Assembly: GCA_903870365.1 (NCBI GenBank)
Contig: CAIQCQ010000015.1
Coordinates: 1 to 56,068 of the forward strand
Reading direction: 5' to 3'
From: an uncultured bacterium
Lineage (GTDB): Bacteria > Patescibacteriota > Minisyncoccia > Phycocordibacterales > DATDWN01
DNA: 56,068 bases
Positions within the stretch are counted from its first letter, which is position 1; the number at the start of each line of letters is the position of its first letter. Below are positions 1-56,068 of this stretch, piece by piece. Made by a program: the position numbers and the translations under genes. The notes under the pieces were generated by a model that ran no database searches, had not been told where the DNA came from, and saw only the letters and a program-made list of their open reading frames with translations.

Positions 1-107
1 AGATTCTTGGATACAAAACAGCTCTGGAAGTATCCAGAGCAAATGGTATTATGAAGAGTATTATCAGTCGTAATTCTACGACTGTCCTGATTGAGGGGTG
101 AATTTAG
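1..107 (+). mobile_element. IS30-family element, right end: transposase C-terminus (3..101) and right inverted repeat (~81..107)
   Basis: Frame from 3 reads ILGYKTALEVSRANG...VLIEG*, matching the IS30 C-terminal (PRK)xLGYKTPxE motif. ACTGTCCTGATT at 81-92 is the reverse complement of AATCAGGACAGT at 55968-55979. Confidence 0.8.
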
Positions 108-203
108 GTGCGAACTTCTATTTAAATCATAGCACACTATATATCATTTTGTCAAGTCACAACGACGTCAAAAAAACCTTGTTTTACAAGGGTATTTTGA
201 CGT

Positions 204-1667
204 TTATATCTGGTCCAAATCCAATGTCTCATCAATCCTAATCTTGGCTACAAAGTCGGGCACGTGAGAAACAATGATCATCGCACCCTCATAGGTATTC
301 AATGCCTCGGCAATGACGGGAATGTGGCGGAAGTTAATATGGTTGGTTGGTTCATCGAGGATGAGGAGTCCTGGTTTTTGCAAGACAAGTCGGGCAAAAG
401 CCACCAGACCTTTTTGACCCTCAGACAAGTTCCCTACCTTGGTCTGCATGACGTCCCCCGTAATGAGAAAGCCTGCGGCCACAGATCGCATTTTTTCTTC
501 TGACTCTTTGACCGCCACCTCGGACAATGACTGATAGACCGTGTCATCAAAGTTCAGTGTTGAAAAATCTTGTCGGTAATAGCCGATGACCACTCCAGGA
601 GTAATCTTGGTCCCCACCGCTTCATTTTTGGCGATTGATTCGAGCAAGGTACTCTTACCAATACCATTTGGCCCTTGTAACAGAAGATGCTGATTTTTCT
701 TCAGTGAAATATTGGCTTTTTTGGAAACAGGTTTGTGATTTTTAATTGTTTTAAACGCAGTGATATGGACGATCTCACCAGTCATGTTTTGCTGAGCATG
801 TATGATAAATGGTCGGATAGTTTTGTCTTCTTTTCGTGTATCCACTTTTTGTTCCTCCAACTCCTCAGCTTTGTCACGCATCCGTCGAGCGACCAGACGC
901 ATCTGTCCACCCTTGTTAGCAAAAAAGTTTGCTTTGTCTTTGTTCTCTTGTATTTCTTTAGCCAGCAAGGCATTCTTGCGGTTTTCTTTTTCCTGGCGGG
1001 CAGTAATCTGCTCTCGCACATCAAAATAGTTACCGACATATTGCTCAATCTTTCTGGTATAGACATCCAGATACAAGACACCATCACTAAAACTATTCAA
1101 GAAATCAGCATCATGGGAAATAACGATACAGGTTTTTTTATAACTTTTCAAAAACTGTGTGAGATGTTCAATACCTGCCGTGTCCAAATTGTTGGTCGGC
1201 TCATCGAGCAAGAGTAAGTCAGGATTTTGAATTAAAGCAGAAGCGAGCAGTAGTCGGGCCTGCTGTCCACCAGAAAATGATCGGACGATTCTGTCATGCA
1301 CTTTTGTGTGACCTTTGAGGTTGACTACCTCCAAGACATCATCAATCCGTGGATCGAGGTCATAGACTTTTTTGGAAAAACATTTAGCAAAAAACTCTCG
1401 AACAGTCAGGTTGAGTTCATCTCGTGGGATGACTTGTCGAGACAGAGCGATGGACACACCATTGACCACATTGACCACACCTTCTTCTGGTGTGTTTTCT
1501 TTGGTAATCAAACCAAACAAGGTACTCTTGCCTGCCCCGTTTTGTCCCATGATGGTCGTCTTGGTTCCACGCCGAATAGCAAAATCCACTTCACCCAAGA
1601 GTGTTTTGTTTTCTGAATATCCAAATGACACCTTCTCAAAACGAAGGATTGTTTCGTCTTTCGCCAT
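204..1667 (-). CDS. ABC-F family ATPase (ribosome-associated, two ABC domains, no TM segments)
   Basis: Two Walker A motifs (GQNGAGKST, GPNGIGKST), FSGGQ/LSEGQ signatures, LLLDEPTN twice, coiled linker. Confidence 0.92.
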   Translation of the reverse strand: MAKDETILRFEKVSFGYSENKTLLGEVDFAIRRGTKTTIMGQNGAGKSTLFGLITKENTPEEGVVNVVNGVSIALSRQVIPRDELNLTVREFFAKCFSKKVYDLDPRIDDVLEVVNLKGHTKVHDRIVRSFSGGQQARLLLASALIQNPDLLLLDEPTNNLDTAGIEHLTQFLKSYKKTCIVISHDADFLNSFSDGVLYLDVYTRKIEQYVGNYFDVREQITARQEKENRKNALLAKEIQENKDKANFFANKGGQMRLVARRMRDKAEELEEQKVDTRKEDKTIRPFIIHAQQNMTGEIVHITAFKTIKNHKPVSKKANISLKKNQHLLLQGPNGIGKSTLLESIAKNEAVGTKITPGVVIGYYRQDFSTLNFDDTVYQSLSEVAVKESEEKMRSVAAGFLITGDVMQTKVGNLSEGQKGLVAFARLVLQKPGLLILDEPTNHINFRHIPVIAEALNTYEGAMIIVSHVPDFVAKIRIDETLDLDQI

Positions 1668-1840
1668 GTATTATGTATAAAAAAATAGAAAATAGGGAAC
1701 AAAATAACTTTCATAATTTCACCAAGTGAGAAGTGAGTAACCTCACTTCTCAAGACCTTGAATGACTCTCGTACTCAGAACGTGAAAGGTGTGACTTGCC
1801 ATGTAAGGTTCGCGATGAGATTGGTGAAATTTGGAAGTTA

Positions 1841-1957
1841 TTATCTCTCCCATTTGCCGGTACCAATCAACTTGAGTCGCTTCACTTCCAAGCGTTTTTT
1901 TGTCTTCTTAGAACGTGATGTCTTATTTTTTGTATTTGTTGCTTCTCGTTTTGCCAT
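1841..1957 (-). CDS. 38-aa Lys/Arg-rich small protein (below ORF-track cutoff)
   Basis: MAKREATNTKNKTSRSKKTKKRLEVKRLKLIGTGKWER*; a -10 box (TATACT) lies just beyond the MITE inserted at its start. Confidence 0.6.
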   Translation of the reverse strand: MAKREATNTKNKTSRSKKTKKRLEVKRLKLIGTGKWER

Positions 1958-2057
1958 CCCGTTAGAAATAGGAGATCACGCATTGTGCCGTGATTCCTAT
2001 ATATAATTATTGAGTAAATCTGCTAATGATATTTAGATCTCCGCCATTTCTGACAGG
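1958..2057. mobile_element. MITE-like element copy 1 (degenerate)
   Basis: CCCGTTAGAAAT ... ATTTCTGACAGG terminal inverted repeats, flanked by GCCAT/ACCAT. Confidence 0.65.
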
Positions 2058-2123
2058 ACCATAGGAATGCAGTATACACTGAAATGTAGGAAAAAGATAC
2101 ACCTAACAAAAAGGCATTACCTA

Positions 2124-2510
2124 CTAGTTTCTTTCAAACAAAGTTTTGTATTTATCCCAATATGCATATCCCAAGTATGACGTGAGTAAGCTCACCACAA
2201 TACCTGATGCAATATACCCAGGTGCCACATGTAGATCGAATACAATAATTCCTACACAAATAGGAGAAACAAAAATAGTTGCAAGTGCTGGCAAAAACCC
2301 TGTCAGGAGCATCAACCCAGAAACTATTTCTGTCACTTTAATCATTTGAAATATTCCCATAGACCACAATGACTGTGAGACTCCAATCATTTCTGTTGGC
2401 ACACCATGCATTGCATACCCTGCCATAAGTCCAGACACACCACTTCCTATAAACGCTAATCCCAAAACACTGCGTATAGTAATAACAAGTTTACGATTAC
2501 GAAAATTCAT
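2124..2510 (-). CDS. DoxX-family membrane protein
   Basis: 4 TM helices; R..LG..F..SG and KVTEI..G..LL.G motifs. Confidence 0.75.
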   Translation of the reverse strand: MNFRNRKLVITIRSVLGLAFIGSGVSGLMAGYAMHGVPTEMIGVSQSLWSMGIFQMIKVTEIVSGLMLLTGFLPALATIFVSPICVGIIVFDLHVAPGYIASGIVVSLLTSYLGYAYWDKYKTLFERN

Positions 2511-2559
2511 ATGTATGTATCTATTTTATAATATATCTACTATACCAAATCTTTTAACC

Positions 2560-2892
2560 CTAGTCCTGGAACAAACCGAAAAAGGCATTGATAAGCGAGA
2601 GAACAATAGAAAAGAGACATGCTGTCCAAAAGCCCGCAACGACAAAACCAGGGACAATGTGTGACGCAAGAATGATAAATAGTGCATTAATAACCAATGA
2701 AAACAAACCGAGAGTAAGGATAGTCAATGGTAATGTAATCAACTTAACCGCTGGTTTGATAAAAATATTGATGATGCCCAGGACGACAGCTAATACGATG
2801 GCACTTTGCAGACCAATAGTTACCCCTGGCACAATGTAGGTGGCAATTAAGATGGCTATGGTAGACACAATGAGGTGGATGAGTATTTTCAT
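2560..2892 (-). CDS. 4-TM phage holin family / YvlD-like membrane protein
   Basis: N.FIKP..KLITLPLTILTLGLFSLVINA signature; start taken at MKILIH. Confidence 0.85.
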   Translation of the reverse strand: MKILIHLIVSTIAILIATYIVPGVTIGLQSAIVLAVVLGIINIFIKPAVKLITLPLTILTLGLFSLVINALFIILASHIVPGFVVAGFWTACLFSIVLSLINAFFGLFQD

Positions 2893-2942
2893 ATGGATAG
2901 CATTATACAATACAAAACCCTTGTTCGCATGGAGAACTCTAC

Positions 2943-3521
2943 TTAAAGAACAGATATATTGACATCACGAAGCTTCATTGTCTGTGGATCAAGAAGGACT
3001 GACATACTCTTGGCCACTGATGGCTGTGTGGTAAATGGTTCACCAGCATTTCTGACCGCATAGTTCACCACAATCACATTGCTATTTTTAACCTGAGAGA
3101 TCTCGGTTGTTTGTGGGGCAATACGATCACCAAGTAGTACACCATCTGAACCAATATATCCATTGACGGTGTTGAGAGCAACAACAACATAATAAAAGGT
3201 GCCGCTACCACCAGTGTTTTGAGTCAAAAGAAACGCTGTGTCCGGTCGTCCATCACCATTAAAGTCATGCACCACTTCATTGCCAAAATACTGAGTAGTA
3301 ATTTTTGAGGCTGAGCCGGGAGCGGCTGGGACCACAGACACCCCATTGACCAAGGTCACTGGTTGTCCTTCGATCATATAAGTTGCATCCTTTGGACTTT
3401 GTGCCCCGACAATAGGTGGCGTCACCACAACAGAAGACTTTACGGTATATAAAAAATACAAACCGACGGCAATAGCCACCAATACCACAATCGCAACAGA
3501 CATCACAACAATATTTTTCAT
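2943..3521 (-). CDS. Membrane-anchored extracellular hypothetical protein
   Basis: N-terminal TM; DFNGDGRPD Ca-binding-like loop; GGSGTFYY motif. Confidence 0.7.
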   Translation of the reverse strand: MKNIVVMSVAIVVLVAIAVGLYFLYTVKSSVVVTPPIVGAQSPKDATYMIEGQPVTLVNGVSVVPAAPGSASKITTQYFGNEVVHDFNGDGRPDTAFLLTQNTGGSGTFYYVVVALNTVNGYIGSDGVLLGDRIAPQTTEISQVKNSNVIVVNYAVRNAGEPFTTQPSVAKSMSVLLDPQTMKLRDVNISVL

Positions 3522-3565
3522 ATATATCTTAAGACGACAAATAGAGGTTGTTATGACACAGACAC

Positions 3566-4888
3566 TTATCTTTGTGGTGCCACAGTAATCGTATTAATAA
3601 TAGCTTGTTGTAATGAAGTTGATCGAATAGTCTGTGCCAATATTTGTTTCCACTGTGAATTTTGTATATCGACGTCAGGTAACACACCATTTACCTCTAT
3701 CGGCTGATTATCATCACGTAATGTCAGACTGTTGACCAACAACAGTGAGTACTTTTCATTTGGACCAATACTAGTTTGTATCGGATAAGTATTTTCCACA
3801 CTACCCCACCCCCGAGTTTTTGTACCGACCACATGCGCAATACGAAACTTTTTCAAAATAGAAGTGAGTAGCTCGGCCGTCGACTGTGTCATATTATTAG
3901 TCAGCACAGCATATTCAGTATATCGATCAAGTTCGGGAAAATGTGGAGTGACAGTCCGCTGGGTTTGATAGTCACCTTGGTGAAAGAGGTCAAACGCATA
4001 TTGATTTTGCCCAAGAAACAAACCGAGGAAATACTGTGGAAAGGTCAAATCCCCACCCACATTGTTCCGTACATCAAGAATCATACTGGAGAGATGCGGT
4101 GTGGTACTGGCCGAGTCCACCACTCGAGCAAAATCACTGATAGTACTTGGTGAAATTTTCTCTATATAAACATACAACGTATTACCCATGATGTGGCCAA
4201 AGACAGTTGGTTCAATCTGGGTCTGATCATATATTGATTTATCAATTGGATTATTCAATACCTGATATGAATACAAAGTCTGCTCACGTTTCGCCTCGAC
4301 ATCACTTGTCGTAGCATGGGCAAGGTCTGCTTTTGTTTTCATATATCCTGCTGCAATCTCCTGCATAGTCGCCCCCTTGGTCACCCCAATATTTTGATAC
4401 AAATCATTGGCTGGATTGATATTGGCCACCGTCTGTCGAAGCTCTGTTTCTTGGACAGAGGAGAGAAGTTGATCACGGCCTTGTGGAGCTAAGTTATACA
4501 AAGCCACAATAACAGTATTGATAGCCAAATTTTTCTCGGCCGATGTTGAGGTGGCCGTCTTAAACTCTCTCGCAATCATATTGGCCACACCGGTACGATC
4601 CTGACTGACTACTGTAGGAACCGCAGGAAAGTTCCCTGCTTTCTGCACAGAGAGCTGAAAAAGCTGAGCCATATCAGAACTGGTGGCTTGCTTCCAGTAA
4701 TTAGCGACGATGGCATCGTACACTTCCATATCAAAACGAACGTATGGATCATTTTCTGCCGCTGTTTTGTATTGAACTGGTTTAGTAAAAAGTTGTGCCT
4801 GATGTGTATACGCATAATATCCACCACCACCGAGAACAACGAGGCACAGCAAACATATCCAGATTTTCTTTTGAAATAAAAAATTCAT
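3566..4888 (-). CDS. S41 peptidase-like protein with J-domain-like insertion, N-terminal anchor
   Basis: ILDVRNNVGG, TQSTAE, GTKTRGWGSV, GVLPDV motifs; DLYQNIGVTKGAT..EI...Y and YQVLNNP..K..YDQ resemble J-domain helices. Confidence 0.75.
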   Translation of the reverse strand: MNFLFQKKIWICLLCLVVLGGGGYYAYTHQAQLFTKPVQYKTAAENDPYVRFDMEVYDAIVANYWKQATSSDMAQLFQLSVQKAGNFPAVPTVVSQDRTGVANMIAREFKTATSTSAEKNLAINTVIVALYNLAPQGRDQLLSSVQETELRQTVANINPANDLYQNIGVTKGATMQEIAAGYMKTKADLAHATTSDVEAKREQTLYSYQVLNNPIDKSIYDQTQIEPTVFGHIMGNTLYVYIEKISPSTISDFARVVDSASTTPHLSSMILDVRNNVGGDLTFPQYFLGLFLGQNQYAFDLFHQGDYQTQRTVTPHFPELDRYTEYAVLTNNMTQSTAELLTSILKKFRIAHVVGTKTRGWGSVENTYPIQTSIGPNEKYSLLLVNSLTLRDDNQPIEVNGVLPDVDIQNSQWKQILAQTIRSTSLQQAIINTITVAPQR

Positions 4889-4903
4889 TATATAAATTGT
4901 TAC

Positions 4904-6391
4904 CTACTCCACATGCACTTGTATATCTGTACGCTCTTTTTCTAGTTTCAAAAAAAGTATCGTAAAAGAACCAACAAAAATTATAACCGATGCAACAAGA
5001 AAAACATAATTATATGCATCGATCTGTGCCTTGAGTGATATCAATGCAATATATTTTTGTATATCAATCGGGTTGTGACTATATAGCTTACTAAAACTAT
5101 TGATACTCAACACATTAGACGCCACTCTGTTGTTCAATATCGTAGCAAAAATAGCGATACCAAATGCTCCTGCAATATTTCGAACCAAAGCCAAGATAGA
5201 TGAAGCAATACCAATCTCGTTTTGTGGTACCACCGATGCAATAATGTTGGTTCGCTGAGCCATACCGAAACCCAAACCAAAGGCCATCACTCCAAGCGGC
5301 AACATAATATCAAAAGCTGTTGATCGTGGGTCAAGACCGGTAAACATATAAATACCGATGGCTGCTACCAATGTGCTAGCAAATATAACGTAGCGAGATT
5401 GCACACGACCAGTCAACATGCCACCGATAGGTGCGGCGAGCATCAATGCTGCAGCCATTGGTATAAACAAATAGCCGGACTCAGTGGCGTTATATCCTAA
5501 AAACGTTTGGGCAAAGACGGGGATCAAAAAGACACCGCCCATCATACCCATGAAGACCACAAAGTTGTTAATCAATGCATTGACAAAAGCAGGGATCTTG
5601 AAAAATTTAAGATCAACAATTGGTTCGGGAAAATGTTGTTCAATCCGAATAAACAGCCACAGCAACACAACAATCGAAACGTAACACCCGACACTCCATA
5701 CAGACAACCATCCCCAATCTGAACCTTTGTCCAACACTAAGACGAGAGCTGACAACATGCCACCCAACGTAGCAGCACCCCACCAATCAAAAAAGACTGT
5801 TTTATTTTCTGATCGTGATTCATTGATAAAACGCAGTGCCATATAAATACCAAGCAAACCAATCGGTAAGTTGATCAAAAAAACTGAACGCCAACCAAAG
5901 GTATCAATCAATGGCCCGCCGAGCAATGGACCAAACACAATAGCCGCCGCAAATGATGATGACCAGATGCCAAGGGCCTGAGCACGCTCCTTACCCTCTT
6001 TAAACGTCACGGCAATGATAGCCATAGCCGTCGGATAGTCCGCCGAACCAGCAATAGCCTGGATCACGCGAAAGACAATCATCGATGATAAATTCCAGGC
6101 CAAACCCGCGAGAACTGAACCAAGAATAAAAATAGAAAAACCAAGAATATAGACTTTCTTGCGACCAATCGTGTCCCCCAGTTTGCCCCAGATAGGCACA
6201 AAGACAGCGTTGGCAATAATGTACGCCGTGGCAATCCACCCCGCAGCAGAGACACTAATACCAAATTCATCAATAATTTTCGGCAATGCTAAGTTCACAA
6301 TGGTCTGATCCAATCGTCCTAAAAAAGTACCCACAATCACTGTCAGTAAGATCCACCAACGAAGATTAGATCCTCCTGTACTCTCTTCCAT
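4904..6391 (-). CDS. DHA2 (EmrB/QacA) MFS efflux transporter
   Basis: LDQTIVNLALP, GKLGDTIGRKK (motif A), VFLINLPIG; about 14 TM. Confidence 0.92.
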   Translation of the reverse strand: MEESTGGSNLRWWILLTVIVGTFLGRLDQTIVNLALPKIIDEFGISVSAAGWIATAYIIANAVFVPIWGKLGDTIGRKKVYILGFSIFILGSVLAGLAWNLSSMIVFRVIQAIAGSADYPTAMAIIAVTFKEGKERAQALGIWSSSFAAAIVFGPLLGGPLIDTFGWRSVFLINLPIGLLGIYMALRFINESRSENKTVFFDWWGAATLGGMLSALVLVLDKGSDWGWLSVWSVGCYVSIVVLLWLFIRIEQHFPEPIVDLKFFKIPAFVNALINNFVVFMGMMGGVFLIPVFAQTFLGYNATESGYLFIPMAAALMLAAPIGGMLTGRVQSRYVIFASTLVAAIGIYMFTGLDPRSTAFDIMLPLGVMAFGLGFGMAQRTNIIASVVPQNEIGIASSILALVRNIAGAFGIAIFATILNNRVASNVLSINSFSKLYSHNPIDIQKYIALISLKAQIDAYNYVFLVASVIIFVGSFTILFLKLEKERTDIQVHVE

Positions 6392-6393
6392 AG

Positions 6394-7038
6394 TTATTTC
6401 AAATAGACCGTTATCTTGGCAGACATACCATTTTTCAATTCTGGGTACTGTGCCACGGTGAACCGTACTTTAATATCAAATTTATTGACTGGTCGCTTGT
6501 CTGAAATAGAAAAAACCACGCCGGTATTGTCCGCAGTTTGACTGACACTATCGACCACGCCAACATATGTTTTGTTGCCATAAGTATCCACAGTAAATGT
6601 CACCTTTTGTCCTGGATGCACCTGGTCTAAACCCTTGGTCTCATCAATAGTCCCCACGACACGTAAATCATCTGGATGGATCATCGACACCACTGTTTGA
6701 CCAGGGGCAAAAAACGCTCCAACAGTATTGGTCACTCCAACGACAATACCGTCCTGTTTGGCAGTTACCGTATCACTCCCCACAGAGGCAAGGGGCATAT
6801 TAACAGAAACAGTATCCCCTTCGTGAACATATAGTGTATTTAACATACCACCAGTACTAGCTGACAAATTAATGATCGGTGCATTGATCACAGAGTTTTC
6901 AATAAACAATGTATTGTGATTGTCTTGCCAAAAAATAAAACCTCCCAAGACAACAAACACACCAACAATACCCGCAATACTTTGGACCAGTGGGTTTTTA
7001 AATAGAGATTGTTTGTCTGTCTTTTTTTCTTCGTTCAT
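6394..7038 (-). CDS. Short HlyD/EmrA-like adaptor (lipoyl + beta-barrel, no helical hairpin)
   Basis: VHEGDTV, GQKVTFTVDTY, LKNGMSAKITV. Confidence 0.8.
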   Translation of the reverse strand: MNEEKKTDKQSLFKNPLVQSIAGIVGVFVVLGGFIFWQDNHNTLFIENSVINAPIINLSASTGGMLNTLYVHEGDTVSVNMPLASVGSDTVTAKQDGIVVGVTNTVGAFFAPGQTVVSMIHPDDLRVVGTIDETKGLDQVHPGQKVTFTVDTYGNKTYVGVVDSVSQTADNTGVVFSISDKRPVNKFDIKVRFTVAQYPELKNGMSAKITVYLK

Positions 7039-7053
7039 ATATATGTTTTGATA

Positions 7054-8187
7054 TTATTGTGTCGAACCTTGTTGCAAAATCATCACTTCTTTCAAGGGTT
7101 GTGCTTGTTCACCCACTGCAATATCAATGTGTGTAATCACGCCAGCAATCGGTGCTCGCAAGACAGTGTTGTTGACCATAGTCTCTGCAGCAGTAATCAG
7201 ACCTTGAGCTGACAAGATTTGGGCGTTAGCAATAGCCACATCCTCACTCCGAGCTGGCGATTGTTTCAATGAAAGTTGTGCTAATGCAACATCATGTGCC
7301 GACTGAGCACTCTGAACTGCCTGTTCATCATTGATAATAGTGGTAGAAAGTCCATCAATGGTTGCTTTTGCATTGGCTACTGCTGTCTCTGCACCAGCCA
7401 AACTTGCCCCACCTGTACTCGAGTTTGTTTGTGTACTATTTGTTAATACATTCAAAATATCTGTAAAATAATTACTGACCAGAGACAGATGATCGAGTGA
7501 GTCAGTAATGGTCTGATCAACGGTGTCAGCAGATATATTTGAAGTTTCTGTCTGCCATTGAGGAGTAAAACCATTCAGTGCGACTCGCTCGTCATTGATC
7601 ACACCGACCATATGTTGATCAGTTTGCAAGGTGCCACCAACACTAAACTGTGGTGATGCGGATTGCGGATTGGAAAATAATATATTGGTAGTAGATAAAA
7701 TAATGGTGTTTGTGTTGCTTTCCGCAGTTTTCAATTCATTCAACAAATTCTGTTCATTATTTTGTAGAGTGGTCTCTGCTGCCACCTCTGCCGCTTGACT
7801 GACTGCCACGTCTTGTGGAGTAGCTGCAGCCAAAATCTTGTTGTAATTTGCTTTTGCTTGAGCCAACGTGCCTTCTGCACTTTGTAGAGAAGCCTGTGCA
7901 CTGCCTTGATCAACAGTAGCCAACACCTGCCCAGTAGATACACGATCACCTATTTTCACTGAGACAGTCTGCACCCGACCACCCACAGGAAATGACAAAG
8001 TAATGTCTTGTTGATTTGTGTCGACAACACTCGTGGTGGCTACGGTCGCATCAATTTGAGCAAAGGTCTTGGCCAAATTCCTCTGGTGATAGACATATCC
8101 GCCAATACCTACCACCACGGCCAAAACAGCCGCGCTACCGATGGCGACTTTTGGTTTATGTAAAATGTTGTGTATTTTTTGCTTCAT
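7054..8187 (-). CDS. HlyD/membrane-fusion adaptor (lipoyl halves around a long coiled coil)
   Basis: LSFPVGGRV...VKIGDRV..GQVLA and LRAPIAGVI...GE. Confidence 0.8.
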   Translation of the reverse strand: MKQKIHNILHKPKVAIGSAAVLAVVVGIGGYVYHQRNLAKTFAQIDATVATTSVVDTNQQDITLSFPVGGRVQTVSVKIGDRVSTGQVLATVDQGSAQASLQSAEGTLAQAKANYNKILAAATPQDVAVSQAAEVAAETTLQNNEQNLLNELKTAESNTNTIILSTTNILFSNPQSASPQFSVGGTLQTDQHMVGVINDERVALNGFTPQWQTETSNISADTVDQTITDSLDHLSLVSNYFTDILNVLTNSTQTNSSTGGASLAGAETAVANAKATIDGLSTTIINDEQAVQSAQSAHDVALAQLSLKQSPARSEDVAIANAQILSAQGLITAAETMVNNTVLRAPIAGVITHIDIAVGEQAQPLKEVMILQQGSTQ

Positions 8188-8294
8188 ATATATATAGTAG
8201 CCAAGAGGGACAGTCTATACGATACGAGCATATTTTTCAACATGAGGCACACGTGTCACTTTTTTAGAAAATGATATAGAATACTCTCACGCAC

Positions 8295-8708
8295 ATGATT
8301 AAAAAAATAAATAAATACGCCATTGGCGATTTTCATTTACGAGTGGGCCTTGGCGTATCAGGTAAAGGACTCTTTGCCACTGTTCCTGTTCCAAAAAATT
8401 CCTACATTATTGAGTACATTGGTAAAACAGTCCCACCAGCCAACCATGACACCGTGACTGGCAGATATCTTTTTTGGGCAGGCAAAAAGTTGATGATCGA
8501 CGGTAATATCAAAGAAAACAAAGCTCGCTTCATCAACCACTCGTGCAAGCCAAACTCCAAAGCAGAAGGTCCAGACGGCCACATCTATATACGAACACTC
8601 CGAGCGATCAAACCTGGTGAAGAAATTACTTATGACTATGGTGACGAATACTTTGATGAATTTATCAAACCCAAAGGCTGTGGCTGTGTGAAGTGTGTAA
8701 AAGGGTAA
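8295..8708 (+). CDS. SET-domain protein-lysine methyltransferase
   Basis: GKGLFA, IIEYIG, ARFINHSCKPN, GEEITYDYG, post-SET CGCVKC. Confidence 0.93.
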   Translation: MIKKINKYAIGDFHLRVGLGVSGKGLFATVPVPKNSYIIEYIGKTVPPANHDTVTGRYLFWAGKKLMIDGNIKENKARFINHSCKPNSKAEGPDGHIYIRTLRAIKPGEEITYDYGDEYFDEFIKPKGCGCVKCVKG

Positions 8709-8710
8709 AC

Positions 8711-8752
8711 AAAAAAAAGAACTACGATCCGCAGACCGTAGTTCTTTTTTTT
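8711..8752. terminator. Bidirectional intrinsic terminator
   Basis: A-run GAACTACG...CGTAGTTC T-run between convergent genes. Confidence 0.75.
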
Positions 8753-8757
8753 GTTTC

Positions 8758-9177
8758 CTACATCACCGCAATAATGACCCCCATGGTGACCATGACCACC
8801 AATGAACATGCACATTCAAAAAGCCAGAGTTTGACTGATCTCCCCATCCAGAGAACTTCGATCGAAGACGAGGTGACCAAAAAACCAAGCCAGACACACA
8901 GTGCAGATGTCACGGCAGTCGCTATCCCTGCTCCACCGAGTACCAGAGAAGTTGATGCGAGTAGATAAACCACTGCGAGCGCATACGCAGTAACAAAATT
9001 AGAAATGAGGTTACCCACCATTTGTGGAACCATATCTGACAACTTTTCATTGCCCGTCATCTTGATATTGGCAAGCTTCATCCACAATTTTCCAAGCAAC
9101 GGCCCATGAAATAAAAATCCAAGGATAAAGGCAACAATAGCCGCAATACTGACTGCAAATAAATTAATCGGTAACAT
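8758..9177 (-). CDS. DUF1761-like membrane protein
   Basis: A..AF.LGFL.HGPLLGKLW N-terminal pattern; 4 TM. Confidence 0.75.
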   Translation of the reverse strand: MLPINLFAVSIAAIVAFILGFLFHGPLLGKLWMKLANIKMTGNEKLSDMVPQMVGNLISNFVTAYALAVVYLLASTSLVLGGAGIATAVTSALCVWLGFLVTSSSIEVLWMGRSVKLWLFECACSLVVMVTMGVIIAVM

Positions 9178-9278
9178 AATGTATATATTAATTGGTAAAA
9201 TGTATAAATATTATAGCAGATTTTAAAACCACAGCTCTGATACGAAGGTGGGACCTTTTTAAGCCAAAGACCTACGAC

Positions 9279-9928
9279 CTAACTCTGTTTACTCTTGTTT
9301 TCATCAGCCTTTTTATTAAACCTTTCTATTACATCACGGACAACGTCTTCAGGGAACAAAGAACGCATATCCACTATATATTTATAATATTTATTGTCCT
9401 CTTTAATATGCTCGTTTTTTTATAGTTTTTAATACACACTTCCACCATATCTCTAAGTATTTTTTTCACTACACTCTCCGGCGCCGAAAAGAATGGCTGT
9501 CCATCCAAATATTTTTCTTCCTGAATAAGAGCATCCTCAGATAAAATCGTCGGATCTGTAACCCTGACTTCTATACCTCCAGGAATTCTATAAACTGGAA
9601 TAACTTCGAAGCGCTCTACTTTCTTTATATTCAGGGCAAATTTCGGACGTTCGTGTCTTTTGAGCATGGAATAAGTCAGTGTCCAATTATCCGCATCCCA
9701 GGCCCCGTGCTTTTCTACAAGATCCTTAAGTATTGGCTCAAGTTTCCAAAAATCCTCTTCCTGAACATAAATGTCTATATCTTGATTCTCTCTTATATAT
9801 TTTCCATTTATCCCGGCTACTCCAACACCTCCAAATACCCAGTATTTGATTCCAGCATTAGAGATTGCAGGCAACACTTCTTCAAAAACTGGCCCTAGAT
9901 GTTCATTGATTTTTTGTGTAGTTTCCAT
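9279..9928 (-). pseudogene. Pol-beta-type nucleotidyltransferase (ANT(2'')/LicD-like), apparently frameshifted at an A7 run (9415-9421)
   Basis: YWVFGGVG...RENQDIDIYV motif; the -1 frame continues NEHIKEDNKYYKYIVDMRSLFPEDVVRDVIERF...* to TAG at 9279. Confidence 0.6.
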
Positions 9929-9995
9929 TTTCTAAATAGTGATTTATTTCAAAAATAATACTTCTTAAGAACCTAATTGTACCAAACTTACGAGC

Positions 9996-10073
9996 TGGAA
10001 TAGGAGTAGGTGTCAGAGTAGGTGCAGAGTAGGTGTCAGGTACCGTTTTTTAAAATAAAATTCTGAACAAAGC
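9996..10073. repeat. Cassette-boundary repeat copy A (44-bp core plus ragged TAGGTGTCAG mini-repeats)
   Basis: 10030-10073 is identical to 10676-10719. Confidence 0.9.
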
Positions 10074-10167
10074 TGGCCGTCTGGTATGACGTAGGAACAG
10101 CTACGGCCCTATCAAGGCCTTAATTTAAAAACTAGACTAACAATTCTCTATCGAAGCTGGAACCTAT

Positions 10168-10608
10168 TTAGTTCTGGTTATTGTTTAATTCTACTGGAGA
10201 AGTTGTCCTCTTCGAGCCACGGTAATATTTGATAGCATTTATTCCACCAACTATCAATCCTAGTATTAGCACTGTATGCACAACTACCGCTGCTAATGCA
10301 CCAAAAACTAAACCAATGACAAGACCTATAAGACCCATGTCACTGGAAGCAACGAAAGATACAGTTCCTGCTTCGAAAATACCTATCAGGAAAAGTAGAA
10401 GGTTCCGTCTGAAACGAACTCTCGGATCAGGATTGCTATAGAGAAAATATTCTATTATTAGAATTACTAACAAAAAAAATATCGCTGGAAGCCCATAAGT
10501 AAAAAGAAGTAGAATTGCTAATATCAGTGTAGCGATGCTGAAAATCTTGCCTTTAGCCGTAGCCCAGTATTTTTTCCATTGAACAAAAAGGTCTATGTAG
10601 TAGTTCAT
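10168..10608 (-). CDS. Hypothetical multi-pass membrane protein (cassette-like)
   Basis: 146-aa hydrophobic ORF between the two 44-bp repeats. Confidence 0.7.
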   Translation of the reverse strand: MNYYIDLFVQWKKYWATAKGKIFSIATLILAILLLFTYGLPAIFFLLVILIIEYFLYSNPDPRVRFRRNLLLFLIGIFEAGTVSFVASSDMGLIGLVIGLVFGALAAVVVHTVLILGLIVGGINAIKYYRGSKRTTSPVELNNNQN

Positions 10609-10634
10609 ACTTCAATTATTACAGTTATTCTGAT

Positions 10635-10719
10635 TGGAATAGGTATCAGGAATAGGTGGAAATAGGTGTCAGAAATAGGTGTCAGGTACCGTTTTTTAAA
10701 ATAAAATTCTGAACAAAGC
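10635..10719. repeat. Cassette-boundary repeat copy B
   Basis: Same 44-bp core TAGGTGTCAGGTACCGTTTTTTAAAATAAAATTCTGAACAAAGC with different mini-repeat expansion. Confidence 0.9.
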
Positions 10720-10724
10720 CGGGA

Positions 10725-10872
10725 GACCTGGATTCGCCACGCGACTCAAAATTTTCCGTCAAAAATTTTGGTCTGTGCACCGCCTCGCGAACGGACACTG
10801 GTGTGTCCGGCTTCGCCGCTCCGGCGGTTCGAATCCAGGTCCACGTGTAAAAAATACCTTCGGTATATTTTT
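10725..10872. repeat. tRNA-Gln-associated element (direct + inverted copies of tRNA 3' end around a two-hairpin core)
   Basis: 10725-10736 = 10880-10891; 10826-10842 = reverse complement of 10879-10895. Confidence 0.85.
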
Positions 10873-10873
10873 G

Positions 10874-10944
10874 CTACGGGACCTGGATTCGAACCAAGAT
10901 AAATGCCTTCAGAGGGCATTGTCCTACCATTAGACGATCCCGTA
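10874..10944 (-). tRNA. tRNA-Gln(CUG)
   Basis: TACGGGA/TCCCGTA acceptor, ATGCC-CTCTGAA-GGCAT anticodon arm, GGTTCGAATCC; CCA not encoded. Confidence 0.95.
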
Positions 10945-10984
10945 ATGTCTCACCACAATACCTGAAAAATCAATATTTTTCAAC

Positions 10985-11037
10985 AAAAAAGCGCCGGGAA
11001 CTCATGCACCCTGGGGTGCATGAGTTCGGCAAGCGCT
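10985..11037 (-). terminator. Long GC-rich intrinsic terminator
   Basis: GAACTCATGCACCC/GGGTGCATGAGTTC stem plus U-run on the minus strand. Confidence 0.7.
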
Positions 11038-11197
11038 TCGAGTGCCCCATGAGAACACTCAATGATCATGATTTTTTTGCCATGAGCAAGGTTTCCATGC
11101 ATCGTGTTCCCGTATTCCATGATCAAAAAAAGGGAGGGATTTACAGAACCGTGGATACCAGAGAGTATTCTACTAGAAAGTACCTTTTATACAAGTT

Positions 11198-12922
11198 TTA
11201 CTTCGCCTTATTTTTCAAACAAGCCTGCACAAATGCAGTAAACAGCGGGTGCGGACTGAGTGGTCGGGCCTTTAATTCTGGGTGAAATTGCGAGCCGAGG
11301 AAAAATGGATGGACTGACTTTGGTAATTCAGCAATTTCCATCAATCGTCCGTCTGGCGAGGTGGCAGAAAAAACCATCCCTCCATGTTCAATCTCTGCAA
11401 TGTACTCTGGACTGACTTCATAGCGATGACGATGTCGTTCAGAAATCTTACCACCAACACTTTCTGTCCCATAGGCCTTTTCAGCAATGGTGCCCTTTTT
11501 CAAAAAAGCTGTGTAGGCACCGAGGCGCATACTGGCTCCGTACTTCCCTGCTTCAAGCAACTTCTTTTGTTCTGGCATGATGTCGATGACCAGGTGTTCT
11601 GCTTTTGGATTGATCTCTGCAGTGTTGGCATCTTTCCAACCAAGAACGTTGCGACAGTATTCAATGACCGCCAGCTGCATACCATAACACAAACCAAAAT
11701 ACGGTATTTTGTTTTCTCGCGCAAATTTAATAGCCATGATCACCCCTTCTATCCCCGACTCACCAAACCCACCAGGGACGATCACCCCATCAAAGTTTTT
11801 TAATTCAGATATTTTTTTCGGACTTGTCTCATACTCTTTCGAATTGATCCAAGTCAATTTTGTTTTTGCGCCACTGGCCCACGACGAAAATTTGACCGCC
11901 TCAATGACCGACAAATATGCATCAGACAAGACAAAGTCCCCTGTATCAAAATATTTACCAATCACGGCAATCTTTAATTCTTTCTTGGTATTCTTGCGTC
12001 GAGCGACCATAGCACGCCACTGTACCAAATCTTTTTGTCGAGCCTGAATACCAAAATGTTCCAGCACACGTTCACTCAAGCCATCATTCTCAAAGTTTAT
12101 TGGTACATCATAAATACTTTCAATATCTGGCGCAGAGATCACATTGTCCACCGGCACGCCAGTCGACAGAGCAATCTTTTCTTTACGTTTATGGTCGAGC
12201 GGTATATGACTACGAGCAATAATCATGTCTGCGTTGATACCATACGAGTTGAGCTGTCGCACTGCGTTTTGTGTTGGCTTGGTTTTCATTTCTCCCAATG
12301 TTCCGGGGACCGGTAAGTACGACACCACCACAAACATGACGTCCTTGGGATGCTTGAGTCTGAGCATACGAGCTGCTTCAAGGAAAATGGCGTTCTGATA
12401 TTCACCGACAGTGCCACCAATTTCAAAAATAGTTATTTCAGAATCTGTCTTTTCGATCGAGGCTTTGATGCGGCGCAAGATCTCTTCGGTGATGTGATAG
12501 ACCGGCTCAACGCATTTACCCTTGTAGCCAAGTGCTCGCTCTTTATCGATAACATATTTAAAGACCATACCGTTGGTCATATAGTTTTCTGGGAGGAGTG
12601 ATTTGTTGAGAAATCGTTCGTAGTTACCCATGTCCTGATCAGTCTCCAGTCCAGAATCTAAAACAAAAACCTCACCGTGCTCAGTGGGGTTCATGGTACC
12701 TGCATCGACATTTAAATATGGATCTGCTTTGATGAGGCTGACACGGAAACCTTTTGACTGGAGGATGGTACCAATGGATGCAGTAGTCACCCCTTTTCCC
12801 ACACCTGACATCACACCGCCGACGACAAAGATGTATTTATGAGTATGTGTATCTTTTGTACTGGTCGTGCGGGTTGTGGCAGTTTTTTCCTTGTCTGTTT
12901 TTTTGGTATTTTTTTGTGGCAT
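11198..12922 (-). CDS. pyrG: CTP synthase
   Basis: GGVMSGVGKG, DPYLNVDAGTMNP.EHGEVFV, KTKPTQ, GLCYGMQ, QFHPE. Confidence 0.98.
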   Translation of the reverse strand: MPQKNTKKTDKEKTATTRTTSTKDTHTHKYIFVVGGVMSGVGKGVTTASIGTILQSKGFRVSLIKADPYLNVDAGTMNPTEHGEVFVLDSGLETDQDMGNYERFLNKSLLPENYMTNGMVFKYVIDKERALGYKGKCVEPVYHITEEILRRIKASIEKTDSEITIFEIGGTVGEYQNAIFLEAARMLRLKHPKDVMFVVVSYLPVPGTLGEMKTKPTQNAVRQLNSYGINADMIIARSHIPLDHKRKEKIALSTGVPVDNVISAPDIESIYDVPINFENDGLSERVLEHFGIQARQKDLVQWRAMVARRKNTKKELKIAVIGKYFDTGDFVLSDAYLSVIEAVKFSSWASGAKTKLTWINSKEYETSPKKISELKNFDGVIVPGGFGESGIEGVIMAIKFARENKIPYFGLCYGMQLAVIEYCRNVLGWKDANTAEINPKAEHLVIDIMPEQKKLLEAGKYGASMRLGAYTAFLKKGTIAEKAYGTESVGGKISERHRHRYEVSPEYIAEIEHGGMVFSATSPDGRLMEIAELPKSVHPFFLGSQFHPELKARPLSPHPLFTAFVQACLKNKAK

Positions 12923-13118
12923 ATTACTTGTATTCGTTTGTATGTCTCATTGTAGTACAAACTACGAAAAATATACTAAAAAAGTGTTGAAAAACTAAAA
13001 AAATAGACTATTTCAACACAAATTTTAGATAAAATCAGGAAAAAATGAACAAAAAAATTAATATATACGCAAACAGCCAAATCCCAATGGATTTGGCTGG
13101 AACAAAAATCCTATTTCT

Positions 13119-13352
13119 CTAAGGGACAAAGAAGCCGGACTCGGGTTGATAAACCTTGATTAAAAACATTCCGCCAATATCGCCCCCCTTTACAACATGC
13201 TGTGCACAGAGATCCTGTTCTGTATCGTCTGAAAAACACACACAACCCTTTGGTAGAGAGTAGCGACCCACTGCCAATGCACAACCATGTCTACATGGAA
13301 CTTCTTTTTCTTCAACAGGAATAGCGACACCCTGCACTATCATACTCGTCAT
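13119..13352 (-). CDS. Small Cys/His-rich hypothetical protein (possible Zn-binding)
   Basis: CRHGC...CVC...CAQH; GGAGG upstream; terminator hairpin ~13074-13099 downstream. Confidence 0.7.
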   Translation of the reverse strand: MTSMIVQGVAIPVEEKEVPCRHGCALAVGRYSLPKGCVCFSDDTEQDLCAQHVVKGGDIGGMFLIKVYQPESGFFVP

Positions 13353-13410
13353 AAATAGCCTCCACCAAAATACTACGTCAAAACTCCTTAAAAGAAAAGG
13401 TTAGAGAGAA

Positions 13411-14337
13411 TCAGACTTTCAAATGCTTTCGTGCGGCAAGATATGAAGAAAAGGCACCAATGAACACCCCAGAGAATACAATGATACAAAAGATCTGACC
13501 AAAGTTTGATACATAGTAACTAAAAATATTGAGACCAATGAAAAAGTTTTGTGTCACACGACCCAGCCATAAAGTGATCGGCCAAAAGAGTACAAGTGTA
13601 ATGATGGCAGAAAAGAGTCCGTACATAGCACCAGAGATGACAAACGGTCCGCGGATATATGTCCGACTGGCACCAACCAGACGCATCACAGAAATTTCAT
13701 CTTTGGACATAAAGATGGACAAACGAATCGTGTTGTAGGTGATAAGAATAGAAATCGCCACAAGAAACATGGTCAAAGCAAAACCGAGACGATTTGCAGA
13801 ATCAATCAACCGATTAAGTGCATCAATAGCATCTTTGTTTTGATAATAGTTGACCTTGTCAACAATACTCGCGCCGTTAGCAGACAAGGCACTTGAACTT
13901 TGCAAGAACTGAGCAATACCTTCGTACTGTGAGGGATCTTTGGCTTTGACATTGAGTGATGCTTCGAGTGGATTTGTTCCAAGCTCATCAAGGGCCTGTA
14001 GGGTAAACTGATCATTCTGATGTTTTGTTTTAAAATCACTCAAAGCCTGGTCAGCTGATGTATAGGTGACTGATGAAACCTCTGGTAAAGCTTGGAGTGA
14101 TTTATCTACAGCCATAATGTCGTCCTCTGACGCTGATTGAACAAAGTAGACATTGACGTCAACTTTGTTTTTTATTTCCTGCAAACTAGATTTGAGGATG
14201 GCACCGAGAAAAATAGTACCAAGTATCACAGATAGAGTAATGATCATGACCAACATACCAGAAAAAGATACGAAACCATTACGCCAAAAACTATAAAAAC
14301 CCGAGCGTGCTATTCTTTTGACTTTGGTCCAAAACAT
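13411..14337 (-). CDS. ftsX: Cell division permease FtsX
   Basis: NTIRLSI...EISVMRLVGA...IRGPF; downstream of ftsE. Confidence 0.93.
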   Translation of the reverse strand: MFWTKVKRIARSGFYSFWRNGFVSFSGMLVMIITLSVILGTIFLGAILKSSLQEIKNKVDVNVYFVQSASEDDIMAVDKSLQALPEVSSVTYTSADQALSDFKTKHQNDQFTLQALDELGTNPLEASLNVKAKDPSQYEGIAQFLQSSSALSANGASIVDKVNYYQNKDAIDALNRLIDSANRLGFALTMFLVAISILITYNTIRLSIFMSKDEISVMRLVGASRTYIRGPFVISGAMYGLFSAIITLVLFWPITLWLGRVTQNFFIGLNIFSYYVSNFGQIFCIIVFSGVFIGAFSSYLAARKHLKV

Positions 14338-14424
14338 AATGGATTGAATAATGAAGTACGAATCACGATGTACGAATAATACAAAGATTTTTTCGTAATT
14401 CTTATTTCGTTATTCTTTATTCTA

Positions 14425-15105
14425 TCATACCATGTACTTCCCCTTCTTATCATCTCGAATAATCTTACCGTTTTCCATAGTGATCACTCGTTTACCCAGA
14501 GAGTCGATGACCGCTTTGTTGTGAGTGGTCAATATGACTGTGGTACCAAGATCATTGATCTTTTTTAAAATCTGGACGATATCATTGGTATTCATCGGGT
14601 CCAAATTTCCTGTTGGCTCATCGGCAATCACCACGTCTGGCTGATTAACGATCGCGCGAGCGATAGCTACCCGCTGCTGTTCACCACCAGATAGTTCGTG
14701 AGGGAAATTCCATATTTTTTTAGCCAAATCAACGAGTTCAAGCACATGTGGTACATCAGACTCTATCTCCTCGTCTGTCCGACCAGCGGCTTCCATGGCA
14801 AAGGCAATATTTTCATACACAGTCTTGTTTGGCAGAAGACGAAAATCTTGAAAGACAGTACCAACCTTGCGACGAAATTCATTTATCTCTTTCTTTTTTA
14901 ATTTTTGAATATTTGTATCATTAAAAAAAACCGCGCCATCTGTTGGTTTTTCTTCGGCTAAAAACATTTTAATCAATGTTGTTTTACCCGCACCAGAATG
15001 TCCGACAATGGAAACAAATTCATTTGGCTCGACACTAAAAGAAATGCCTTCTAGAGCAACTGAACTGTCGGAATATATTTTAGAGACATTATCAAAGAGG
15101 ATCAT
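14425..15105 (-). CDS. ftsE: Cell division ATPase FtsE
   Basis: GHSGAGKTT, VFQDFRLL, LSGGEQQRVAIARA, ADEPTGNLDP. Confidence 0.95.
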   Translation of the reverse strand: MILFDNVSKIYSDSSVALEGISFSVEPNEFVSIVGHSGAGKTTLIKMFLAEEKPTDGAVFFNDTNIQKLKKKEINEFRRKVGTVFQDFRLLPNKTVYENIAFAMEAAGRTDEEIESDVPHVLELVDLAKKIWNFPHELSGGEQQRVAIARAIVNQPDVVIADEPTGNLDPMNTNDIVQILKKINDLGTTVILTTHNKAVIDSLGKRVITMENGKIIRDDKKGKYMV

Positions 15106-15203
15106 CCCGTTAGAGTTTTATTGAATAAATATAACATTGTAAATATTGTACTACAGACCAGAATCTTCTATCCACAAAAAGAGTTTCGTAAAACTCTAAC
15201 GGG
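15106..15203. mobile_element. MITE-like element copy 2
   Basis: 15-bp perfect TIR CCCGTTAGAGTTTTA/TAAAACTCTAACGGG; ATCAT target duplication on both sides. Confidence 0.85.
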
Positions 15204-15249
15204 ATCATATACCACCATTATACCGCTTTTCTATTATTCGGGCAAAGAA

Positions 15250-16146
15250 TTACAGCCCTTTTTCTGCTTCTAAAAATTCATCAATTTCCCCTTCATTTAA
15301 AACTTTATCCACTTGAGCTGTTTCCACATTTGTTCGATGATCTTTGACCATTTTGTACGGGTGCAACACATACGAGCGAATCTGACTCCCCCACTCGATC
15401 TGTGTTGTTTTAGAAATATACATTCCTTTTTCTTTGGCCACGCGTTCTTTTTCCATGGCGGTAAAAATCTTTCCTTTCAAAATACTCAAAGCTTTTTCTT
15501 TGTTCTGAGCCTGACTGCGTTCATTGTCACTGGCTGCAGCCAGACCGGTGGGAAGATGAACTACACGTACGGCAGTCTCACGCTTGTTGACGTTTTGACC
15601 ACCAGGACCCGATGACCGAGACAACTCTACCTTGAGATCTTTTTCATCTAGTTCGATTTGATTTTCATGTGTCTTTTCAAATTTCGGAATAACCTCTACC
15701 ATAGAAAATGATGTTTGACGTTTGCTGTTGGCATTGAACGGCGAGACACGGACTAGTCGGTGCACACCTGATTCATTTTTAAGGGTTCCATACACGCCCT
15801 TGCCTTTTATTTCAATAGTCACATTTCTGTAGCCACCATGATCGTTTTCATTTTGATGAATAAAAGTGACTCCAAACCCTCGTCGTTCAAAAAACTTTGT
15901 ATACATATGTAACAACATGGCCGAAAAATCTTCGGCATCGTCTCCTCCCGCACCGGAAAAAATAGTCATGACCGCGTCCCCTTTGTCATACACTCCACCA
16001 CCTTCTATTTCTGTTTTTAATTCTTGTATCCGCTTGATAGCGGCCTGAGCTTTTTCTTTGTCCGCCCAAAAATCAGCAGAGACCATGTCGGCTTCTAGTC
16101 GAGCTAGTTCCGCTTCTAATATTGTTTTCTTTTCATCTGCAGACAT
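15250..16146 (-). CDS. prfB: Peptide chain release factor 2 (short form, no programmed frameshift)
   Basis: SPF motif (RLVRVSPF) and GGQ; start at MSADEKK. Confidence 0.92.
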   Translation of the reverse strand: MSADEKKTILEAELARLEADMVSADFWADKEKAQAAIKRIQELKTEIEGGGVYDKGDAVMTIFSGAGGDDAEDFSAMLLHMYTKFFERRGFGVTFIHQNENDHGGYRNVTIEIKGKGVYGTLKNESGVHRLVRVSPFNANSKRQTSFSMVEVIPKFEKTHENQIELDEKDLKVELSRSSGPGGQNVNKRETAVRVVHLPTGLAAASDNERSQAQNKEKALSILKGKIFTAMEKERVAKEKGMYISKTTQIEWGSQIRSYVLHPYKMVKDHRTNVETAQVDKVLNEGEIDEFLEAEKGL

Positions 16147-16180
16147 GCGTCGAGTATAACAAAAATAGCCATGTTGGTAC

Positions 16181-16302
16181 AAAAAAACCGCCAGGCACCC
16201 CCGGAGAAAGGGTGCTGGCGGTTTACCCATACTGGGTCAAGTCTGAATGCACAGCTCGGAGGAGTGCCGTGTATTCAGGTCTCTTAATTACAAGACTAGT
16301 AT
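16181..16302 (-). ncRNA. Candidate orphan structured small RNA with own promoter and terminator
   Basis: TTGGCA-16-TACACT upstream, CTGAATACACGGC/GCTGTGCATTCAG stem, terminator CCGCCAGCACCC/GGGTGCCTGGCGG + U7. Confidence 0.45.
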
Positions 16303-16422
16303 AAGTGTATACCCTACCTACTACGTGCCAAACAAAAAAGTGAACTACCTCGAAAATTTTATATATACATATTATTTGAATTTATAATCAGAAAATATTT
16401 TTATTTCTTTTTTTAATCGATG

Positions 16423-16495
16423 AGCCATCTCCCGGACTTGAACCGGGCACCTACCCCTTACGAAGGGGTTGCTCTACCAGATGAGCTAAGATGGC
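16423..16495 (-). tRNA. tRNA-Thr(CGU)
   Basis: GCCATCT/AGATGGC, ACCCC-TTCGTAA-GGGGT, GGTTCAAGTCC. Confidence 0.95.
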
Positions 16496-16511
16496 ATTAT
16501 TTATTTTGATT

Positions 16512-16592
16512 GAGAATCGGACCCTTACGAAGCCGTAACACAGCTTCTCACTACTTTACAAAAGCAGTGTTCTGCCACTGAACTATTTTGGC
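16512..16592 (-). pseudogene. Rearranged tRNA-Thr(UGU)-like pseudogene
   Basis: Intact 5' half GCCAAAATAGTTCAGTGGCAGAACACTGCT-TTTGTAA-AGTAG, extra hairpin, T-loop GGGTCCGATTCTC, but no 3' acceptor strand. Confidence 0.65.
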
Positions 16593-16733
16593 GAGCGAGG
16601 AGCGAATAAAGGATACTTCGTTCATATCGTCCGAGTGAGGCCAAAATATGAGAGGTACTCCTGCTCTTATTTTGGCGGGTATATAAAAACACTAGCTTGC
16701 CTAGTGTATCAAAAAATAAGTATTACGAAAATC

Positions 16734-17054
16734 TTACACAAATCGCTGCTTCATACGACTCATGGTAAACACCGTCACATTACGCACAAACAAACCACAC
16801 GCCAAAAGTGCAGATACCACCAATAATTTGACTGTCGTATGCGTTTTTAAAAATGCATCAATAAAAAAAGCATACGAGCCTCTGGTCAACATAATATTTG
16901 AAATAACATGTGGTACAGAGACTAACAGTGACAACAAAAAAGAAAATACCCCGAGAGCAAAAATCTCCCCGACAAAAGGGCTTCGTAATCTCCGAATGAT
17001 GTACAGCAGATAGACGCCAAACATCGTTCTTCCCTTCAATGTGAGTTGTGTCAT
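16734..17054 (-). CDS. Small 2-TM protein, putative anti-sigma partner
   Basis: ATGA overlap with the ECF sigma gene; hydrophobic. Confidence 0.65.
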   Translation of the reverse strand: MTQLTLKGRTMFGVYLLYIIRRLRSPFVGEIFALGVFSFLLSLLVSVPHVISNIMLTRGSYAFFIDAFLKTHTTVKLLVVSALLACGLFVRNVTVFTMSRMKQRFV

Positions 17055-17617
17055 ATATGTTTTAGAAGAGATTCCCGTGCCAAAACAATTCTGAATGATT
17101 GTTTGGCCCTGTGAATACGCGAACGAACAGCAGAGACAGTCATGTGTTCCTGCTCGGCAATTTCTTTTTGACTTTTTTCTTCAAAGAAATACAGCCGCAA
17201 GAAACGAGACAAACCATGTGGCATCCTGGACATAACCACATGTACATACGAATGATCAACTGGAACCACAGACTCTACCACACCCATACTATCCAAATCA
17301 GCAAAATCAAAACCCTGGACAATCCTTGCTTTATTTCTTCGAGCTACTTCATCATAACAAGTGTTAATCAAAATCTTGTATGCCCATGAACGAAAACTAG
17401 CCTGTGGACGTTCAGAAAATTGTTCAGCATGCTTATATATTTTCAAAAAAGTATCCTGTACAACATCCTCAGCTAATTCCTGTGACTTGAGAATACTCAA
17501 GCTCTTTCGCAAAAAAGCTTTTTGATATCGTCCAACGATAACACTAAACAACCACGGCTTGACTGTCGACTGTTTGAGAACAAGAGCATCAGTAAGTGTG
17601 TGATTGTTATGTTTCAT
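17051..17617 (-). CDS. ECF RNA polymerase sigma factor
   Basis: AEDVVQDTFLK, SFRSWAYKILINTC, S.KEIA...AVRSRIHRAK. Confidence 0.92.
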   Translation of the reverse strand: MKHNNHTLTDALVLKQSTVKPWLFSVIVGRYQKAFLRKSLSILKSQELAEDVVQDTFLKIYKHAEQFSERPQASFRSWAYKILINTCYDEVARRNKARIVQGFDFADLDSMGVVESVVPVDHSYVHVVMSRMPHGLSRFLRLYFFEEKSQKEIAEQEHMTVSAVRSRIHRAKQSFRIVLARESLLKHI

Positions 17618-17767
17618 GGTAACAAGCAAATATGATGGTAAGGGCATAGAGCGCAGGGTTTAATGCGCTCCGGCCATTGGTATAACCATTGGTTTATAAT
17701 ACGACCCTTTCATATAGTATAACGTCCATAATATACAAAATGTTGCATACAAGTTTACTACCACATA

Positions 17768-18346
17768 TTAAAACTGATATATGTACACCTTTTGTCCAAG
17801 TGTGTGCGGTGGACGATCAAGCTGAATGACTTCCACAGGTTGTTTATTGCTAAATTTAAAATCCACTGAGTAGAGCTTCGCTCCTGGTTGCAACTGTTTT
17901 TCAAATTGGGGTAATAAAGCATCCATTAATTTTGGAAACAACTAGGTAATGACAATGGTCGCATCAGTCACATCTGTGGTAAATACATCTCCACGAATAA
18001 TACGGATAGACTGTGGTGAAATATGCCGAACCTTCCATTGAGCCAAAAGATACGGGACGAATCCCCGATCAACACCTACGTACTTTCCTGTTCTATACAC
18101 ACGATACAACTCATACAAAATCCGCCCATCACCACAACCAAGATCATACACAACAGATTGAGTGTCTAAGTGAATATGTTTGACCAACCCACTGACCGCA
18201 TCAGACGGTAGTGGGACAAATGGTGCTGAGGGTTTACCAATACCAGTTATCTCGAAGAAAAAAGTGGCCAAAAGAAAAAAGAGTACACAAAAAAGTACGA
18301 GACAAATAAAAATGAGAATAATACTATAGAAAAAAATAGGAAACAT
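17768..18346 (-). pseudogene. Class I SAM methyltransferase interrupted by in-frame TAG (17942-17944)
   Basis: APFVP, VYDLGCGDGRIL; after TAG the frame continues LFPKLMDALLPQFEKQLQPGAKLYSVDF...YIYQF*. Confidence 0.8.
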
Positions 18347-18348
18347 TG

Positions 18349-18420
18349 AGCCGCTGCTGGGAATCGGACCCAGGACCTTTTCCTTACCAAGGAAATATTC
18401 TACCACTGAACTACAACGGC
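18349..18420 (-). tRNA. tRNA-Thr(GGU)
   Basis: GCCGTTG/CAGCGGC, TTTCC-TTGGTAA-GGAAA, T-loop TCCGATT. Confidence 0.93.
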
Positions 18421-18491
18421 AAAACCCTCAAAAACCACACAAAGACAACTATGGCATCATAGTACAAAAACGCTATATTTCCAAACGGATA

Positions 18492-18962
18492 TTACTTCTT
18501 CTGCAACACTTTCAAATCAGCCAACACTTCCTCTGCATGAGTTTCTGGTTTTACTTTCTCATATATTTTTGCAATTTTTCCTGCTGGATCAATCAAAAAA
18601 CTCGTTCGCAATGTCCCCATATACTTTCTACCATACATACTTTTTTCAGCCCATACACCATAGCGAGTAACTATCTTTTTGTCTTCATCAGAAAGCAATG
18701 TAAACGGCAAACCGTACTTGTCCGCAAATTTTCTATGACTAGCTACTGAATCAATAGATACACCAAACACCCCTAATTTTAATTTTTTAAAATGTGGCAA
18801 TTCATCCCTAATAGCGCATGCCTCTGCAGTACAACCACTGGTGTCGTCTTTAGGATAAAAATAGAGTAAGACCCACTTACCAAGACATTCAGCAAGTGTA
18901 TGTTTCTTGCCATCTTGATCGAGTAAACTAAACGCAGGTGCTTTGGTACCAAGTTTAATCAT
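18492..18962 (-). CDS. bcp: Thioredoxin-dependent peroxiredoxin Bcp
   Basis: LYFYPKDDTSGCTAEAC. Confidence 0.95.
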   Translation of the reverse strand: MIKLGTKAPAFSLLDQDGKKHTLAECLGKWVLLYFYPKDDTSGCTAEACAIRDELPHFKKLKLGVFGVSIDSVASHRKFADKYGLPFTLLSDEDKKIVTRYGVWAEKSMYGRKYMGTLRTSFLIDPAGKIAKIYEKVKPETHAEEVLADLKVLQKK

Positions 18963-18965
18963 ATA

Positions 18966-19550
18966 TTAGTGAGCTAGAAATTTATACATCCGCATACCAA
19001 TGATCGATCCCACAATCGGTCCGAATACATAGGCAAGATTGAGTGAACCAATGCCAAAAGCTACTGCCGGGTTTAATACACCATTTGATCCAAGTAATGC
19101 AGCGATAGTAATACCAAGAAGCAAGGAGCCTCCCACAACCAATCCTGAGGCATCCTGTGGGGTTTTGCCATACACAGCAGAGGCAATACCAAAGGTAAAG
19201 AAAAAGGTACCAAGAAATTCTGCACCAAACACTGCCAGTGAATTCACCACTGTTAATGGAGCAATACCGACAGTAGAACTGACCACAGACATGGCAACAA
19301 ACGCACCGATACATTGAGCAATAATATACATCAGTGCCTCTGCCGGTTTAACTTTACCAATAGACCACAAACCCATTGTCACCGCCGGGTTAATATGGGA
19401 CCCTGAAACATGACCAATGGAGTAGACAAACAGCATCAACACAAGAGCCGCTAATACAGGAGTGGCAACAACAAAACCAATTTTCAATGATAATGCTACT
19501 ACCAATGTCAGTGCTCCTGTTCCCAATACTTCAGCAATATATTTTTTCAT
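18966..19550 (-). CDS. Aquaporin (MIP family)
   Basis: Two NPA motifs (SGSHINPAVT, LNPAVA). Confidence 0.93.
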   Translation of the reverse strand: MKKYIAEVLGTGALTLVVALSLKIGFVVATPVLAALVLMLFVYSIGHVSGSHINPAVTMGLWSIGKVKPAEALMYIIAQCIGAFVAMSVVSSTVGIAPLTVVNSLAVFGAEFLGTFFFTFGIASAVYGKTPQDASGLVVGGSLLLGITIAALLGSNGVLNPAVAFGIGSLNLAYVFGPIVGSIIGMRMYKFLAH

Positions 19551-19746
19551 ATAATACATCTAAATAGTAATACGCACAGTATAGCATCTCTGATATGTGT
19601 AAAAACAGTATCTTCACTATGTCTGATATTGTCATATACTGCAATAAAACCCTCTTCAAAGGGTTCTGTTATAGAACTTGATGTAATAATCATGAGTCTG
19701 AAACGACTGTATGATATTGTCAGATTTTAATATCAAACAAAAAAAT

Positions 19747-19953
19747 ATGCATACAGGATGGCTTTGGATTTTTTTATGGATTATTCTCTGGGTGTTTATT
19801 TGGCCTGTCTTTCTGGTTCTTATACAACGAGTACGTAGAAAAAATGGTAGAGATGGAGTAAGTAATAAATCAGCTCTTGATATACTTAAAGAGCGTTACG
19901 CTAAAGGTGAAATTGATAAGGTGAAGTTTGATGAAATGAAAAAGGATATGTAA
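19747..19953 (+). CDS. SHOCT-domain small membrane protein
   Basis: TM followed by ALDILKERYAKGEIDKVKFDEMKK. Confidence 0.88.
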   Translation: MHTGWLWIFLWIILWVFIWPVFLVLIQRVRRKNGRDGVSNKSALDILKERYAKGEIDKVKFDEMKKDM

Positions 19954-20022
19954 TAAAAAAACTATAGAAACATCGTTTTTTTATACGTACGAGCAAAAGT
20001 CCCCTTCCGGGGATTTTGTTTG

Positions 20023-20333
20023 CGCGAGCGACCGGAGTTGAACCGGCGACCTCTTCCGTGCACTGATCCACTATTTTCATAATGGCGTGGACTATATCTT
20101 CACCATGAGTTTTACCTTGTAGGTGCTTTGGTATCTAGTCTCTACGGCGTCCCCTTCTCTTATTTTATTTTTATTAAAATAAGAACAATGAAGAGTTCCC
20201 ACGGTATTCGCATATCTATAGTAAAATAGACTTAGCCTTCACCGTTATCCCAAAGAGTTTCAATGTATTATTTCAATACAAAGCTGCATGTTTGTCTACA
20301 GGGAAGCGCTCTAACCAGCTGAGCTACGCCCGC
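20023..20333 (-). tRNA. tRNA-Asp(GUC), exons 20298-20333 and 20023-20060, split by a group I intron
   Basis: Spliced: GCGGGCGTAGCTCAGCTGGTTAGAGCGCTTCCCTGT^CACGGAAGAGGTCGCCGGTTCAACTCCGGTCGCTCGCG. Confidence 0.92.
20061..20297 (-). ncRNA. Group I self-splicing intron (237 nt, no ORF) between anticodon positions 35/36
   Basis: Exon ends in U, intron ends in G; GCAG guide pairs with CUGU; R element GTAGAGACTAG and S element AAGATATAGTCC. Confidence 0.9.
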
Positions 20334-20395
20334 AAATTGTCACCAACAAAAGAAATATAACAGATTTTAGAGATTCTGGCAAAAATCTCCAATTT

Positions 20396-20530
20396 TTGTG
20401 TCGATGAGTGGAAACGCCCGCACCTCTCAGCTCGCCGTCGCTCGCTTCGGGTTGGGCACCGACTCGCGTTTTCGTGTGGTCACGAAAAACCGCTCCGTCG
20501 TCCGATTCCACAAAAAAGCTCCGCTTTTTA
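20396..20530. repeat. tRNA(CAU)-associated element
   Basis: 20396-20413 = 20531-20548; 20500-20511 = reverse complement of 20543-20554; two-hairpin core between. Confidence 0.85.
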
Positions 20531-20533
20531 TTG

Positions 20534-20604
20534 TGTCGATGAGTGGAATCGGACCACTGTCTAAGGCTTATGAGTCCTTCGTTCTACCATTGAACTACAC
20601 CGAC
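20534..20604 (-). tRNA. tRNA with CAU anticodon (elongator Met or Ile2)
   Basis: GTCGGTG/CATCGAC acceptor, CTCATAA loop, T-loop TCCGATT. Confidence 0.88.
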
Positions 20605-20668
20605 AATAATACAGAATATACCAGAGAAATGGCTCGAACACAAAAATCCCTTTTGGGATTTTTATGTA

Positions 20669-20868
20669 ACTTGTTGCGGGGCCACGAATGGGCGACGAAT
20701 ATTTTACTTGCCGTCGCAAATAAAATTTCGCTACCCCGTCTCGGTTATTTTTTCTGCTGAAAAAATATACATGCGACTTGCAATTCGTGACACAGACAAA
20801 ACAGTTTGTCTGTTGTCTCCGCAACAACTATAAAACCAAAAACACCCTTGCGAGTGCTCTGGTTTTAT
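20669..20868. repeat. tRNA-fMet-associated element
   Basis: 20669-20689 = 20869-20889; inverted pieces TGCAATTCGTG (20779-20789) and CCGCAACAA (20819-20827). Confidence 0.85.
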
Positions 20869-20873
20869 ACTTG

Positions 20874-20944
20874 TTGCGGGGCCACGAATTGCACGTGGGG
20901 CTTCAGGTTATGAGCCTGACGAGATACTACTTCTCCACCCCGCT
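20874..20944 (-). tRNA. Initiator tRNA-fMet(CAU)
   Basis: AGCGGGG/CCCCGCA with 1:72 mismatch, TCAGG-CTCATAA-CCTGA, T-loop TGCAATT. Confidence 0.88.
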
Positions 20945-20982
20945 ATTACCACCATGGTAACACACTATCAGATACACTTCAA

Positions 20983-21930
20983 TTATATGAATTTAAATTC
21001 CTTAAACACTTCCTCATACAGACTGATAACCCGACGAGCTTCACGTTCTGTCACATGAAAATCACTACCACTGTGCGCAATCTCATTTCTGACCTTATGT
21101 GCTTCCCATGCCAGATTAAGTGTTCGAAAATCTGCCTTATCGACTGACTTGAGTTTCTCACCAATGGAATCTCCCATAAGTGACATAGTCCCCAACAAAT
21201 CTGCCAACATAATATCTGCTTCAATGATGGCTAAACGCCAATCATTTTCATTGGTTGATGACATATGTAATTTGACATGTTCCCATTTTGGGTTAGTTGC
21301 AATCTCTGCAGTTACTGCTATGGCAGACGGATACATTCGCACTCTATTATCTCGACGCAACTGTGTTAACTTTCTAACGACACGAACCACGCCAATAGCT
21401 GCAAGAATAGCGATAATCCACAATATATATTTCACCACCCAGATAATTTTCCATAGATACAAAATAATATTTTCAAATGCACTTGGCTGACTATCCACAT
21501 ACCCGATACTCCCCTGATCTACCCACCAATCAACACCACTCTCAAAATCAACATAATAATATGTTACACTGCCGACAGTCACTGGACCTTGTGTGATAGT
21601 TCCTTTTGCATCAAAATTTTGAGCACCAATTTTATTTCCTCCTGCCGAACCAAACACAGACACAGGAGACCGTGTAGTCACAATATGTGCCCCAATCGGT
21701 TGTGCAAGAGAGTCTATCGGTCGTGTATGAGCCAATACAATACCTTCTGGTGTCAGACCACTCCATCCGCCTTTCAAACTCAAATTTTTACTGACAAAAT
21801 TTGAGATACCTGCCATAAGCACACCCAACACAAGTACAATCAAAAAAATTTCCATTACTTCACCGATCATACTTTTTTCTGCCGGTGCAGCTTCAGGAGC
21901 TTTTGGTGGTTTTGGTTTTTCGTCAGCCAT
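20983..21930 (-). CDS. 2-TM protein with external SH3-like segment and C-terminal HEPN/DUF4145-like domain
   Basis: Two TM helices; AIIEADIML...GEKLK...AWEAHKVRNEIAH (RxxxxH). Confidence 0.7.
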   Translation of the reverse strand: MADEKPKPPKAPEAAPAEKSMIGEVMEIFLIVLVLGVLMAGISNFVSKNLSLKGGWSGLTPEGIVLAHTRPIDSLAQPIGAHIVTTRSPVSVFGSAGGNKIGAQNFDAKGTITQGPVTVGSVTYYYVDFESGVDWWVDQGSIGYVDSQPSAFENIILYLWKIIWVVKYILWIIAILAAIGVVRVVRKLTQLRRDNRVRMYPSAIAVTAEIATNPKWEHVKLHMSSTNENDWRLAIIEADIMLADLLGTMSLMGDSIGEKLKSVDKADFRTLNLAWEAHKVRNEIAHSGSDFHVTEREARRVISLYEEVFKEFKFI

Positions 21931-21989
21931 GTAAAATAGAAATACGAATTAAGAATTACGAATAATAAGTAAGACTGCTATTATATCAT

Positions 21990-22086
21990 CCCGTTAGAGT
22001 TTTATCTCGATATGATTGTGGTAGAAAAGCATTTTTACCAAAGAAATCTTTTATTATTATAAAGATCGTATTAAAACTCTAACGGG
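21990..22086. mobile_element. MITE-like element copy 3
   Basis: Same 15-bp TIR as copy 2; flanks ATCAT/ATTAT; abuts the gatA stop. Confidence 0.85.
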
Positions 22087-22087
22087 A

Positions 22088-23506
22088 TTATTCTCCGAAA
22101 AATTTCTTACCGATATCAAATAATACAGACTCACCTCCGTGCGGAGCCATAAATTGAATACCGAGTGGAAGTTTTTTACCATCTACATCGACAAATCCAG
22201 ATGGTACGGATAAAGCGGGAATACCCACAATGTTTGCAGTCACCGTAAATATGTCTGCAAGGTACGCTGACAATGGATCACCTTTTTCCCCTATTTTCCA
22301 CGCAGGCATGGGTGCTGTTGGCGTGACAATAATATCAACCGTACGAAAGGCGTCCGCAAATTCTCGTTGCAAAACATTTCGAGCGACCTGAGCTTTACCA
22401 TAATAGGCGTCATAATACCCTGATGAGAGAACGTACGTACCCAGAAGAATACGTCGACGAACCTCCGGACCAAAACCAGTACCTCGAGTTAATAAATAGT
22501 CTTCGAGTAAATCCTTACCATCAACATGCAGACCGTATTTCACACCATCAAAACGAGCGAGGTTTGATGATACTTCGGCTGGCATCAAAATATAATAGAC
22601 AGCGAGAGATAGGCCAATATTAGGTAGAGACACATCTACAATTTCACAACCACTCGCCTCAAGTTTTTTTATAGCTTGTGTAAAATTTTCTTTGATTGCA
22701 CCATCAACACCCTCTTGATTGACTACATCCCATGGAACACCTATCTTGAAACTTGAAGATTGCGTTTTGAAACTTGAAGATTGAGAGATCGTTGTCCCAT
22801 CCAATACATCCTGACCTCGGATAGCATCAAATATAATTTCTGTATCCTCTACCGTCTTGCCGATTGGACCAATAATATCAAGAGATGAGCCCATGGCCAT
22901 GAGACCACTACGCGAGACGGCACCATACGTCGGCTTACACCCAACTACCCCACAAAAAGCAGCCGGCTGACGTACAGAACCACCAGTGTCTGATCCCAAT
23001 GCCCCCAAAGCCATATTGGCGGCCACAGCCACTGCAGAACCACCAGACGAACCACCAGCGACACGACCAGTATCATGTGGGTTTTTTGTCACACCATAGG
23101 CCGAATTTTCAGTTGAACCACCCATGGCAAACTCATCCATATTGACTCGACCCAAAAACACAGCCCCCTGGGCTTTTAGTTTGGTAATAACGGTCGCATC
23201 ATATGAAGCCACATAGTTTTCCAAAATTTTTGATGCAGCTGACACTTTTTTGCCTTGTATTAAAATATTGTCTTTAATGGCAAGTGGAATACCTAATAGT
23301 GGACATGACTCACCTTGCGCGATCCGTGCATCTGCTGCTGCCGCTTGAGTCAAGACATCATCATACACTTCCAAATAGACATTGAGCTCTGTATTTTTCT
23401 TGGCAATTTCATCAAGGTAGGCTTGCGCCAAATCAACAGCAGAATATTCTTTTGCATCAAGAGATTTTCGAGCATTGAGAATAGTGAGCGTGTTGAGATC
23501 TATCAT
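22088..23506 (-). CDS. gatA: Asp/Glu-tRNA amidotransferase subunit A
   Basis: MDEFAMGGSTENS, GGSSGGS, GSDTGGSVRQPA, EVRRRILLGT. Confidence 0.97.
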   Translation of the reverse strand: MIDLNTLTILNARKSLDAKEYSAVDLAQAYLDEIAKKNTELNVYLEVYDDVLTQAAAADARIAQGESCPLLGIPLAIKDNILIQGKKVSAASKILENYVASYDATVITKLKAQGAVFLGRVNMDEFAMGGSTENSAYGVTKNPHDTGRVAGGSSGGSAVAVAANMALGALGSDTGGSVRQPAAFCGVVGCKPTYGAVSRSGLMAMGSSLDIIGPIGKTVEDTEIIFDAIRGQDVLDGTTISQSSSFKTQSSSFKIGVPWDVVNQEGVDGAIKENFTQAIKKLEASGCEIVDVSLPNIGLSLAVYYILMPAEVSSNLARFDGVKYGLHVDGKDLLEDYLLTRGTGFGPEVRRRILLGTYVLSSGYYDAYYGKAQVARNVLQREFADAFRTVDIIVTPTAPMPAWKIGEKGDPLSAYLADIFTVTANIVGIPALSVPSGFVDVDGKKLPLGIQFMAPHGGESVLFDIGKKFFGE

Positions 23507-23516
23507 CGCAGTAATA

Positions 23517-23795
23517 TTATAGGATTTTTTTAACTTTCAAATAATCCCCTTCTCGTGCAGGAGCTGCTGACAATAAAATTTCCGTATACTCACCAGATTG
23601 GTGTGTGACCACATCATCCCGCATAACATTATGTACAGAAGAAAGATCTGCTGTGGTTTCCACAGACAGATTTTTTACCTGACTCACATATGCCAAAATA
23701 CTTTCAATGTCTGTACGCATTGACTCCTTTTCTTCGTCAGAGACTTGAATCCGAGCCAAACTAGCCAATTTTTCTATGTCAGCTGTAGTGATCAT
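23517..23795 (-). CDS. gatC: Asp/Glu-tRNA amidotransferase subunit C
   Basis: IEKLASLARI, NVMRDD, AP..EGDYLKVKKIL; adjacent to gatA. Confidence 0.93.
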   Translation of the reverse strand: MITTADIEKLASLARIQVSDEEKESMRTDIESILAYVSQVKNLSVETTADLSSVHNVMRDDVVTHQSGEYTEILLSAAPAREGDYLKVKKIL

Positions 23796-23875
23796 TTTTT
23801 CATATTAACATGTATTATTAAAAATTTCAGTTTGTATTATTATAAATATAATGGTTTAATAAACATGGAGCAAAA

Positions 23876-26102
<2,227 letters not shown>

Positions 26103-26624
26103 TTAGTACTGTATGGTAACACCTCTCTCTAATCGACGGGAGCCCGAGCAAAGATTGTATCCTCTCGATTGTATGATTGTGTTTGGAGCTACCACATTTT
26201 TGGTCACCGTTACAATAGCACAGCCTGTACCGATATTGATTTGAAATATACTACTGCTATTTGACCCCCCACCGCCAACACGACTTGCTTGGGTTGGTGT
26301 TGTCTGTATAGTTTCATTACCTGTTGTAATAGTTTGTCCATTACAACGCACGGTACCTGGAGTAGTATTATCAAAAGCACTGATCGAGCCATTTTTGACA
26401 TCAGCCATCAAGGCACACTCAAGACCTGTATCAGCATTATAAAACGCAATATGAGATTCAGAACCAGAAGTCGATAACAAAAGCTGTTCGACAGAAAGAT
26501 TAGCTGTAGCATAGGCAACCAAAATCAATACTCCTGTTAAAATAATAGCAGTATATAGAGCATACCCACCATCTGTATTTTTCTTTTTGTTATATGTAGA
26601 CATTGTAGTATGTATATTATTCAT
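26103..26624 (-). CDS. PilX-like minor pilin
   Basis: GYALYTAII N-terminus lacking E5; AFYNADTGLECA. Confidence 0.75.
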   Translation of the reverse strand: MNNIHTTMSTYNKKKNTDGGYALYTAIILTGVLILVAYATANLSVEQLLLSTSGSESHIAFYNADTGLECALMADVKNGSISAFDNTTPGTVRCNGQTITTGNETIQTTPTQASRVGGGGSNSSSIFQINIGTGCAIVTVTKNVVAPNTIIQSRGYNLCSGSRRLERGVTIQY

Positions 26625-26631
26625 ATATACC

Positions 26632-27210
26632 CTATTGCCAATTTTCCAACACTTCAGACAATGTATAGGTCTTTGTTACTCCATTGGTCGTCCATGTGAT
26701 AATTGATGATACGGTTACTTCCGTTGCTGAATTAACAACAATACTGATGCTTCTTTTAAAATTTGTATTCGACCAAGAGCTGGTATATCCATACAACCCA
26801 GACAAAGTATCTCTATGTAACAAAGGACAACTCGATGCATCGCTTGAGCATGTACTCACCAAATTTTGTGATACATCTACCGTACAAAACTTTCCAGTAC
26901 CATAACATGGATCACCTGATGCCTGTGCCAAACCAGTTAACCAGAGAACGTTACCACCTGTTGCATATGCATGAGTATTGGCAATACCATTGGTATCTCT
27001 CCAGTTTCTCACAAATTCAATTCCCTCATCAGCCAAAAAATATGCTGTTGTCTGATCCTGAGAAAAATTTGAACTACGAAGATTATTTGAAATAGCTGTA
27101 AAAGTAGCGAGAATAGCGATGGAAAGGATTGAAATAGCAACCAATAGTTCGACAAGAGTAAACCCGAAACTCCACATCCTTCTATTTTTTTGGCATATGA
27201 ACTTTGACAT
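26632..27210 (-). CDS. PilV-like minor pilin
   Basis: GFTLVELLVA; AYFLADEGIEFVRN. Confidence 0.85.
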   Translation of the reverse strand: MSKFICQKNRRMWSFGFTLVELLVAISILSIAILATFTAISNNLRSSNFSQDQTTAYFLADEGIEFVRNWRDTNGIANTHAYATGGNVLWLTGLAQASGDPCYGTGKFCTVDVSQNLVSTCSSDASSCPLLHRDTLSGLYGYTSSWSNTNFKRSISIVVNSATEVTVSSIITWTTNGVTKTYTLSEVLENWQ

Positions 27211-27222
27211 GTGAATTTATTT

Positions 27223-27816
27223 TTATATATCTAACTTCCGTTGTGACACAGTCGTCTCTAATTGAAAAGATGTCTGTGTTATTGTTTTATTAGCACTACC
27301 AGCCAAACCAGCTACTGCAATAGTCACTCGTGGTTGGAGATAATCAACTCCATATGCAGGTGCTCCAAACACATAAAATTTAATATTACTGATAGTTACC
27401 TCAGGAGAAGTCAACGCCAATGCTGTACCACTATTAACAGAGCGTGTGAGGGCACCTCCTGTCACAGTATAAGTTACCAATGACCCGTCAGACGCAGTGA
27501 CAGTCAAACTTGTATCTCCACTTGAACAATTTTGAGGTGCAGTTAGTGTCCCACTGAGGCCGCAATGAAAATTTGTTCCAAAGCGTACTGTTCGTGACAC
27601 TGACTCCAATGCAAAATCCAGATTGTCCATGGCAGTCTTTGCAGATTGAGCTTTACTGTTAATATTTAAAATACTCAGCACTGCACCCATCACTAACAAC
27701 ATAATAACCACAAAAATAGACATAGATACCATCAATTCAACCAGAGTAAATCCAGCACCACTTTTAATGGAATATCTAGATTGCATACATTTACTTTTGC
27801 GGTTGAATATATTCAT
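27223..27816 (-). CDS. PilW-like minor pilin
   Basis: GFTLVELMVS prepilin motif. Confidence 0.85.
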   Translation of the reverse strand: MNIFNRKSKCMQSRYSIKSGAGFTLVELMVSMSIFVVIMLLVMGAVLSILNINSKAQSAKTAMDNLDFALESVSRTVRFGTNFHCGLSGTLTAPQNCSSGDTSLTVTASDGSLVTYTVTGGALTRSVNSGTALALTSPEVTISNIKFYVFGAPAYGVDYLQPRVTIAVAGLAGSANKTITQTSFQLETTVSQRKLDI

Positions 27817-27885
27817 ATATATATTTATGTATCAAAAGTGGTGCTGGATAAACCCCCTATTCATTGAATTTTCAATATCATATAT

Positions 27886-28506
27886 TTACTGCACACTCAC
27901 CTGCCCTGTGGAACCAACAGAAACTGTTTTTGTATTACCTTGTACACTAGTCAGCACAACAGACCCTGAAACCCATGGACCAGACAATACTATCCCCGAT
28001 GGGTTTAACAATGTAATTGTAGCATCAAGACTTGGTCGAAGAAATGTCATAGCAACTGACTGAACAGTTGCATCACACACCGGGGCGCCAGAGCTTTTTA
28101 CACCACAAAGAGACTGTATATTCACTCCGTTACGCAAGATAAGCTGTTTAATACATTCATCACCCGAGACGCCACACCCACCAGTAGATGTATATTGTTT
28201 ATCACCATTAGTATCAACAAATAAAATGGCATACTTAGGATGTGTTTTATCAAAAACAATACCGTAACCATACCCAAACTGGCCAGTTCCAGAAGATACT
28301 TCACTAACTGACGATCCGTAGGACTGGACATCACGAATAGCTAATGAAATATCCTGCGCACTAGTTGACACATCGAGTTTATCACTAAAAGTTCGTCCAT
28401 TAGAAAATAACACCGCACTAACCAGAGAAATAATAGCAATAACAACAAGAAGTTCAATGAGGGTAAACGCCCTATTTGTTTTTAATTTGGAATTTTTAAT
28501 TTTCAT
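27886..28506 (-). CDS. FimT/GspH-like minor pilin
   Basis: AFTLIELLVVIAII prepilin motif. Confidence 0.85.
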   Translation of the reverse strand: MKIKNSKLKTNRAFTLIELLVVIAIISLVSAVLFSNGRTFSDKLDVSTSAQDISLAIRDVQSYGSSVSEVSSGTGQFGYGYGIVFDKTHPKYAILFVDTNGDKQYTSTGGCGVSGDECIKQLILRNGVNIQSLCGVKSSGAPVCDATVQSVAMTFLRPSLDATITLLNPSGIVLSGPWVSGSVVLTSVQGNTKTVSVGSTGQVSVQ

Positions 28507-28517
28507 ATTCTCGTGTG

Positions 28518-29396
28518 TTACATTCCAAAAAACTGACTGATACCTAACACATCAACATGAGTAAAGAACACAATACAAACTCCAAGAATTAAAAATGGTC
28601 CCAGTGGTACTTCTGATCCAGCAGTAAGATGAAATATTCCTGGGAATATACGCTGAATTACTAATAATAGTAAACAAACAGCTGCTCCAATCCAAAATCC
28701 CAAGACAATAGCAGATAAACCATATACAAAACCCAGCAGTGCACCGATACCGACAGCTAACTTGGCATCACCAAAACCAATCCACCTACCTTGTGAGACT
28801 ACCCAGAGAAGCCAAAATGGTGTAAACAATATGAGAGGAGCAAAGAGATCCATGATATAAGGAAAATGAAAAGAGGTAGAAAGAAAACTACCACCAGAAA
28901 TAATGGGGAAACAAAAAAGATAAAAAACAATTAATTTGATTGCTGACAAACCGATAAACCAGAAAACAAACTCATTCGGAATAATCTTGTGACGCATGTC
29001 ATAGACAGCAATAATAAGGAGGATGGAAACAATAGAAAAATAGAAAAAGAGAAGAATAGAAGAATAGAGTAATCCGTGGGCATAGGTCGAATACAGAGTG
29101 GTATATAAAACATACTGACGAACAAAAACTAAAGCAAACAAAACAGCTGAAGAGATTTCAACGAGTGGATACTGACAAGATATATGAGTACCACAACCAG
29201 AACACCGACCTCGCAAAAAGAGAAAAGAAACAACCGGAATATTTTCATACCAATGAAGTTGTTTGCCGCAGGTCAAACACATTGAACGTCCAGTCATTGC
29301 CGATTTTCCTGTGTTATATCGATAAATCACCACATTCAAAAAACTACCAATAAACAGGCCGAGTACAGAAAAAAGTACTAATGCGTAGTAAATCAT
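28518..29396 (-). CDS. pilD: Prepilin peptidase
   Basis: GSFLNVVIYR, two CxxC, YD..H..IP, GFGDAKL, PLGPF. Confidence 0.95.
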   Translation of the reverse strand: MIYYALVLFSVLGLFIGSFLNVVIYRYNTGKSAMTGRSMCLTCGKQLHWYENIPVVSFLFLRGRCSGCGTHISCQYPLVEISSAVLFALVFVRQYVLYTTLYSTYAHGLLYSSILLFFYFSIVSILLIIAVYDMRHKIIPNEFVFWFIGLSAIKLIVFYLFCFPIISGGSFLSTSFHFPYIMDLFAPLILFTPFWLLWVVSQGRWIGFGDAKLAVGIGALLGFVYGLSAIVLGFWIGAAVCLLLLVIQRIFPGIFHLTAGSEVPLGPFLILGVCIVFFTHVDVLGISQFFGM

Positions 29397-29447
29397 ATAC
29401 ATAATTATACAGGTAAATATGTGAATTGGTACACAGTGTGTGAATAA

Positions 29448-29472
29448 CAAAAAACCGCCGAAGCGGTTTTTT
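29448..29472 (-). terminator. Terminator after major pilin
   Basis: AAAAAACCGC-CGAA-GCGGTTTTTT. Confidence 0.75.
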
Positions 29473-29507
29473 GACATTCTCACACCAAGCAAGAATACTC
29501 AACAGAA

Positions 29508-29948
29508 TTACGCACAAGTTGTAGCACTGGCACCCAATACAGCACCTTCAGTCTTTGCATTACCAGAGTTGTCTGTACACCAGTATCCACCGGCACCCTT
29601 CAAAGGAGCCTGGATAACCCAACTACCTGCAGCATTATCACATGCAACGGTTGTTGATGTTTCGACAGCGTTTGTCGTACCAACAGTTGTTCCAGACGGA
29701 CCTGAAGCAGCAGCATTAGTCAAAGCCTTTGAAACACTTGCATCTGCACAGACACCTGCGTATGTTCCACCAGCATTGTCATAGTTTAATTCAGCCTGAG
29801 CTCGCATATTGTTCAAATCCTCCTTTACTGCAGCATCAGCTCCCTTGCCTCGAGCTGTGTTTAATGATGCCAACACGACAGAAGAAAGAATACCGATGAT
29901 CGCAATAACCACCAACAATTCAATCAATGTAAAACCTTTTTGTTTCAT
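29508..29948 (-). CDS. pilA: Major type IV pilin
   Basis: KGFTLIELLVVIAIIGILSSVVLASL; 4 Cys; own terminator. Confidence 0.88.
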   Translation of the reverse strand: MKQKGFTLIELLVVIAIIGILSSVVLASLNTARGKGADAAVKEDLNNMRAQAELNYDNAGGTYAGVCADASVSKALTNAAASGPSGTTVGTTNAVETSTTVACDNAAGSWVIQAPLKGAGGYWCTDNSGNAKTEGAVLGASATTCA

Positions 29949-30386
29949 AATTATAATCTTATTAATAAATAATCTGTTACCGTTCATAATAATAAACGAA
30001 TATATGTATTATACGCTATATAGAGACTCGGCAAATGGAGTGGTGTGGATAACGGAAAAAGAAGAATTTATAATTATGCTAATTGACCTAATTTCTAAAA
30101 TAAAGGATATTTACCCTAGGCTCACGCCTAGACAAAAAACTTCCTTAGTTGATTTATTCTAAGCTCATGCTCGTGATATTTCACCCCTATATTAACTACT
30201 CGGTTCAGAAATGAATATGAGTAGATTTCCATTTCACTCGCTCTACGTCGTTAATGACACTAGATAAATTTTCCACCAGAGTTACTGCAACTTGGGATTT
30301 TTTAGGTTAATTATAAGGGGACACTTATGCTTTAGCTATATTAGAGCAATTAGAAATTTTATACATATACAAAGATTAAACCTATC

Positions 30387-31598
30387 TCAGCCAGTCGAGG
30401 CAATATTGTATATAGGAACCAAAACAGAGGCTAGCAATGCCCCCACACCCAATCCAAGACTAACAATCATAATTGGTTCAATCAAACTAACCAAAGTATC
30501 AACAGCATTGACCACTTCTCGTTCATAAAACTTTGCCAATGTTTTCAAAATATTACCAAGCTCACCTGTCTCCTCTCCCACTTTAACCATTTGAACCATA
30601 ATACCGGGAATATACTTTTCATATGGCATAAGAGCGTTAGATAAAGACACACCACCTTTTACCTGATCAAGAGCATCAAGCAAAATATTTCTGTATATTT
30701 CATTATCCACCACATCAGCAGTAATCTCTAAAGCTCTCAATATCGGAATACCACTCAAAATCATGGTGTTCAAGTTGTCAGCAATGCGTGATAAATACAG
30801 TTTTCGATACAAATTACCTAAATATGGTATTTCAAGTCTTATTTCGGATAAATGACGTGCCCCTTCTACTGTATGGGCGTATTTCCAAACCAAAAAACAA
30901 AAAATGACCACTCCTATTGCCACATACAAACCATAGTTAATAAGAAGTCCTGATATATTTAAAACAATTTTAGTATAGACAGGAATTGGCTGACCTGAAT
31001 CAGTAATCATCAATGCAATTTTTGGGATGATCACCGTAAACATAAGGATCATTACACCTGCAAATGTAGCCATGACGAATGCTGGATAGACCAACGCATT
31101 TTTAGCTTTTGAAGTGACGGCATACGTCCGATCCAAATAGTCTGCCAAATAATTAAAGGTATCATCAAGTTTACCCGACTCTTCTCCCGCACGAACCATA
31201 TTGACATAAAACAAAGAAAATACATCACCATGTTTACCCATGGCATTGGACATACTGGTTCCCGCCTGCAAATCATCAGCAATAGAAATAAGATGTTTAC
31301 CTAAGGTTGGATTTTCTGCTTGTTCACCGAGCATCCGAAAAATACGAAGAGCTGAAACTTGTGCGTCAAAAAGAGTGGCGAGCTGTCGTGACAAAATAAC
31401 AATATCTTTTGTTGATACTTTATTAAAAAAGCTTATTTCCAAACTCAACATATCTTTTTTCTCTTTCACTGGATTAACCTCAGACAAAATAAGACCTTGT
31501 TTTTGTAAAATACTAATTGCATTATCAATATTGATAGAGTCAATCGTCCCCTGTTTTGTTTCCCCTGTGGCATTTAATCCTTTGTATGAAAATTGCAT
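30387..31598 (-). CDS. pilC: Type IV pilus platform protein (T2SS F family)
   Basis: AGEESGKLD, VGEETGELG, LIEP motifs. Confidence 0.95.
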   Translation of the reverse strand: MQFSYKGLNATGETKQGTIDSINIDNAISILQKQGLILSEVNPVKEKKDMLSLEISFFNKVSTKDIVILSRQLATLFDAQVSALRIFRMLGEQAENPTLGKHLISIADDLQAGTSMSNAMGKHGDVFSLFYVNMVRAGEESGKLDDTFNYLADYLDRTYAVTSKAKNALVYPAFVMATFAGVMILMFTVIIPKIALMITDSGQPIPVYTKIVLNISGLLINYGLYVAIGVVIFCFLVWKYAHTVEGARHLSEIRLEIPYLGNLYRKLYLSRIADNLNTMILSGIPILRALEITADVVDNEIYRNILLDALDQVKGGVSLSNALMPYEKYIPGIMVQMVKVGEETGELGNILKTLAKFYEREVVNAVDTLVSLIEPIMIVSLGLGVGALLASVLVPIYNIASTG

Positions 31599-31650
31599 AT
31601 GAGTTTTTATTGTTCGTTTCTCGTAAATCTTACTTTGTATTTCTTTCACC

Positions 31651-32712
31651 TTATACCAATCTCTCCAATCCCTTCCCATTTTGTGAATAAAGATACGCAT
31701 TTTCTACTGTAATCTCCCCTAATTTAACGAGATCAGCAAGCGTATGATTGAGATCAATCATACCCTGATCACTGCTCGTTTCAATCACTGTATTGATCTC
31801 GTGCAAACGATTTTCTCGAATGAGATTAGAAACCGCGGTGTTATTAATCAACAATTCATACGCTGGTATCAATCCTCCAGAGACACGAGGAATCAATCGT
31901 TGAGAAAAAATACCAATGAGTGACGACGCGAGCTGAACTCGAATCTGGTTTTGTTGTTCAGAAACAAATGAATCAATAATACGAGCCACTGTCTGAGCCG
32001 CGGTATTGGTATGCAGTGTAGAAAAAACCAAATGACCTGTTTCCGCGGCAGTCACTGCAGTTGAAATAGTCTCTGGTTCACGCATTTCCCCAATCATTAG
32101 CACATCGATATCCTGTCGAAAAACACCACGTAATGCAGTATGAAAATCTGGTGTATCTTCACGAACTTCGCGTTGATCAATAATCGCTTTCTTTGACTCA
32201 AAAATATACTCAATTGGATCTTCAATGGTAATAATATGCTCGAGACGATTCTCATTGATATGCTCAATCATAGCTGCCAATGTCGTTGATTTACCCTGTC
32301 CTGTCGGCCCCACACACAAGAAAAAACCTTGTTGTTTGTTTGCGAATGTTTCCAAAATAGGTGGTAGATTCAAGTCCTCAAATTTTCGAATCTGCTTTGG
32401 AATCAAACGTAACGCAATACAAACTTTTCCCACTTGAAAATACGCATTGCCTCGAAAACGGACTTCACCTTTATGGTCATACGCAAAATCAACTTCTTTG
32501 TTTTGTACGAATTCTTCTTTTTGTTTTGTAGTAATCAGTTCATCAAGAATTCCTTTGACATCACTTCGAGAGAGTTCGGCTTTTTTAATCAATGGAACTA
32601 ACTCTGAGGCCACCCGGAAAACAGGCTGACGCCCTTCTGAAATATGCAAATCAGAAGCATTTTCCTGTATCATGAGATCCACCAATTCATTAAGTTCTTT
32701 TTTATAGTCCAT
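31651..32712 (-). CDS. pilT: Pilus retraction ATPase
   Basis: GPTGQGKSTT, TIEDPIE, GEMRE, AAETGHLVFSTLHT. Confidence 0.95.
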   Translation of the reverse strand: MDYKKELNELVDLMIQENASDLHISEGRQPVFRVASELVPLIKKAELSRSDVKGILDELITTKQKEEFVQNKEVDFAYDHKGEVRFRGNAYFQVGKVCIALRLIPKQIRKFEDLNLPPILETFANKQQGFFLCVGPTGQGKSTTLAAMIEHINENRLEHIITIEDPIEYIFESKKAIIDQREVREDTPDFHTALRGVFRQDIDVLMIGEMREPETISTAVTAAETGHLVFSTLHTNTAAQTVARIIDSFVSEQQNQIRVQLASSLIGIFSQRLIPRVSGGLIPAYELLINNTAVSNLIRENRLHEINTVIETSSDQGMIDLNHTLADLVKLGEITVENAYLYSQNGKGLERLV

Positions 32713-32801
32713 ATATTAAGTTTACAAGTTTGAAAGTAAAAAGTTTTGAAAGTTAAGAAATTTCCCATGGCTCTCAACTTATATTTTTACCTTTTCTACT
32801 T

Positions 32802-33233
32802 TTATTTTTTCTTTTTATAAATATTTAATACCTGTGCAACAACCTCAGACGGAATATTTGTTGCCTTTACAATAAAACCATCGATACCTATTTGCTTGGC
32901 TTTTTCATCGTCATCCGCTTGATTAGTCAACATCACAATACATGCATCACCATCAAGTTTTTCTTTACGAATCGTTTCCAATAATTCCAGTCCATCAATA
33001 TGAGGCATAATAATATCGAGTAAAATAATGTCTGGAGTATATCCTTCCCTCAGTTGTTTCAGCGCATCAGTCCCATTAACTGCGATACTCACCTGACAAC
33101 CAGATTTACTAAATTTCAATGAATACATATCAAGCAAAAACTTATCATCATCAACAAGAAAAATTTTAATCTTCTTTTGAGAGGAAGTATGCTCAGCATC
33201 TGATATCTCTGTTGTTGTGTGTTCCTCTTGCAT
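32802..33233 (-). CDS. Single-domain response regulator (receiver)
   Basis: LVDDD, LLDIIMP, MLTN, IVK. Confidence 0.92.
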   Translation of the reverse strand: MQEEHTTTEISDAEHTSSQKKIKIFLVDDDKFLLDMYSLKFSKSGCQVSIAVNGTDALKQLREGYTPDIILLDIIMPHIDGLELLETIRKEKLDGDACIVMLTNQADDDEKAKQIGIDGFIVKATNIPSEVVAQVLNIYKKKK

Positions 33234-33245
33234 ACATTTTATTTA

Positions 33246-34973
33246 TTACAACGTATTTACTTCTTCAAACGGAATGATTCTATTCATTGCTTTAATAATA
33301 GCATCTTCTTTCATGGTTATCATCCCTTTTGCACGAGCAACTTTCCATATTGCAGGCTCTGTTGGATCTTTGAGAATGATTTCTTCAATATCTTTATTCA
33401 TTTCGAGTACTTCCATCACCGCAACTCGTCCACGAGTGCCTGTAGGACACTGTGGTGTTTGTAATTTTTCGTATATCTTTTCAGAAAATGGTAGCTCTTT
33501 TTTAAATTGTTCTGGTAAATCAGCGAAACTCTCTTCGACAAATAGTTTCAAACTACCGTCAATCGGTACTTCTTTTCCTCCATCAGTACACAGTGCAGAA
33601 ACGAGACGTTGCGCCATAGCTAAAATAAGTGTTGGGGCAATCAAATACGGATCAACTCCCATATCAATCAAACGAGGAATCACGCCAATAGCCGAATTGG
33701 TGTGGATGGTCGATAACACCAAGTGACCCGTGAGCGCTGCCTGAATAGCCAACTGTGCAGTCTCTTTATCACGAATCTCACCAACCATAATGACGTCTGG
33801 ATCTTGTCGCAAGGTCGTGCGCAAACCCGAAGCAAATGTATAATCAATTTCTGGCATTACCTGTGACTGTGAGACACCTTCCATACTGTATTCAATTGGA
33901 TCCTCGAGAGACAATACATTTTGATGATCGTGATCAATTTCAGAAAGCATAGAATACAAGGTTGATGTTTTACCAGAACCAGTCGGTCCTGAAATAAGAA
34001 TGAGACCATATGGCCGAGTAATTGCCTTACGAATAAGTTCTATATTTCGCTTACTTAATCCAATATCATCCATTTTTTTTACTCCTCGCTCCTGGTCCAA
34101 TAATCGCATCACAACTTTCTCTCCAAAATAGGTTGGAAACGTTGATACACGAAAATCAATTCCTCTCCCCTCAACACGAGTGGCAAAACGACCGTCCTGG
34201 GGTTTTCTCTTTTCATCCAAACGCATATCACACAAAATCTTGATACGGGCTACTACGGCAGCGTGAATTTTTAATGGCAACACAATACTGGTGTTCAACA
34301 CACCATCAACTCGAAAACGAACTATTACATTTTTTCTATGAGGCTCAATATGAATATCGGAGGCATTACCATCTGTGGCATATCGCAATATGGTGCCCAC
34401 AATTTTTGTGACAGGGGCATCTTCACTTATTTTACCATCAGCAGTGAGATCGATATCACCTTGTCCTTCTGATTTACCTTTTTTATTTTTTGAATCTTCA
34501 GTCTTTAACTCAAATTCAAGTTCAGACAATGCTTTGTTTACTTCACCTGATATACCTTTATACAAAGACATCGCTTTTTCAAAATCTTCTTGAGAAATAA
34601 GAAATATCTTGAAAGGCATGCTAGCTTTTGCTGCAATAAAATTTAATGCATCCCGAGCTTCTATATTGTCTGGATCAATCAAACCAACTTGCAACACTCC
34701 GTCAGACACAGCAATCGGTACAAACCCATAATGTCGAGCGGACTCCTCAGGAATAAATTCTAATATATTAGATGGAATATCGACACCTTCCAAAGAAAAA
34801 ACTGGTACATCCAAAAAATCACCTTTAGCTCGTAAGATTTGTTCAGCTTGTACACCATGCTTTAATAATACTTGTTCAATAGACAGATCATTCGCGGTTG
34901 ATTCATCCAAAATGCCAGCGACATCTTCTTTTTTTACTATTCCTTTTTCAACTAAAATATCGGCAATGTTCAT
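33246..34973 (-). CDS. pilB: Pilus assembly ATPase (GspE/PilB)
   Basis: ASDIHIEP, PQDGR, GPTGSGKTS, LRQDPDVIMVGEIRD. Confidence 0.95.
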   Translation of the reverse strand: MNIADILVEKGIVKKEDVAGILDESTANDLSIEQVLLKHGVQAEQILRAKGDFLDVPVFSLEGVDIPSNILEFIPEESARHYGFVPIAVSDGVLQVGLIDPDNIEARDALNFIAAKASMPFKIFLISQEDFEKAMSLYKGISGEVNKALSELEFELKTEDSKNKKGKSEGQGDIDLTADGKISEDAPVTKIVGTILRYATDGNASDIHIEPHRKNVIVRFRVDGVLNTSIVLPLKIHAAVVARIKILCDMRLDEKRKPQDGRFATRVEGRGIDFRVSTFPTYFGEKVVMRLLDQERGVKKMDDIGLSKRNIELIRKAITRPYGLILISGPTGSGKTSTLYSMLSEIDHDHQNVLSLEDPIEYSMEGVSQSQVMPEIDYTFASGLRTTLRQDPDVIMVGEIRDKETAQLAIQAALTGHLVLSTIHTNSAIGVIPRLIDMGVDPYLIAPTLILAMAQRLVSALCTDGGKEVPIDGSLKLFVEESFADLPEQFKKELPFSEKIYEKLQTPQCPTGTRGRVAVMEVLEMNKDIEEIILKDPTEPAIWKVARAKGMITMKEDAIIKAMNRIIPFEEVNTL

Positions 34974-35016
34974 ATGGTATGAAAGATTTAAAAAATACAA
35001 GCAAAAAATACACTCA

Positions 35017-35457
35017 TTATTTTTTCTTAGTGGTAATAACAGGCACCGGTACACTCACTGTTGTTGTTTGTCCAATAGGCGAAAACAAATCTGTTTTACC
35101 AGGAGTATCATTTGGTAGCGGTGTAGAAAAATCACGTAACATACCCCATGCAGCATCAGTAAACAGTGATGTATCAATAGTTGTCCGACCAATCTGACTG
35201 AGCAATGACACGATATCCTGACTTCCTGTACCAACTGTATTTGTTGTTTGAGTCATCCCCACCCCACCCATTGGTGCAGGACCGGTACCACCAGGTCCAG
35301 GCATTGAAGGTGCTCCAGATCCAAGTCCTGGCATCATGGTTGGTTGATTTTGTACAGACACAGGAGTGGAACTCGTGCCCAAAAAATAATACAAAAAAGC
35401 AAACAATGTAACAAAGAAAACTCCTAACAAAATTTTATTTTTTTTAAGATATTCCAT
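35017..35457 (-). CDS. Pilus-operon membrane-anchored protein (PilP position), Pro/Gly-rich linker
   Basis: Position after pilO; N-terminal TM; GKTDLFSP. Confidence 0.65.
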   Translation of the reverse strand: MEYLKKNKILLGVFFVTLFAFLYYFLGTSSTPVSVQNQPTMMPGLGSGAPSMPGPGGTGPAPMGGVGMTQTTNTVGTGSQDIVSLLSQIGRTTIDTSLFTDAAWGMLRDFSTPLPNDTPGKTDLFSPIGQTTTVSVPVPVITTKKK

Positions 35458-35459
35458 GA

Positions 35460-36014
35460 TTAATTAAGTGAATACGTATCCAACGACACATCAAATTTTA
35501 AATCTGATACACTTCCACTCCCCACTGAAATCTTTCGCACATCCATTAATTCAATATTACTTTCAATGTCTTTCAAAAAAGCGAGAAAGTTTTTATATTG
35601 TCCAGTGGCACTAAACGATACAGATGTTGTTTTGTATGGTGAATTTACTGGAGTAGTAGTGACAGTTTCCGGTGCATTGTTTGTGTCCCCCGTAGACGAA
35701 CCACCTGCAGCGACAGATTTTACAACTATCCCATGTTGAGCAGCAATAGTAGTAATATCAGATGTCACTTTAATAATATCGAACTTTGGTGGAACTAAAG
35801 CTGATAATTTTGCCTTATCAACATCTGAAATATTGTTGTACTGCTGCAACAAAGCATCACTCTGTGTTTTAACCTGTTTTGCACTGGCAATAGCATTGGT
35901 ATACGTAGTGATTTGAGTTCGTAAACTCATCACAGCAGTATACTGTGGACGGACATAGAAAAAGAATAGTCCAACTGAAAGTGCGATAAGAATAAATGAT
36001 ATACTACTTTTCAT
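35460..36014 (-). CDS. pilO: PilO-like protein
   Basis: TM, coiled coil, GQYKNFLAFLKDIE. Confidence 0.8.
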   Translation of the reverse strand: MKSSISFILIALSVGLFFFYVRPQYTAVMSLRTQITTYTNAIASAKQVKTQSDALLQQYNNISDVDKAKLSALVPPKFDIIKVTSDITTIAAQHGIVVKSVAAGGSSTGDTNNAPETVTTTPVNSPYKTTSVSFSATGQYKNFLAFLKDIESNIELMDVRKISVGSGSVSDLKFDVSLDTYSLN

Positions 36015-36024
36015 AATAAATATA

Positions 36025-36699
36025 TTAAGGCATTGTCTGGCTACTTGTAGCTAGATTCTGCCCTGAATTACTTGTATCTACCGATGTGTCACCAGAAGAA
36101 ACCTGATCATACCCTAAAATAGTTGGATCAACGGTAGCCTGAAATTTCATTAATACGGTCCCTTTATCTGATAAATTTAAATCAGAAAAGGATTGATCTT
36201 TCATATAAGAAATCTTTGAAAAAATATTTGCCTGTTCAGCCAATACCCCATAAGATGCGGCTTCTCCAGAAACAGAAACACTTAGTGTATTTTTAGATCC
36301 TGGTGAAAAATCAAATGTACTCAAAGTAACTTTTGGCAAAAGATTTGCTTCAAACAACGCAAAAATATTTGATGCAGCAATATGATTTCTTAACAATGTT
36401 TTACCAGAATTAATTTGATTTGACGCATTGACTAATTGAGTCAACGTATCAGGATCAAATGATGATTTGGCCAACACGAGAGTGTTACTCAAATCAGATA
36501 ACTGTGAATTGAGAACGTGTTCATATCCAAACAATGCACCACTCGCCAGTAATGACACAATAAAAAGTAATGTGCCGACGGTAGAAATTAAACCTGTCGT
36601 ACCAATCGAGTGTGAAGTTGATACAGACGATATCCCCTGTTTGACACTTGATACCATGGGACTTTTTGGAATAAATGAGGTTTGAAATTTAGGTTCCAT
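36025..36699 (-). CDS. pilN: PilN-like protein
   Basis: QTSFIPK N-terminal motif, TM, VSGEAASY; between pilM and pilO. Confidence 0.72.
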   Translation of the reverse strand: MEPKFQTSFIPKSPMVSSVKQGISSVSTSHSIGTTGLISTVGTLLFIVSLLASGALFGYEHVLNSQLSDLSNTLVLAKSSFDPDTLTQLVNASNQINSGKTLLRNHIAASNIFALFEANLLPKVTLSTFDFSPGSKNTLSVSVSGEAASYGVLAEQANIFSKISYMKDQSFSDLNLSDKGTVLMKFQATVDPTILGYDQVSSGDTSVDTSNSGQNLATSSQTMP

Positions 36700-36824
36700 A
36701 CAAAATTAAAATAGTCTGCATAATACTTTTGTGTGTTCACACAAAAGTATTTAATATACGCATATATTCTATCATGGAAAAATTTCAATGTAGAGAGTGT
36801 AGAAATAAAAACGGTGGATTACTT

Positions 36825-37979
36825 TTACAACTCTTCAAGTTTACGTAACGCCAAACCAACAGCTACAGCAAACTGTGGACCAGTCTGTCGAAGAACTTCT
36901 TCTAGAAAAACAGGTGTGACTACTTTCGAAAATGGATCACCCGATACCACATCCGTCTGAAAACCTTTCTTTGCCGCATCATTAACTCCTTTAAGAGCTG
37001 ATCCCCCACCCACCATAATCACCTTGCTGACGGCTTTGTTATATTTTTTTTCAAATGTTAACACGATACGATTTGCTTCCTCGAAAATATACTCCAAGGT
37101 CAACATGATCACCTGAGAAATTTCCTGTCCTTCAGGCGTGGTAGCAGTCATTCCAAGATCACATTTCATAACTTCCGCCCTCTCAATAGGTACTCCAAAT
37201 GATTTGGCAATAGACGCGGTAATATTTTGTCCACCTCGATTAATGGTATGCGATACTTTGAGCACACCTCGTTCCACAATAAATAATTTTGTCGTAGCTG
37301 CACCCATATCAAAAATCATAACTGGATCAAGAGTCTGTTCAAGTACGGAACGCATCGTAGAAAATATTTCTATTTCAAAAAATCCAGCGTCAAGATTGTT
37401 TTTAGTTGCTAAATCAACATACCGACCGAGTGTATCATTGTGAATTGCTACAACTAACACATCTACCGTAGAAATTTTCTTTGGTTGGCCCGCTTGTGAG
37501 ACAGACTGCCCAGCAGGCAACGGTGTACTATCAAAATCTGTCGTTGGTCGTACATCATTACGTGGAATAATAGACCAATCAAGCGTCACTTCAGAAATGG
37601 GTACCGGGATATATTTACGAGCCTCCAAGGGAATCATTTCTGCAAGTTGCTTGTGTGATACCTCTGGCATTTCAATAACCGACATCAAACTCGAAGAAAA
37701 TGGAATAGCTATACCGCACAAACGAGTCGTAATATTGACTTCTTTTTCAACTAAAATATCATGGAGTGCTTCGATCAGTTTTTCTTGTGGTAAAACCGTT
37801 GCGGTTCCCACAGATGTTTTAGCATAGGGTCCCAGAGATAATTCGCCATACGTTTCAAGTATTGCCCGAGCCCCTTTTCGTTTAAGTTGAACTATTTTAA
37901 TAGAAGATGAACCAATATCTATACCCAAAACACTCTGACCCGTATTACCTGCAAAAAGTTTTTCAAAAAAGTTAGACAT
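36825..37979 (-). CDS. pilM: Type IV pilus assembly protein PilM
   Basis: LGIDIGSSSIK, EARKYIP, DMGA, GGGS, AVGLALR. Confidence 0.95.
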   Translation of the reverse strand: MSNFFEKLFAGNTGQSVLGIDIGSSSIKIVQLKRKGARAILETYGELSLGPYAKTSVGTATVLPQEKLIEALHDILVEKEVNITTRLCGIAIPFSSSLMSVIEMPEVSHKQLAEMIPLEARKYIPVPISEVTLDWSIIPRNDVRPTTDFDSTPLPAGQSVSQAGQPKKISTVDVLVVAIHNDTLGRYVDLATKNNLDAGFFEIEIFSTMRSVLEQTLDPVMIFDMGAATTKLFIVERGVLKVSHTINRGGQNITASIAKSFGVPIERAEVMKCDLGMTATTPEGQEISQVIMLTLEYIFEEANRIVLTFEKKYNKAVSKVIMVGGGSALKGVNDAAKKGFQTDVVSGDPFSKVVTPVFLEEVLRQTGPQFAVAVGLALRKLEEL

Positions 37980-38117
37980 AGTATATTCAACACAAATTAC
38001 ACATTTTTACAAAATATAAAACAAAATATAGAATTACAGCTAGTTAGGTCATTCGCACACATTCAGGGATTACTATCGTATGTCAATCTTAACACAAAAG
38101 TCTTATAATTAAGGGTA

Positions 38118-38768
38118 ATGTCCACAAAAATTTCTGACATATTTGATTTGTGTATTTCCTTCCTATTTCCAACACGAAATAAAGAAAAAATTGTTCACAG
38201 GCTCTCTGACGCTGATATTTCTGCTTTACCTCGGCTACACAAACAATTCCCTGGTATCATATCCCTTTTTTCATACAAAAATTCTGATATTCAAGCACTG
38301 ATTTGGGAGTTAAAATATCATCGCAACAATAAAGCCTTTACACTCGTTGGAAAATTACTGGCTGATGCCCTTCTCGAAGAACTCTCTGACAAAATGCTCT
38401 TTGAAAATTGGCAGGCGATACTTCTGATTCCCATACCAATCACCAATGTTCATCGTCGTGAGCGTACTTTTTCTCAAACAGAATTACTCTGTACAGAAAT
38501 GCTCTCACATCTTCCAGACACAGTTATCTATACGCCCCAAGCTCTCACAAAAGTGCGCGAGACCGAAAAACAAAGCCGCACTACAAGTCGAACGCAACGT
38601 TTACATAATCTCCGTGGAGCATTTTCTGCCAACATAACACTTGTCCATAACAAAAATGTAGTCCTTATTGATGACGTCACTACCACAGGTGCCACCATAC
38701 ACGAAGCAACTCGTGCACTCAAAACGGCAGGAGCAAAACATGTTCTGGCACTCACAATTGCACACTAA
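38118..38768 (+). CDS. comF: ComF-family competence phosphoribosyltransferase-like protein
   Basis: LIWELKY, PIP...RER.F.Q, LIDDVTTTGAT. Confidence 0.9.
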   Translation: MSTKISDIFDLCISFLFPTRNKEKIVHRLSDADISALPRLHKQFPGIISLFSYKNSDIQALIWELKYHRNNKAFTLVGKLLADALLEELSDKMLFENWQAILLIPIPITNVHRRERTFSQTELLCTEMLSHLPDTVIYTPQALTKVRETEKQSRTTSRTQRLHNLRGAFSANITLVHNKNVVLIDDVTTTGATIHEATRALKTAGAKHVLALTIAH

Positions 38769-40771
38769 ACTTGGTGCTCAATATCAAGTTTTTTCTTAGG
38801 GACCACTCCGTGTGCAATTAACAAATTCTCAAATTCTGGACGTTCCATGGTTTCTACCTCTATCATTTTTTGAGCAATCGCATCCAACAGTGGTCGATGA
38901 GCTTCAATTGTTGTCTGGGCCTTGACCATGGCTTCATTCATAATACGTGAAACTTCAGCATCAATTTCTGCGGATACTCGTTCTGAAAATTCCTTGTCTG
39001 CCACACCTTGGCCAAACAACACCTTGCCACCAGCACCCTCAAAAGCAATGGGTCCGAGTTTGTCCGACATACCATATTTTGTCACCATGTCTCGTGCTAA
39101 CGCAGTTGATACTTGCAAGTCATTACTTGGTCCAGTGGTCAGATCATCAAACATCATTTTTTCTACAACATATCCACCCAGGGAAACAGCGATATCATCC
39201 AAAAATTCTTTTCGTGATTGTAATTTATTATCTTCAATCGGTAATTTGAGCACATACCCTGCAGCACGACCTCGGGCAATAATAGAGATTTTATGCACAG
39301 GATCAGCATACGGCAAGATCGAGGCAAGGACTGCATGACCAGCCTCATGATAGGCAGTAATTTCTTTTTCTTTTTTACCTAAAATATGACTCTTACGTTC
39401 TGGACCAAGCATGACTTTTTCAATTGAACGTATTAAATCATACTGAGAAATCTTGGTGCGATTTTCCCGAGCAGCCAAAATCGCACCTTCGTTCATCAGT
39501 GAATATAGATCCGCACCAGAAAAACCGGGTGTTCTCTCTGCAATCACTTCCAAATTTACATCTTCAGCAAATGGCTTCTTGGTTGAGTGCACTTTCAAAA
39601 TTGCCTCGCGGTCAGATCGATCAGGCAGATCAAGAGTCACTCGTCGGTCAAATCGTCCCGGACGAAGTAGTGCCGGGTCAAGCACGTCTGGTCGGTTAGT
39701 CGCTGCCATGACAATCACTTTTTCATTTGGTTCAAACCCATCCATCTCTACCAAAATCTGGTTCAATGTTTGTTCACGCTCATCATTGCCCCCACCAGCA
39801 CCAACACCACGCACACGACCAACGGCGTCAATCTCATCAACAAAAATAATAGCTGGAGAAGAACGTTTGGCCATCATAAACAAATCACGCACTCGAGATG
39901 CTCCAACACCAACAAACATTTCCACAAACTCACTTCCAGAAATAGAAAAGAATGCCACGCCCGCCTCCCCTGCCACAGCTCGAGCAAGCAAAGTCTTGCC
40001 GGTACCTGGTGCACCCATGAGTAAAATACCTTTTGGAATGCGTGCGCCAATATCCAAAAACTTTTTTGGGTTTTTCAAAAAGTCGACAATCTCCGAGAGT
40101 TCTTCCTTTGCTTCTTTAGCTCCTGCCACATCTTTAAATGTCACTTTTTGAGAGCTATCATTGGGATCAATCATCCGGGCTTTTGACTGGCCAAATGTAA
40201 AGGCCTGCATTCCAGCTCCTTTGACCTGACGGGTCATATACCATACAAACATAACAATGAACAAAAGTGGTCCAAATATTGGTAATAAATTGATTACCCA
40301 ATATATAAAGCCTGTGTCAGAGTTGATTTGTACTTTGACGACAGTCAGTTCTGCTGGAGTGACGCCATAATTAAACAACGTTTGCGACAAAGCTACGCCT
40401 TCTTCTTTTTTAGAAGTTTTCTTGGTGCCGTCTTTGTAGATAACATCAAGAGCGTCACCTTTGACATCCACTTCAGTCACTGTCCCCGCTTTAATATCAG
40501 AAGTAAGTTGAGATACCGGTATATCAAATGTCTGAGTGTTTTTACCAGCTAACCATGAATAGACACCCGATAAAATAATAAAGATAAGGAGTGTGGTTGC
40601 AATATATGAAATGAGAGAGGTTTTTTGCGGACCCTTTTTACCACCACCCATAAATGGCAGTGGTGTTTTTTTCAGAAAAACTTTTTTCTGATCTTGCTTC
40701 TGGTCTTGCTCGGGTTTGTTACCCTGTTCTTTTTTGTCTGGAGCTGGTTGTGGTTGATTTTTTTTAGCCAT
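38765..40771 (-). CDS. ftsH: ATP-dependent zinc metalloprotease FtsH
   Basis: [22 protein letters not shown]. Confidence 0.98.
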
Positions 40772-40926
40772 AGTGATGCTACTATACGATAAAAAATCTC
40801 AAACTCAAAACTTGACATTATTCAATCTAAATGCTAGGGTGTGCATCAGTTCTGTTCCTTTGGAAAGAGCTATGGTAAGTGTTCTGGATCTGTGATCGGA
40901 GCGACACCAACCACTGAGGTAGAGTA

Positions 40927-41166
40927 ATGAAAAAACTGTTTGTTGCCGGAGTCACAATACTGGTCATGGTAGGATGCCTCTCGGCATCCATATATCGTGA
41001 GCCGAATCCTGATGCGGGGGTGTGCTACTACGGCATACTCCTGCCAACAATGGTTGGAGGCTCACAAGTTGTGGGCTTCCAGTATTCCGGCGATGATGCC
41101 GGATCAACATGCAGCACTCTGGCAAGTCAAGGTGCGGTGTACACCAACTTTCAGGTGTACGAGTAA
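40927..41166 (+). CDS. Small secreted hypothetical protein
   Basis: TTGACA/-10 promoter ~40812-40840, GAGG before ATG, signal peptide, hairpins at 41173-41250. Confidence 0.7.
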   Translation: MKKLFVAGVTILVMVGCLSASIYREPNPDAGVCYYGILLPTMVGGSQVVGFQYSGDDAGSTCSTLASQGAVYTNFQVYE

Positions 41167-41302
41167 GTAAAACTGTCAGGAGGTGGAAAATACCCCACCT
41201 CCTGACACACACATATCACCACTCTTATTACAAGAGATTGGTGATTTTTTAATTCAAGTACTGATAGTAGCAAAACTGTCTCATTCCGCATACAATTACT
41301 AT

Positions 41303-41746
41303 ATGTCACTTATCACTAACAAAAAAATAGGCTTTAATTACAACATCACCGAAACCCTTGTTGCAGGGGTGGAACTTTTTGGTTTTGAAGTCAAATCTAT
41401 CCGTAAGGGCCAGGGCTCGCTCGATGGCTCGTATGTCACTGTTCGTGGGTCTGAGGCTTTTCTTATTGGTAGCTTTATTCCACCCTTCCAGGAGAACAAC
41501 ACCCCTAAGGACTACGATCCTCGTCGCAACCGTAAACTACTCCTCACCAAAACCGAGATCCGAAAGCTTGGTGATATTGAAAAGACAAAAGGATTGACAA
41601 TAGTCCCAATTTCAGTGTATAGTAAAGGTCGAGTTTTAAAGGTAGATCTTGGCATTGGAACTGGTAAGAAAAAATTTGATAAACGAGAAACTCTCAAGAA
41701 ACGTGATACCGAACGTGAAACGAGGAGGGAGTTTAGTGATCGTTGA
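41303..41746 (+). CDS. smpB: SsrA-binding protein
   Basis: AGVELFGFEVKSIR, RKLLL, GKKKFDKRE. Confidence 0.97.
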   Translation: MSLITNKKIGFNYNITETLVAGVELFGFEVKSIRKGQGSLDGSYVTVRGSEAFLIGSFIPPFQENNTPKDYDPRRNRKLLLTKTEIRKLGDIEKTKGLTIVPISVYSKGRVLKVDLGIGTGKKKFDKRETLKKRDTERETRREFSDR

Positions 41747-41832
41747 TCTACCAGTTCACAGCAACTTCAAATTCCCGAAAAGTAGAAGTTCCATTCGTTA
41801 TTCTTAATTCAAACTTCGTACTTCTATTTCTC

Positions 41833-42235
41833 GGGGATGACAGGTATAGACATATACGTCCTTTGACAATGCGCACGGCAGAGCTTGAGTGACTCTTTAA
41901 TCCGCTCAAAAGCATACGTGCTAAAAACACCCTTGCAAAAGCAGTTCGTTCTCCGTTCGTCGGAGTCAACGGATTTGCTCTCGCTTTCGCGTAATCTTTT
42001 TTAAGACTACACCATTGCGGCGGCTCTCCCCCGAAGTCTGTTACGGGAAAGAGTTGATATACTTCCGGACTTTGGCAATCTCCGTCGTTTCAGGATATTG
42101 TCGAGACAATGAAGCTGGATTCGTATCTATTTCGTAGATTTTATAGGATACGGATCGAGAAAAACAAAATCCACTACGCCATGTAGAAGCATTGTTAAAA
42201 CGTGTGTGCACGGGGCTTCAATGCTCCCATCTCCA
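41833..42235 (+). ncRNA. ssrA: tmRNA; tag reading frame 41935-41994 = AKAVRSPFVGVNGFALAFA*
   Basis: GGGGATG pairs with CATCTCC-A (G3:U70), T-arm GGGGC-TTCAAT-GCTCC, GCA resume codon, Ala-rich tag end; directly after smpB. Confidence 0.92.
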
Positions 42236-42281
42236 CATCTGATTATCAAAATGTTGTAAATCCTTAACTTTAAATATCAAC

Positions 42282-42497
42282 ATGGAAACATTTCTTGTTA
42301 TTATCGTGTTCACAGCCTTATATCTTACTCCTACTATCATTGCTTATAGTAGGAATCACACTAATGCCACTGGTGTTATGTTAGTAAATATTTTTTTAGG
42401 TTGGTCTGGATTAGGTTGGCTTGCTGCATTAATTTGGTCAGTACAGATAGCGAAGTCGGAAAAAATAAGAGAGATTAAAGTTGAAATAAAAAAATAA
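42282..42497 (+). CDS. Superinfection immunity (T4 Imm-like) membrane protein
   Basis: LYLTPTIIAYSRNH...NIFLGWSGLGWLAALIWS. Confidence 0.88.
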   Translation: METFLVIIVFTALYLTPTIIAYSRNHTNATGVMLVNIFLGWSGLGWLAALIWSVQIAKSEKIREIKVEIKK

Positions 42498-42552
42498 ATT
42501 TATGAAAAAGGAGGGATTAATTTTTGAACTGAGGTTATTCTAGAGACGAAAA

Positions 42553-43731
42553 TCAACCGAATGTTAGTGTAAACACCTCCAAACCTGCACTCTGGCTCAT
42601 CACCCGCAACGTATGCGCCTCCATATTTGTTCCGGTCACAAGATTATACAATCGTGAATCTTGTATTTTTACAAACGTTTTACCTCCATTGACATACACA
42701 TCTGTTCCACGGAGATTTGCCGGGACAGGTAGTCCATCAAGTGTTACCTCTGCTACCACTTGTGTACTTGCACTAGCTACGACATATACATCCTTGGCCG
42801 TATACGGATAGACAAAACCACTACCCGCACTCTGTCCTTGTGCGTACTCACCCAGGACATTCCACGATCCTGAAAAATAAAACATATTTGAAGCAAAACT
42901 GTTTGGTAAAATAAAATTCTGAATACCTGTTTTACCTTGTGCACCATTACCGATATATTGATTTCTATTTGCACCAAAATATGTTTCTGGACTATTTGTT
43001 TGAATACTACCCGCTGTACCAGATGGGCTGACCGAGACACTATCAATTAGATCTGCTGGCACTGGTATACCCAATCGGGTATCACGTTCCTGTAATAAAT
43101 TTTTGATTTCTTGTTCCGTCTCTACATATTCCCCTTCACCTATATGGTCGTAGACCACATAGCCATCAATATCGATCATATATTTTCGTGGCCAGTATTG
43201 ATTTTGATATGCATTCCATGTGCCATAGTCATTATCCAACACCACAGGAAAAGTAATACCGTACCGAGCCATTTCTTTTTGCACATTGGCATAGACTTTT
43301 TCAAATTCAAACTCTGGTGTATGGATACCTATGATCACCAATCCTTGATCTTTATACTTGCCATACCATGCAGTCAGATATGGAAAAGTTCGCTGACAGT
43401 TAATACAACTGTAAGTCATAAAATCAATCATCACCACGTCTTTGCCAATATATTGTCCAATACTAATCGGTGCTCCGTCTGGAGTATTCACAAAACCACT
43501 TGGATTGACCAACTCCACTGCTGGCGGATATTTTTTGGCTTTCTCTGCACGAATAGCGGCGATGTCTGTGGCAGACAACGTTGGTGAGGTGCTGGCTGTA
43601 GCGGTCAATGCAAGTGGAGTTGTTGTCACAGAGCTTCCCACACCATGTACTTTTTTACCTTCAAGCCAGACAATAGCACTTATGATAAGTGCTCCAACAA
43701 TAATCAATGTGATGATGCGTTGTGTAGACAT
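42553..43731 (-). CDS. DipZ-like extracellular thioredoxin
   Basis: TYSCINC, IGIHTPEFEFEK, HIGEG.Y, PETYFG. Confidence 0.9.
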   Translation of the reverse strand: MSTQRIITLIIVGALIISAIVWLEGKKVHGVGSSVTTTPLALTATASTSPTLSATDIAAIRAEKAKKYPPAVELVNPSGFVNTPDGAPISIGQYIGKDVVMIDFMTYSCINCQRTFPYLTAWYGKYKDQGLVIIGIHTPEFEFEKVYANVQKEMARYGITFPVVLDNDYGTWNAYQNQYWPRKYMIDIDGYVVYDHIGEGEYVETEQEIKNLLQERDTRLGIPVPADLIDSVSVSPSGTAGSIQTNSPETYFGANRNQYIGNGAQGKTGIQNFILPNSFASNMFYFSGSWNVLGEYAQGQSAGSGFVYPYTAKDVYVVASASTQVVAEVTLDGLPVPANLRGTDVYVNGGKTFVKIQDSRLYNLVTGTNMEAHTLRVMSQSAGLEVFTLTFG

Positions 43732-43741
43732 TGTTTGTATA

Positions 43742-44440
43742 TTATCCAGTAATTAATTGTATTGGAAGGAAATTTCCAAGTAATGTGAGGGACTGAGTAA
43801 AGACTAATACGCCAAGAATGATAAGGATGATGCCAAATACAATATTAATATACCGTAATGTGGTTGCATACCGAGATATATACACGGTTGCTTGAGCAGT
43901 AAACGCCCCTACAAGCAGAAACGGTAGACCCAAACCGAGTGCATACGTCAAAAGCAAGACAAAGGCCTGGGTCGGAGCGCTCGCCGCCAGACCAAGGATA
44001 ACACCCAGAGCTGGGCCGACACATGGTGTCCAGCCAGCAGCAAAAGCTAAACCAAAGAAAAATGAAGTAAGATATTTTGAATTAAACTTTTTTGTTACCG
44101 ATACTTTATATTCACGTTCTAAAAATGGAATATGAATCAAACCAACCAAAAACAAACCAAAAAAGATCACCACCAGTCCACCGAGTCTCGCCAGCCACAT
44201 CTCCACCCCAAAAGAAATTCCTTTGAGCGCTGTGTTTAACAGTACACCCAACAAAGCAAAGACAAATGAAAAACCAAGTACAAAGAACATACTGTTTATA
44301 AAAATATCTGACCGTCGAGGTGTCTCCCCTGCTCGCCCACCAGCCAAATAAGCCAGAAACCCTGGAATGATCGGTAATACGCACGGCGAAAGAAATGAAA
44401 CTAACCCCGCAATAAAAGCGCCAAAAAGAGTGATTATCAT
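43742..44440 (-). CDS. ccdA: CcdA / DsbD-like transmembrane electron transporter
   Basis: SFLSPCVLP and GWTPCVGP. Confidence 0.92.
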   Translation of the reverse strand: MIITLFGAFIAGLVSFLSPCVLPIIPGFLAYLAGGRAGETPRRSDIFINSMFFVLGFSFVFALLGVLLNTALKGISFGVEMWLARLGGLVVIFFGLFLVGLIHIPFLEREYKVSVTKKFNSKYLTSFFFGLAFAAGWTPCVGPALGVILGLAASAPTQAFVLLLTYALGLGLPFLLVGAFTAQATVYISRYATTLRYINIVFGIILIILGVLVFTQSLTLLGNFLPIQLITG

Positions 44441-44577
44441 GAGTACATTCTAGCCCATAAAGTCTATAAAGTCGAAAGTCTGTAAAGTAATACCCTGCTA
44501 ACTTTATAGATTTTAGACTTTATGGAATTTTCATGCTACTATATTCCCTGTTATCAATTCCCTAACCACCATATTTC

Positions 44578-45084
44578 TTGAGTAACATACGAATCAATCA
44601 CCAAATAACTGCACTAGAACTTCGCGTCATCCTCGAGGACGGCACGAATCTCGGTGTCATCACTAAAGATCAAGCAATTGAGAAGGCAAAGGAACTTGGA
44701 GCTGACCTGATCGAAATTTCTCCGACCGCAGTGCCACCAGTTGCAAAAATCATGGATTATGGTAAATTTCAGTACGCAGAAGCTAAAAAACTGAAGGTTG
44801 CCAAAACCAAGGTTCATATTGTTGAAATCAAGAATATTCAGGTCAAAGTGGGCACCGGCGAGCACGACCTCGAGCTCAAGGCCAAAAAGGCATCTGAATG
44901 GCTTGCTGAGGGTAACCGCATCAAGATTGACCTCTTCCTCCCAGGGAGAACCAAGTACATGCCTCCGGAGTTCCTCCGAGACCGGATGGACCGGGTACTC
45001 AAACTGATCACCCAAGAGTTCCGGATCGCTGACCCTATCAAGAAATCACCAAAAGGACTCAGTGTCCTCATCGAGAAAGCATAA
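44578..45084 (+). CDS. infC: Translation initiation factor IF-3 (non-AUG, TTG start)
   Basis: RIN..I, PPVAKIMDYGKF; upstream of rpmI-rplT. Confidence 0.95.
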   Translation: MSNIRINHQITALELRVILEDGTNLGVITKDQAIEKAKELGADLIEISPTAVPPVAKIMDYGKFQYAEAKKLKVAKTKVHIVEIKNIQVKVGTGEHDLELKAKKASEWLAEGNRIKIDLFLPGRTKYMPPEFLRDRMDRVLKLITQEFRIADPIKKSPKGLSVLIEKA

Positions 45085-45099
45085 ATTACAGACATTAAT

Positions 45100-45294
45100 A
45101 TGGCAATAAAAACAAACAAATCTTACTCAAAGCGCCTCAAAGTCACTAAAACTGGCAAGGTTTTAGCGCGTAAGACTGGTCAAAACCACTTCAATGCAAA
45201 GGAATCTCGCCGAAGTCAGCTTGCAAAGAAAGGAAACAATGAGTTCCATATGTCTATGAAAGAGCGCTCACGATTTCTCGTAAATTTTAAATAA
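45100..45294 (+). CDS. rpmI: 50S ribosomal protein L35
   Basis: KTNKS..KRLKVT.TGK; synteny. Confidence 0.93.
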   Translation: MAIKTNKSYSKRLKVTKTGKVLARKTGQNHFNAKESRRSQLAKKGNNEFHMSMKERSRFLVNFK

Positions 45295-45309
45295 TACTAA
45301 TACACTGAT

Positions 45310-45654
45310 ATGACACGAGTAAAAAAAGGCGTTAATGCGCTTAAATCAAGAAAGAATATCCTCCGCAAGGTAAAAGGTTATCGTTTTGGACGATCAACAA
45401 AGGAGCGACAGGCAACTGAAGCTATTTTCCACGCTGGAGCATATTCATTTGCTCACCGAAAGGACAAAAAAGGTGATGCCCGCCGACTTTGGAACGTCAA
45501 GATTTCATACGCCGCAAAGCCACTTGGCATCTCATACAGTAAACTCATGGGTGGTTTGAAAAAGAAAAACATCCTTCTCGACCGTAAAATTCTCTCAATC
45601 CTCGCAGCCGAATCACCAAAGACATTTGAGAAGATTGTGGAAATGGCAAAATAA
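45310..45654 (+). CDS. rplT: 50S ribosomal protein L20
   Basis: MTRVKKG, RRLW..KI, LDRKIL. Confidence 0.97.
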   Translation: MTRVKKGVNALKSRKNILRKVKGYRFGRSTKERQATEAIFHAGAYSFAHRKDKKGDARRLWNVKISYAAKPLGISYSKLMGGLKKKNILLDRKILSILAAESPKTFEKIVEMAK

Positions 45655-45692
45655 TCTGGAAGTATATAGTATGAAGTATATGGTATATAGTA
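45655..45692. repeat. (GTATATA)n heptamer array, left arm of inverted pair around the four-helix-bundle gene
   Basis: AGTATATAGTATGAAGTATATGGTATATAGTA. Confidence 0.8.
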
Positions 45693-46058
45693 TTAAAACT
45701 GCCTCGCTGGGGCAGTTTTAATTAATCCTGAAAGCAACTTTGCGACCAAATATATATTATTTTCAATTATCTTAAAATTTTCTTCTTTTATATACAACAA
45801 ATCTCTTGCGATCATACACTGACTTTCCAATTCTAAAAGTGAACCTCTTGAGATCGTATAAAAAAATATCTTGTCTTTGGATGTGTTCCTTCCAAACCCC
45901 TCTGCAATATTTGATGTGATAGAAATAGCAGATCTCCTCATTTGATCAACAAGAGCGAATCTTTCATCCTGAGGAAACGTCTTTGTACATTTATATATCA
46001 AAAGTGCCAATTTATGAGCCTCCTGATACACAATAAGATCTTTAAAATGATTGATCAT
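45693..46058 (-). CDS. Four-helix-bundle protein (23S rRNA IVP / Avd-like family)
   Basis: FKDLIVYQ, FPQDERFAL.DQMRRSA.SI.SNIAEG, RGSL.E. Confidence 0.93.
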   Translation of the reverse strand: MINHFKDLIVYQEAHKLALLIYKCTKTFPQDERFALVDQMRRSAISITSNIAEGFGRNTSKDKIFFYTISRGSLLELESQCMIARDLLYIKEENFKIIENNIYLVAKLLSGLIKTAPARQF

Positions 46059-46067
46059 ATCTTCTCC

Positions 46068-46100
46068 TATACTATATACAAAATACTATATACTATATAC
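46068..46100. repeat. (TATATAC)n heptamer array, right arm
   Basis: TATACTATATACAAAATACTATATACTATATAC; overlaps and supplies the MBL gene stop. Confidence 0.8.
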
Positions 46101-47444
46101 CTTTCCCCTCTCAGGATATAAAGCATCGACATCCAAATAATCTCGTAGTCGCTGAACCAAAAACATAGACGACTTTGGTTCACCCATGACCACAAACACT
46201 TTTTTAACACTATAGGCCGTGTCTGACACCATCTCCACCAAATGTTCAGAGTCTTTGTGTGACGAATAACCAGAAATCATTTCTATCCGGGCACGAACAG
46301 GCAGTGTCTGACCATCAATGTCGATACTATTTGGCTTTGCCTGTATGCGGCTACCTAAAGTACCAACCGCTTGATACCCCATGAGAAGAATAGTGCTCTT
46401 TGGATCGGTGATGAAATTCATCTCATGATGAACCACTCGCCCACCTTCGGACATACCACTACCAGCCATAATAATCTTTGGATTTGGAATATCCTCAACT
46501 TTTTGAGACTCATAGCCACTGTGCACAATTTTTAATTTAGGAAAAGAAAAAATATCATCACCACCTTTTATTTCTTGTTGCACCGCATCATTAAACAAAT
46601 CGGTCGAATGTTTATAGACCTCGGTTACTTTCAGCGCGAGTGGTGAATCCAGAAACACGGGAACTGCTGGTATTTTGCCATCTTCCACCATATTATTTAA
46701 TTCATACAAAACTACCTGGGTACGTTCAATAGAAAACATCGGCATAACAAGGGCACCACCTGCAGTAATAGTTTCTTGTATAATTTCTGCAAATCGAGCA
46801 TCCCGCTCCGCTTTTGGTTCATGATTCCTATCGCCATAGACACTATCAATAATAAGATAGTCTGCGCCTGTGATCTTTTCTGTATCACGCAACAGTGGTG
46901 AGGGTGAATTACCCGAGTCTCCGGTAAAGACAATTGTTTTGCCATTATGACTAAACTGATACATTGATGAGCCAAGGATATGCCCTGCATCAAGTAGTCG
47001 GACAGAGAACGTGCTGGTCAATGTATTATCTGTATCATAGACAAAACTCTTCCACAACGACATGGCCTTGTTTGCATCATCAGTGGTATACAGAGACTTG
47101 CCCTTGCCCTCTCGTTCATTCATATCCATGACTTTCACGGCATCAGCAAACATAATCTCTGCCAATTCACGAGTCTCTGGCGTAGAATAGATGGTTCCAG
47201 CAAAGCCATCACGCACCAGTTTTGGCACCCGACCAATATGGTCCATATGGGCATGGGTGATGAATAAGAAATCCATCTCCGCTGGATTGTACGGAAATGG
47301 CTTTGCATTTTCCTCAGCCGACCCAGCCACTCCTTGGAGCAAACCGCAATCCACTAAAATATTTGTCTTTTCATCTTGCAACAAAAAATTTGCCCCGGTG
47401 ACGGACCCAACTCCTCCCCAGAATGTAAGTTTGAGAGTAGACAT
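46086..47444 (-). CDS. MBL-fold beta-CASP ribonuclease
   Basis: THAHMDHIG, AGHILGS, FTGD, SGYSSH. Confidence 0.92.
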   Translation of the reverse strand: MSTLKLTFWGGVGSVTGANFLLQDEKTNILVDCGLLQGVAGSAEENAKPFPYNPAEMDFLFITHAHMDHIGRVPKLVRDGFAGTIYSTPETRELAEIMFADAVKVMDMNEREGKGKSLYTTDDANKAMSLWKSFVYDTDNTLTSTFSVRLLDAGHILGSSMYQFSHNGKTIVFTGDSGNSPSPLLRDTEKITGADYLIIDSVYGDRNHEPKAERDARFAEIIQETITAGGALVMPMFSIERTQVVLYELNNMVEDGKIPAVPVFLDSPLALKVTEVYKHSTDLFNDAVQQEIKGGDDIFSFPKLKIVHSGYESQKVEDIPNPKIIMAGSGMSEGGRVVHHEMNFITDPKSTILLMGYQAVGTLGSRIQAKPNSIDIDGQTLPVRARIEMISGYSSHKDSEHLVEMVSDTAYSVKKVFVVMGEPKSSMFLVQRLRDYLDVDALYPERGKVYSI

Positions 47445-47504
47445 AATTTTGAATTTTTCAATTTTAAAACAATGTGTGAATGTCTTAATTTTCGAAATTA
47501 GAAA

Positions 47505-47924
47505 TTAGAAATTTTTTATATAATTAAAATTTCGTAACTTATTGTAAGCATACAATACAGCGACTAATCCCCCAAATGTATCCATCGTCACATCCATCCC
47601 ATTATCAGCTAGATACTCCCACGATGGCCAAAACGACATACCCCAATAGGTAATCCCTACAGACAATTCATACACTTCCCACAACAACCCGACGACAAGT
47701 GCCGTCGTTACACCCCAAAGAAGCAACTTTCCATATGACACGTCATTCTTTGTAGCAGTTAAGACGGTCAAAGCAGATAACCCAATAAAAAAACCACCCA
47801 AAAAATGGAAAGTCATATCAAAATTGGTGATAGCATCAAATAAATGAAAATAAAATGCTATAGCATTCCAAAAACCCACAACCAGTAGGGTGATAAAAAA
47901 TGATTTGAATAGTGGTGAATTCAT
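47505..47924 (-). CDS. Membrane protein (VanZ/DUF2238-like)
   Basis: D..FHFLGG, GLLWEVYE, D...D...GG motifs. Confidence 0.72.
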   Translation of the reverse strand: MNSPLFKSFFITLLVVGFWNAIAFYFHLFDAITNFDMTFHFLGGFFIGLSALTVLTATKNDVSYGKLLLWGVTTALVVGLLWEVYELSVGITYWGMSFWPSWEYLADNGMDVTMDTFGGLVAVLYAYNKLRNFNYIKNF

Positions 47925-47975
47925 ATACAGATATATTATAACTTAAAATACCCACATTTTACTAAAAACAAAATT

Positions 47976-48103
47976 CAAAAAAGCCTAAATCTGGATGAGA
48001 TGCTAGGCGAAAAGTGAAAAAGAATTCGAACCTTACTGAGACGTAAGATGAGGATTATTTTTTACTTTTCAACAACGCAGGTCGCCAGATTTAGGCTTTT
48101 TTG
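47976..48103. repeat. 128-bp imperfect palindrome (MITE/REP-like)
   Basis: 19-bp perfect outer IR CAAAAAAGCCTAAATCTGG; inner GAAAAGT/ACTTTTC and CTTAC/GTAAG stems. Confidence 0.75.
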
Positions 48104-48413
48104 TGGAGTTACCGAGATATTTCCCTAGTCTAAAAACTAGGTGGGTGTCCTCACGTATGCACCAAGGTGTATACAAATTTGAACTCCCTAAAAATGTTTA
48201 ATTCGGAAAATATCTCAGTAGCTCCAAAGTAAGTATAACGCCAGATAAAATACAGAACAATTGAAAAACAAAGAACAACGTGTTTAAATTATCTTCCCTC
48301 AGTTGGAATGAAGTGTGTATTCTTTTGAGGCTTCGCAAGCGCGACTGGCGCGAGAAAGAGCAAAAAGTCAGCAGACTTTTATGCGCACTCAAAAAAATAC
48401 ACACTGAAGGATT

Positions 48414-49019
48414 TTACTCTACAATTCCATCCAAGTTCACATCATACAAAATCTCATCAGCAATCAGCCGATACGCGGTGATTTCCCCTGGCAGAAACCA
48501 ATGTTTTATTTCATTACGCGCTTCCTCTACTGATCCTGATGCATGGATGACATTACGCACAGATCGGCCATCAGTTTCTGCCAATACATACGAATCCAAG
48601 ACATAATCTCCACGAATGGTTCCCACATCAGAGGTCAGTGGTTCTGTTCCACCAGTGATCTTGCGAACAATCTTGACTGCATGCGCCCCTTGCCAGACCA
48701 TAGCTACTACCGGCCCCGATGTCATATATTTTTTTAAATTTGCCAATACCACTTTGGTGATTTCTAGTGGATCAGTATGCGGTGGTTTCTCCCCTTTATC
48801 CAAGGCCGACTTGATCCTCTTCTCCCCAGTCACCTTCATCCAGTCTGGATCAAGAGTGTAGTGTGCTTCGATATGATCCGCTGTCGGCACCAGCATCTTC
48901 ATAGCCACCAATTTCAAACCAATACGTTCGTATCGTTTGATCACTTCCCCGATCAATGTTCGCTGAACCCCATCTGGTTTAATGATAACGAGTGTTTGTT
49001 CTTCTTTAGCGTGTGGCAT
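48414..49019 (-). CDS. ndk: Nucleoside diphosphate kinase
   Basis: TLVIIKPDGVQR, GTIRGD, RNVIHAS. Confidence 0.96.
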   Translation of the reverse strand: MPHAKEEQTLVIIKPDGVQRTLIGEVIKRYERIGLKLVAMKMLVPTADHIEAHYTLDPDWMKVTGEKRIKSALDKGEKPPHTDPLEITKVVLANLKKYMTSGPVVAMVWQGAHAVKIVRKITGGTEPLTSDVGTIRGDYVLDSYVLAETDGRSVRNVIHASGSVEEARNEIKHWFLPGEITAYRLIADEILYDVNLDGIVE

Positions 49020-49032
49020 TCGGTATTATGTA

Positions 49033-49800
49033 TTATTTAGTAAGTATTATCGCCTCCCCATCCGTAATAGCAATCGTATGTTCAAAATGCACTGCGGTGC
49101 TCCCGTCTTTTGTAATATATGTATAGCCATCGTCGAGCAAAATAGTTTTTGTGGTTCCAAAAGTCATCATTGGTTCAATAGCAATAACCATCCCTGGTTT
49201 GAGCAAGTCCCCCTTACCTTTATCCCCCACATTCTCTACAAACGGATCTTCGTGTACTTTGTAACCGACACCGTGACCAGACAATCCCTCGCACAAGTTA
49301 ATCTTGTGTGCCCGAGCAAAGGTTTCAATGGCATAGCCAATGTCTCCCACATGTCCGCCACCACGAGCAGCCTTGATACCGAGGTGCAATGCCTCCTTGC
49401 AGTATTCCATCAGTTTTTTATCTTCAGGATCTATCTTACCTACCCCGACCGTGATCGCACTATCAGTGATCAAACCTTCATGAGTTAAACCAAGATCAAG
49501 CGAGACAATATCACCCTCGTCCAAGACTCGCGGATCTTCGTTTGGAATTCCATGAACAATCTCGTCGTTAATAGAGACACACAATGCCGCTGGATATGGT
49601 CTGTCTGCCCCCTGTGGCGTGTAGTTCAAGAAAGAGGCAGTATCACCACCCTCAGCAATAAGTGTGCGAGCCAAGTCCTCGAGGTCCTGCGTCGACACCC
49701 CAGGCTTTACGATCTTCGCTACTTCACTCAAAATATACGCATGACGTCTGCCACCTTCTTGCAATGTTTCTATTTCTTCTGGTTTTTTTATATAAATCAT
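49033..49800 (-). CDS. map: Methionine aminopeptidase type I
   Basis: CVSINDEIVHGIP, GHGVG..VHE, IEPM, HFEHT. Confidence 0.97.
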   Translation of the reverse strand: MIYIKKPEEIETLQEGGRRHAYILSEVAKIVKPGVSTQDLEDLARTLIAEGGDTASFLNYTPQGADRPYPAALCVSINDEIVHGIPNEDPRVLDEGDIVSLDLGLTHEGLITDSAITVGVGKIDPEDKKLMEYCKEALHLGIKAARGGGHVGDIGYAIETFARAHKINLCEGLSGHGVGYKVHEDPFVENVGDKGKGDLLKPGMVIAIEPMMTFGTTKTILLDDGYTYITKDGSTAVHFEHTIAITDGEAIILTK

Positions 49801-49997
49801 ATTAGATATACGAATATCCGAATTAATCTTCGCCCTCTCCCCGTCATTCCCGTGCAGACGGGAATCCAGTGTTTCAAAAATTAAAGTATTCAGTCATTGT
49901 TTCAAAATTCAAAATTGGAAATTCAAAATTAAGACCTTGGATGAGGGACATGATGTATTCATCAGGTGCTCCCGTATGTACGAGAATGACAGAAAAA

Positions 49998-50588
49998 TTA
50001 TAGACCAAGCTTCTCCATCAAATCTACATGTATTTCCTCCACCGTCCGCTCACCAGAAAGCTCGTAGAACTTGGCCTGCGGGTGTGTCCGGAAAAAGTCT
50101 ACGGCCGGAGCCACATCCGTATCAAACCAGTCCAGGCGCTTGGCAATCTCCTCTGGCTTCACATCATCTATACGCCCACGGGCAGTCAGTCGGTCGACAG
50201 CCCAGTCTCGCGACACGTCTAGATAAATAATATGTGGTATGCGATTATAAAAGTTAAAAGCTTGGATAAGGAGCTGCGCTTCTGGTAGTGACCGTGGTGT
50301 GCCATCTGCCACAATATGTTCGTGACCTTCAAATGAATCAATCAAAAAGTCTGCCCAAAAATGAATAGCCAAAAAGTCTGGTTGGCGAGCACCGGTGGCA
50401 TAGACCTCCGCTGATCGTTTGCTCGAATAACTGCCACCCTTGATAAACTCCCGAAACTTTGCCCCTGTCTCTAGGTACAAGACTGGTGTGTTTGGATCCT
50501 TTTCTCGTAATAACTTCATCAACAGATCCGCCTGTGTCCCCTTGCCACACCCTGATCGTCCCATAAAGATAAAAATATGTGGTTGCAT
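49998..50588 (-). CDS. adk: Adenylate kinase (short, LID-less)
   Basis: GRSGCGKGTQA, DGTPR, RGRIDD; between secY and map. Confidence 0.88.
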   Translation of the reverse strand: MQPHIFIFMGRSGCGKGTQADLLMKLLREKDPNTPVLYLETGAKFREFIKGGSYSSKRSAEVYATGARQPDFLAIHFWADFLIDSFEGHEHIVADGTPRSLPEAQLLIQAFNFYNRIPHIIYLDVSRDWAVDRLTARGRIDDVKPEEIAKRLDWFDTDVAPAVDFFRTHPQAKFYELSGERTVEEIHVDLMEKLGL

Positions 50589-50642
50589 ATGGATAGTATA
50601 CAAGACAATCAGAGAATATTAAAAAGACCCGTGAGGGTCTTT

Positions 50643-51914
50643 TTAATATTCTCTGATTGAAACCTGGGCATCAATCTTTTTAATCAAATCAATAACGACC
50701 GATACTACAATCAAAAGGGCTGTACCACCCACAGAGAGTGCAGTGATGCCGGTCAGACCACGGACAATGAGTGGCAAGACTGCGACCATACCAAGGAAGA
50801 GTGCGCCGAAGAGTGTCAGTCGAGTGAGGATCTTTGAGATATACTCTGATGTCGATGCACCTGGACGAACACCTGGGATAAAGGCACCATTCTTTTGCAA
50901 GTTATCTGAGATCTGATCTGGATCAAACGTCACCGCAGTGTAGAAATAGGTAAAGATAAAGACAAGGAAAAAGTAGGCAATACCGTATGCCCAACCGTTA
51001 GAGAGGAAACTATTGACTCCGCCAGCGATAAAAGCCACGATCTGGTTTGAGCTACCGAGTAAAAACTTGGCAATCATTTGCGGAAAAAGCAGGATAGACA
51101 AAGCAAAGATGATGGGGATCACACCCGCTTGATTCAAGCGAAGTGGGAGGTAAGTTGAAGAACCACCGTAGACACGGTTACCACGCACCTGTTTAGCATA
51201 GGTCACAGGGATTGGACGTTCTGCTTCGGTAATAACAACTACCCCAACGATCACGAGCAAAGCAATAGCAGCAAAAACAATATACAACGGCAACTGTGCT
51301 GCGTTAAAGATAAAAGCAAACTGACCAAGGCCTGATGGCAGACGAGAGACAATACCAGCAAAGATAATGAGTGAGACACCATTGCCAATACCGTATTCAG
51401 TGATTAACTCACCAATCCACATCAAGAGGATAGAACCAGCAGTGATGACGAGTAAGTCAGACAACAAAGTAAAGCCTGTTACTACAGTGATAATGTGCTG
51501 GCCTTGCAACAGTTTCAAAAAACCAAAACCTTGGATCAAACCAAGTGGTACTGCAAGCAGTCGGCCGTACTGAGCAAATTTTTGTCGGCCAGCATCTCCT
51601 TCTTCTTGATACATTTCCTTGAGTCGTGGAGACATGATAGTCAACAACTGCATGATGATACTTGCGGTGATGTATGGACTGACACCAAGCATGATGATAG
51701 AGAGCTGTGACAAGCCACCACCAGAAAAGACGTTCAACAAACCGAGAAATTCGTTGTTACTAAAAAATGCAGACAATGCGTTGTGGTCAATACCAGGAAT
51801 TGGAATAACTGCAAGCACACGAAAGACGACAAGTGCACCGATGGTAAACAAAATACGCTTTCTCAAGACCTTGTCCTGCAATACGAGACTAAATTTGTGA
51901 AAAAATGAATTCAT
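50643..51914 (-). CDS. secY: Preprotein translocase SecY
   Basis: LGVSPYITASII, GIGNGVSLIIF, IPGVRPG, GGTALLIVV. Confidence 0.98.
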   Translation of the reverse strand: MNSFFHKFSLVLQDKVLRKRILFTIGALVVFRVLAVIPIPGIDHNALSAFFSNNEFLGLLNVFSGGGLSQLSIIMLGVSPYITASIIMQLLTIMSPRLKEMYQEEGDAGRQKFAQYGRLLAVPLGLIQGFGFLKLLQGQHIITVVTGFTLLSDLLVITAGSILLMWIGELITEYGIGNGVSLIIFAGIVSRLPSGLGQFAFIFNAAQLPLYIVFAAIALLVIVGVVVITEAERPIPVTYAKQVRGNRVYGGSSTYLPLRLNQAGVIPIIFALSILLFPQMIAKFLLGSSNQIVAFIAGGVNSFLSNGWAYGIAYFFLVFIFTYFYTAVTFDPDQISDNLQKNGAFIPGVRPGASTSEYISKILTRLTLFGALFLGMVAVLPLIVRGLTGITALSVGGTALLIVVSVVIDLIKKIDAQVSIREY

Positions 51915-52008
51915 GTTGATAGAGTTATGAGACAAGAGATTTGAGATATGATGTGTAATTAGAATATCTTGAATTTTTCATATCTCATCTCTCTTATCTC
52001 GTGTCTCA

Positions 52009-52461
52009 TTATACTACTATTTTTCCTCCCAACTTTTCTACCTCAGCCTGTGCTGTAGCAGAAAATGTAAAACCTGAAAAAGAAAGTTTCTTGGTCAATG
52101 GAGCCTTTGCGGTACTACTGAGAATTTTTACTGATGGAATTTTACCCTTGTATATAGTGATCAACTTATGTTCAATCAATACCTGTGGAGTGACAGTCAC
52201 TCCAGCATCACAGACGCCAGCAATGCGCGAGAGAGACAAAACAATAGGCTTGTTCTGAATCGAGAGGTTACTGTTTTTACCGCGACCTCGCAACTTTGGC
52301 AGACGTTTAATAAAGTCTCGAAGTTCTGGACGGTTCTTGTGACCAGCACGAGCATTCTGACCTTTTGTTCCACGGCCAGATGTTTTTCCACGAGTTCCAC
52401 CACGACCAACTTGTGCTGATGTTTTATTCTTATGAAGTCTTTTTACATTATGTTTTTGCAT
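52009..52461 (-). CDS. rplO: 50S ribosomal protein L15
   Basis: GRGGTRGKTSGRGTKGQNAR. Confidence 0.97.
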   Translation of the reverse strand: MQKHNVKRLHKNKTSAQVGRGGTRGKTSGRGTKGQNARAGHKNRPELRDFIKRLPKLRGRGKNSNLSIQNKPIVLSLSRIAGVCDAGVTVTPQVLIEHKLITIYKGKIPSVKILSSTAKAPLTKKLSFSGFTFSATAQAEVEKLGGKIVV

Positions 52462-52470
52462 GGCGGTATA

Positions 52471-53157
52471 TTATTTTACTTCTTTTTGCACCTCAAGATT
52501 ACTTGATGCGTAAGTGTTCGCTTTCGCTCCCTTATCTCTCACTGCCTTGAGCGTTTTCAATGCTTTAATTGCAGCCCGCGCATTGTTCAATGGATTCTTA
52601 CTTCGTGACAAAAGTTTTGCACCAACTTCTTTGAGTCCAGCAAATTCCAAAACAGTTCGGACCGATGAACCCGCAAGCACACCTTTACCAGGAGCTCGCA
52701 TGATCATCACTTGTGATGATGCATACTTTGCAGAGACTTCATGAGGGATAGAATGATTTTTAGTCATGGTAATACGAACCATATTTTTCTTGGCACTTCG
52801 AAAGGCTTTATCGATAGCCAACGGGGTGTCAGAGGCTTTACCAAGACCAATACCGACTCGTCCAGCTCGGTCCCCTGCCACTACTGCCACAGAGAAAGAA
52901 AAACGTCGCCCACCAGTCACCACACGAGTCACACGACGAATATTGATGATCTTCTGATCAAACTCTGGCTTGACTCGCTCTCGTGGCTCACGGCGATTCT
53001 GTGGCTTTCTGACATTACGTCGTAGTGGTCCACGATCATCTCGAGTGTCACGTCCACCAATAGCTGGTTGTGCAAAAACAGGTGCAGCAGGTACTACAAC
53101 TGCCTCTGTAGGAGTTTCAGTTTTTACTATTTCTTTGTCTAAATTGTTTTCGTCCAT
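52471..53157 (-). CDS. rpsE: 30S ribosomal protein S5
   Basis: RVTRVVTGGRRFSF. Confidence 0.97.
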   Translation of the reverse strand: MDENNLDKEIVKTETPTEAVVVPAAPVFAQPAIGGRDTRDDRGPLRRNVRKPQNRREPRERVKPEFDQKIINIRRVTRVVTGGRRFSFSVAVVAGDRAGRVGIGLGKASDTPLAIDKAFRSAKKNMVRITMTKNHSIPHEVSAKYASSQVMIMRAPGKGVLAGSSVRTVLEFAGLKEVGAKLLSRSKNPLNNARAAIKALKTLKAVRDKGAKANTYASSNLEVQKEVK

Positions 53158-53166
53158 ATTTCAAAA

Positions 53167-53517
53167 TTAAAATGTAAGTCCGCCTTGGCGTGCCCCCTCG
53201 GCAATAGCCTTGACCTTTCCAGTGTATGAATATCCTCCTCGGTCAAAAACTACCATGGTTATCTTTTTTGCCAATGCTTTCTCGGCAATATCCTGACCCA
53301 GAGCGGTTGCTTTTTCCATCAATGTCTTACCCTTGACCACCTTTGAATGAGACGCAGCAACAGTCACACCCAACACATCGTCAATCAACTGCGCAGAAAT
53401 ATGTGCATTTGATTTAAAGACAGATAAACGTGGTCGTGTGGCGGTACCAGAAATCTTTGCACGAATACGCTTCTTTCGTCTCTCTCGTTGTTCTGTTTTA
53501 ACTTGTGACTTGTTCAT
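53167..53517 (-). CDS. rplR: 50S ribosomal protein L18
   Basis: RPRLSVFKS, VFDRGGY. Confidence 0.97.
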   Translation of the reverse strand: MNKSQVKTEQRERRKKRIRAKISGTATRPRLSVFKSNAHISAQLIDDVLGVTVAASHSKVVKGKTLMEKATALGQDIAEKALAKKITMVVFDRGGYSYTGKVKAIAEGARQGGLTF

Positions 53518-53563
53518 TATTTTCTTATTCTAGATTCTTACTTCAAGATTCTAGCTTCTATCC

Positions 53564-54097
53564 TTAGGCTGTCTTTTTACCTTGCTTGCGCTTGATAACC
53601 TCACCCTCATATCGGAACCCTTTACCCTTGTATGGCTCTGGCTTCTTCAACGATCGCAAGTTTGCTGCAAACAACCCAACTTCTTCTTTGTTAATACCTG
53701 AAACAGTAATAACATTTTTCTCTGCAGTTATCTTTAAACTCGCAGGTATTGGTACATTAACAGGGTGTGAAAAACCAAGTGCCATCGCAAGTGTTGTTCC
53801 CTTTACCTCTGATTTATATCCGATACCTTCAAGTATAAGCTTTTTTACAAACGGTGTATTGACACCAGCAACCATATTTACAATATGTGAACCATATGTC
53901 CCCCACAATGCCACAGTATCCAATGTTTCTTTCTTTGGCTTTAGTGTCACTTCTGTTGGAGTAATCATAATATCAATATCAGCCTTCAGCGCTTTACTGA
54001 GCTCGCCATGAGGACCGACTACTTTCAAAACACCATCAACAAGTGTGACAGTTGTTTTTTCAGGGATTACTATTACTTTTTTTCCAATTCGTGACAT
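53564..54097 (-). CDS. rplF: 50S ribosomal protein L6
   Basis: MSRIGK, PEPYKGKG. Confidence 0.97.
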   Translation of the reverse strand: MSRIGKKVIVIPEKTTVTLVDGVLKVVGPHGELSKALKADIDIMITPTEVTLKPKKETLDTVALWGTYGSHIVNMVAGVNTPFVKKLILEGIGYKSEVKGTTLAMALGFSHPVNVPIPASLKITAEKNVITVSGINKEEVGLFAANLRSLKKPEPYKGKGFRYEGEVIKRKQGKKTA

Positions 54098-54112
54098 ATA
54101 TCGTATTAATTT

Positions 54113-54502
54113 TTACCACACCTGCAACAAAGCCTCACCTCCCAAACTCTGCTTGCGTGCATCACTGCCAGTCAAGATACCCTTTGGAGTCGACATGATC
54201 ATGACACCATATCCATTTCGAACTGGTCGAATGTCCTTGGCACCCATATAGACACGCTTTGATGACTTTGAGATACGCTTTGCCTGACTGATCTTTGGTG
54301 TGCCGTCAGCTTCGTAGGCAAGTTTGACCTCAATGTATTTGACTACTTTTTTACCTTTCTTGGTCACTCCAGCCACAAAACCTGCATGTGCCAAACATTC
54401 CAAAATAGCCATTTTCATCTTTGAATGTGTCAAAACCACCGTCTCCTTTTTCATAGTTCCGGCGTTCTTTATCTGAATTATCATGTTAGCAATTGAATCC
54501 AT
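54113..54502 (-). CDS. rpsH: 30S ribosomal protein S8
   Basis: D.IANM...IKNA, STPKG, GGE. Confidence 0.97.
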   Translation of the reverse strand: MDSIANMIIQIKNAGTMKKETVVLTHSKMKMAILECLAHAGFVAGVTKKGKKVVKYIEVKLAYEADGTPKISQAKRISKSSKRVYMGAKDIRPVRNGYGVMIMSTPKGILTGSDARKQSLGGEALLQVW

Positions 54503-54643
54503 GGTTTTGTATGTTGTCCTGGCCGTATCTCACTCGAGAGAGTTGAGACGTACCAAGGGTGTTAGGGTATCATATTATCTTCAACTTGGCTACCCATTGT
54601 GTTTCAAATTTGAGGCAAGGTCGCGTCTAAATTTGGAAAACGA

Positions 54644-54829
54644 TTACCAAGATGATTTCTTGATGCCAGGAAGCTTCCCCTCATTTGCCAATTCCCGGAA
54701 ACAAATACGGCAAAGATCAAACGCACGCATATAGCCATGTCGTCGTCCACAACGAAAACAACGATTGGTGTCCATCGTAGCGTACTTATGCTTTTTGACT
54801 GATCGTGCGATTGTGGATGTCTTTGCCAT
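54644..54829 (-). CDS. rpsN: 30S ribosomal protein S14, zinc-binding type Z
   Basis: RCFRCGR...LCRICFRE. Confidence 0.97.
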
Positions 54830-54934
54830 CTAAATTAAAATAGCTTCGAAAAGCTCTTTGCATACTACCAAAATCTTTTTACAAAGTCAAAGAAAATGCC
54901 GGGTCCCTCCACATAGGAGAAACCCGACATTACG

Positions 54935-55429
54935 CTACTTTTTGACTAGTAGCTGTTCCGACTGAACAGCGTCAACTAGTTCACAACACAAAGAAAGTGC
55001 GTACGACATATCCCATGTAGCTGAATAATACTTGTCCCCATGTGCGTCTAAGGAGTATCGAATCTCGATATCCTTGTCACCCAGATGAGGAACGAGACTC
55101 ACAAACACCCGAAAAAATACAACACCCCTATATTGAAACGGATCATCCGGAGGATTTGATTTACTCTTACTCGGTCTGATCCCTCCAATAACACACACGG
55201 AATGGTTTAACTGCTCCACAATTTCAATACCAGAACCGCCTTTCCGCGCCACATACCCAAGGAATTGCTTAATCTCTTGAGCACGTTCCACCTGTCTATC
55301 GCGCGGGCTCTGTATTCGTGGCAAACCTTCAGGATGAAAAACTCGTCGGAAAAACTTCCGAAAAAAAAGTGTGTCATATAGAAATACAGCAACCCCAACC
55401 AATACAGCAATGATCTTCCACGTTTCCAT
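54935..55429 (-). CDS. Hypothetical membrane-anchored protein
   Basis: GGAGGG before ATG, N-terminal TM, downstream hairpin 54895-54931. Confidence 0.7.
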   Translation of the reverse strand: METWKIIAVLVGVAVFLYDTLFFRKFFRRVFHPEGLPRIQSPRDRQVERAQEIKQFLGYVARKGGSGIEIVEQLNHSVCVIGGIRPSKSKSNPPDDPFQYRGVVFFRVFVSLVPHLGDKDIEIRYSLDAHGDKYYSATWDMSYALSLCCELVDAVQSEQLLVKK

Positions 55430-55545
55430 ATACATCCCTCCCAAAAGAACACTACAGTATACCTATATAAAAAGTCAATATATTCCAACTATCCTACTGT
55501 CATTTTCCATCAAAGCCACCGGCGTACATTATGGAGCTCAATAGA

Positions 55546-55707
55546 ATGGCCAGAACAACAGAAGAGATAGATATTGATCTGTAAGCAAACAAAGAAGCAC
55601 AAACAGCAGACATTGAAGCAGAAGCCACTCTCCAACAGGAAAAGGCTGATGCTGTACAAGAAGCCGCCGACGAAGCCCGTGAAAAAGCAGACGAGGCTGA
55701 GAAATAG
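55546..55707 (+). pseudogene. Small acidic Ala/Glu-rich helical ORF with in-frame TAA (55582-55584)
   Basis: MARTTEEIDIDL*ANKEAQTADIEAEATLQQEKADAVQEAADEAREKADEAEK*; GGAG upstream, terminator downstream. Confidence 0.55.
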
Positions 55708-55719
55708 AGAAAAAAGGAA

Positions 55720-55760
55720 ATAAGAACGGTGCACCCAACAGGGTGCACCGTATTTTTATT
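55720..55760. terminator. Intrinsic terminator
   Basis: ACGGTGCACCC-AACA-GGGTGCACCGT followed by T-rich run. Confidence 0.75.
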
Positions 55761-55876
55761 CAAAAAATACCTCGGTCCCTCTGGGGCGAGGATCGACGGA
55801 ACGGACTTTTTTATATATGAAAAAACCGGCGAGCCCCTTTATGGGAATCGCCGGCTGGTTGTGGAGAAATAAAAGA

Positions 55877-55952
55877 TTAGCGAGCTCCGGCGCGTGCGTC
55901 TTCGTACGCCATCGCATATGTTTCAGCGATAAACGCTTTGAGATCTGAGATA
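55877..55952 (-). pseudogene. C-terminal remnant of a gene cut by the IS
   Basis: ..ISDLKAFIAETYAMAYEDARAGAR* followed by a terminator (55820-55857); frame closes inside the IS end. Confidence 0.5.
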
Positions 55953-56068
55953 ATCCATTCCGTAATGAATCAGGACAGTTGTATCATTCTTGTATGGCGA
56001 AAAAACCAAAATTGAAGTTAGTCGATAGATTAGAAATCAAGATCTTGTTAGACAAAGGGTATGGATAC
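55953..56068 (+). mobile_element. IS30-family element, left end and transposase N-terminus (55994..>56068)
   Basis: MAKKPKLKLVDRLEIKILLDKGYGY resembles the IS30 N-terminal HTH; IR matches 81-107. Confidence 0.75.

Follow-up and report, generated by a model that had tools for sequence, protein, structure and literature searches.

What kind of sequence lies directly behind three tRNA genes of the window, the whole stretch of 56,068 nucleotides that was analysed, and how does it come to carry two copies, one inverted and one direct, of the 3' end of the tRNA that precedes it? The three elements follow one tRNA-Gln and two tRNA-Met genes, all of which are called on the minus strand by ARAGORN. 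The initial annotation had grouped them as a family with the order tRNA, hairpin, antisense arm, core and sense arm, and this layout is borne out at all three loci. The limits of the cores had to be corrected to those given here, in which R2 denotes a covariance model built from copies other than the window cores:

10873-10944, minus strand: tRNA-Gln(CUG), host of element 1 (ARAGORN; Rfam tRNA, 60.3 bits)
10849-10872, minus strand: A-run, hairpin and T-run immediately 3' of tRNA-Gln, terminator-like (sequence)
10826-10846, minus strand: antisense arm of element 1, 17 nt exact at 10826-10842 (repeat search, folding)
10735-10822, minus strand: core of element 1 (model R2, 43.1 bits, E 7.3e-8; fold)
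10791-10811 and 10745-10771, minus strand: P1 and GACGG-loop hairpins of this core (fold)
10721-10738, minus strand: sense arm of element 1, 12 nt exact at 10725-10736 (repeat search)
20533-20604, minus strand: tRNA-Met(CAU), host of element 2 (ARAGORN; Rfam tRNA, 65.3 bits)
20512-20529, minus strand: one weak hairpin 3' of this tRNA-Met (sequence, folding)
20497-20511, minus strand: anti-T arm of element 2 (repeat search)
20414-20504, minus strand: core of element 2 (model R2, 58.9 bits, E 1.9e-11)
20467-20491 and 20426-20448, minus strand: P1 and GACGG-loop hairpins of this core
20393-20416, minus strand: sense arm of element 2, including trailer bases (repeat search)
20873-20944, minus strand: tRNA-Met(CAU), host of element 3, labelled fMet in the initial annotation (ARAGORN; Rfam tRNA, 50.4 bits)
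20830-20868, minus strand: terminator-like hairpin of element 3 (repeat search, folding)
20817-20828, minus strand: anti-acceptor arm of element 3 (repeat search, folding)
20790-20816, minus strand: inner hairpin hp0, separating the anti-acceptor from the anti-T arm (folding)
20779-20789, minus strand: anti-T arm of element 3, complement of T-loop and T-stem 3' strand (repeat search, folding)
20689-20782, minus strand: core of element 3 (model R2, 42.3 bits, E 1.1e-7)
20746-20767 and 20698-20728, minus strand: P1 and GACGG-loop hairpins of this core
20669-20689, minus strand: sense arm of element 3, 21 nt exact, 4 nt of trailer included (repeat search)
20638-20667, minus strand: second terminator-like palindrome past the sense arm (repeat search, folding)

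The antisense arm of element 1 complements the T-loop and the 3' strand of the T-stem of tRNA-Gln, together with part of the 3' strand of its acceptor (inverted repeat of 28 nt, 82%, 10826-10853 with 10868-10895), and the sense arm is a direct tRNA copy which begins within the T-loop and whose acceptor part has decayed (12 nt exact, 10725-10736 with 10880-10891). Element 2 is a short form without an anti-acceptor arm, with a direct repeat of 24 nt (92%, 20393-20416 with 20528-20551) and an inverted repeat of 15 nt (93%, 20497-20511 with 20543-20557). The direct repeat of element 3 is exact over 21 nt (20669-20689 with 20869-20889) and accompanied by two inverted repeats, one of 25 nt (88%) and one of 14 nt (93%); here a palindrome with 25-nt arms is made up of the terminator-like hairpin, the anti-acceptor arm and the 3' strand of the acceptor stem. 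As had been noticed before, two of the sense copies continue for 2-4 nt into genomic trailer instead of CCA. The presence of trailer inside the copies implies that their template was DNA or a primary transcript, which agrees with the proposed duplication at the DNA or precursor level. The CCGTC loop and CCGnCTCG linker shared by all three cores can likewise be read directly from the window, where these plus-strand motifs correspond to GACGG and CGAGnCGG on the tRNA strand.

In its general form the unit measures about 130-200 nt and immediately follows the 3' end of a tRNA gene, with which it shares the strand. Long forms run from the tRNA trailer and a terminator-like hairpin through the anti-acceptor arm, the conserved small hairpin hp0, the anti-T arm and the core to the sense copy, with hp0 splitting the inverted copy at a fixed place and a good terminator separating the tRNA from the module; in short forms no real terminator stands between tRNA and arm. 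The core (about 90 nt) folds into a three-way junction: its P1 hairpin is long and variable, its P2 stem bears a hairpin with a GACG(G/A) loop, and its conserved unpaired motifs are GGUGCCCAGA and UCGAGGGAGA. The sense copy spans the tRNA from the interior of the T-loop to the discriminator and sometimes continues into trailer and terminator.

The cores are homologous members of one family, whose fold covaries and is specific to one strand. Model R1, built from seven copies, matches 14 places in the genome to which the window belongs, a divergent type among them, and R2 matches all three window cores and nothing else in the 56-kb window at E up to 1. In total there are 16 model matches in this genome, with elements behind 12 tRNAs and two more parted from their tRNA by inserted DNA. 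A covariance model and a covariation test had been suggested for the compensatory stem changes of the shared layout, and covariation is present: 19 of 32 pairs show it in seven copies, and when the 94 distinct copies are aligned, pairing is found in 95.2% of cells and double changes occur in all 32, with 0 of 500 shuffles reaching these values and slid alignments pairing at only 33-47%. The excess of GU and UG over AC and CA (123 versus 43) assigns the fold to the tRNA-sense strand, on which it is also the more stable in 17 of 18 elements. No family of Rfam 15 covers the cores at gathering score, and at E up to 1 none, ribozymes included, covers the window elements or a type-A copy; the matches are tRNAs and chance-level ones only. 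Behind a tRNA-Gly the same arm logic occurs with another type of core, so the process that makes the arms may be independent of the core described here.

The link to tRNA 3' ends holds irrespective of tRNA identity, as had been claimed, with host tRNAs comprising 34 anticodons and all amino acids except Cys. Exact copies of their own 3' end of at least 10 nt are found within 400 nt downstream for 14 of the 37 tRNAs of the genome, and the longest such copy in the upstream control for the same 37 is at most 9 nt. At 21 of the 27 best loci a same-strand tRNA lies 26-79 nt upstream; when adjacency is scored for the 94 distinct copies, a tRNA is found inside the fetched locus for 77 and no more than 100 nt away for 63, and for copies in other records of the Candidate Phyla Radiation (CPR) one lies within 100 nt in 47 of 71 cases.

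That the arms equal the local tRNA is confirmed at 20 of the 20 best loci, in all of which both arm alignments adjoin the core. The general description of the unit has the complement of the entire T-loop always included in the anti-T arm; when 105 elements are scored, the antisense arm complements the T-loop in full (7/7) in 85, the T-stem at no fewer than 4/5 positions in 101 and the acceptor at no fewer than 6/7 in 69. The sense arm never includes the whole T-loop, reaching at least 4/5 of the T-stem in 94 elements and at least 6/7 of the acceptor in 65, and past the acceptor the repeat remains identical for at least 20 nt in 4 of the 105 and for 10-19 nt in 4 more. That the arms track the tRNA is seen from orthologous cores of 98% identity, whose arms differ.

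The units turn over, as is evident from tandem arrays, from orthologous sites that are empty and from the swapping of cores. Genome G013 contains two identical tandem units of 190 nt, G023 has two units of 182 nt, and decayed distal copies are present as well. Empty alleles, the search for which had been suggested, exist at orthologous tRNA-Asp and tRNA-fMet genes. Of three genomes of one genus, G023 has an element behind tRNA-Asp and G014 and G021 have none. The tRNA-fMet site is empty in G006 and G002, holds partial elements in G010 and G013, and elsewhere holds full elements with differing core types. One orthologous fMet locus keeps its arms and inner hairpin with a core of a different family, which points to an exchange of cores between resident frameworks more than to arms that are rebuilt from the target on each occasion, as the earlier idea had it. 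Several copies are located at contig ends or beside N-filled gaps, and such repeats may break assemblies at tRNA genes.

Our tentative reading, in which we have somewhat less than even confidence, is that of a non-autonomous RNA module which is carried along with tRNA transcription units and propagates through recombination in the duplicated 3' segment of the tRNA. The module would be transcribed by read-through from the tRNA promoter, as suggested by the lack of a real terminator in short forms, whereas the good terminator ahead of the long-form module argues against read-through. Its arms would pair to form a helix that closes the module and has the 3' strand of the adjacent tRNA as its own, and this helix would resemble the acceptor/T minihelix of a tRNA with hp0 at the branch point of the tRNA body, but the closing helix differs from a true tRNA minihelix in that it often pairs discriminator and trailer bases. 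At the DNA level, recombination within the duplicated segment could multiply or remove units, whereby a new unit would supply a replacement 3' end and the old one would be shifted downstream to decay there. The match of the arms may be kept by direct-repeat exchange together with templated correction of the long terminator palindrome, and gene conversion may swap cores between loci. On a bold reading, the closed module would even be processed like a tRNA by RNase P, RNase Z and the CCA-adding enzyme, which would yield tRNA-ended RNAs, one per acceptor stem.

Such a module need not be selfish, as the unpaired motifs of 10 nt are conserved across distant CPR lineages and the tRNA-Ser locus has the same synteny in 6 of 62 loci, with which a host function fits as well as a selfish one. 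Seen from the host side, the element could be a non-mobile RNA that acts in cis within the tRNA transcription unit and controls the maturation or decay of that tRNA, a reading which is unlikely. The read-through antisense arm would pair with the T-loop, the T-stem 3' strand and the acceptor 3' strand of the newly transcribed tRNA, the sense arm would compete for the antisense arm, and a protein or ligand on the core would set the balance. The kept motifs, the short forms without a real terminator ahead of the arm and the presence of the element in 23 of 24 genomes of the own bacterial family would all fit, as would the lack of a co-distributing mobility enzyme among the families profiled. Where sense arm and tRNA mismatch, the antisense arm fits the tRNA at 35 positions and the sense arm at 5, in an alignment that is biased toward the tRNA, so the relevant pairing may be with the upstream tRNA 3' half. 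When folded with this half, the antisense arm is predicted to prefer the tRNA in all three window elements (17-28 bp), and folding back on the pre-tRNA is energetically plausible. Against a fixed regulator stand the carrier tRNAs, only 2-15 per genome and different sets in different genomes, the orphan copies away from any tRNA, the identical tandem units with their decayed distal copies, and the empty and filled orthologous sites of one genus. Moreover, selection on RNA pairing cannot explain direct repeats which span trailer and terminator.

Five families of mobility enzymes were profiled (large serine recombinase, RT, TnpB and IS110 DEDD in 41 genomes, and Y1 HUH), and none co-distributes with the element. 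Large serine recombinases occur in 22 of the 41, with 13 genomes having elements but no match and 7 a match but no element; Y1 HUH (PF01797) has no match in the window's own genome and 16 other genomes, and is missing from nine element-bearing genomes besides the own one. The initial annotation had proposed to look for copies carrying an ORF (HUH, GIY-YIG, RT or recombinase); no copy has been found to contain any ORF, and the neighbours of 62 loci include no recurrent gene and no parent element.

It is doubtful that the antisense segments are programmable guides in the RNA scaffold of a targeting system without known effector families, one that would locate the stretch from T-loop to acceptor in any tRNA gene or tRNA, insert or act there, and have its guides re-templated from each new target. 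Less probable still, in view of the enzyme profiles and of the lack of a recurrent neighbouring gene, is a guide RNA family modelled on bridge RNAs, omega RNAs and the EBS of group II introns, in which the segments would aim some effector at the 3' half of a tRNA gene or tRNA for insertion or cleavage at the T-loop. Two guide-like segments do surround a conserved hairpin with their boundary fixed within one base of the acceptor/T-stem junction, the direct repeat begins in the T-loop 3' half in all elements, as for a fixed cut or crossover point, and re-insertion at the same tRNA would give tandem arrays. Like the known guide systems, the element has target-complementary segments in a conserved scaffold adjoining the target; it differs in having no DEDD, TnpB or RT partner and in its arms of 12-28 nt, which represent one target segment in both senses. 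An IS605-type omega RNA was rejected on the distribution of TnpB-like proteins (PF07282; found in 1 of 41 genomes and in no member of the own family), an IS110 bridge RNA on that of DEDD proteins (PF01548; 2 of 41) and on the placement of both arms on the same tRNA segment, where a bridge RNA would have a left and a right guide for two different halves of its target, and a retron, group II intron or other retroelement on that of RT (PF00078; 18 of 41, no match in thirteen element-bearing genomes).

Replication template switching at the terminator hairpin and the T-arm, two palindromes universal to tRNA genes, is quite improbable; as a functionless by-product it would leave the tRNA 3' end in three copies, direct, inverted and direct, with captured filler at the junction. 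The arm boundaries match the two hairpins, long perfect palindromes surround the terminator, a second core type follows the same arm logic, and G010 has a terminator palindrome and anti-acceptor arm without any core, but the supposed filler is a conserved covarying structure in dozens of genomes, its conservation far exceeds that of neutral filler, and hp0 breaks the inverted copy at a fixed place. The view of the elements as ordinary attL/attR scars of integrase-borne islands is very improbable and close to refuted, and the initial annotation had likewise set the elements apart from ordinary attL/attR: all five large serine recombinase genes of the own genome adjoin tRNA genes, a 7.2-kb island with such a gene sits between tRNA-Leu(UAG) and an element copy, and a tRNA-Pro has a plain 32-nt repeat of its 3' end without a core, but the recombinase does not track the element, and a covarying fold, an inverted copy and identical tandem units are not expected of a scar.

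The preferred module can be set against several other systems as they are generally known. With tRNA-gene integrative and cis-mobilisable elements it shares a tRNA 3' direct repeat that flanks the insert and breaks in the T-loop (12-24 nt in the window, whole trailer and terminator in relatives), a replacement 3' end that keeps the tRNA intact, and tandem accretion at one tRNA. It differs in its 130-200 nt without an integrase or internal ORF, its extra inverted target copy, its conserved covarying core, and the use of one family for 34 different tRNAs. MITEs and REP/BIME sequences are similarly small, non-coding, multi-copy and intergenic, with inverted-repeat ends and a hairpin-rich interior, but the inverted ends of the present element copy the neighbouring tRNA and differ at every locus. 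Membership in such a family, by which the earlier proposal could have fallen, was tested: a MITE was rejected because the arms are not alike among copies and no parent IS lies near the 62 loci, and a REP/BIME because the own genome, with its 16 model matches, has no match to the Y1 HUH family that could serve as its RAYT.

Integron attC sites and the attP hairpin of CTX phage, both of them folded sites of single-strand recombination, also combine a strand-specific fold with few conserved bases and variable stems, and the sense and antisense copies of the element could fold into a target-mimicking duplex. By contrast with these sites, there is no integron integrase or cassette context, and the stems of attC are not target copies. 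The tmRNA, bacterial Y RNAs and mascRNA-type handles have ends that pair into an acceptor/T-like helix with a 7/49 branch, and the present element sits in tRNA transcription units. By contrast with these RNAs, its core replaces the T-loop, its discriminator is often paired, a CCA would be present only if gene-encoded, and its helix sequence is copied from the neighbouring tRNA. A tRNA-like structure was rejected on the replaced T-loop, on a helix that often takes in discriminator and trailer, and on the lack of any call by ARAGORN or by the Rfam tRNA or tmRNA models.

To our knowledge, no described repeat, integrative element or RNA motif resembles a unit that is flanked by inverted and direct copies of whichever tRNA precedes it. 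The CPR is a large bacterial branch whose RNA biology is almost unexplored, and besides the own family of the present genome the element is present in records whose titles name Saccharibacteria, Paceibacterota, Nomurabacteria and Kaiserbacteria. It represents a widespread and strongly constrained family that is covered by no catalogued family searched. If it is mobile, a whole class of genes would be targeted and re-targeted without the five enzyme families profiled; if it is a host RNA, it would point to a hitherto undescribed level at which minimal-genome organisms mature or control their tRNAs.

The initial annotation had described a family of T-loop-anchored elements behind the Gln, CAU and fMet tRNA genes of the window, and this observation is confirmed and widened here to a CPR-wide family. 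The genome to which the window belongs as one of its contigs comprises 801 kb on 38 contigs, with 41% G+C and 37 tRNA genes. Five tRNAs were called in the window, every one on the minus strand, and three of them bear an element at lower plus-strand coordinates, in which antisense and sense arms (inverted and direct copies of the 3' end of the host tRNA) enclose a folded core:

10873-10944, minus strand: tRNA-Gln(CUG), element host
10849-10872, minus strand: A-run, hairpin and T-run behind tRNA-Gln
10826-10842, minus strand: antisense arm of the Gln element, exactly complementary over 17 nt to the T-loop-to-acceptor segment of tRNA-Gln; the core is next
10725-10736, minus strand: sense arm of the Gln element, an exact 12-nt direct copy that begins within the T-loop
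20533-20604, minus strand: first tRNA-Met(CAU), element host, with a weak hairpin behind the tRNA
20497-20511, minus strand: antisense arm of the first Met element, 15 nt; the core is next
20393-20416, minus strand: sense arm of the first Met element, 24-nt direct copy (92%) extending into the trailer
20873-20944, minus strand: second tRNA-Met(CAU), initially annotated as fMet, element host
20790-20816, minus strand: hp0, a small hairpin between the antisense segments of the second Met element
20779-20789, minus strand: anti-T arm of the second Met element; the core is next
20669-20689, minus strand: sense arm of the second Met element, exact 21-nt direct copy including 4 trailer bases
20638-20667, minus strand: second terminator-like palindrome of the second Met element

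In the second Met element, the hairpin behind the tRNA forms a palindrome with 25-nt arms together with the acceptor 3' strand and the anti-acceptor arm. The described layout is present at all three tRNAs by sequence, by repeat search and by R2, a covariance model of the core built only from copies elsewhere. A covariance-model search had been proposed from the outset, and R2 matches the three cores with 58.9, 43.1 and 42.3 bits; at E up to 1 on both strands of the 56 kb it has no other match. Both tRNA-Thr genes of the window and its intron-bearing tRNA-Asp gene carry no such element in the repeat search and R2 scan. As a control for chance, exact copies of the last 34 nt plus 6 trailer nt were sought for all 37 tRNAs of the genome: sense or antisense copies of at least 10 nt (maximum 24 nt) lie within 400 nt downstream of 14 of the 37, and the longest copy in an upstream control of equal length is 9 nt at most.

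The anticodon loop of the tRNA-Asp(GUC) gene (20022-20335, minus strand) is interrupted by a group I intron, matched by Rfam Intron_gpI at 20068-20307 with 47.1 bits, slightly below the gathering score of 50. The tRNA-Asp of the related genome G021 has the same intron, and introns also interrupt tRNAs of G013, G027 and several CPR loci; such genes are overlooked by ARAGORN without the intron option. The window also holds a tmRNA gene (41833-42238, plus strand, Rfam 84.1 bits) with no element behind it and, just past the Gln element at 10638-10694, a 21-nt direct repeat (AATAGGTRTCAG...) that occurs three times.

Two main core types are seen among the regions downstream of the tRNAs of this genome. 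Type A follows tRNA-Lys, Arg, Val, Trp, Ala, Leu(UAA) and Leu(CAA), and type B takes in the Gln element and the first Met element of the window. The two are homologous, since R1, a covariance model built from seven type-A copies, also matches type-B copies, with lower scores. The core consensus consists of a long P1 hairpin whose stems vary, the unpaired bases GGUG, a short P2 stem (CCC/GGG) around an A/U-rich hairpin with the loop GACG(G/A), and UCGAGGGAGA at the 3' end. In a MAFFT alignment the seven type-A cores have a mean column identity of 80%, and RNAalifold predicts 32 pairs from them, with compensatory changes in 19. A larger set for covariation comprised 103 matches (94 distinct) from 28 genomes. 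Its alignment is model-fitted and hence biased toward structure, with standard pairs in 95.2% of cells versus 64.3% in shuffles and double changes in 32 of 32 pairs, while the model-independent alignment of seven sequences gives the same helices. None of 500 shuffles reached any of the five measures, and sliding the partners by 1-3 columns lowers pairing to 33-47%. The shared layout with compensatory stem changes, first noticed in the three window cores, is thereby borne out. G-U and U-G combinations fill 123 cells versus 43 for A-C and C-A, one G-U pair is invariant across the seven seed copies, and folding energy is lower on the tRNA-sense strand in 17 of 18 elements. The strand that folds is the tRNA-sense strand, and the core has a homologous, strand-specific and covarying fold of the RNA type. 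A third guide within P1 or P2 was rejected, as neither helix complements its own tRNA body better than shuffled pairings do. Rfam, in gathering and E-value modes, returned no family for the core sequences of the window elements and a type-A copy, nor at two orphan loci.

At E up to 1e-3, R1 matched 28 of 41 genomes of the same order with 1-15 matches per genome, namely 23 of 24 in the own family (the missing genome is 95% complete) and 4 of 16 in other families; relatives are non-independent samples, the genomes are metagenome-assembled and incomplete, and model E-values are rough. A same-strand tRNA lies 26-79 nt upstream of 21 of the 27 best loci and at 207 and 421 nt in two (tandem copies). 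Four best loci have none, one of them being behind an intron-containing tRNA overlooked by ARAGORN and one at a contig start. Among the 94 distinct copies, 77 have an upstream same-strand tRNA within the fetched locus, and 63 have it within 100 nt. Host tRNAs cover 34 anticodons and all amino acids but Cys, so that the linkage does hold whatever the tRNA identity, as had been proposed. The elements are placed behind tRNAs in tRNA orientation, with arms equal to the local tRNA.

Beyond the order, an exact pattern of two conserved motifs found at least 120 stretches in the genome collection. Record titles among the matches listed name Candidatus Saccharibacteria, Paceibacterota, Nomurabacteria, Kaiserbacteria, Yonathbacteria, Zambryskibacteria and Parcubacteria, and some non-CPR records, e.g. 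Streptomyces, are also listed. R2 gave 71 matches in 62 of 80 listed loci and none in the other 18, the Streptomyces records among them; the search of CPR genomes called for initially places the family in several CPR groups. Forty-seven of these 71 matches follow a same-strand tRNA at no more than 100 nt, a further 4 do so at up to 600 nt, and several of the other 20 are behind intron-containing tRNAs or at a contig start. In an evenly drawn sample of the phylum R2 matched 2 of 151 genomes including the own genome, which is not usable as a prevalence because only 28 candidates per genome were scored under strict filters and the pattern scan shows a wider family. Phage records gave no match with blastn in distant mode, and viral contigs gave none with the serine recombinase or the core pattern.

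The arms were measured in 105 tRNA-proximal elements from relatives and other CPR records. Read as complement, the antisense arm contains the T-loop at 7 of 7 positions in 85 elements, the T-stem 3' strand at 4 or more of 5 in 101, and the acceptor 3' strand at 6 or more of 7 in 69. For the sense arm, the T-stem and acceptor strands reach the same thresholds in 94 and 65 elements, and the T-loop is complete in 0 of 105, with a mean of 2.75 of 7 positions. The break within the T-loop, first described from the window, therefore characterises the family. In 69 of 105 elements the sense arm extends to the last acceptor base; identity past the acceptor, with one mismatch allowed, extends 10-19 nt in 4 and at least 20 nt in 4. 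In the long form (89 of 105), in which the core is more than 40 nt from the tRNA, there is a terminator-like hairpin, an anti-acceptor arm, the conserved hp0 and an anti-T arm. The short form (16 of 105) has a single weak A/U hairpin and the anti-T arm only. In the copied strand, hp0 is never more than one base away from the acceptor/T-stem junction, which corresponds to the point where the body of the real tRNA departs from the acceptor/T helix. The anti-acceptor arm is a perfect complement of the tRNA 3' strand and is not copied from the 5' strand; in tRNA-Ala, for instance, the partner of U70 is G within the tRNA and A in the arm. A perfect palindrome with arms of 22-27 nt, made up of acceptor 3' strand, trailer, terminator, anti-trailer and anti-acceptor, is present in many long forms. 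Genomic trailer can occur in both arms and CCA only in copies of genes that encode it, so the copies were made from DNA or the primary transcript, in agreement with the duplication at DNA or precursor level first suggested.

Three other origins or functions were dropped: a reverse transcriptase stop at m1A58, because the arms bear trailer without CCA and the antisense arm extends past position 58; a tRNA duplicate with an insertion, because the T-loop occurs as complement and the anti-acceptor complements the 3' strand instead of copying the 5' strand; and H/ACA-like or C/D-like guides, which would have unpaired target bases and boxes, neither of which is present. Behind tRNA-Gly(UCC) (L011 60-245, contig C38), a core of a different type with two G/C-rich hairpins and no model match is flanked by 19-nt antisense and 17-nt sense copies of the tRNA 3' end, with a weak model match beyond; the arm logic therefore extends beyond one core. 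By contrast with the elements, a plain 32-nt direct copy of the 3' end of tRNA-Pro(UGG), including the whole T-arm and lying 84 nt downstream (contig C6:1936-2125), has no antisense arm and no core and looks like an ordinary attachment-site scar.

Units are duplicated as wholes and are gained and lost at orthologous sites. tRNA-Ala of the own genome has an array of three units (A, B, A) with sense arms more decayed with distance, G013 has two identical 190-nt units and G023 two 182-nt units. Every unit in these arrays has its own trailer and terminator, and beyond the last sense arm stands a terminator of another sequence, presumably the original. Empty alleles, which the initial annotation had suggested looking for, exist: within one genus, the tRNA-Asp of G014 and G021 is followed by a plain terminator and that of G023 by two units. 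At tRNA-fMet, G006 and G002 are bare, G010 has the terminator palindrome and anti-acceptor only, G013 has anti-acceptor, hp0 and anti-T arm without a core, and six other genomes carry full elements. At the fMet locus of two genomes of one genus, by our reading, near-identical hp0 and arms appear to be combined with different core types. The tRNA-Leu(CAA) cores of G019 and G001 are 98% identical and their arms differ as the tRNAs do. The G023 tRNA-Tyr is a counter-example, as its anti-T and sense arms match the T-stem of a relative's tRNA-Tyr and not its own. The two tRNA-Asp units of G023 (L074) are near-identical save for P1, in which at least 15 of about 43 positions differ. There, the P1 hairpin is swapped wholesale with the fold kept, and a mismatch in one lower stem where two stem variants meet makes that stem look recombinant. 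A synteny comparison of tRNA-Glu in one genus was confounded by rearrangements. In contigs from three DNA runs of one study, the element loci are unchanged in the main strain; one contig of depth 2.5, which joins 20605 to 20869 with 5 other letters, is probably from another organism and is not counted as evidence.

Some copies are displaced and still have the arms of their tRNA, one at 1.46 kb from tRNA-Ser(UGA) with an insert between, and one at 7.3 kb from tRNA-Leu(UAG) beyond an island led by a large serine recombinase gene. The 1.4-kb insert (L001 2100-3500, contig C38:68866-70260) contains two ORFs without Pfam match, one of 242 aa and one of 91 aa, the latter with a DHGNSGG motif and by eye resembling a serine protease fragment; at the right edge of the insert the tRNA 3' end recurs in a third, decayed copy. 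A few copies have no nearby tRNA. The orphan long variant L002 (contig C24:18480-18725, minus strand) lies upstream of tRNA-Ser(ACU); its arms match a tRNA-Ser ending in ...CGATTCCGC that is encoded on other contigs, and a multi-hairpin domain of about 110 nt takes the place of its P1. The tRNA-Ser(ACU) itself (C24:18382-18469, ARAGORN) has an unusual anticodon and nearly duplicates tRNA-Ser(UGA), and the antisense arm of its element matches the T-stem of the UGA tRNA, not its own. In a CPR record with no tRNA called in the locus (L191 2572-2877), two copies stand head to head and share a palindromic terminator.

Enzyme profiles run over the same 41 genomes found large serine recombinases in 22, reverse transcriptases in 18, TnpB-like proteins in 1, IS110 DEDD enzymes in 2 and Y1 HUH enzymes in 24 (none in the own genome). 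All five families were rejected as partners, as none of them tracks the element. Many of the Y1 matches, likewise unlinked to elements, are ORFs of 210-280 aa that match the C-terminal two thirds of the profile only. The ORFs around 62 loci revealed no partner: the widest cluster is present at 6 of them, and the leading ones consist of housekeeping genes whose synteny is conserved (PilM, RuvX with a tRNA-binding domain, an ABC ATPase and an aminotransferase). Promoter and terminator scans added nothing decisive. The initial interpretation as a non-autonomous element that would recognise the T-arm and rebuild its arms from the target is partly supported, as regards one family, any tRNA identity and locally matched arms; the 41 genomes offer no partner for it among large serine recombinase, reverse transcriptase, TnpB, IS110 and Y1. 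The own genome has five large serine recombinase genes, and each of them adjoins a tRNA gene (C34:58847-60484, C14:21153-24254, C25:9242-10654 and C5:2419-3306 among their coordinates), which makes tRNA 3' ends integration hot spots in this genome; these islands are a separate matter from the elements. The recombinase gene at tRNA-Leu(UAG) has its stop codon inside the tRNA 3' end and heads a 7.2-kb island that includes an amino-acid permease gene.

Among known systems, an integrase-less integrative element of tRNA genes is alike in its direct repeats, the T-loop break and the replacement 3' end. The present element, however, lacks the integrase by which such elements are defined and has a conserved fold and an inverted copy besides, and in this it is indeed unlike ordinary attL/attR, as initially claimed. 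MITEs and REPs look similar, but the inverted ends of the element are borrowed from the target. The folded sites of attC and CTX type and the guide segments of IS110, IS605 and group II systems are reminiscent of it, yet none of their enzymes accompanies it. Its topology is tRNA-like, but without a T-loop. The literature retrieved, in the parts available, contains no description of such an element. We rate it as outside the known kinds.

The best reading, which we put forward tentatively, is a non-autonomous RNA module behind tRNA genes that spreads by recombination in the duplicated tRNA 3' segment; it requires no dedicated enzyme, in agreement with the enzyme profiles. Deep conservation would be accounted for by its main rival, a cis-RNA that serves the host alone by controlling how its own tRNA matures. 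This rival, rather unlikely, leaves the arrays, the empty sites and the repeats that include trailer and terminator unexplained. A guide-RNA system with an effector outside the families profiled is more doubtful still.

As a recombination-borne RNA module, the unit would owe its transcription to read-through from the tRNA, a likely route for short forms and an uncertain one for long forms. The arms may then close the unit into a helix, the 3' strand of which would be common to the tRNA; alternatively, the antisense arm may invade the tRNA 3' half, a pairing that is the more stable of the two in predicted folding. At the DNA level, recombination inside the duplicated segment from T-stem to discriminator would account for the gain, multiplication and loss of units. 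The sense arm could be kept in register by exchange between direct repeats and the anti-acceptor arm by templated correction in the palindrome around the terminator, and gene conversion between loci may shuffle the cores. The newest unit would adjoin the tRNA and provide its working 3' end.

Follow-up and report, generated by a model that had tools for sequence, protein, structure and literature searches.

An S23p/IVP gene between inverted heptamer arrays at a junction of protein genes in a patescibacterium, and its likeness to 23S rRNA intervening sequences

The window, a stretch of 56,068 nucleotides from an uncultured member of the Patescibacteriota (contig CAIQCQ010000015.1), holds an additional gene between the gene of an RNase J-like protein and the convergent ribosomal protein gene rplT. 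This additional gene is enclosed by two inverted arrays of degenerate heptamers, here called the arms. The genes and features of the junction are:

45310 to 45654, plus strand: rplT (L20), the convergent host gene (Pfam Ribosomal_L20, E=1.6e-30)
45662 to 45693, minus strand: 3' arm of 4.7 degenerate heptamers that can pair with those of the 5' arm (TRF and inverted pair)
45692 to 45722, no strand assigned: bidirectional terminator-like hairpin with a 12-bp perfect stem, an A-tract and a T-tract (inverted-repeat search)
45693 to 46058, minus strand: IVP gene (full PF05635 profile, sequence match to 2GSC, AF2 and Foldseek)
46063 to 46068, minus strand: AGGAGA resembling a Shine-Dalgarno sequence, 4 nt ahead of the start codon (ATG) of the IVP gene (sequence reading)
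46069 to 46100, minus strand: 5' arm in the sense of the IVP gene, 4.7 degenerate heptamers, G-containing strand (TRF and inverted pair)
46086 to 47444, minus strand: beta-CASP/metallo-beta-lactamase gene, RNase J-like, the upstream host gene (Pfam Beta-Casp, Lactamase_B and RMMBL)

The IVP gene is apparently intact and codes for 121 amino acids. In a Pfam profile search its product matches 23S_rRNA_IVP (PF05635) over positions 1-106 of 106, and thus over the full profile, with E=8.2e-37 and 126.1 bits against a cut-off of 33.8. The AF2 model (pLDDT 88.1) consists of four helices spanning residues 2-25, 34-55, 60-86 and 92-114, and Foldseek aligns it with 2GSC (XCC0516; TM 0.83/0.89), 2RLD (BT_0352; TM 0.84/0.87) and Avd (4DWL; TM 0.78/0.87). 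2GSC was also found by sequence, with E=2.5e-19 and 39% identity. These matches bear out the sequence-only reading, which had taken the product for an IVP/Avd-like protein: it is a four-helix bundle of the S23p/IVP family and resembles Avd in its fold. Of the conserved motif GxxRxxxSxxxNxxE, as quoted for the family in PMC3936711, R42, S46, N50 and E53 have the corresponding spacing, and Q39 occupies the position of the glycine. The PDB entry 2GSC comprises five chains, and this, at 39% identity and together with the description given in PMC4990558, suggests that the window protein would form a homopentameric ring. Residues D38, Q39, R42, S46, N50 and E53 are invariant across the three CPR IVP proteins.

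Given the Avd-like fold, the gene could also be what is left of a DGR, i.e. an Avd gene that outlasted its reverse transcriptase, with the arrays as decayed template and variable repeats. DGRs are common in CPR bacteria, and the protein matches the bAvd profile PF22296 weakly (E=5.3e-5) in addition to its structural similarity to 4DWL. However, the PF22296 match scores 24.1 bits, below the cut-off of 40, whereas PF05635 is matched in full. Moreover, a scan of 70 window ORFs revealed no reverse-transcriptase domain, the arms consist of heptamers over 32 nt instead of template/variable pairs of ~100 nt, and the same layout is known from 23S intervening sequences (IVSs). On the PF22296 score, the lack of a reverse transcriptase among these ORFs and the type of the arms, we rejected this origin for the window locus and regard it as extremely improbable.

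TRF lists both arms as arrays of period 7 with 4.7 copies, at 45661-45693 with the unit AGTATAT and at 46068-46100 with the unit TATACTA, and the inverted-repeat search pairs 45662-45693 with 46069-46100 over 32 nt at 88% complementarity and a distance of 375 nt. The earlier claim that the gene is bracketed by inverted heptamer arrays was therefore correct. When the 461-nt minus-strand RNA is folded as a whole, the arms form its closing stem (MFE -121.1 kcal/mol, z -4.83), and none of 100 shuffles was as stable. The 5' arm extends into the end of the beta-CASP gene, where it covers the final five codons together with the stop codon. Comparison with relatives shows that it starts exactly at the conserved Val-Tyr codons (GTA TAT) of this gene and that the C-terminus of the beta-CASP protein is 1-2 residues shorter in the window. 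The 3' arm is placed between the terminator-like hairpin and the stop codon of rplT. The hairpin at 45692-45722, called terminator-like by its form and by equivalent hairpins in relatives, lies inside the arms and overlaps the final codons of the IVP gene. A simple promoter/terminator scan, the rule of which lets the stem absorb the T-run, did not list this hairpin. With this terminator-like hairpin between them, both arms would normally not be found together on the beta-CASP-IVP transcript or on that of rplT, and the RNA stem may seldom form. No target-site duplication was visible by eye at the cassette or at the ACGAAT-family hairpins described below. Since the flanks are the protein-coding RNase J-like gene and rplT, and no Rfam match to rRNA was obtained anywhere in the window, the cassette lies outside rRNA.

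For comparison we used 80 related Paceibacteria loci with a total of 1.3 Mb. An IVP gene is present at the beta-CASP-rplT junction in 0 of the 24 relatives that keep this junction, and in 16 of the 24 the junction consists of a terminator hairpin only, within 3-68 nt. Three other IVP genes occur in the 80 loci, all of them at map-ndk. Two of these (L037 and L034) are enclosed by inverted arrays of the AAAGT type, and the one in L034 is frameshifted; the third (L035) has a right arm only, which adjoins an extra gene. Because the IVP gene is absent at beta-CASP-rplT in 24 of 24 relatives and the other IVP genes occupy different junctions, at map-ndk or at sites of their own in other phyla, it behaves as an insertion, which agrees with the earlier proposal of a gene-in-stem unit that inserts at junctions. 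For annotation this advises caution, as IVP genes in cas, ribosomal and cell-division operons are probably likewise insertions rather than operon members. In the clade of 14 members that holds the three IVP loci at map-ndk, no AAAGT hairpin was found at this junction in the members lacking the gene. A one-sided array resembling the right IVP arm does occur in two loci of another clade (L002 and L017).

Heptamer arrays are not restricted to the IVP gene. Ten gene-less arrays, often inverted and located at gene junctions, had been listed from the letters of the window, and all ten are indeed intergenic. TRF at a score of at least 30 recovers eight of them and misses 1724-1752, which has only two units, and 41762-41830. 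The arrays recovered are:

14338 to 14424, minus strand: gene-less ACGAAT-family hairpin filling ftsE-ftsX (TRF; clear hairpin, fold z -3.1)
21935 to 21974, no strand assigned: one-directional heptamer array of 5.4 copies between gatA and a hypothetical gene (TRF; no hairpin in 21931-21980, z 0.35)
32718 to 32816, minus strand: weak AAAGT-type inverted arrays between a response-regulator gene and pilT (TRF rows; weak hairpin in 32713-32801, z -1.5)
44455 to 44525, no strand assigned: gene-less AAAGT-family hairpin at the divergent pair dsbD/infC (TRF; clear hairpin in 44441-44530, z -2.8)
47445 to 47515, minus strand: upstream of the beta-CASP gene, 2.9 copies of GAAATTA and a weak inverted counterpart (TRF; weak hairpin in 47445-47520, z -1.3)
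49871 to 49931, minus strand: one-directional TTCAAAA array of 4.3 copies, adk-map (TRF; no hairpin in 49860-49935, z 0.18)
51915 to 52011, minus strand: gene-less inverted heptamer-array hairpin filling rplO-secY (TRF rows 51918-51951 and 51978-52012; clear hairpin, z -6.3)
53518 to 53563, minus strand: one-directional heptamer array with a small but clear hairpin, rplF-rplR (TRF; z -2.3)

Clear hairpins were also obtained at 1715-1760 (z -4.5) and 41747-41850 (z -3.3). The hairpin at 41762-41830 sits between smpB and the tmRNA gene (41833-42238). While the location of the ten arrays at junctions was confirmed, their inverted form was not general, as two of them are one-directional and two form weak hairpins. 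Their units differ from those of the IVP arms, and the arrays of the window all differ from one another. The arrays often stop a few bases short of start codons that lack a Shine-Dalgarno sequence. Overall, the window contains 12 TRF rows of period 7 compared with 1.29 +/- 1.05 (maximum 4) in 100 block-wise dinucleotide shuffles of the window, a roughly ninefold excess, and 36 rows of all periods compared with 11.3 +/- 3.7. These shuffles and the recurrence of the arrays in independent assemblies led us to reject chance or artefact as their source.

The arrays are likewise a feature of the whole clade. In the 80 related loci 130 of 223 period-7 rows are intergenic, though intergenic sequence makes up 14% of the total. 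The 139 intergenic arrays (81 sequences) comprise 75 canonical heptamer units, which group into families found repeatedly in different species and at different junctions. The AAAGT core is the commonest of the clade with 44 clusters in 18 loci, and the CGAAT core has 12 clusters in 8 loci. Hairpins of the ACGAAT family, to which the one at ftsE-ftsX belongs, recur with conserved ends, with members in L003, L004, L005 and L024. Orthologous junctions differ among clean, array, hairpin and filled states: rplO-secY is clean (at most 25 nt) in 65 of 73 loci, and rplF-rplR is polymorphic among the relatives. We also compared single mismatches of the G-U and the A-C type in 330 junction hairpins for signs of selection at the RNA level; the numbers (66 vs 53, p=0.27) did not differ significantly, nor did they at stricter energy cut-offs, in a set that consists mostly of non-periodic hairpins and has little power for the arrays themselves.

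According to the sequence-only reading, the empty arrays were hairpin scars left by the mobile unit, and orthologous junctions were expected to alternate between filled, scar and clean states. The variation between states is real, but no orthologous junction was found among the relatives at which IVP-type arms remain after loss of the gene. A tblastn search with 13 IVP proteins against the window and the 80 loci returned 18 matches with E 0.11-1.0, all within other genes and none intergenic, and so revealed no IVP remnants. Gene-less arrays are far more numerous than IVP genes, with 130 intergenic period-7 rows and ~29 inverted pairs that enclose no gene, compared with 4 IVP genes. They even bracket the essential gene rplR in two loci (L012 and L003), in L012 as a perfect 26-nt inverted pair that includes the last codons of rplR itself, so that such brackets evidently arise without an IVP gene. 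The empty arrays are thus real and polymorphic. Because they far outnumber the IVP genes, bracket rplR and hold no remnants of IVP genes, the ideas of scars and of repeat-writing are only partly supported, and the scar claim as such was not supported.

These observations would fit a host hairpin that was there before the gene. Arrays could arise continually at junctions via polymerase slippage on the sequence present there together with quasi-palindrome correction, or via selection for RNA structure, and the IVP gene would have landed in or been trapped by such a hairpin, as IVSs land in the tips of rRNA hairpins. The arms would then be no part of a mobile unit. The clade-wide intergenic distribution of the arrays, the many gene-less inverted pairs and the perfect pair around rplR speak for this explanation, as do three traits of the cassette itself: its arm begins on native Val-Tyr codons, a host terminator lies inside its arms and its unit is unique. 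On the other hand, none of the 24 relatives has a heptamer hairpin at beta-CASP-rplT that could have served as a landing site. Flanks with a complementarity of at least 14 were found for only 11 of 1843 genes, and IVP genes account for two of these 11 (Fisher p=9.7e-5), with the window IVP in 8th and the IVP of L037 in 10th place.

IVP genes of other phyla bear on the same point. We examined 20 of 49 matches in plasmid records, hand-picked for taxonomic spread and with 16 of the 20 from cyanobacteria, and found flanking arrays of period 7-8 in 18 of these 20 loci, which belong to four phyla. Complementary inverted pairs are present in 14 of them, two have direct arrays on both sides and two have no arrays. 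Together with the two IVP genes among the 11 bracketed ones, this substantiates the association between arrays and four-helix-bundle genes on which the original proposal depended. The set includes the classical 23S helix-45 IVS of Azospirillum lipoferum 4B (L087), with 3.9 copies of GAGGACG and 4.1 copies of GTCTTCT, as well as loci of Riemerella (Bacteroidota) and Gemmatirosa (Gemmatimonadota). The cassettes of other phyla are found at cas6-cas4, at cas10-cmr3, between the genes of the two RNR subunits and within 23S rRNA. IVP genes with heptamer arrays thus occur in Patescibacteria, Cyanobacteriota, Bacteroidota, Gemmatimonadota and Pseudomonadota, in rRNA as well as in protein operons, and the layout is not confined to CPR. 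This distribution suggests a testable link between the S23p/IVP family and heptamer repeats.

In four large loci (120 kb), five of six period-7 arrays with at least 3 copies lie within 45 nt of an IVP gene; in those of Azospirillum and Riemerella it is four of four. The 5' arm contains more G than C in all 17 inverted IVP cases read, and the copy numbers given by TRF for arrays flanking IVP genes mostly fall within 3.6-5.0, apart from some greatly expanded arrays. The IVPs of Stanieria (L089) and Nostoc (L091) are 79% identical and located in different contexts, and the two loci have array words in common in both flanks. The same applies to a second pair with 79% identity (L081 and L094), and unit cores are shared at 63% (L081/L090) and 72% (L082/L084) IVP identity. 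Over all 190 pairs, protein identity did not correlate significantly with shared array words (rho 0.108, 347 of 5000 permutations as high); such words are shared in the closest IVP pairs only.

Since units recur as families and IVPs of 79% identity share array words in different hosts, the element for the most part brings its own arms, which travel together with the gene. This weakens the claim that the units are different, locally derived and the work of an undescribed repeat-writing mechanism. The AAAGT and CGAAT families recur and arms are shared between hosts, and the one point in favour of the claim is the start of the window arm on the Val-Tyr codons of its neighbour. A ready-made repeat would have met these codons only by microhomology or luck, which hints that at least some of the array arose out of the sequence at the site. 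The host-hairpin explanation is at odds with the arms kept by closely related IVPs in different contexts, with the arrays at 18 of 20 IVP loci in four phyla and with the proximity of nearly all arrays to IVP genes where arrays are otherwise rare. We consider it unlikely, albeit worth keeping in mind.

In our view the window element is probably a small selfish cassette of the IVS type that resides between protein genes, with the arrays belonging to it. It is composed of an S23p/IVP gene of ~120 codons with its own ribosome-binding site and of two inverted terminal arrays, each with four to five degenerate heptamers, which travel with the gene and are oriented with the G-containing array on the 5' side. 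It would have entered a convergent junction of 25-70 nt between the RNase J-like gene and rplT, clipping one or two codons from the former and leaving the bidirectional terminator of the junction between the IVP stop codon and the distal arm. A transcript spanning both arms could form a stem of ~30 bp, the kind of substrate that RNase III cuts for rRNA IVSs. The cassette might in this way be cut out, or be kept from disturbing its neighbours, and so persist in rRNA helices and at stop-start junctions of operons. The heptad arrays are probably also sites that the pentameric IVP ring reads with about one heptad per subunit, which could serve either autocontrol of IVP or spread of the cassette. 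With the terminator inside, each of the convergent mRNAs would normally carry one unpaired G-strand array, and at this locus a role in protein binding would fit better than a stem. The gene-less arrays would represent a related but largely independent population, non-autonomous or maintained by the host, rather than excision scars, and would be comparable to the GGGAATC pairs of Xanthomonas and to cyanobacterial heptamer repeats.

The data show the anatomy of the cassette, the family of its protein, the variable occupancy of junctions, the association of gene and arrays across phyla and the inheritance of the arms with the gene, while cutting by RNase III, binding of heptads by the protein and the way in which the cassette moves are inferred. 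No direct evidence for movement within the lineage was obtained. The unit of the window is alone in the window and the 80 related loci: no AGTAT/ATACT cluster was found outside the cassette, and several near-identical copies at unrelated sites, as expected of a MITE, were not seen in this set. In addition, we know of no enzyme that could move such a cassette.

A third possibility arises from Xanthomonas campestris, where the gene XCC0516 has its start codon overlapped by an array of four GGGAATC units (PMC4692102, supplement 2, table A row 15). The unit of this array is that of the other 185 X. campestris arrays, many of which are tabulated at core-operon junctions such as groES-groEL and atpA-atpG (PMC4692102). 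IVP could accordingly be imagined as a domesticated regulator, a host RNA- or DNA-binding ring with the heptamer arrays as its regulon and nothing mobile at present. It would act on translation coupling, mRNA processing or mRNA stability, and the arrays at its own gene would provide autoregulation. In line with this, arrays often end just before start codons without a Shine-Dalgarno sequence, as described for the TAACTGA repeats (PMC4679880), the commonest array length, 4-5 units, fits a pentamer, and a preprint on Nostoc infers a heptamer-binding protein that is "yet to be identified" (10.1101/2022.06.06.494920). Yet the ten gene-less arrays of the window have units unlike the IVP arms, and one protein is unlikely to read all of the 75 units in 139 arrays. 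In 77 of the 80 related loci arrays are present with no IVP gene within 10 kb, which is a weak argument as the respective genomes may hold one outside these loci. IVP genes also decay, as seen from the frameshift in L034 and the eroding ORF of Coxiella (PMC4990558). A purely regulatory role therefore appears quite improbable to us.

The selfish-cassette explanation can be extended to a wider hypothesis, which we regard as speculative and rather doubtful: S23p/IVP rings and heptamer arrays would be one system, in which about five heptads are read by a ring of five-fold symmetry, with the cassette as an autonomous tiny mobile or self-propagating element and the hundreds of gene-less arrays as its non-autonomous offspring or landing pads. 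The gene-less set could then take in the CPR arrays, the Xanthomonas GGGAATC pairs and the cyanobacterial repeats. Cassettes could move between arrays by recombination of the ~30-bp arms, or through an activity that adds or extends heptads with the sequence at the site as its source. The arm start on Val-Tyr codons and the perfect rplR bracket in L012 give hints of the latter route. If true, the hypothesis would assign a function to a structurally solved family and an origin to both rRNA intervening sequences and bacterial heptamer repeats. It would thereby join three puzzles that have so far been considered apart from one another: crystal structures of the S23p/IVP family date back to 2006, but to our knowledge the family has no known function; we know of no account of how the intervening sequences that split 23S rRNA into fragments arose; and for the heptamers found between operon genes of Xanthomonas, cyanobacteria and Beggiatoa we are aware of neither a cause nor a binding partner. 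Our literature search yielded no paper that links heptamer repeats to the S23p/IVP family beyond the single IVS of Coxiella. Simple experiments could address the two core assumptions, namely that a pentameric ring reads heptads and that the cassette tolerates or exploits hairpins in the transcript.

Several known systems share single traits with the window cassette. Correia elements of Neisseria are short hairpin insertions at gene junctions that are transcribed as part of the operon and cleaved by RNase III; they have terminal repeats of unique sequence, target-site duplications and many near-identical copies. The window cassette is a short hairpin-forming insertion at a gene junction, too, but ends in heptamer arrays, and neither near-identical copies nor a target-site duplication were seen. 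Avd assembles into a ring of five subunits that binds nucleic acid. It has the same four-helix-bundle fold as the window IVP (PDB 4DWL, 8UB7; TM 0.78-0.87) at a sequence identity of 8%, and no reverse transcriptase was found among the scanned ORFs of the window. For cyanobacteria, STRR heptamers were reportedly described by Mazel et al. in 1990.

Heptamer arrays in Xanthomonas (GGGAATC) and Nostoc (GGGGAYT) were described by Rehm et al. 2015 (PMC4692102). Like those of the present clade, they are tandem 7-nt units located between genes, a few bases from stop or start codons and mostly with about four units each (four in most of the Xanthomonas arrays examined), and they frequently form convergent inverted pairs 20-135 nt apart at core-operon junctions, with the G-rich array first. 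In contrast to Xanthomonas and Nostoc, where one unit dominates per genome, the present clade has tandem intergenic units near stop and start codons without one or a few dominant units, and its AT-rich arrays cannot form G-quadruplexes. The description in PMC4692102 does not link the repeats to S23p genes, and neither "S23" nor "helix bundle" occurs in its main text. TAACTGA heptamers of Beggiatoaceae, cyanobacteria and Bacteroidetes are present in 2-6 copies just upstream of start codons, and a binding protein has been postulated for them (MacGregor 2015, PMC4679880). They share with the arrays studied here the location just 5' of start codons but represent a single unit, nearly always direct with one indirect case, and no associated gene is identified in the account given there. 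Genes for 23S_rRNA_IVP within cas operons, for instance at Cmr2-Cmr3, were interpreted as possibly having cas-associated functions (Zhang et al. 2013, PMC3936711). We observed the same wedging of IVP genes into operons at cas6-cas4 and cas10-cmr3; the flanking heptamer arrays seen here are not mentioned in the relevant passage of that paper.

The 23S IVSs of Coxiella and Azospirillum (L087) resemble the window cassette in an S23p/IVP gene of ~115-125 codons in the loop, a total length of ~430-450 nt and terminal inverted repeats that form a stem of ~28-32 bp, the window arms having 32 nt with 88% complementarity. They also share tandem heptamers in the stem region, with 4.7 per arm in the window, two to three in Coxiella and about four each in Azospirillum. 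Leptospira is said to possess another ORF-bearing 23S IVS, reportedly described by Ralph and McClelland in 1993. The IVS of Coxiella burnetii is sited in helix 45 of the 23S rRNA and is described as having a 28-bp terminal stem, excision by RNase III and 2-3 tandem GACAGAT heptamers, the number of which varies by strain (PMC4990558). In contrast to such IVSs, the window cassette is not situated within a 23S helix (25 or 45) and contains a terminator inside its arms. Cutting by RNase III, shown for rRNA IVSs, may by analogy apply to the window cassette. Unlike the ORF of the Coxiella IVS, which is eroding and probably not expressed (PMC4990558), the IVP gene of the window has a good Shine-Dalgarno sequence and looks intact.

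The IVP gene of the window is covered by the whole PF05635 profile (23S rRNA-intervening sequence protein; Pfam, E=8.2e-37) and lies between two period-7 arrays of 4.7 copies each, at 45661-45693 and 46068-46100 (TRF). These arms pair over 32 nt with 88% complementarity at a spacing of 375 nt (repeat search) and form the closing stem of the folded 461-nt minus-strand RNA (z -4.83). Bracketing of an IVP/Avd-like gene by heptamer arrays, as described in the sequence-only reading, is thus borne out. The features are:

45693-46058, minus strand: IVP open reading frame, 121 residues (ORF call)
45692-45722: bidirectional terminator-like hairpin inside the arms, overlapping the last codons of the IVP gene
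46069-46100: arm overlapping the final five codons of the upstream RNase J-like beta-CASP gene

By sequence, the window protein matches XCC0516 (2GSC, five chains; E=2.5e-19) and BT_0352 (2RLD; E=0.0023). Its AlphaFold model, computed from a three-sequence input, consists of four long helices (mean pLDDT 88.1) and aligns in Foldseek with 2GSC (TM 0.83/0.89), 2RLD (TM 0.84/0.87) and the DGR protein Avd (TM 0.78/0.87 at 8% identity); the bAvd profile of Pfam matches weakly, under the family cut-off. Membership in the IVS protein family and the relation to Avd, both claimed before, are therefore supported by the whole-profile match and the fold. From the homologue, we infer that the protein is probably pentameric. 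A reverse-transcriptase domain was found in none of the 70 scanned window ORFs and the gene is therefore assigned to S23p; its interpretation as a DGR component was rejected.

Period-7 arrays are abundant in the window, with 12 TRF rows compared to 1.29 +/- 1.05 (maximum 4) in 100 shuffles that preserved local dinucleotide content. The ten gene-less arrays listed earlier were all intergenic, in agreement with their proposed position at gene junctions, and eight were called by TRF. Described as often being inverted pairs, they are a mixed set: six fold into hairpins (z -2.3 to -6.3), two fold weakly and two are one-directional without a fold. One of the ten (41762-41830) belongs to a hairpin at 41747-41832, the loop of which carries ATTCGT-type words; it lies between smpB and the directly following tmRNA gene (41833-42238; Rfam, 84 bits). 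A period-7 array at 24252-24283 (TGAAGCT x4.6) and a period-8 array at 29026-29068 (GAAAAATA x5.2) sit within the ligA and prepilin-peptidase ORFs, respectively, and, if the ORF calls there are right, would be non-triplet-period repeats in coding sequence. Elsewhere, a 146-aa ORF without Pfam match (10168-10608, minus strand) is located between direct copies of a segment of about 75 nt (9995-10075 and 10630-10715), each starting with a 12-13-nt tandem array (units GAGTAGGTGTCA and GGAATAGGTGTCA) that is followed by an identical stretch. A tRNA gene (10874-10944) is located just past the second copy. This region has the appearance of a small cassette insertion or of an att-like duplication.

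Searching with the window protein (tblastn) returned 49 plasmid records, mostly from heterocystous cyanobacteria, and 20 loci, 16 of them cyanobacterial, were fetched by hand-picking for taxonomic spread rather than at random. Arrays of period 7 or 8 occurred in at least one flank of 18 of these 20 IVP loci: 14 had an array on either side in inverted, complementary orientation (ungapped scores 12-31), two had direct arrays on both flanks, one had unrelated arrays on each flank and one a single-flank array, the last two adjoining an ISL3 transposase; two loci had no arrays. Among the sampled loci are a classical helix-45 IVS of Azospirillum lipoferum, whose arms have about four copies each, Riemerella (Bacteroidota) and a period-8 locus of Gemmatirosa (Gemmatimonadota). 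In four loci with 20-kb flanks, five of six period-7 arrays of at least three copies lay within 45 nt of the IVP gene, and the link between gene and array is therefore not a by-product of repeat-rich genomes. Plasmid cassettes were found at cas6|cas4 twice, at cas10|cmr3 and between the two ribonucleotide reductase genes (L082, L086, L090 and L093), the two cas6|cas4 cassettes coming from two cyanobacteria whose IVP proteins share less than 45% identity. An earlier study treats IVP genes in cas loci as possibly cas-associated (PMC3936711, accessible part); the arrays on their flanks point to insertions. Two Nostoc strains, sp. C052 (L081) and sp. ATCC 53789 (L096), carry different cassettes (units CAGGAGT and GGGAAAA) at adjacent junctions of apparently the same plasmid operon, WP_104899637.1 being the downstream neighbor of IVP in one and the upstream neighbor in the other.

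Close IVP relatives keep related arrays despite different hosts and contexts. The loci of the 79% identical proteins of Stanieria (L089) and Nostoc (L091) have array words in common on each side of the gene, those of L081 and L094 (also 79%) have array words in common, and L081/L090 (63%) and L082/L084 (72%) share unit cores. Over 190 pairs, the correlation between protein identity and array words was weak and non-significant (347 of 5000 permutations as high). Array units evidently turn over quickly. The 5' arm contained more G than C in all 17 inverted IVP cases.

Relatives of the window were gathered via SecY, encoded 5 kb from the cassette, so that each locus spans most of the listed junctions. 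The 80 loci (SecY 64-75% identical; titled Zambryskibacteria, Paceibacterota or Parcubacteria) have a conserved gene order. Their gene calls are simple longest-ORF choices, and MAG assemblies may collapse or mis-join repeats. Only three IVP genes were present, all at map|ndk, unlike the junction occupied in the window. The genes of L037 and L034 are enclosed by inverted AAAGT-type arrays that extend from the map stop codon to the ndk start codon, the L034 copy being frameshifted (either a pseudogene or an assembly error), and in L035 the left arm is replaced by an extra cyclodipeptide-synthase-like gene. In the SecY tree these three fall into one well-supported clade of 14 without being mutual closest relatives, and the remaining members have neither IVP nor the AAAGT hairpin at map|ndk. 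At beta-CASP|rplT, none of 24 loci contained IVP; 16 have only 3-68 nt, nearly all terminator hairpin, and eight have other inserts.

We scored the complementarity of the 75 nt on either side of all 1843 genes with enough flank. Eleven genes reached a score of at least 14, with the window IVP at rank 8 and the L037 IVP at rank 10. Two of three IVP genes were bracketed compared to nine of 1840 others (p=9.7e-5), which upholds the association of arrays with IVP genes. The nine others comprise rplR in L012 and L003, with periodic arrays, and seven genes whose arms are non-periodic: two IS200-type transposases and DUF559 endonuclease, Cas2-like, HTH, infC and CYTH genes. In L012, a perfect 26-nt inverted heptamer-array pair (8560-8589 and 8941-8966) flanks the essential ribosomal gene rplR, the downstream arm including the last codons of rplR itself and the complement lying upstream of the gene; in L003, rplR lies between two complete ACGAAT hairpins. 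Therefore, brackets form around core genes too.

Across the window and the 80 loci (1.36 Mb, 14.4% intergenic), TRF reported 223 period-7 rows, of which 130 were intergenic, 75 coding and 18 at edges; period-14 rows were distributed similarly. The 139 mostly-intergenic arrays represent 75 different units, with a median of 4.1 copies (interquartile range 2.9-4.6). Inverted partners within 1.6 kb were much commoner than in a complement-only control (61 versus 6 of 588; score of at least 14). A mismatch test for RNA-level selection had low power. Among gene-less pairs of the clade, the G-rich array came first in 22 versus 8 cases, with two equal (three rows are near-duplicates), the exceptions belonging mostly to one family (ATTTCTAA/TTAGAAAT). 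Orthologous junctions vary in state, as had been anticipated: rplO|secY measures at most 25 nt in 65 of 73 loci and rplF|rplR in 46 of 74, and three different array families occupy rplO|secY in different lineages. The gene-less arrays had been regarded as hairpin scars of a mobile unit. Their number and variety are too great for a reading as excision scars; rplR, too, is bracketed by such arrays, and no IVP remnants were found in them in the window and the 80 loci. In kind of sequence, the gene-less arrays match the cassette arms.

The proposal that units are locally derived meets mixed evidence. Pentamer cores recur over species and junctions, which speaks against it: AAAGT/ACTTT in 44 clusters from 18 loci, CGAAT/ATTCG in 12 clusters from eight and GATTA in seven clusters from five. 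One genome has ACGAAT-type hairpins of 116-130 nt at three junctions, and three other genomes have them at rplO|secY, all with the same ends; in the window, the ftsE|ftsX hairpin is a worn member of this type, and those at dsbD/infC and pilT belong to the AAAGT type. In favor of local derivation, the 5' arm of the window starts precisely at the Gly-Lys-Val-Tyr codons conserved in the beta-CASP gene, where relatives read ...AAG GTA TAC/TAT... followed by three or four further codons that are missing from the window. An arm on native codons counts against purely element-borne arms, as does the L012 arm that takes in the end of rplR. The unit of this arm had no other occurrence in the window or the relatives' loci.

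Other elements recur in the relatives. A non-periodic hairpin of 125-150 nt with a GC-rich tip and ends resembling AACTTCCAAATT...AAATTTGAAAGTT looks like a miniature inverted-repeat element at ribosomal-operon junctions:

L002: 8454-8590 and 7782-7919
L021: 8386-8523
L024: 8367-8517 and 2470-2643
L013: 5093-5217
L014: 1642-1828
L018: 3324-3477
L030: 3634-3780

Another junction hairpin of about 135 nt has a conserved core around TTTTCAGCAGAAAATT (L013, 9830-9961; map|ndk of L039 and L064; downstream of map in L059, L061, L065, L069, L070, L071 and L079). The motif TAGTTCGAC-N-GCTCACTATAAATAA, right after stop codons at several ribosomal-operon junctions (L034, L036, L043, L045, L052, L068, L021 and L027), may be a promoter-like or processing signal. 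At map|ndk, several relatives (L006, L010, L021 and L023) have an extended -10-like TGTGTATAAT or TGTTATAAT, suggesting an internal ndk promoter; in L004 and L005 a one-directional TTAATCC-type array follows the -10-like sequence. Copies of a palindromic terminator-like hairpin flank the IS200-type Y1 transposase genes of two relatives (L057, 1186-1860; L063, 19477-20112).

Overall, gene and inverted heptamer arrays constitute a compact cassette whose layout recurs in five phyla. It occupies rRNA helices as well as operon or convergent junctions, is missing from orthologous sites in relatives, and its arrays stay with the gene over short evolutionary distances. RNase III cleaves the terminal stems of rRNA IVSs (PMC4990558, accessible part). 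In a transcript that contains both arms, these could pair and be cut or otherwise insulated, and such an insertion would do no harm to rRNA or operon expression. Arrays of typically four to five units might be read by a five-fold IVP ring. In the window, the terminator inside the arms would leave the beta-CASP-IVP mRNA and the rplT mRNA each with one unpaired G-strand array. Because of this terminator we favor a binding or DNA-level terminal-repeat function here over one as a stem. Recombination between the arrays of about 30 bp and a heptad-extending activity are possibilities for cassette movement.

The interest of the window feature rests on the general link between IVP genes and heptamers across phyla, in or outside rRNA. 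In our literature search, no account of a general embedding of IVP genes in heptamer arrays across phyla including CPR was found, and only the Coxiella paper combined the gene with the repeats; subscription journals (the original STRR and Leptospira IVS reports) may note the link. ORF-bearing rRNA IVSs are already known. According to the accessible part of PMC4990558, the Coxiella 23S IVS has a 28-bp terminal stem with an S23p ORF in its loop, is excised by RNase III and carries GACAGAT heptamers in two to three tandem copies depending on the strain, the single mention of heptamers in an IVS encountered. Heptamer arrays and convergent operon-junction pairs have been described in Xanthomonas, Nostoc and Beggiatoa (accessible parts of PMC4692102, PMC4679880 and 10.1101/2022.06.06.494920). 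For X. campestris, a table lists 186 GGGAATC arrays, most of four units in the part covered (PMC4692102, supplement 2), and 70 convergent pairs are reported at junctions such as groES|groEL, atpA|atpG and ddl|ftsQ (PMC4692102). Row 15 of that table is a four-unit array 6 nt from bccP that overlaps the start codon of XCC0516, the crystallized S23p; the accessible part of PMC4692102 does not mention the S23p family. The convergent Xanthomonas pairs have the same G-rich-first order as the inverted IVP arms, and IVP cassettes and heptamer arrays may be one phenomenon.
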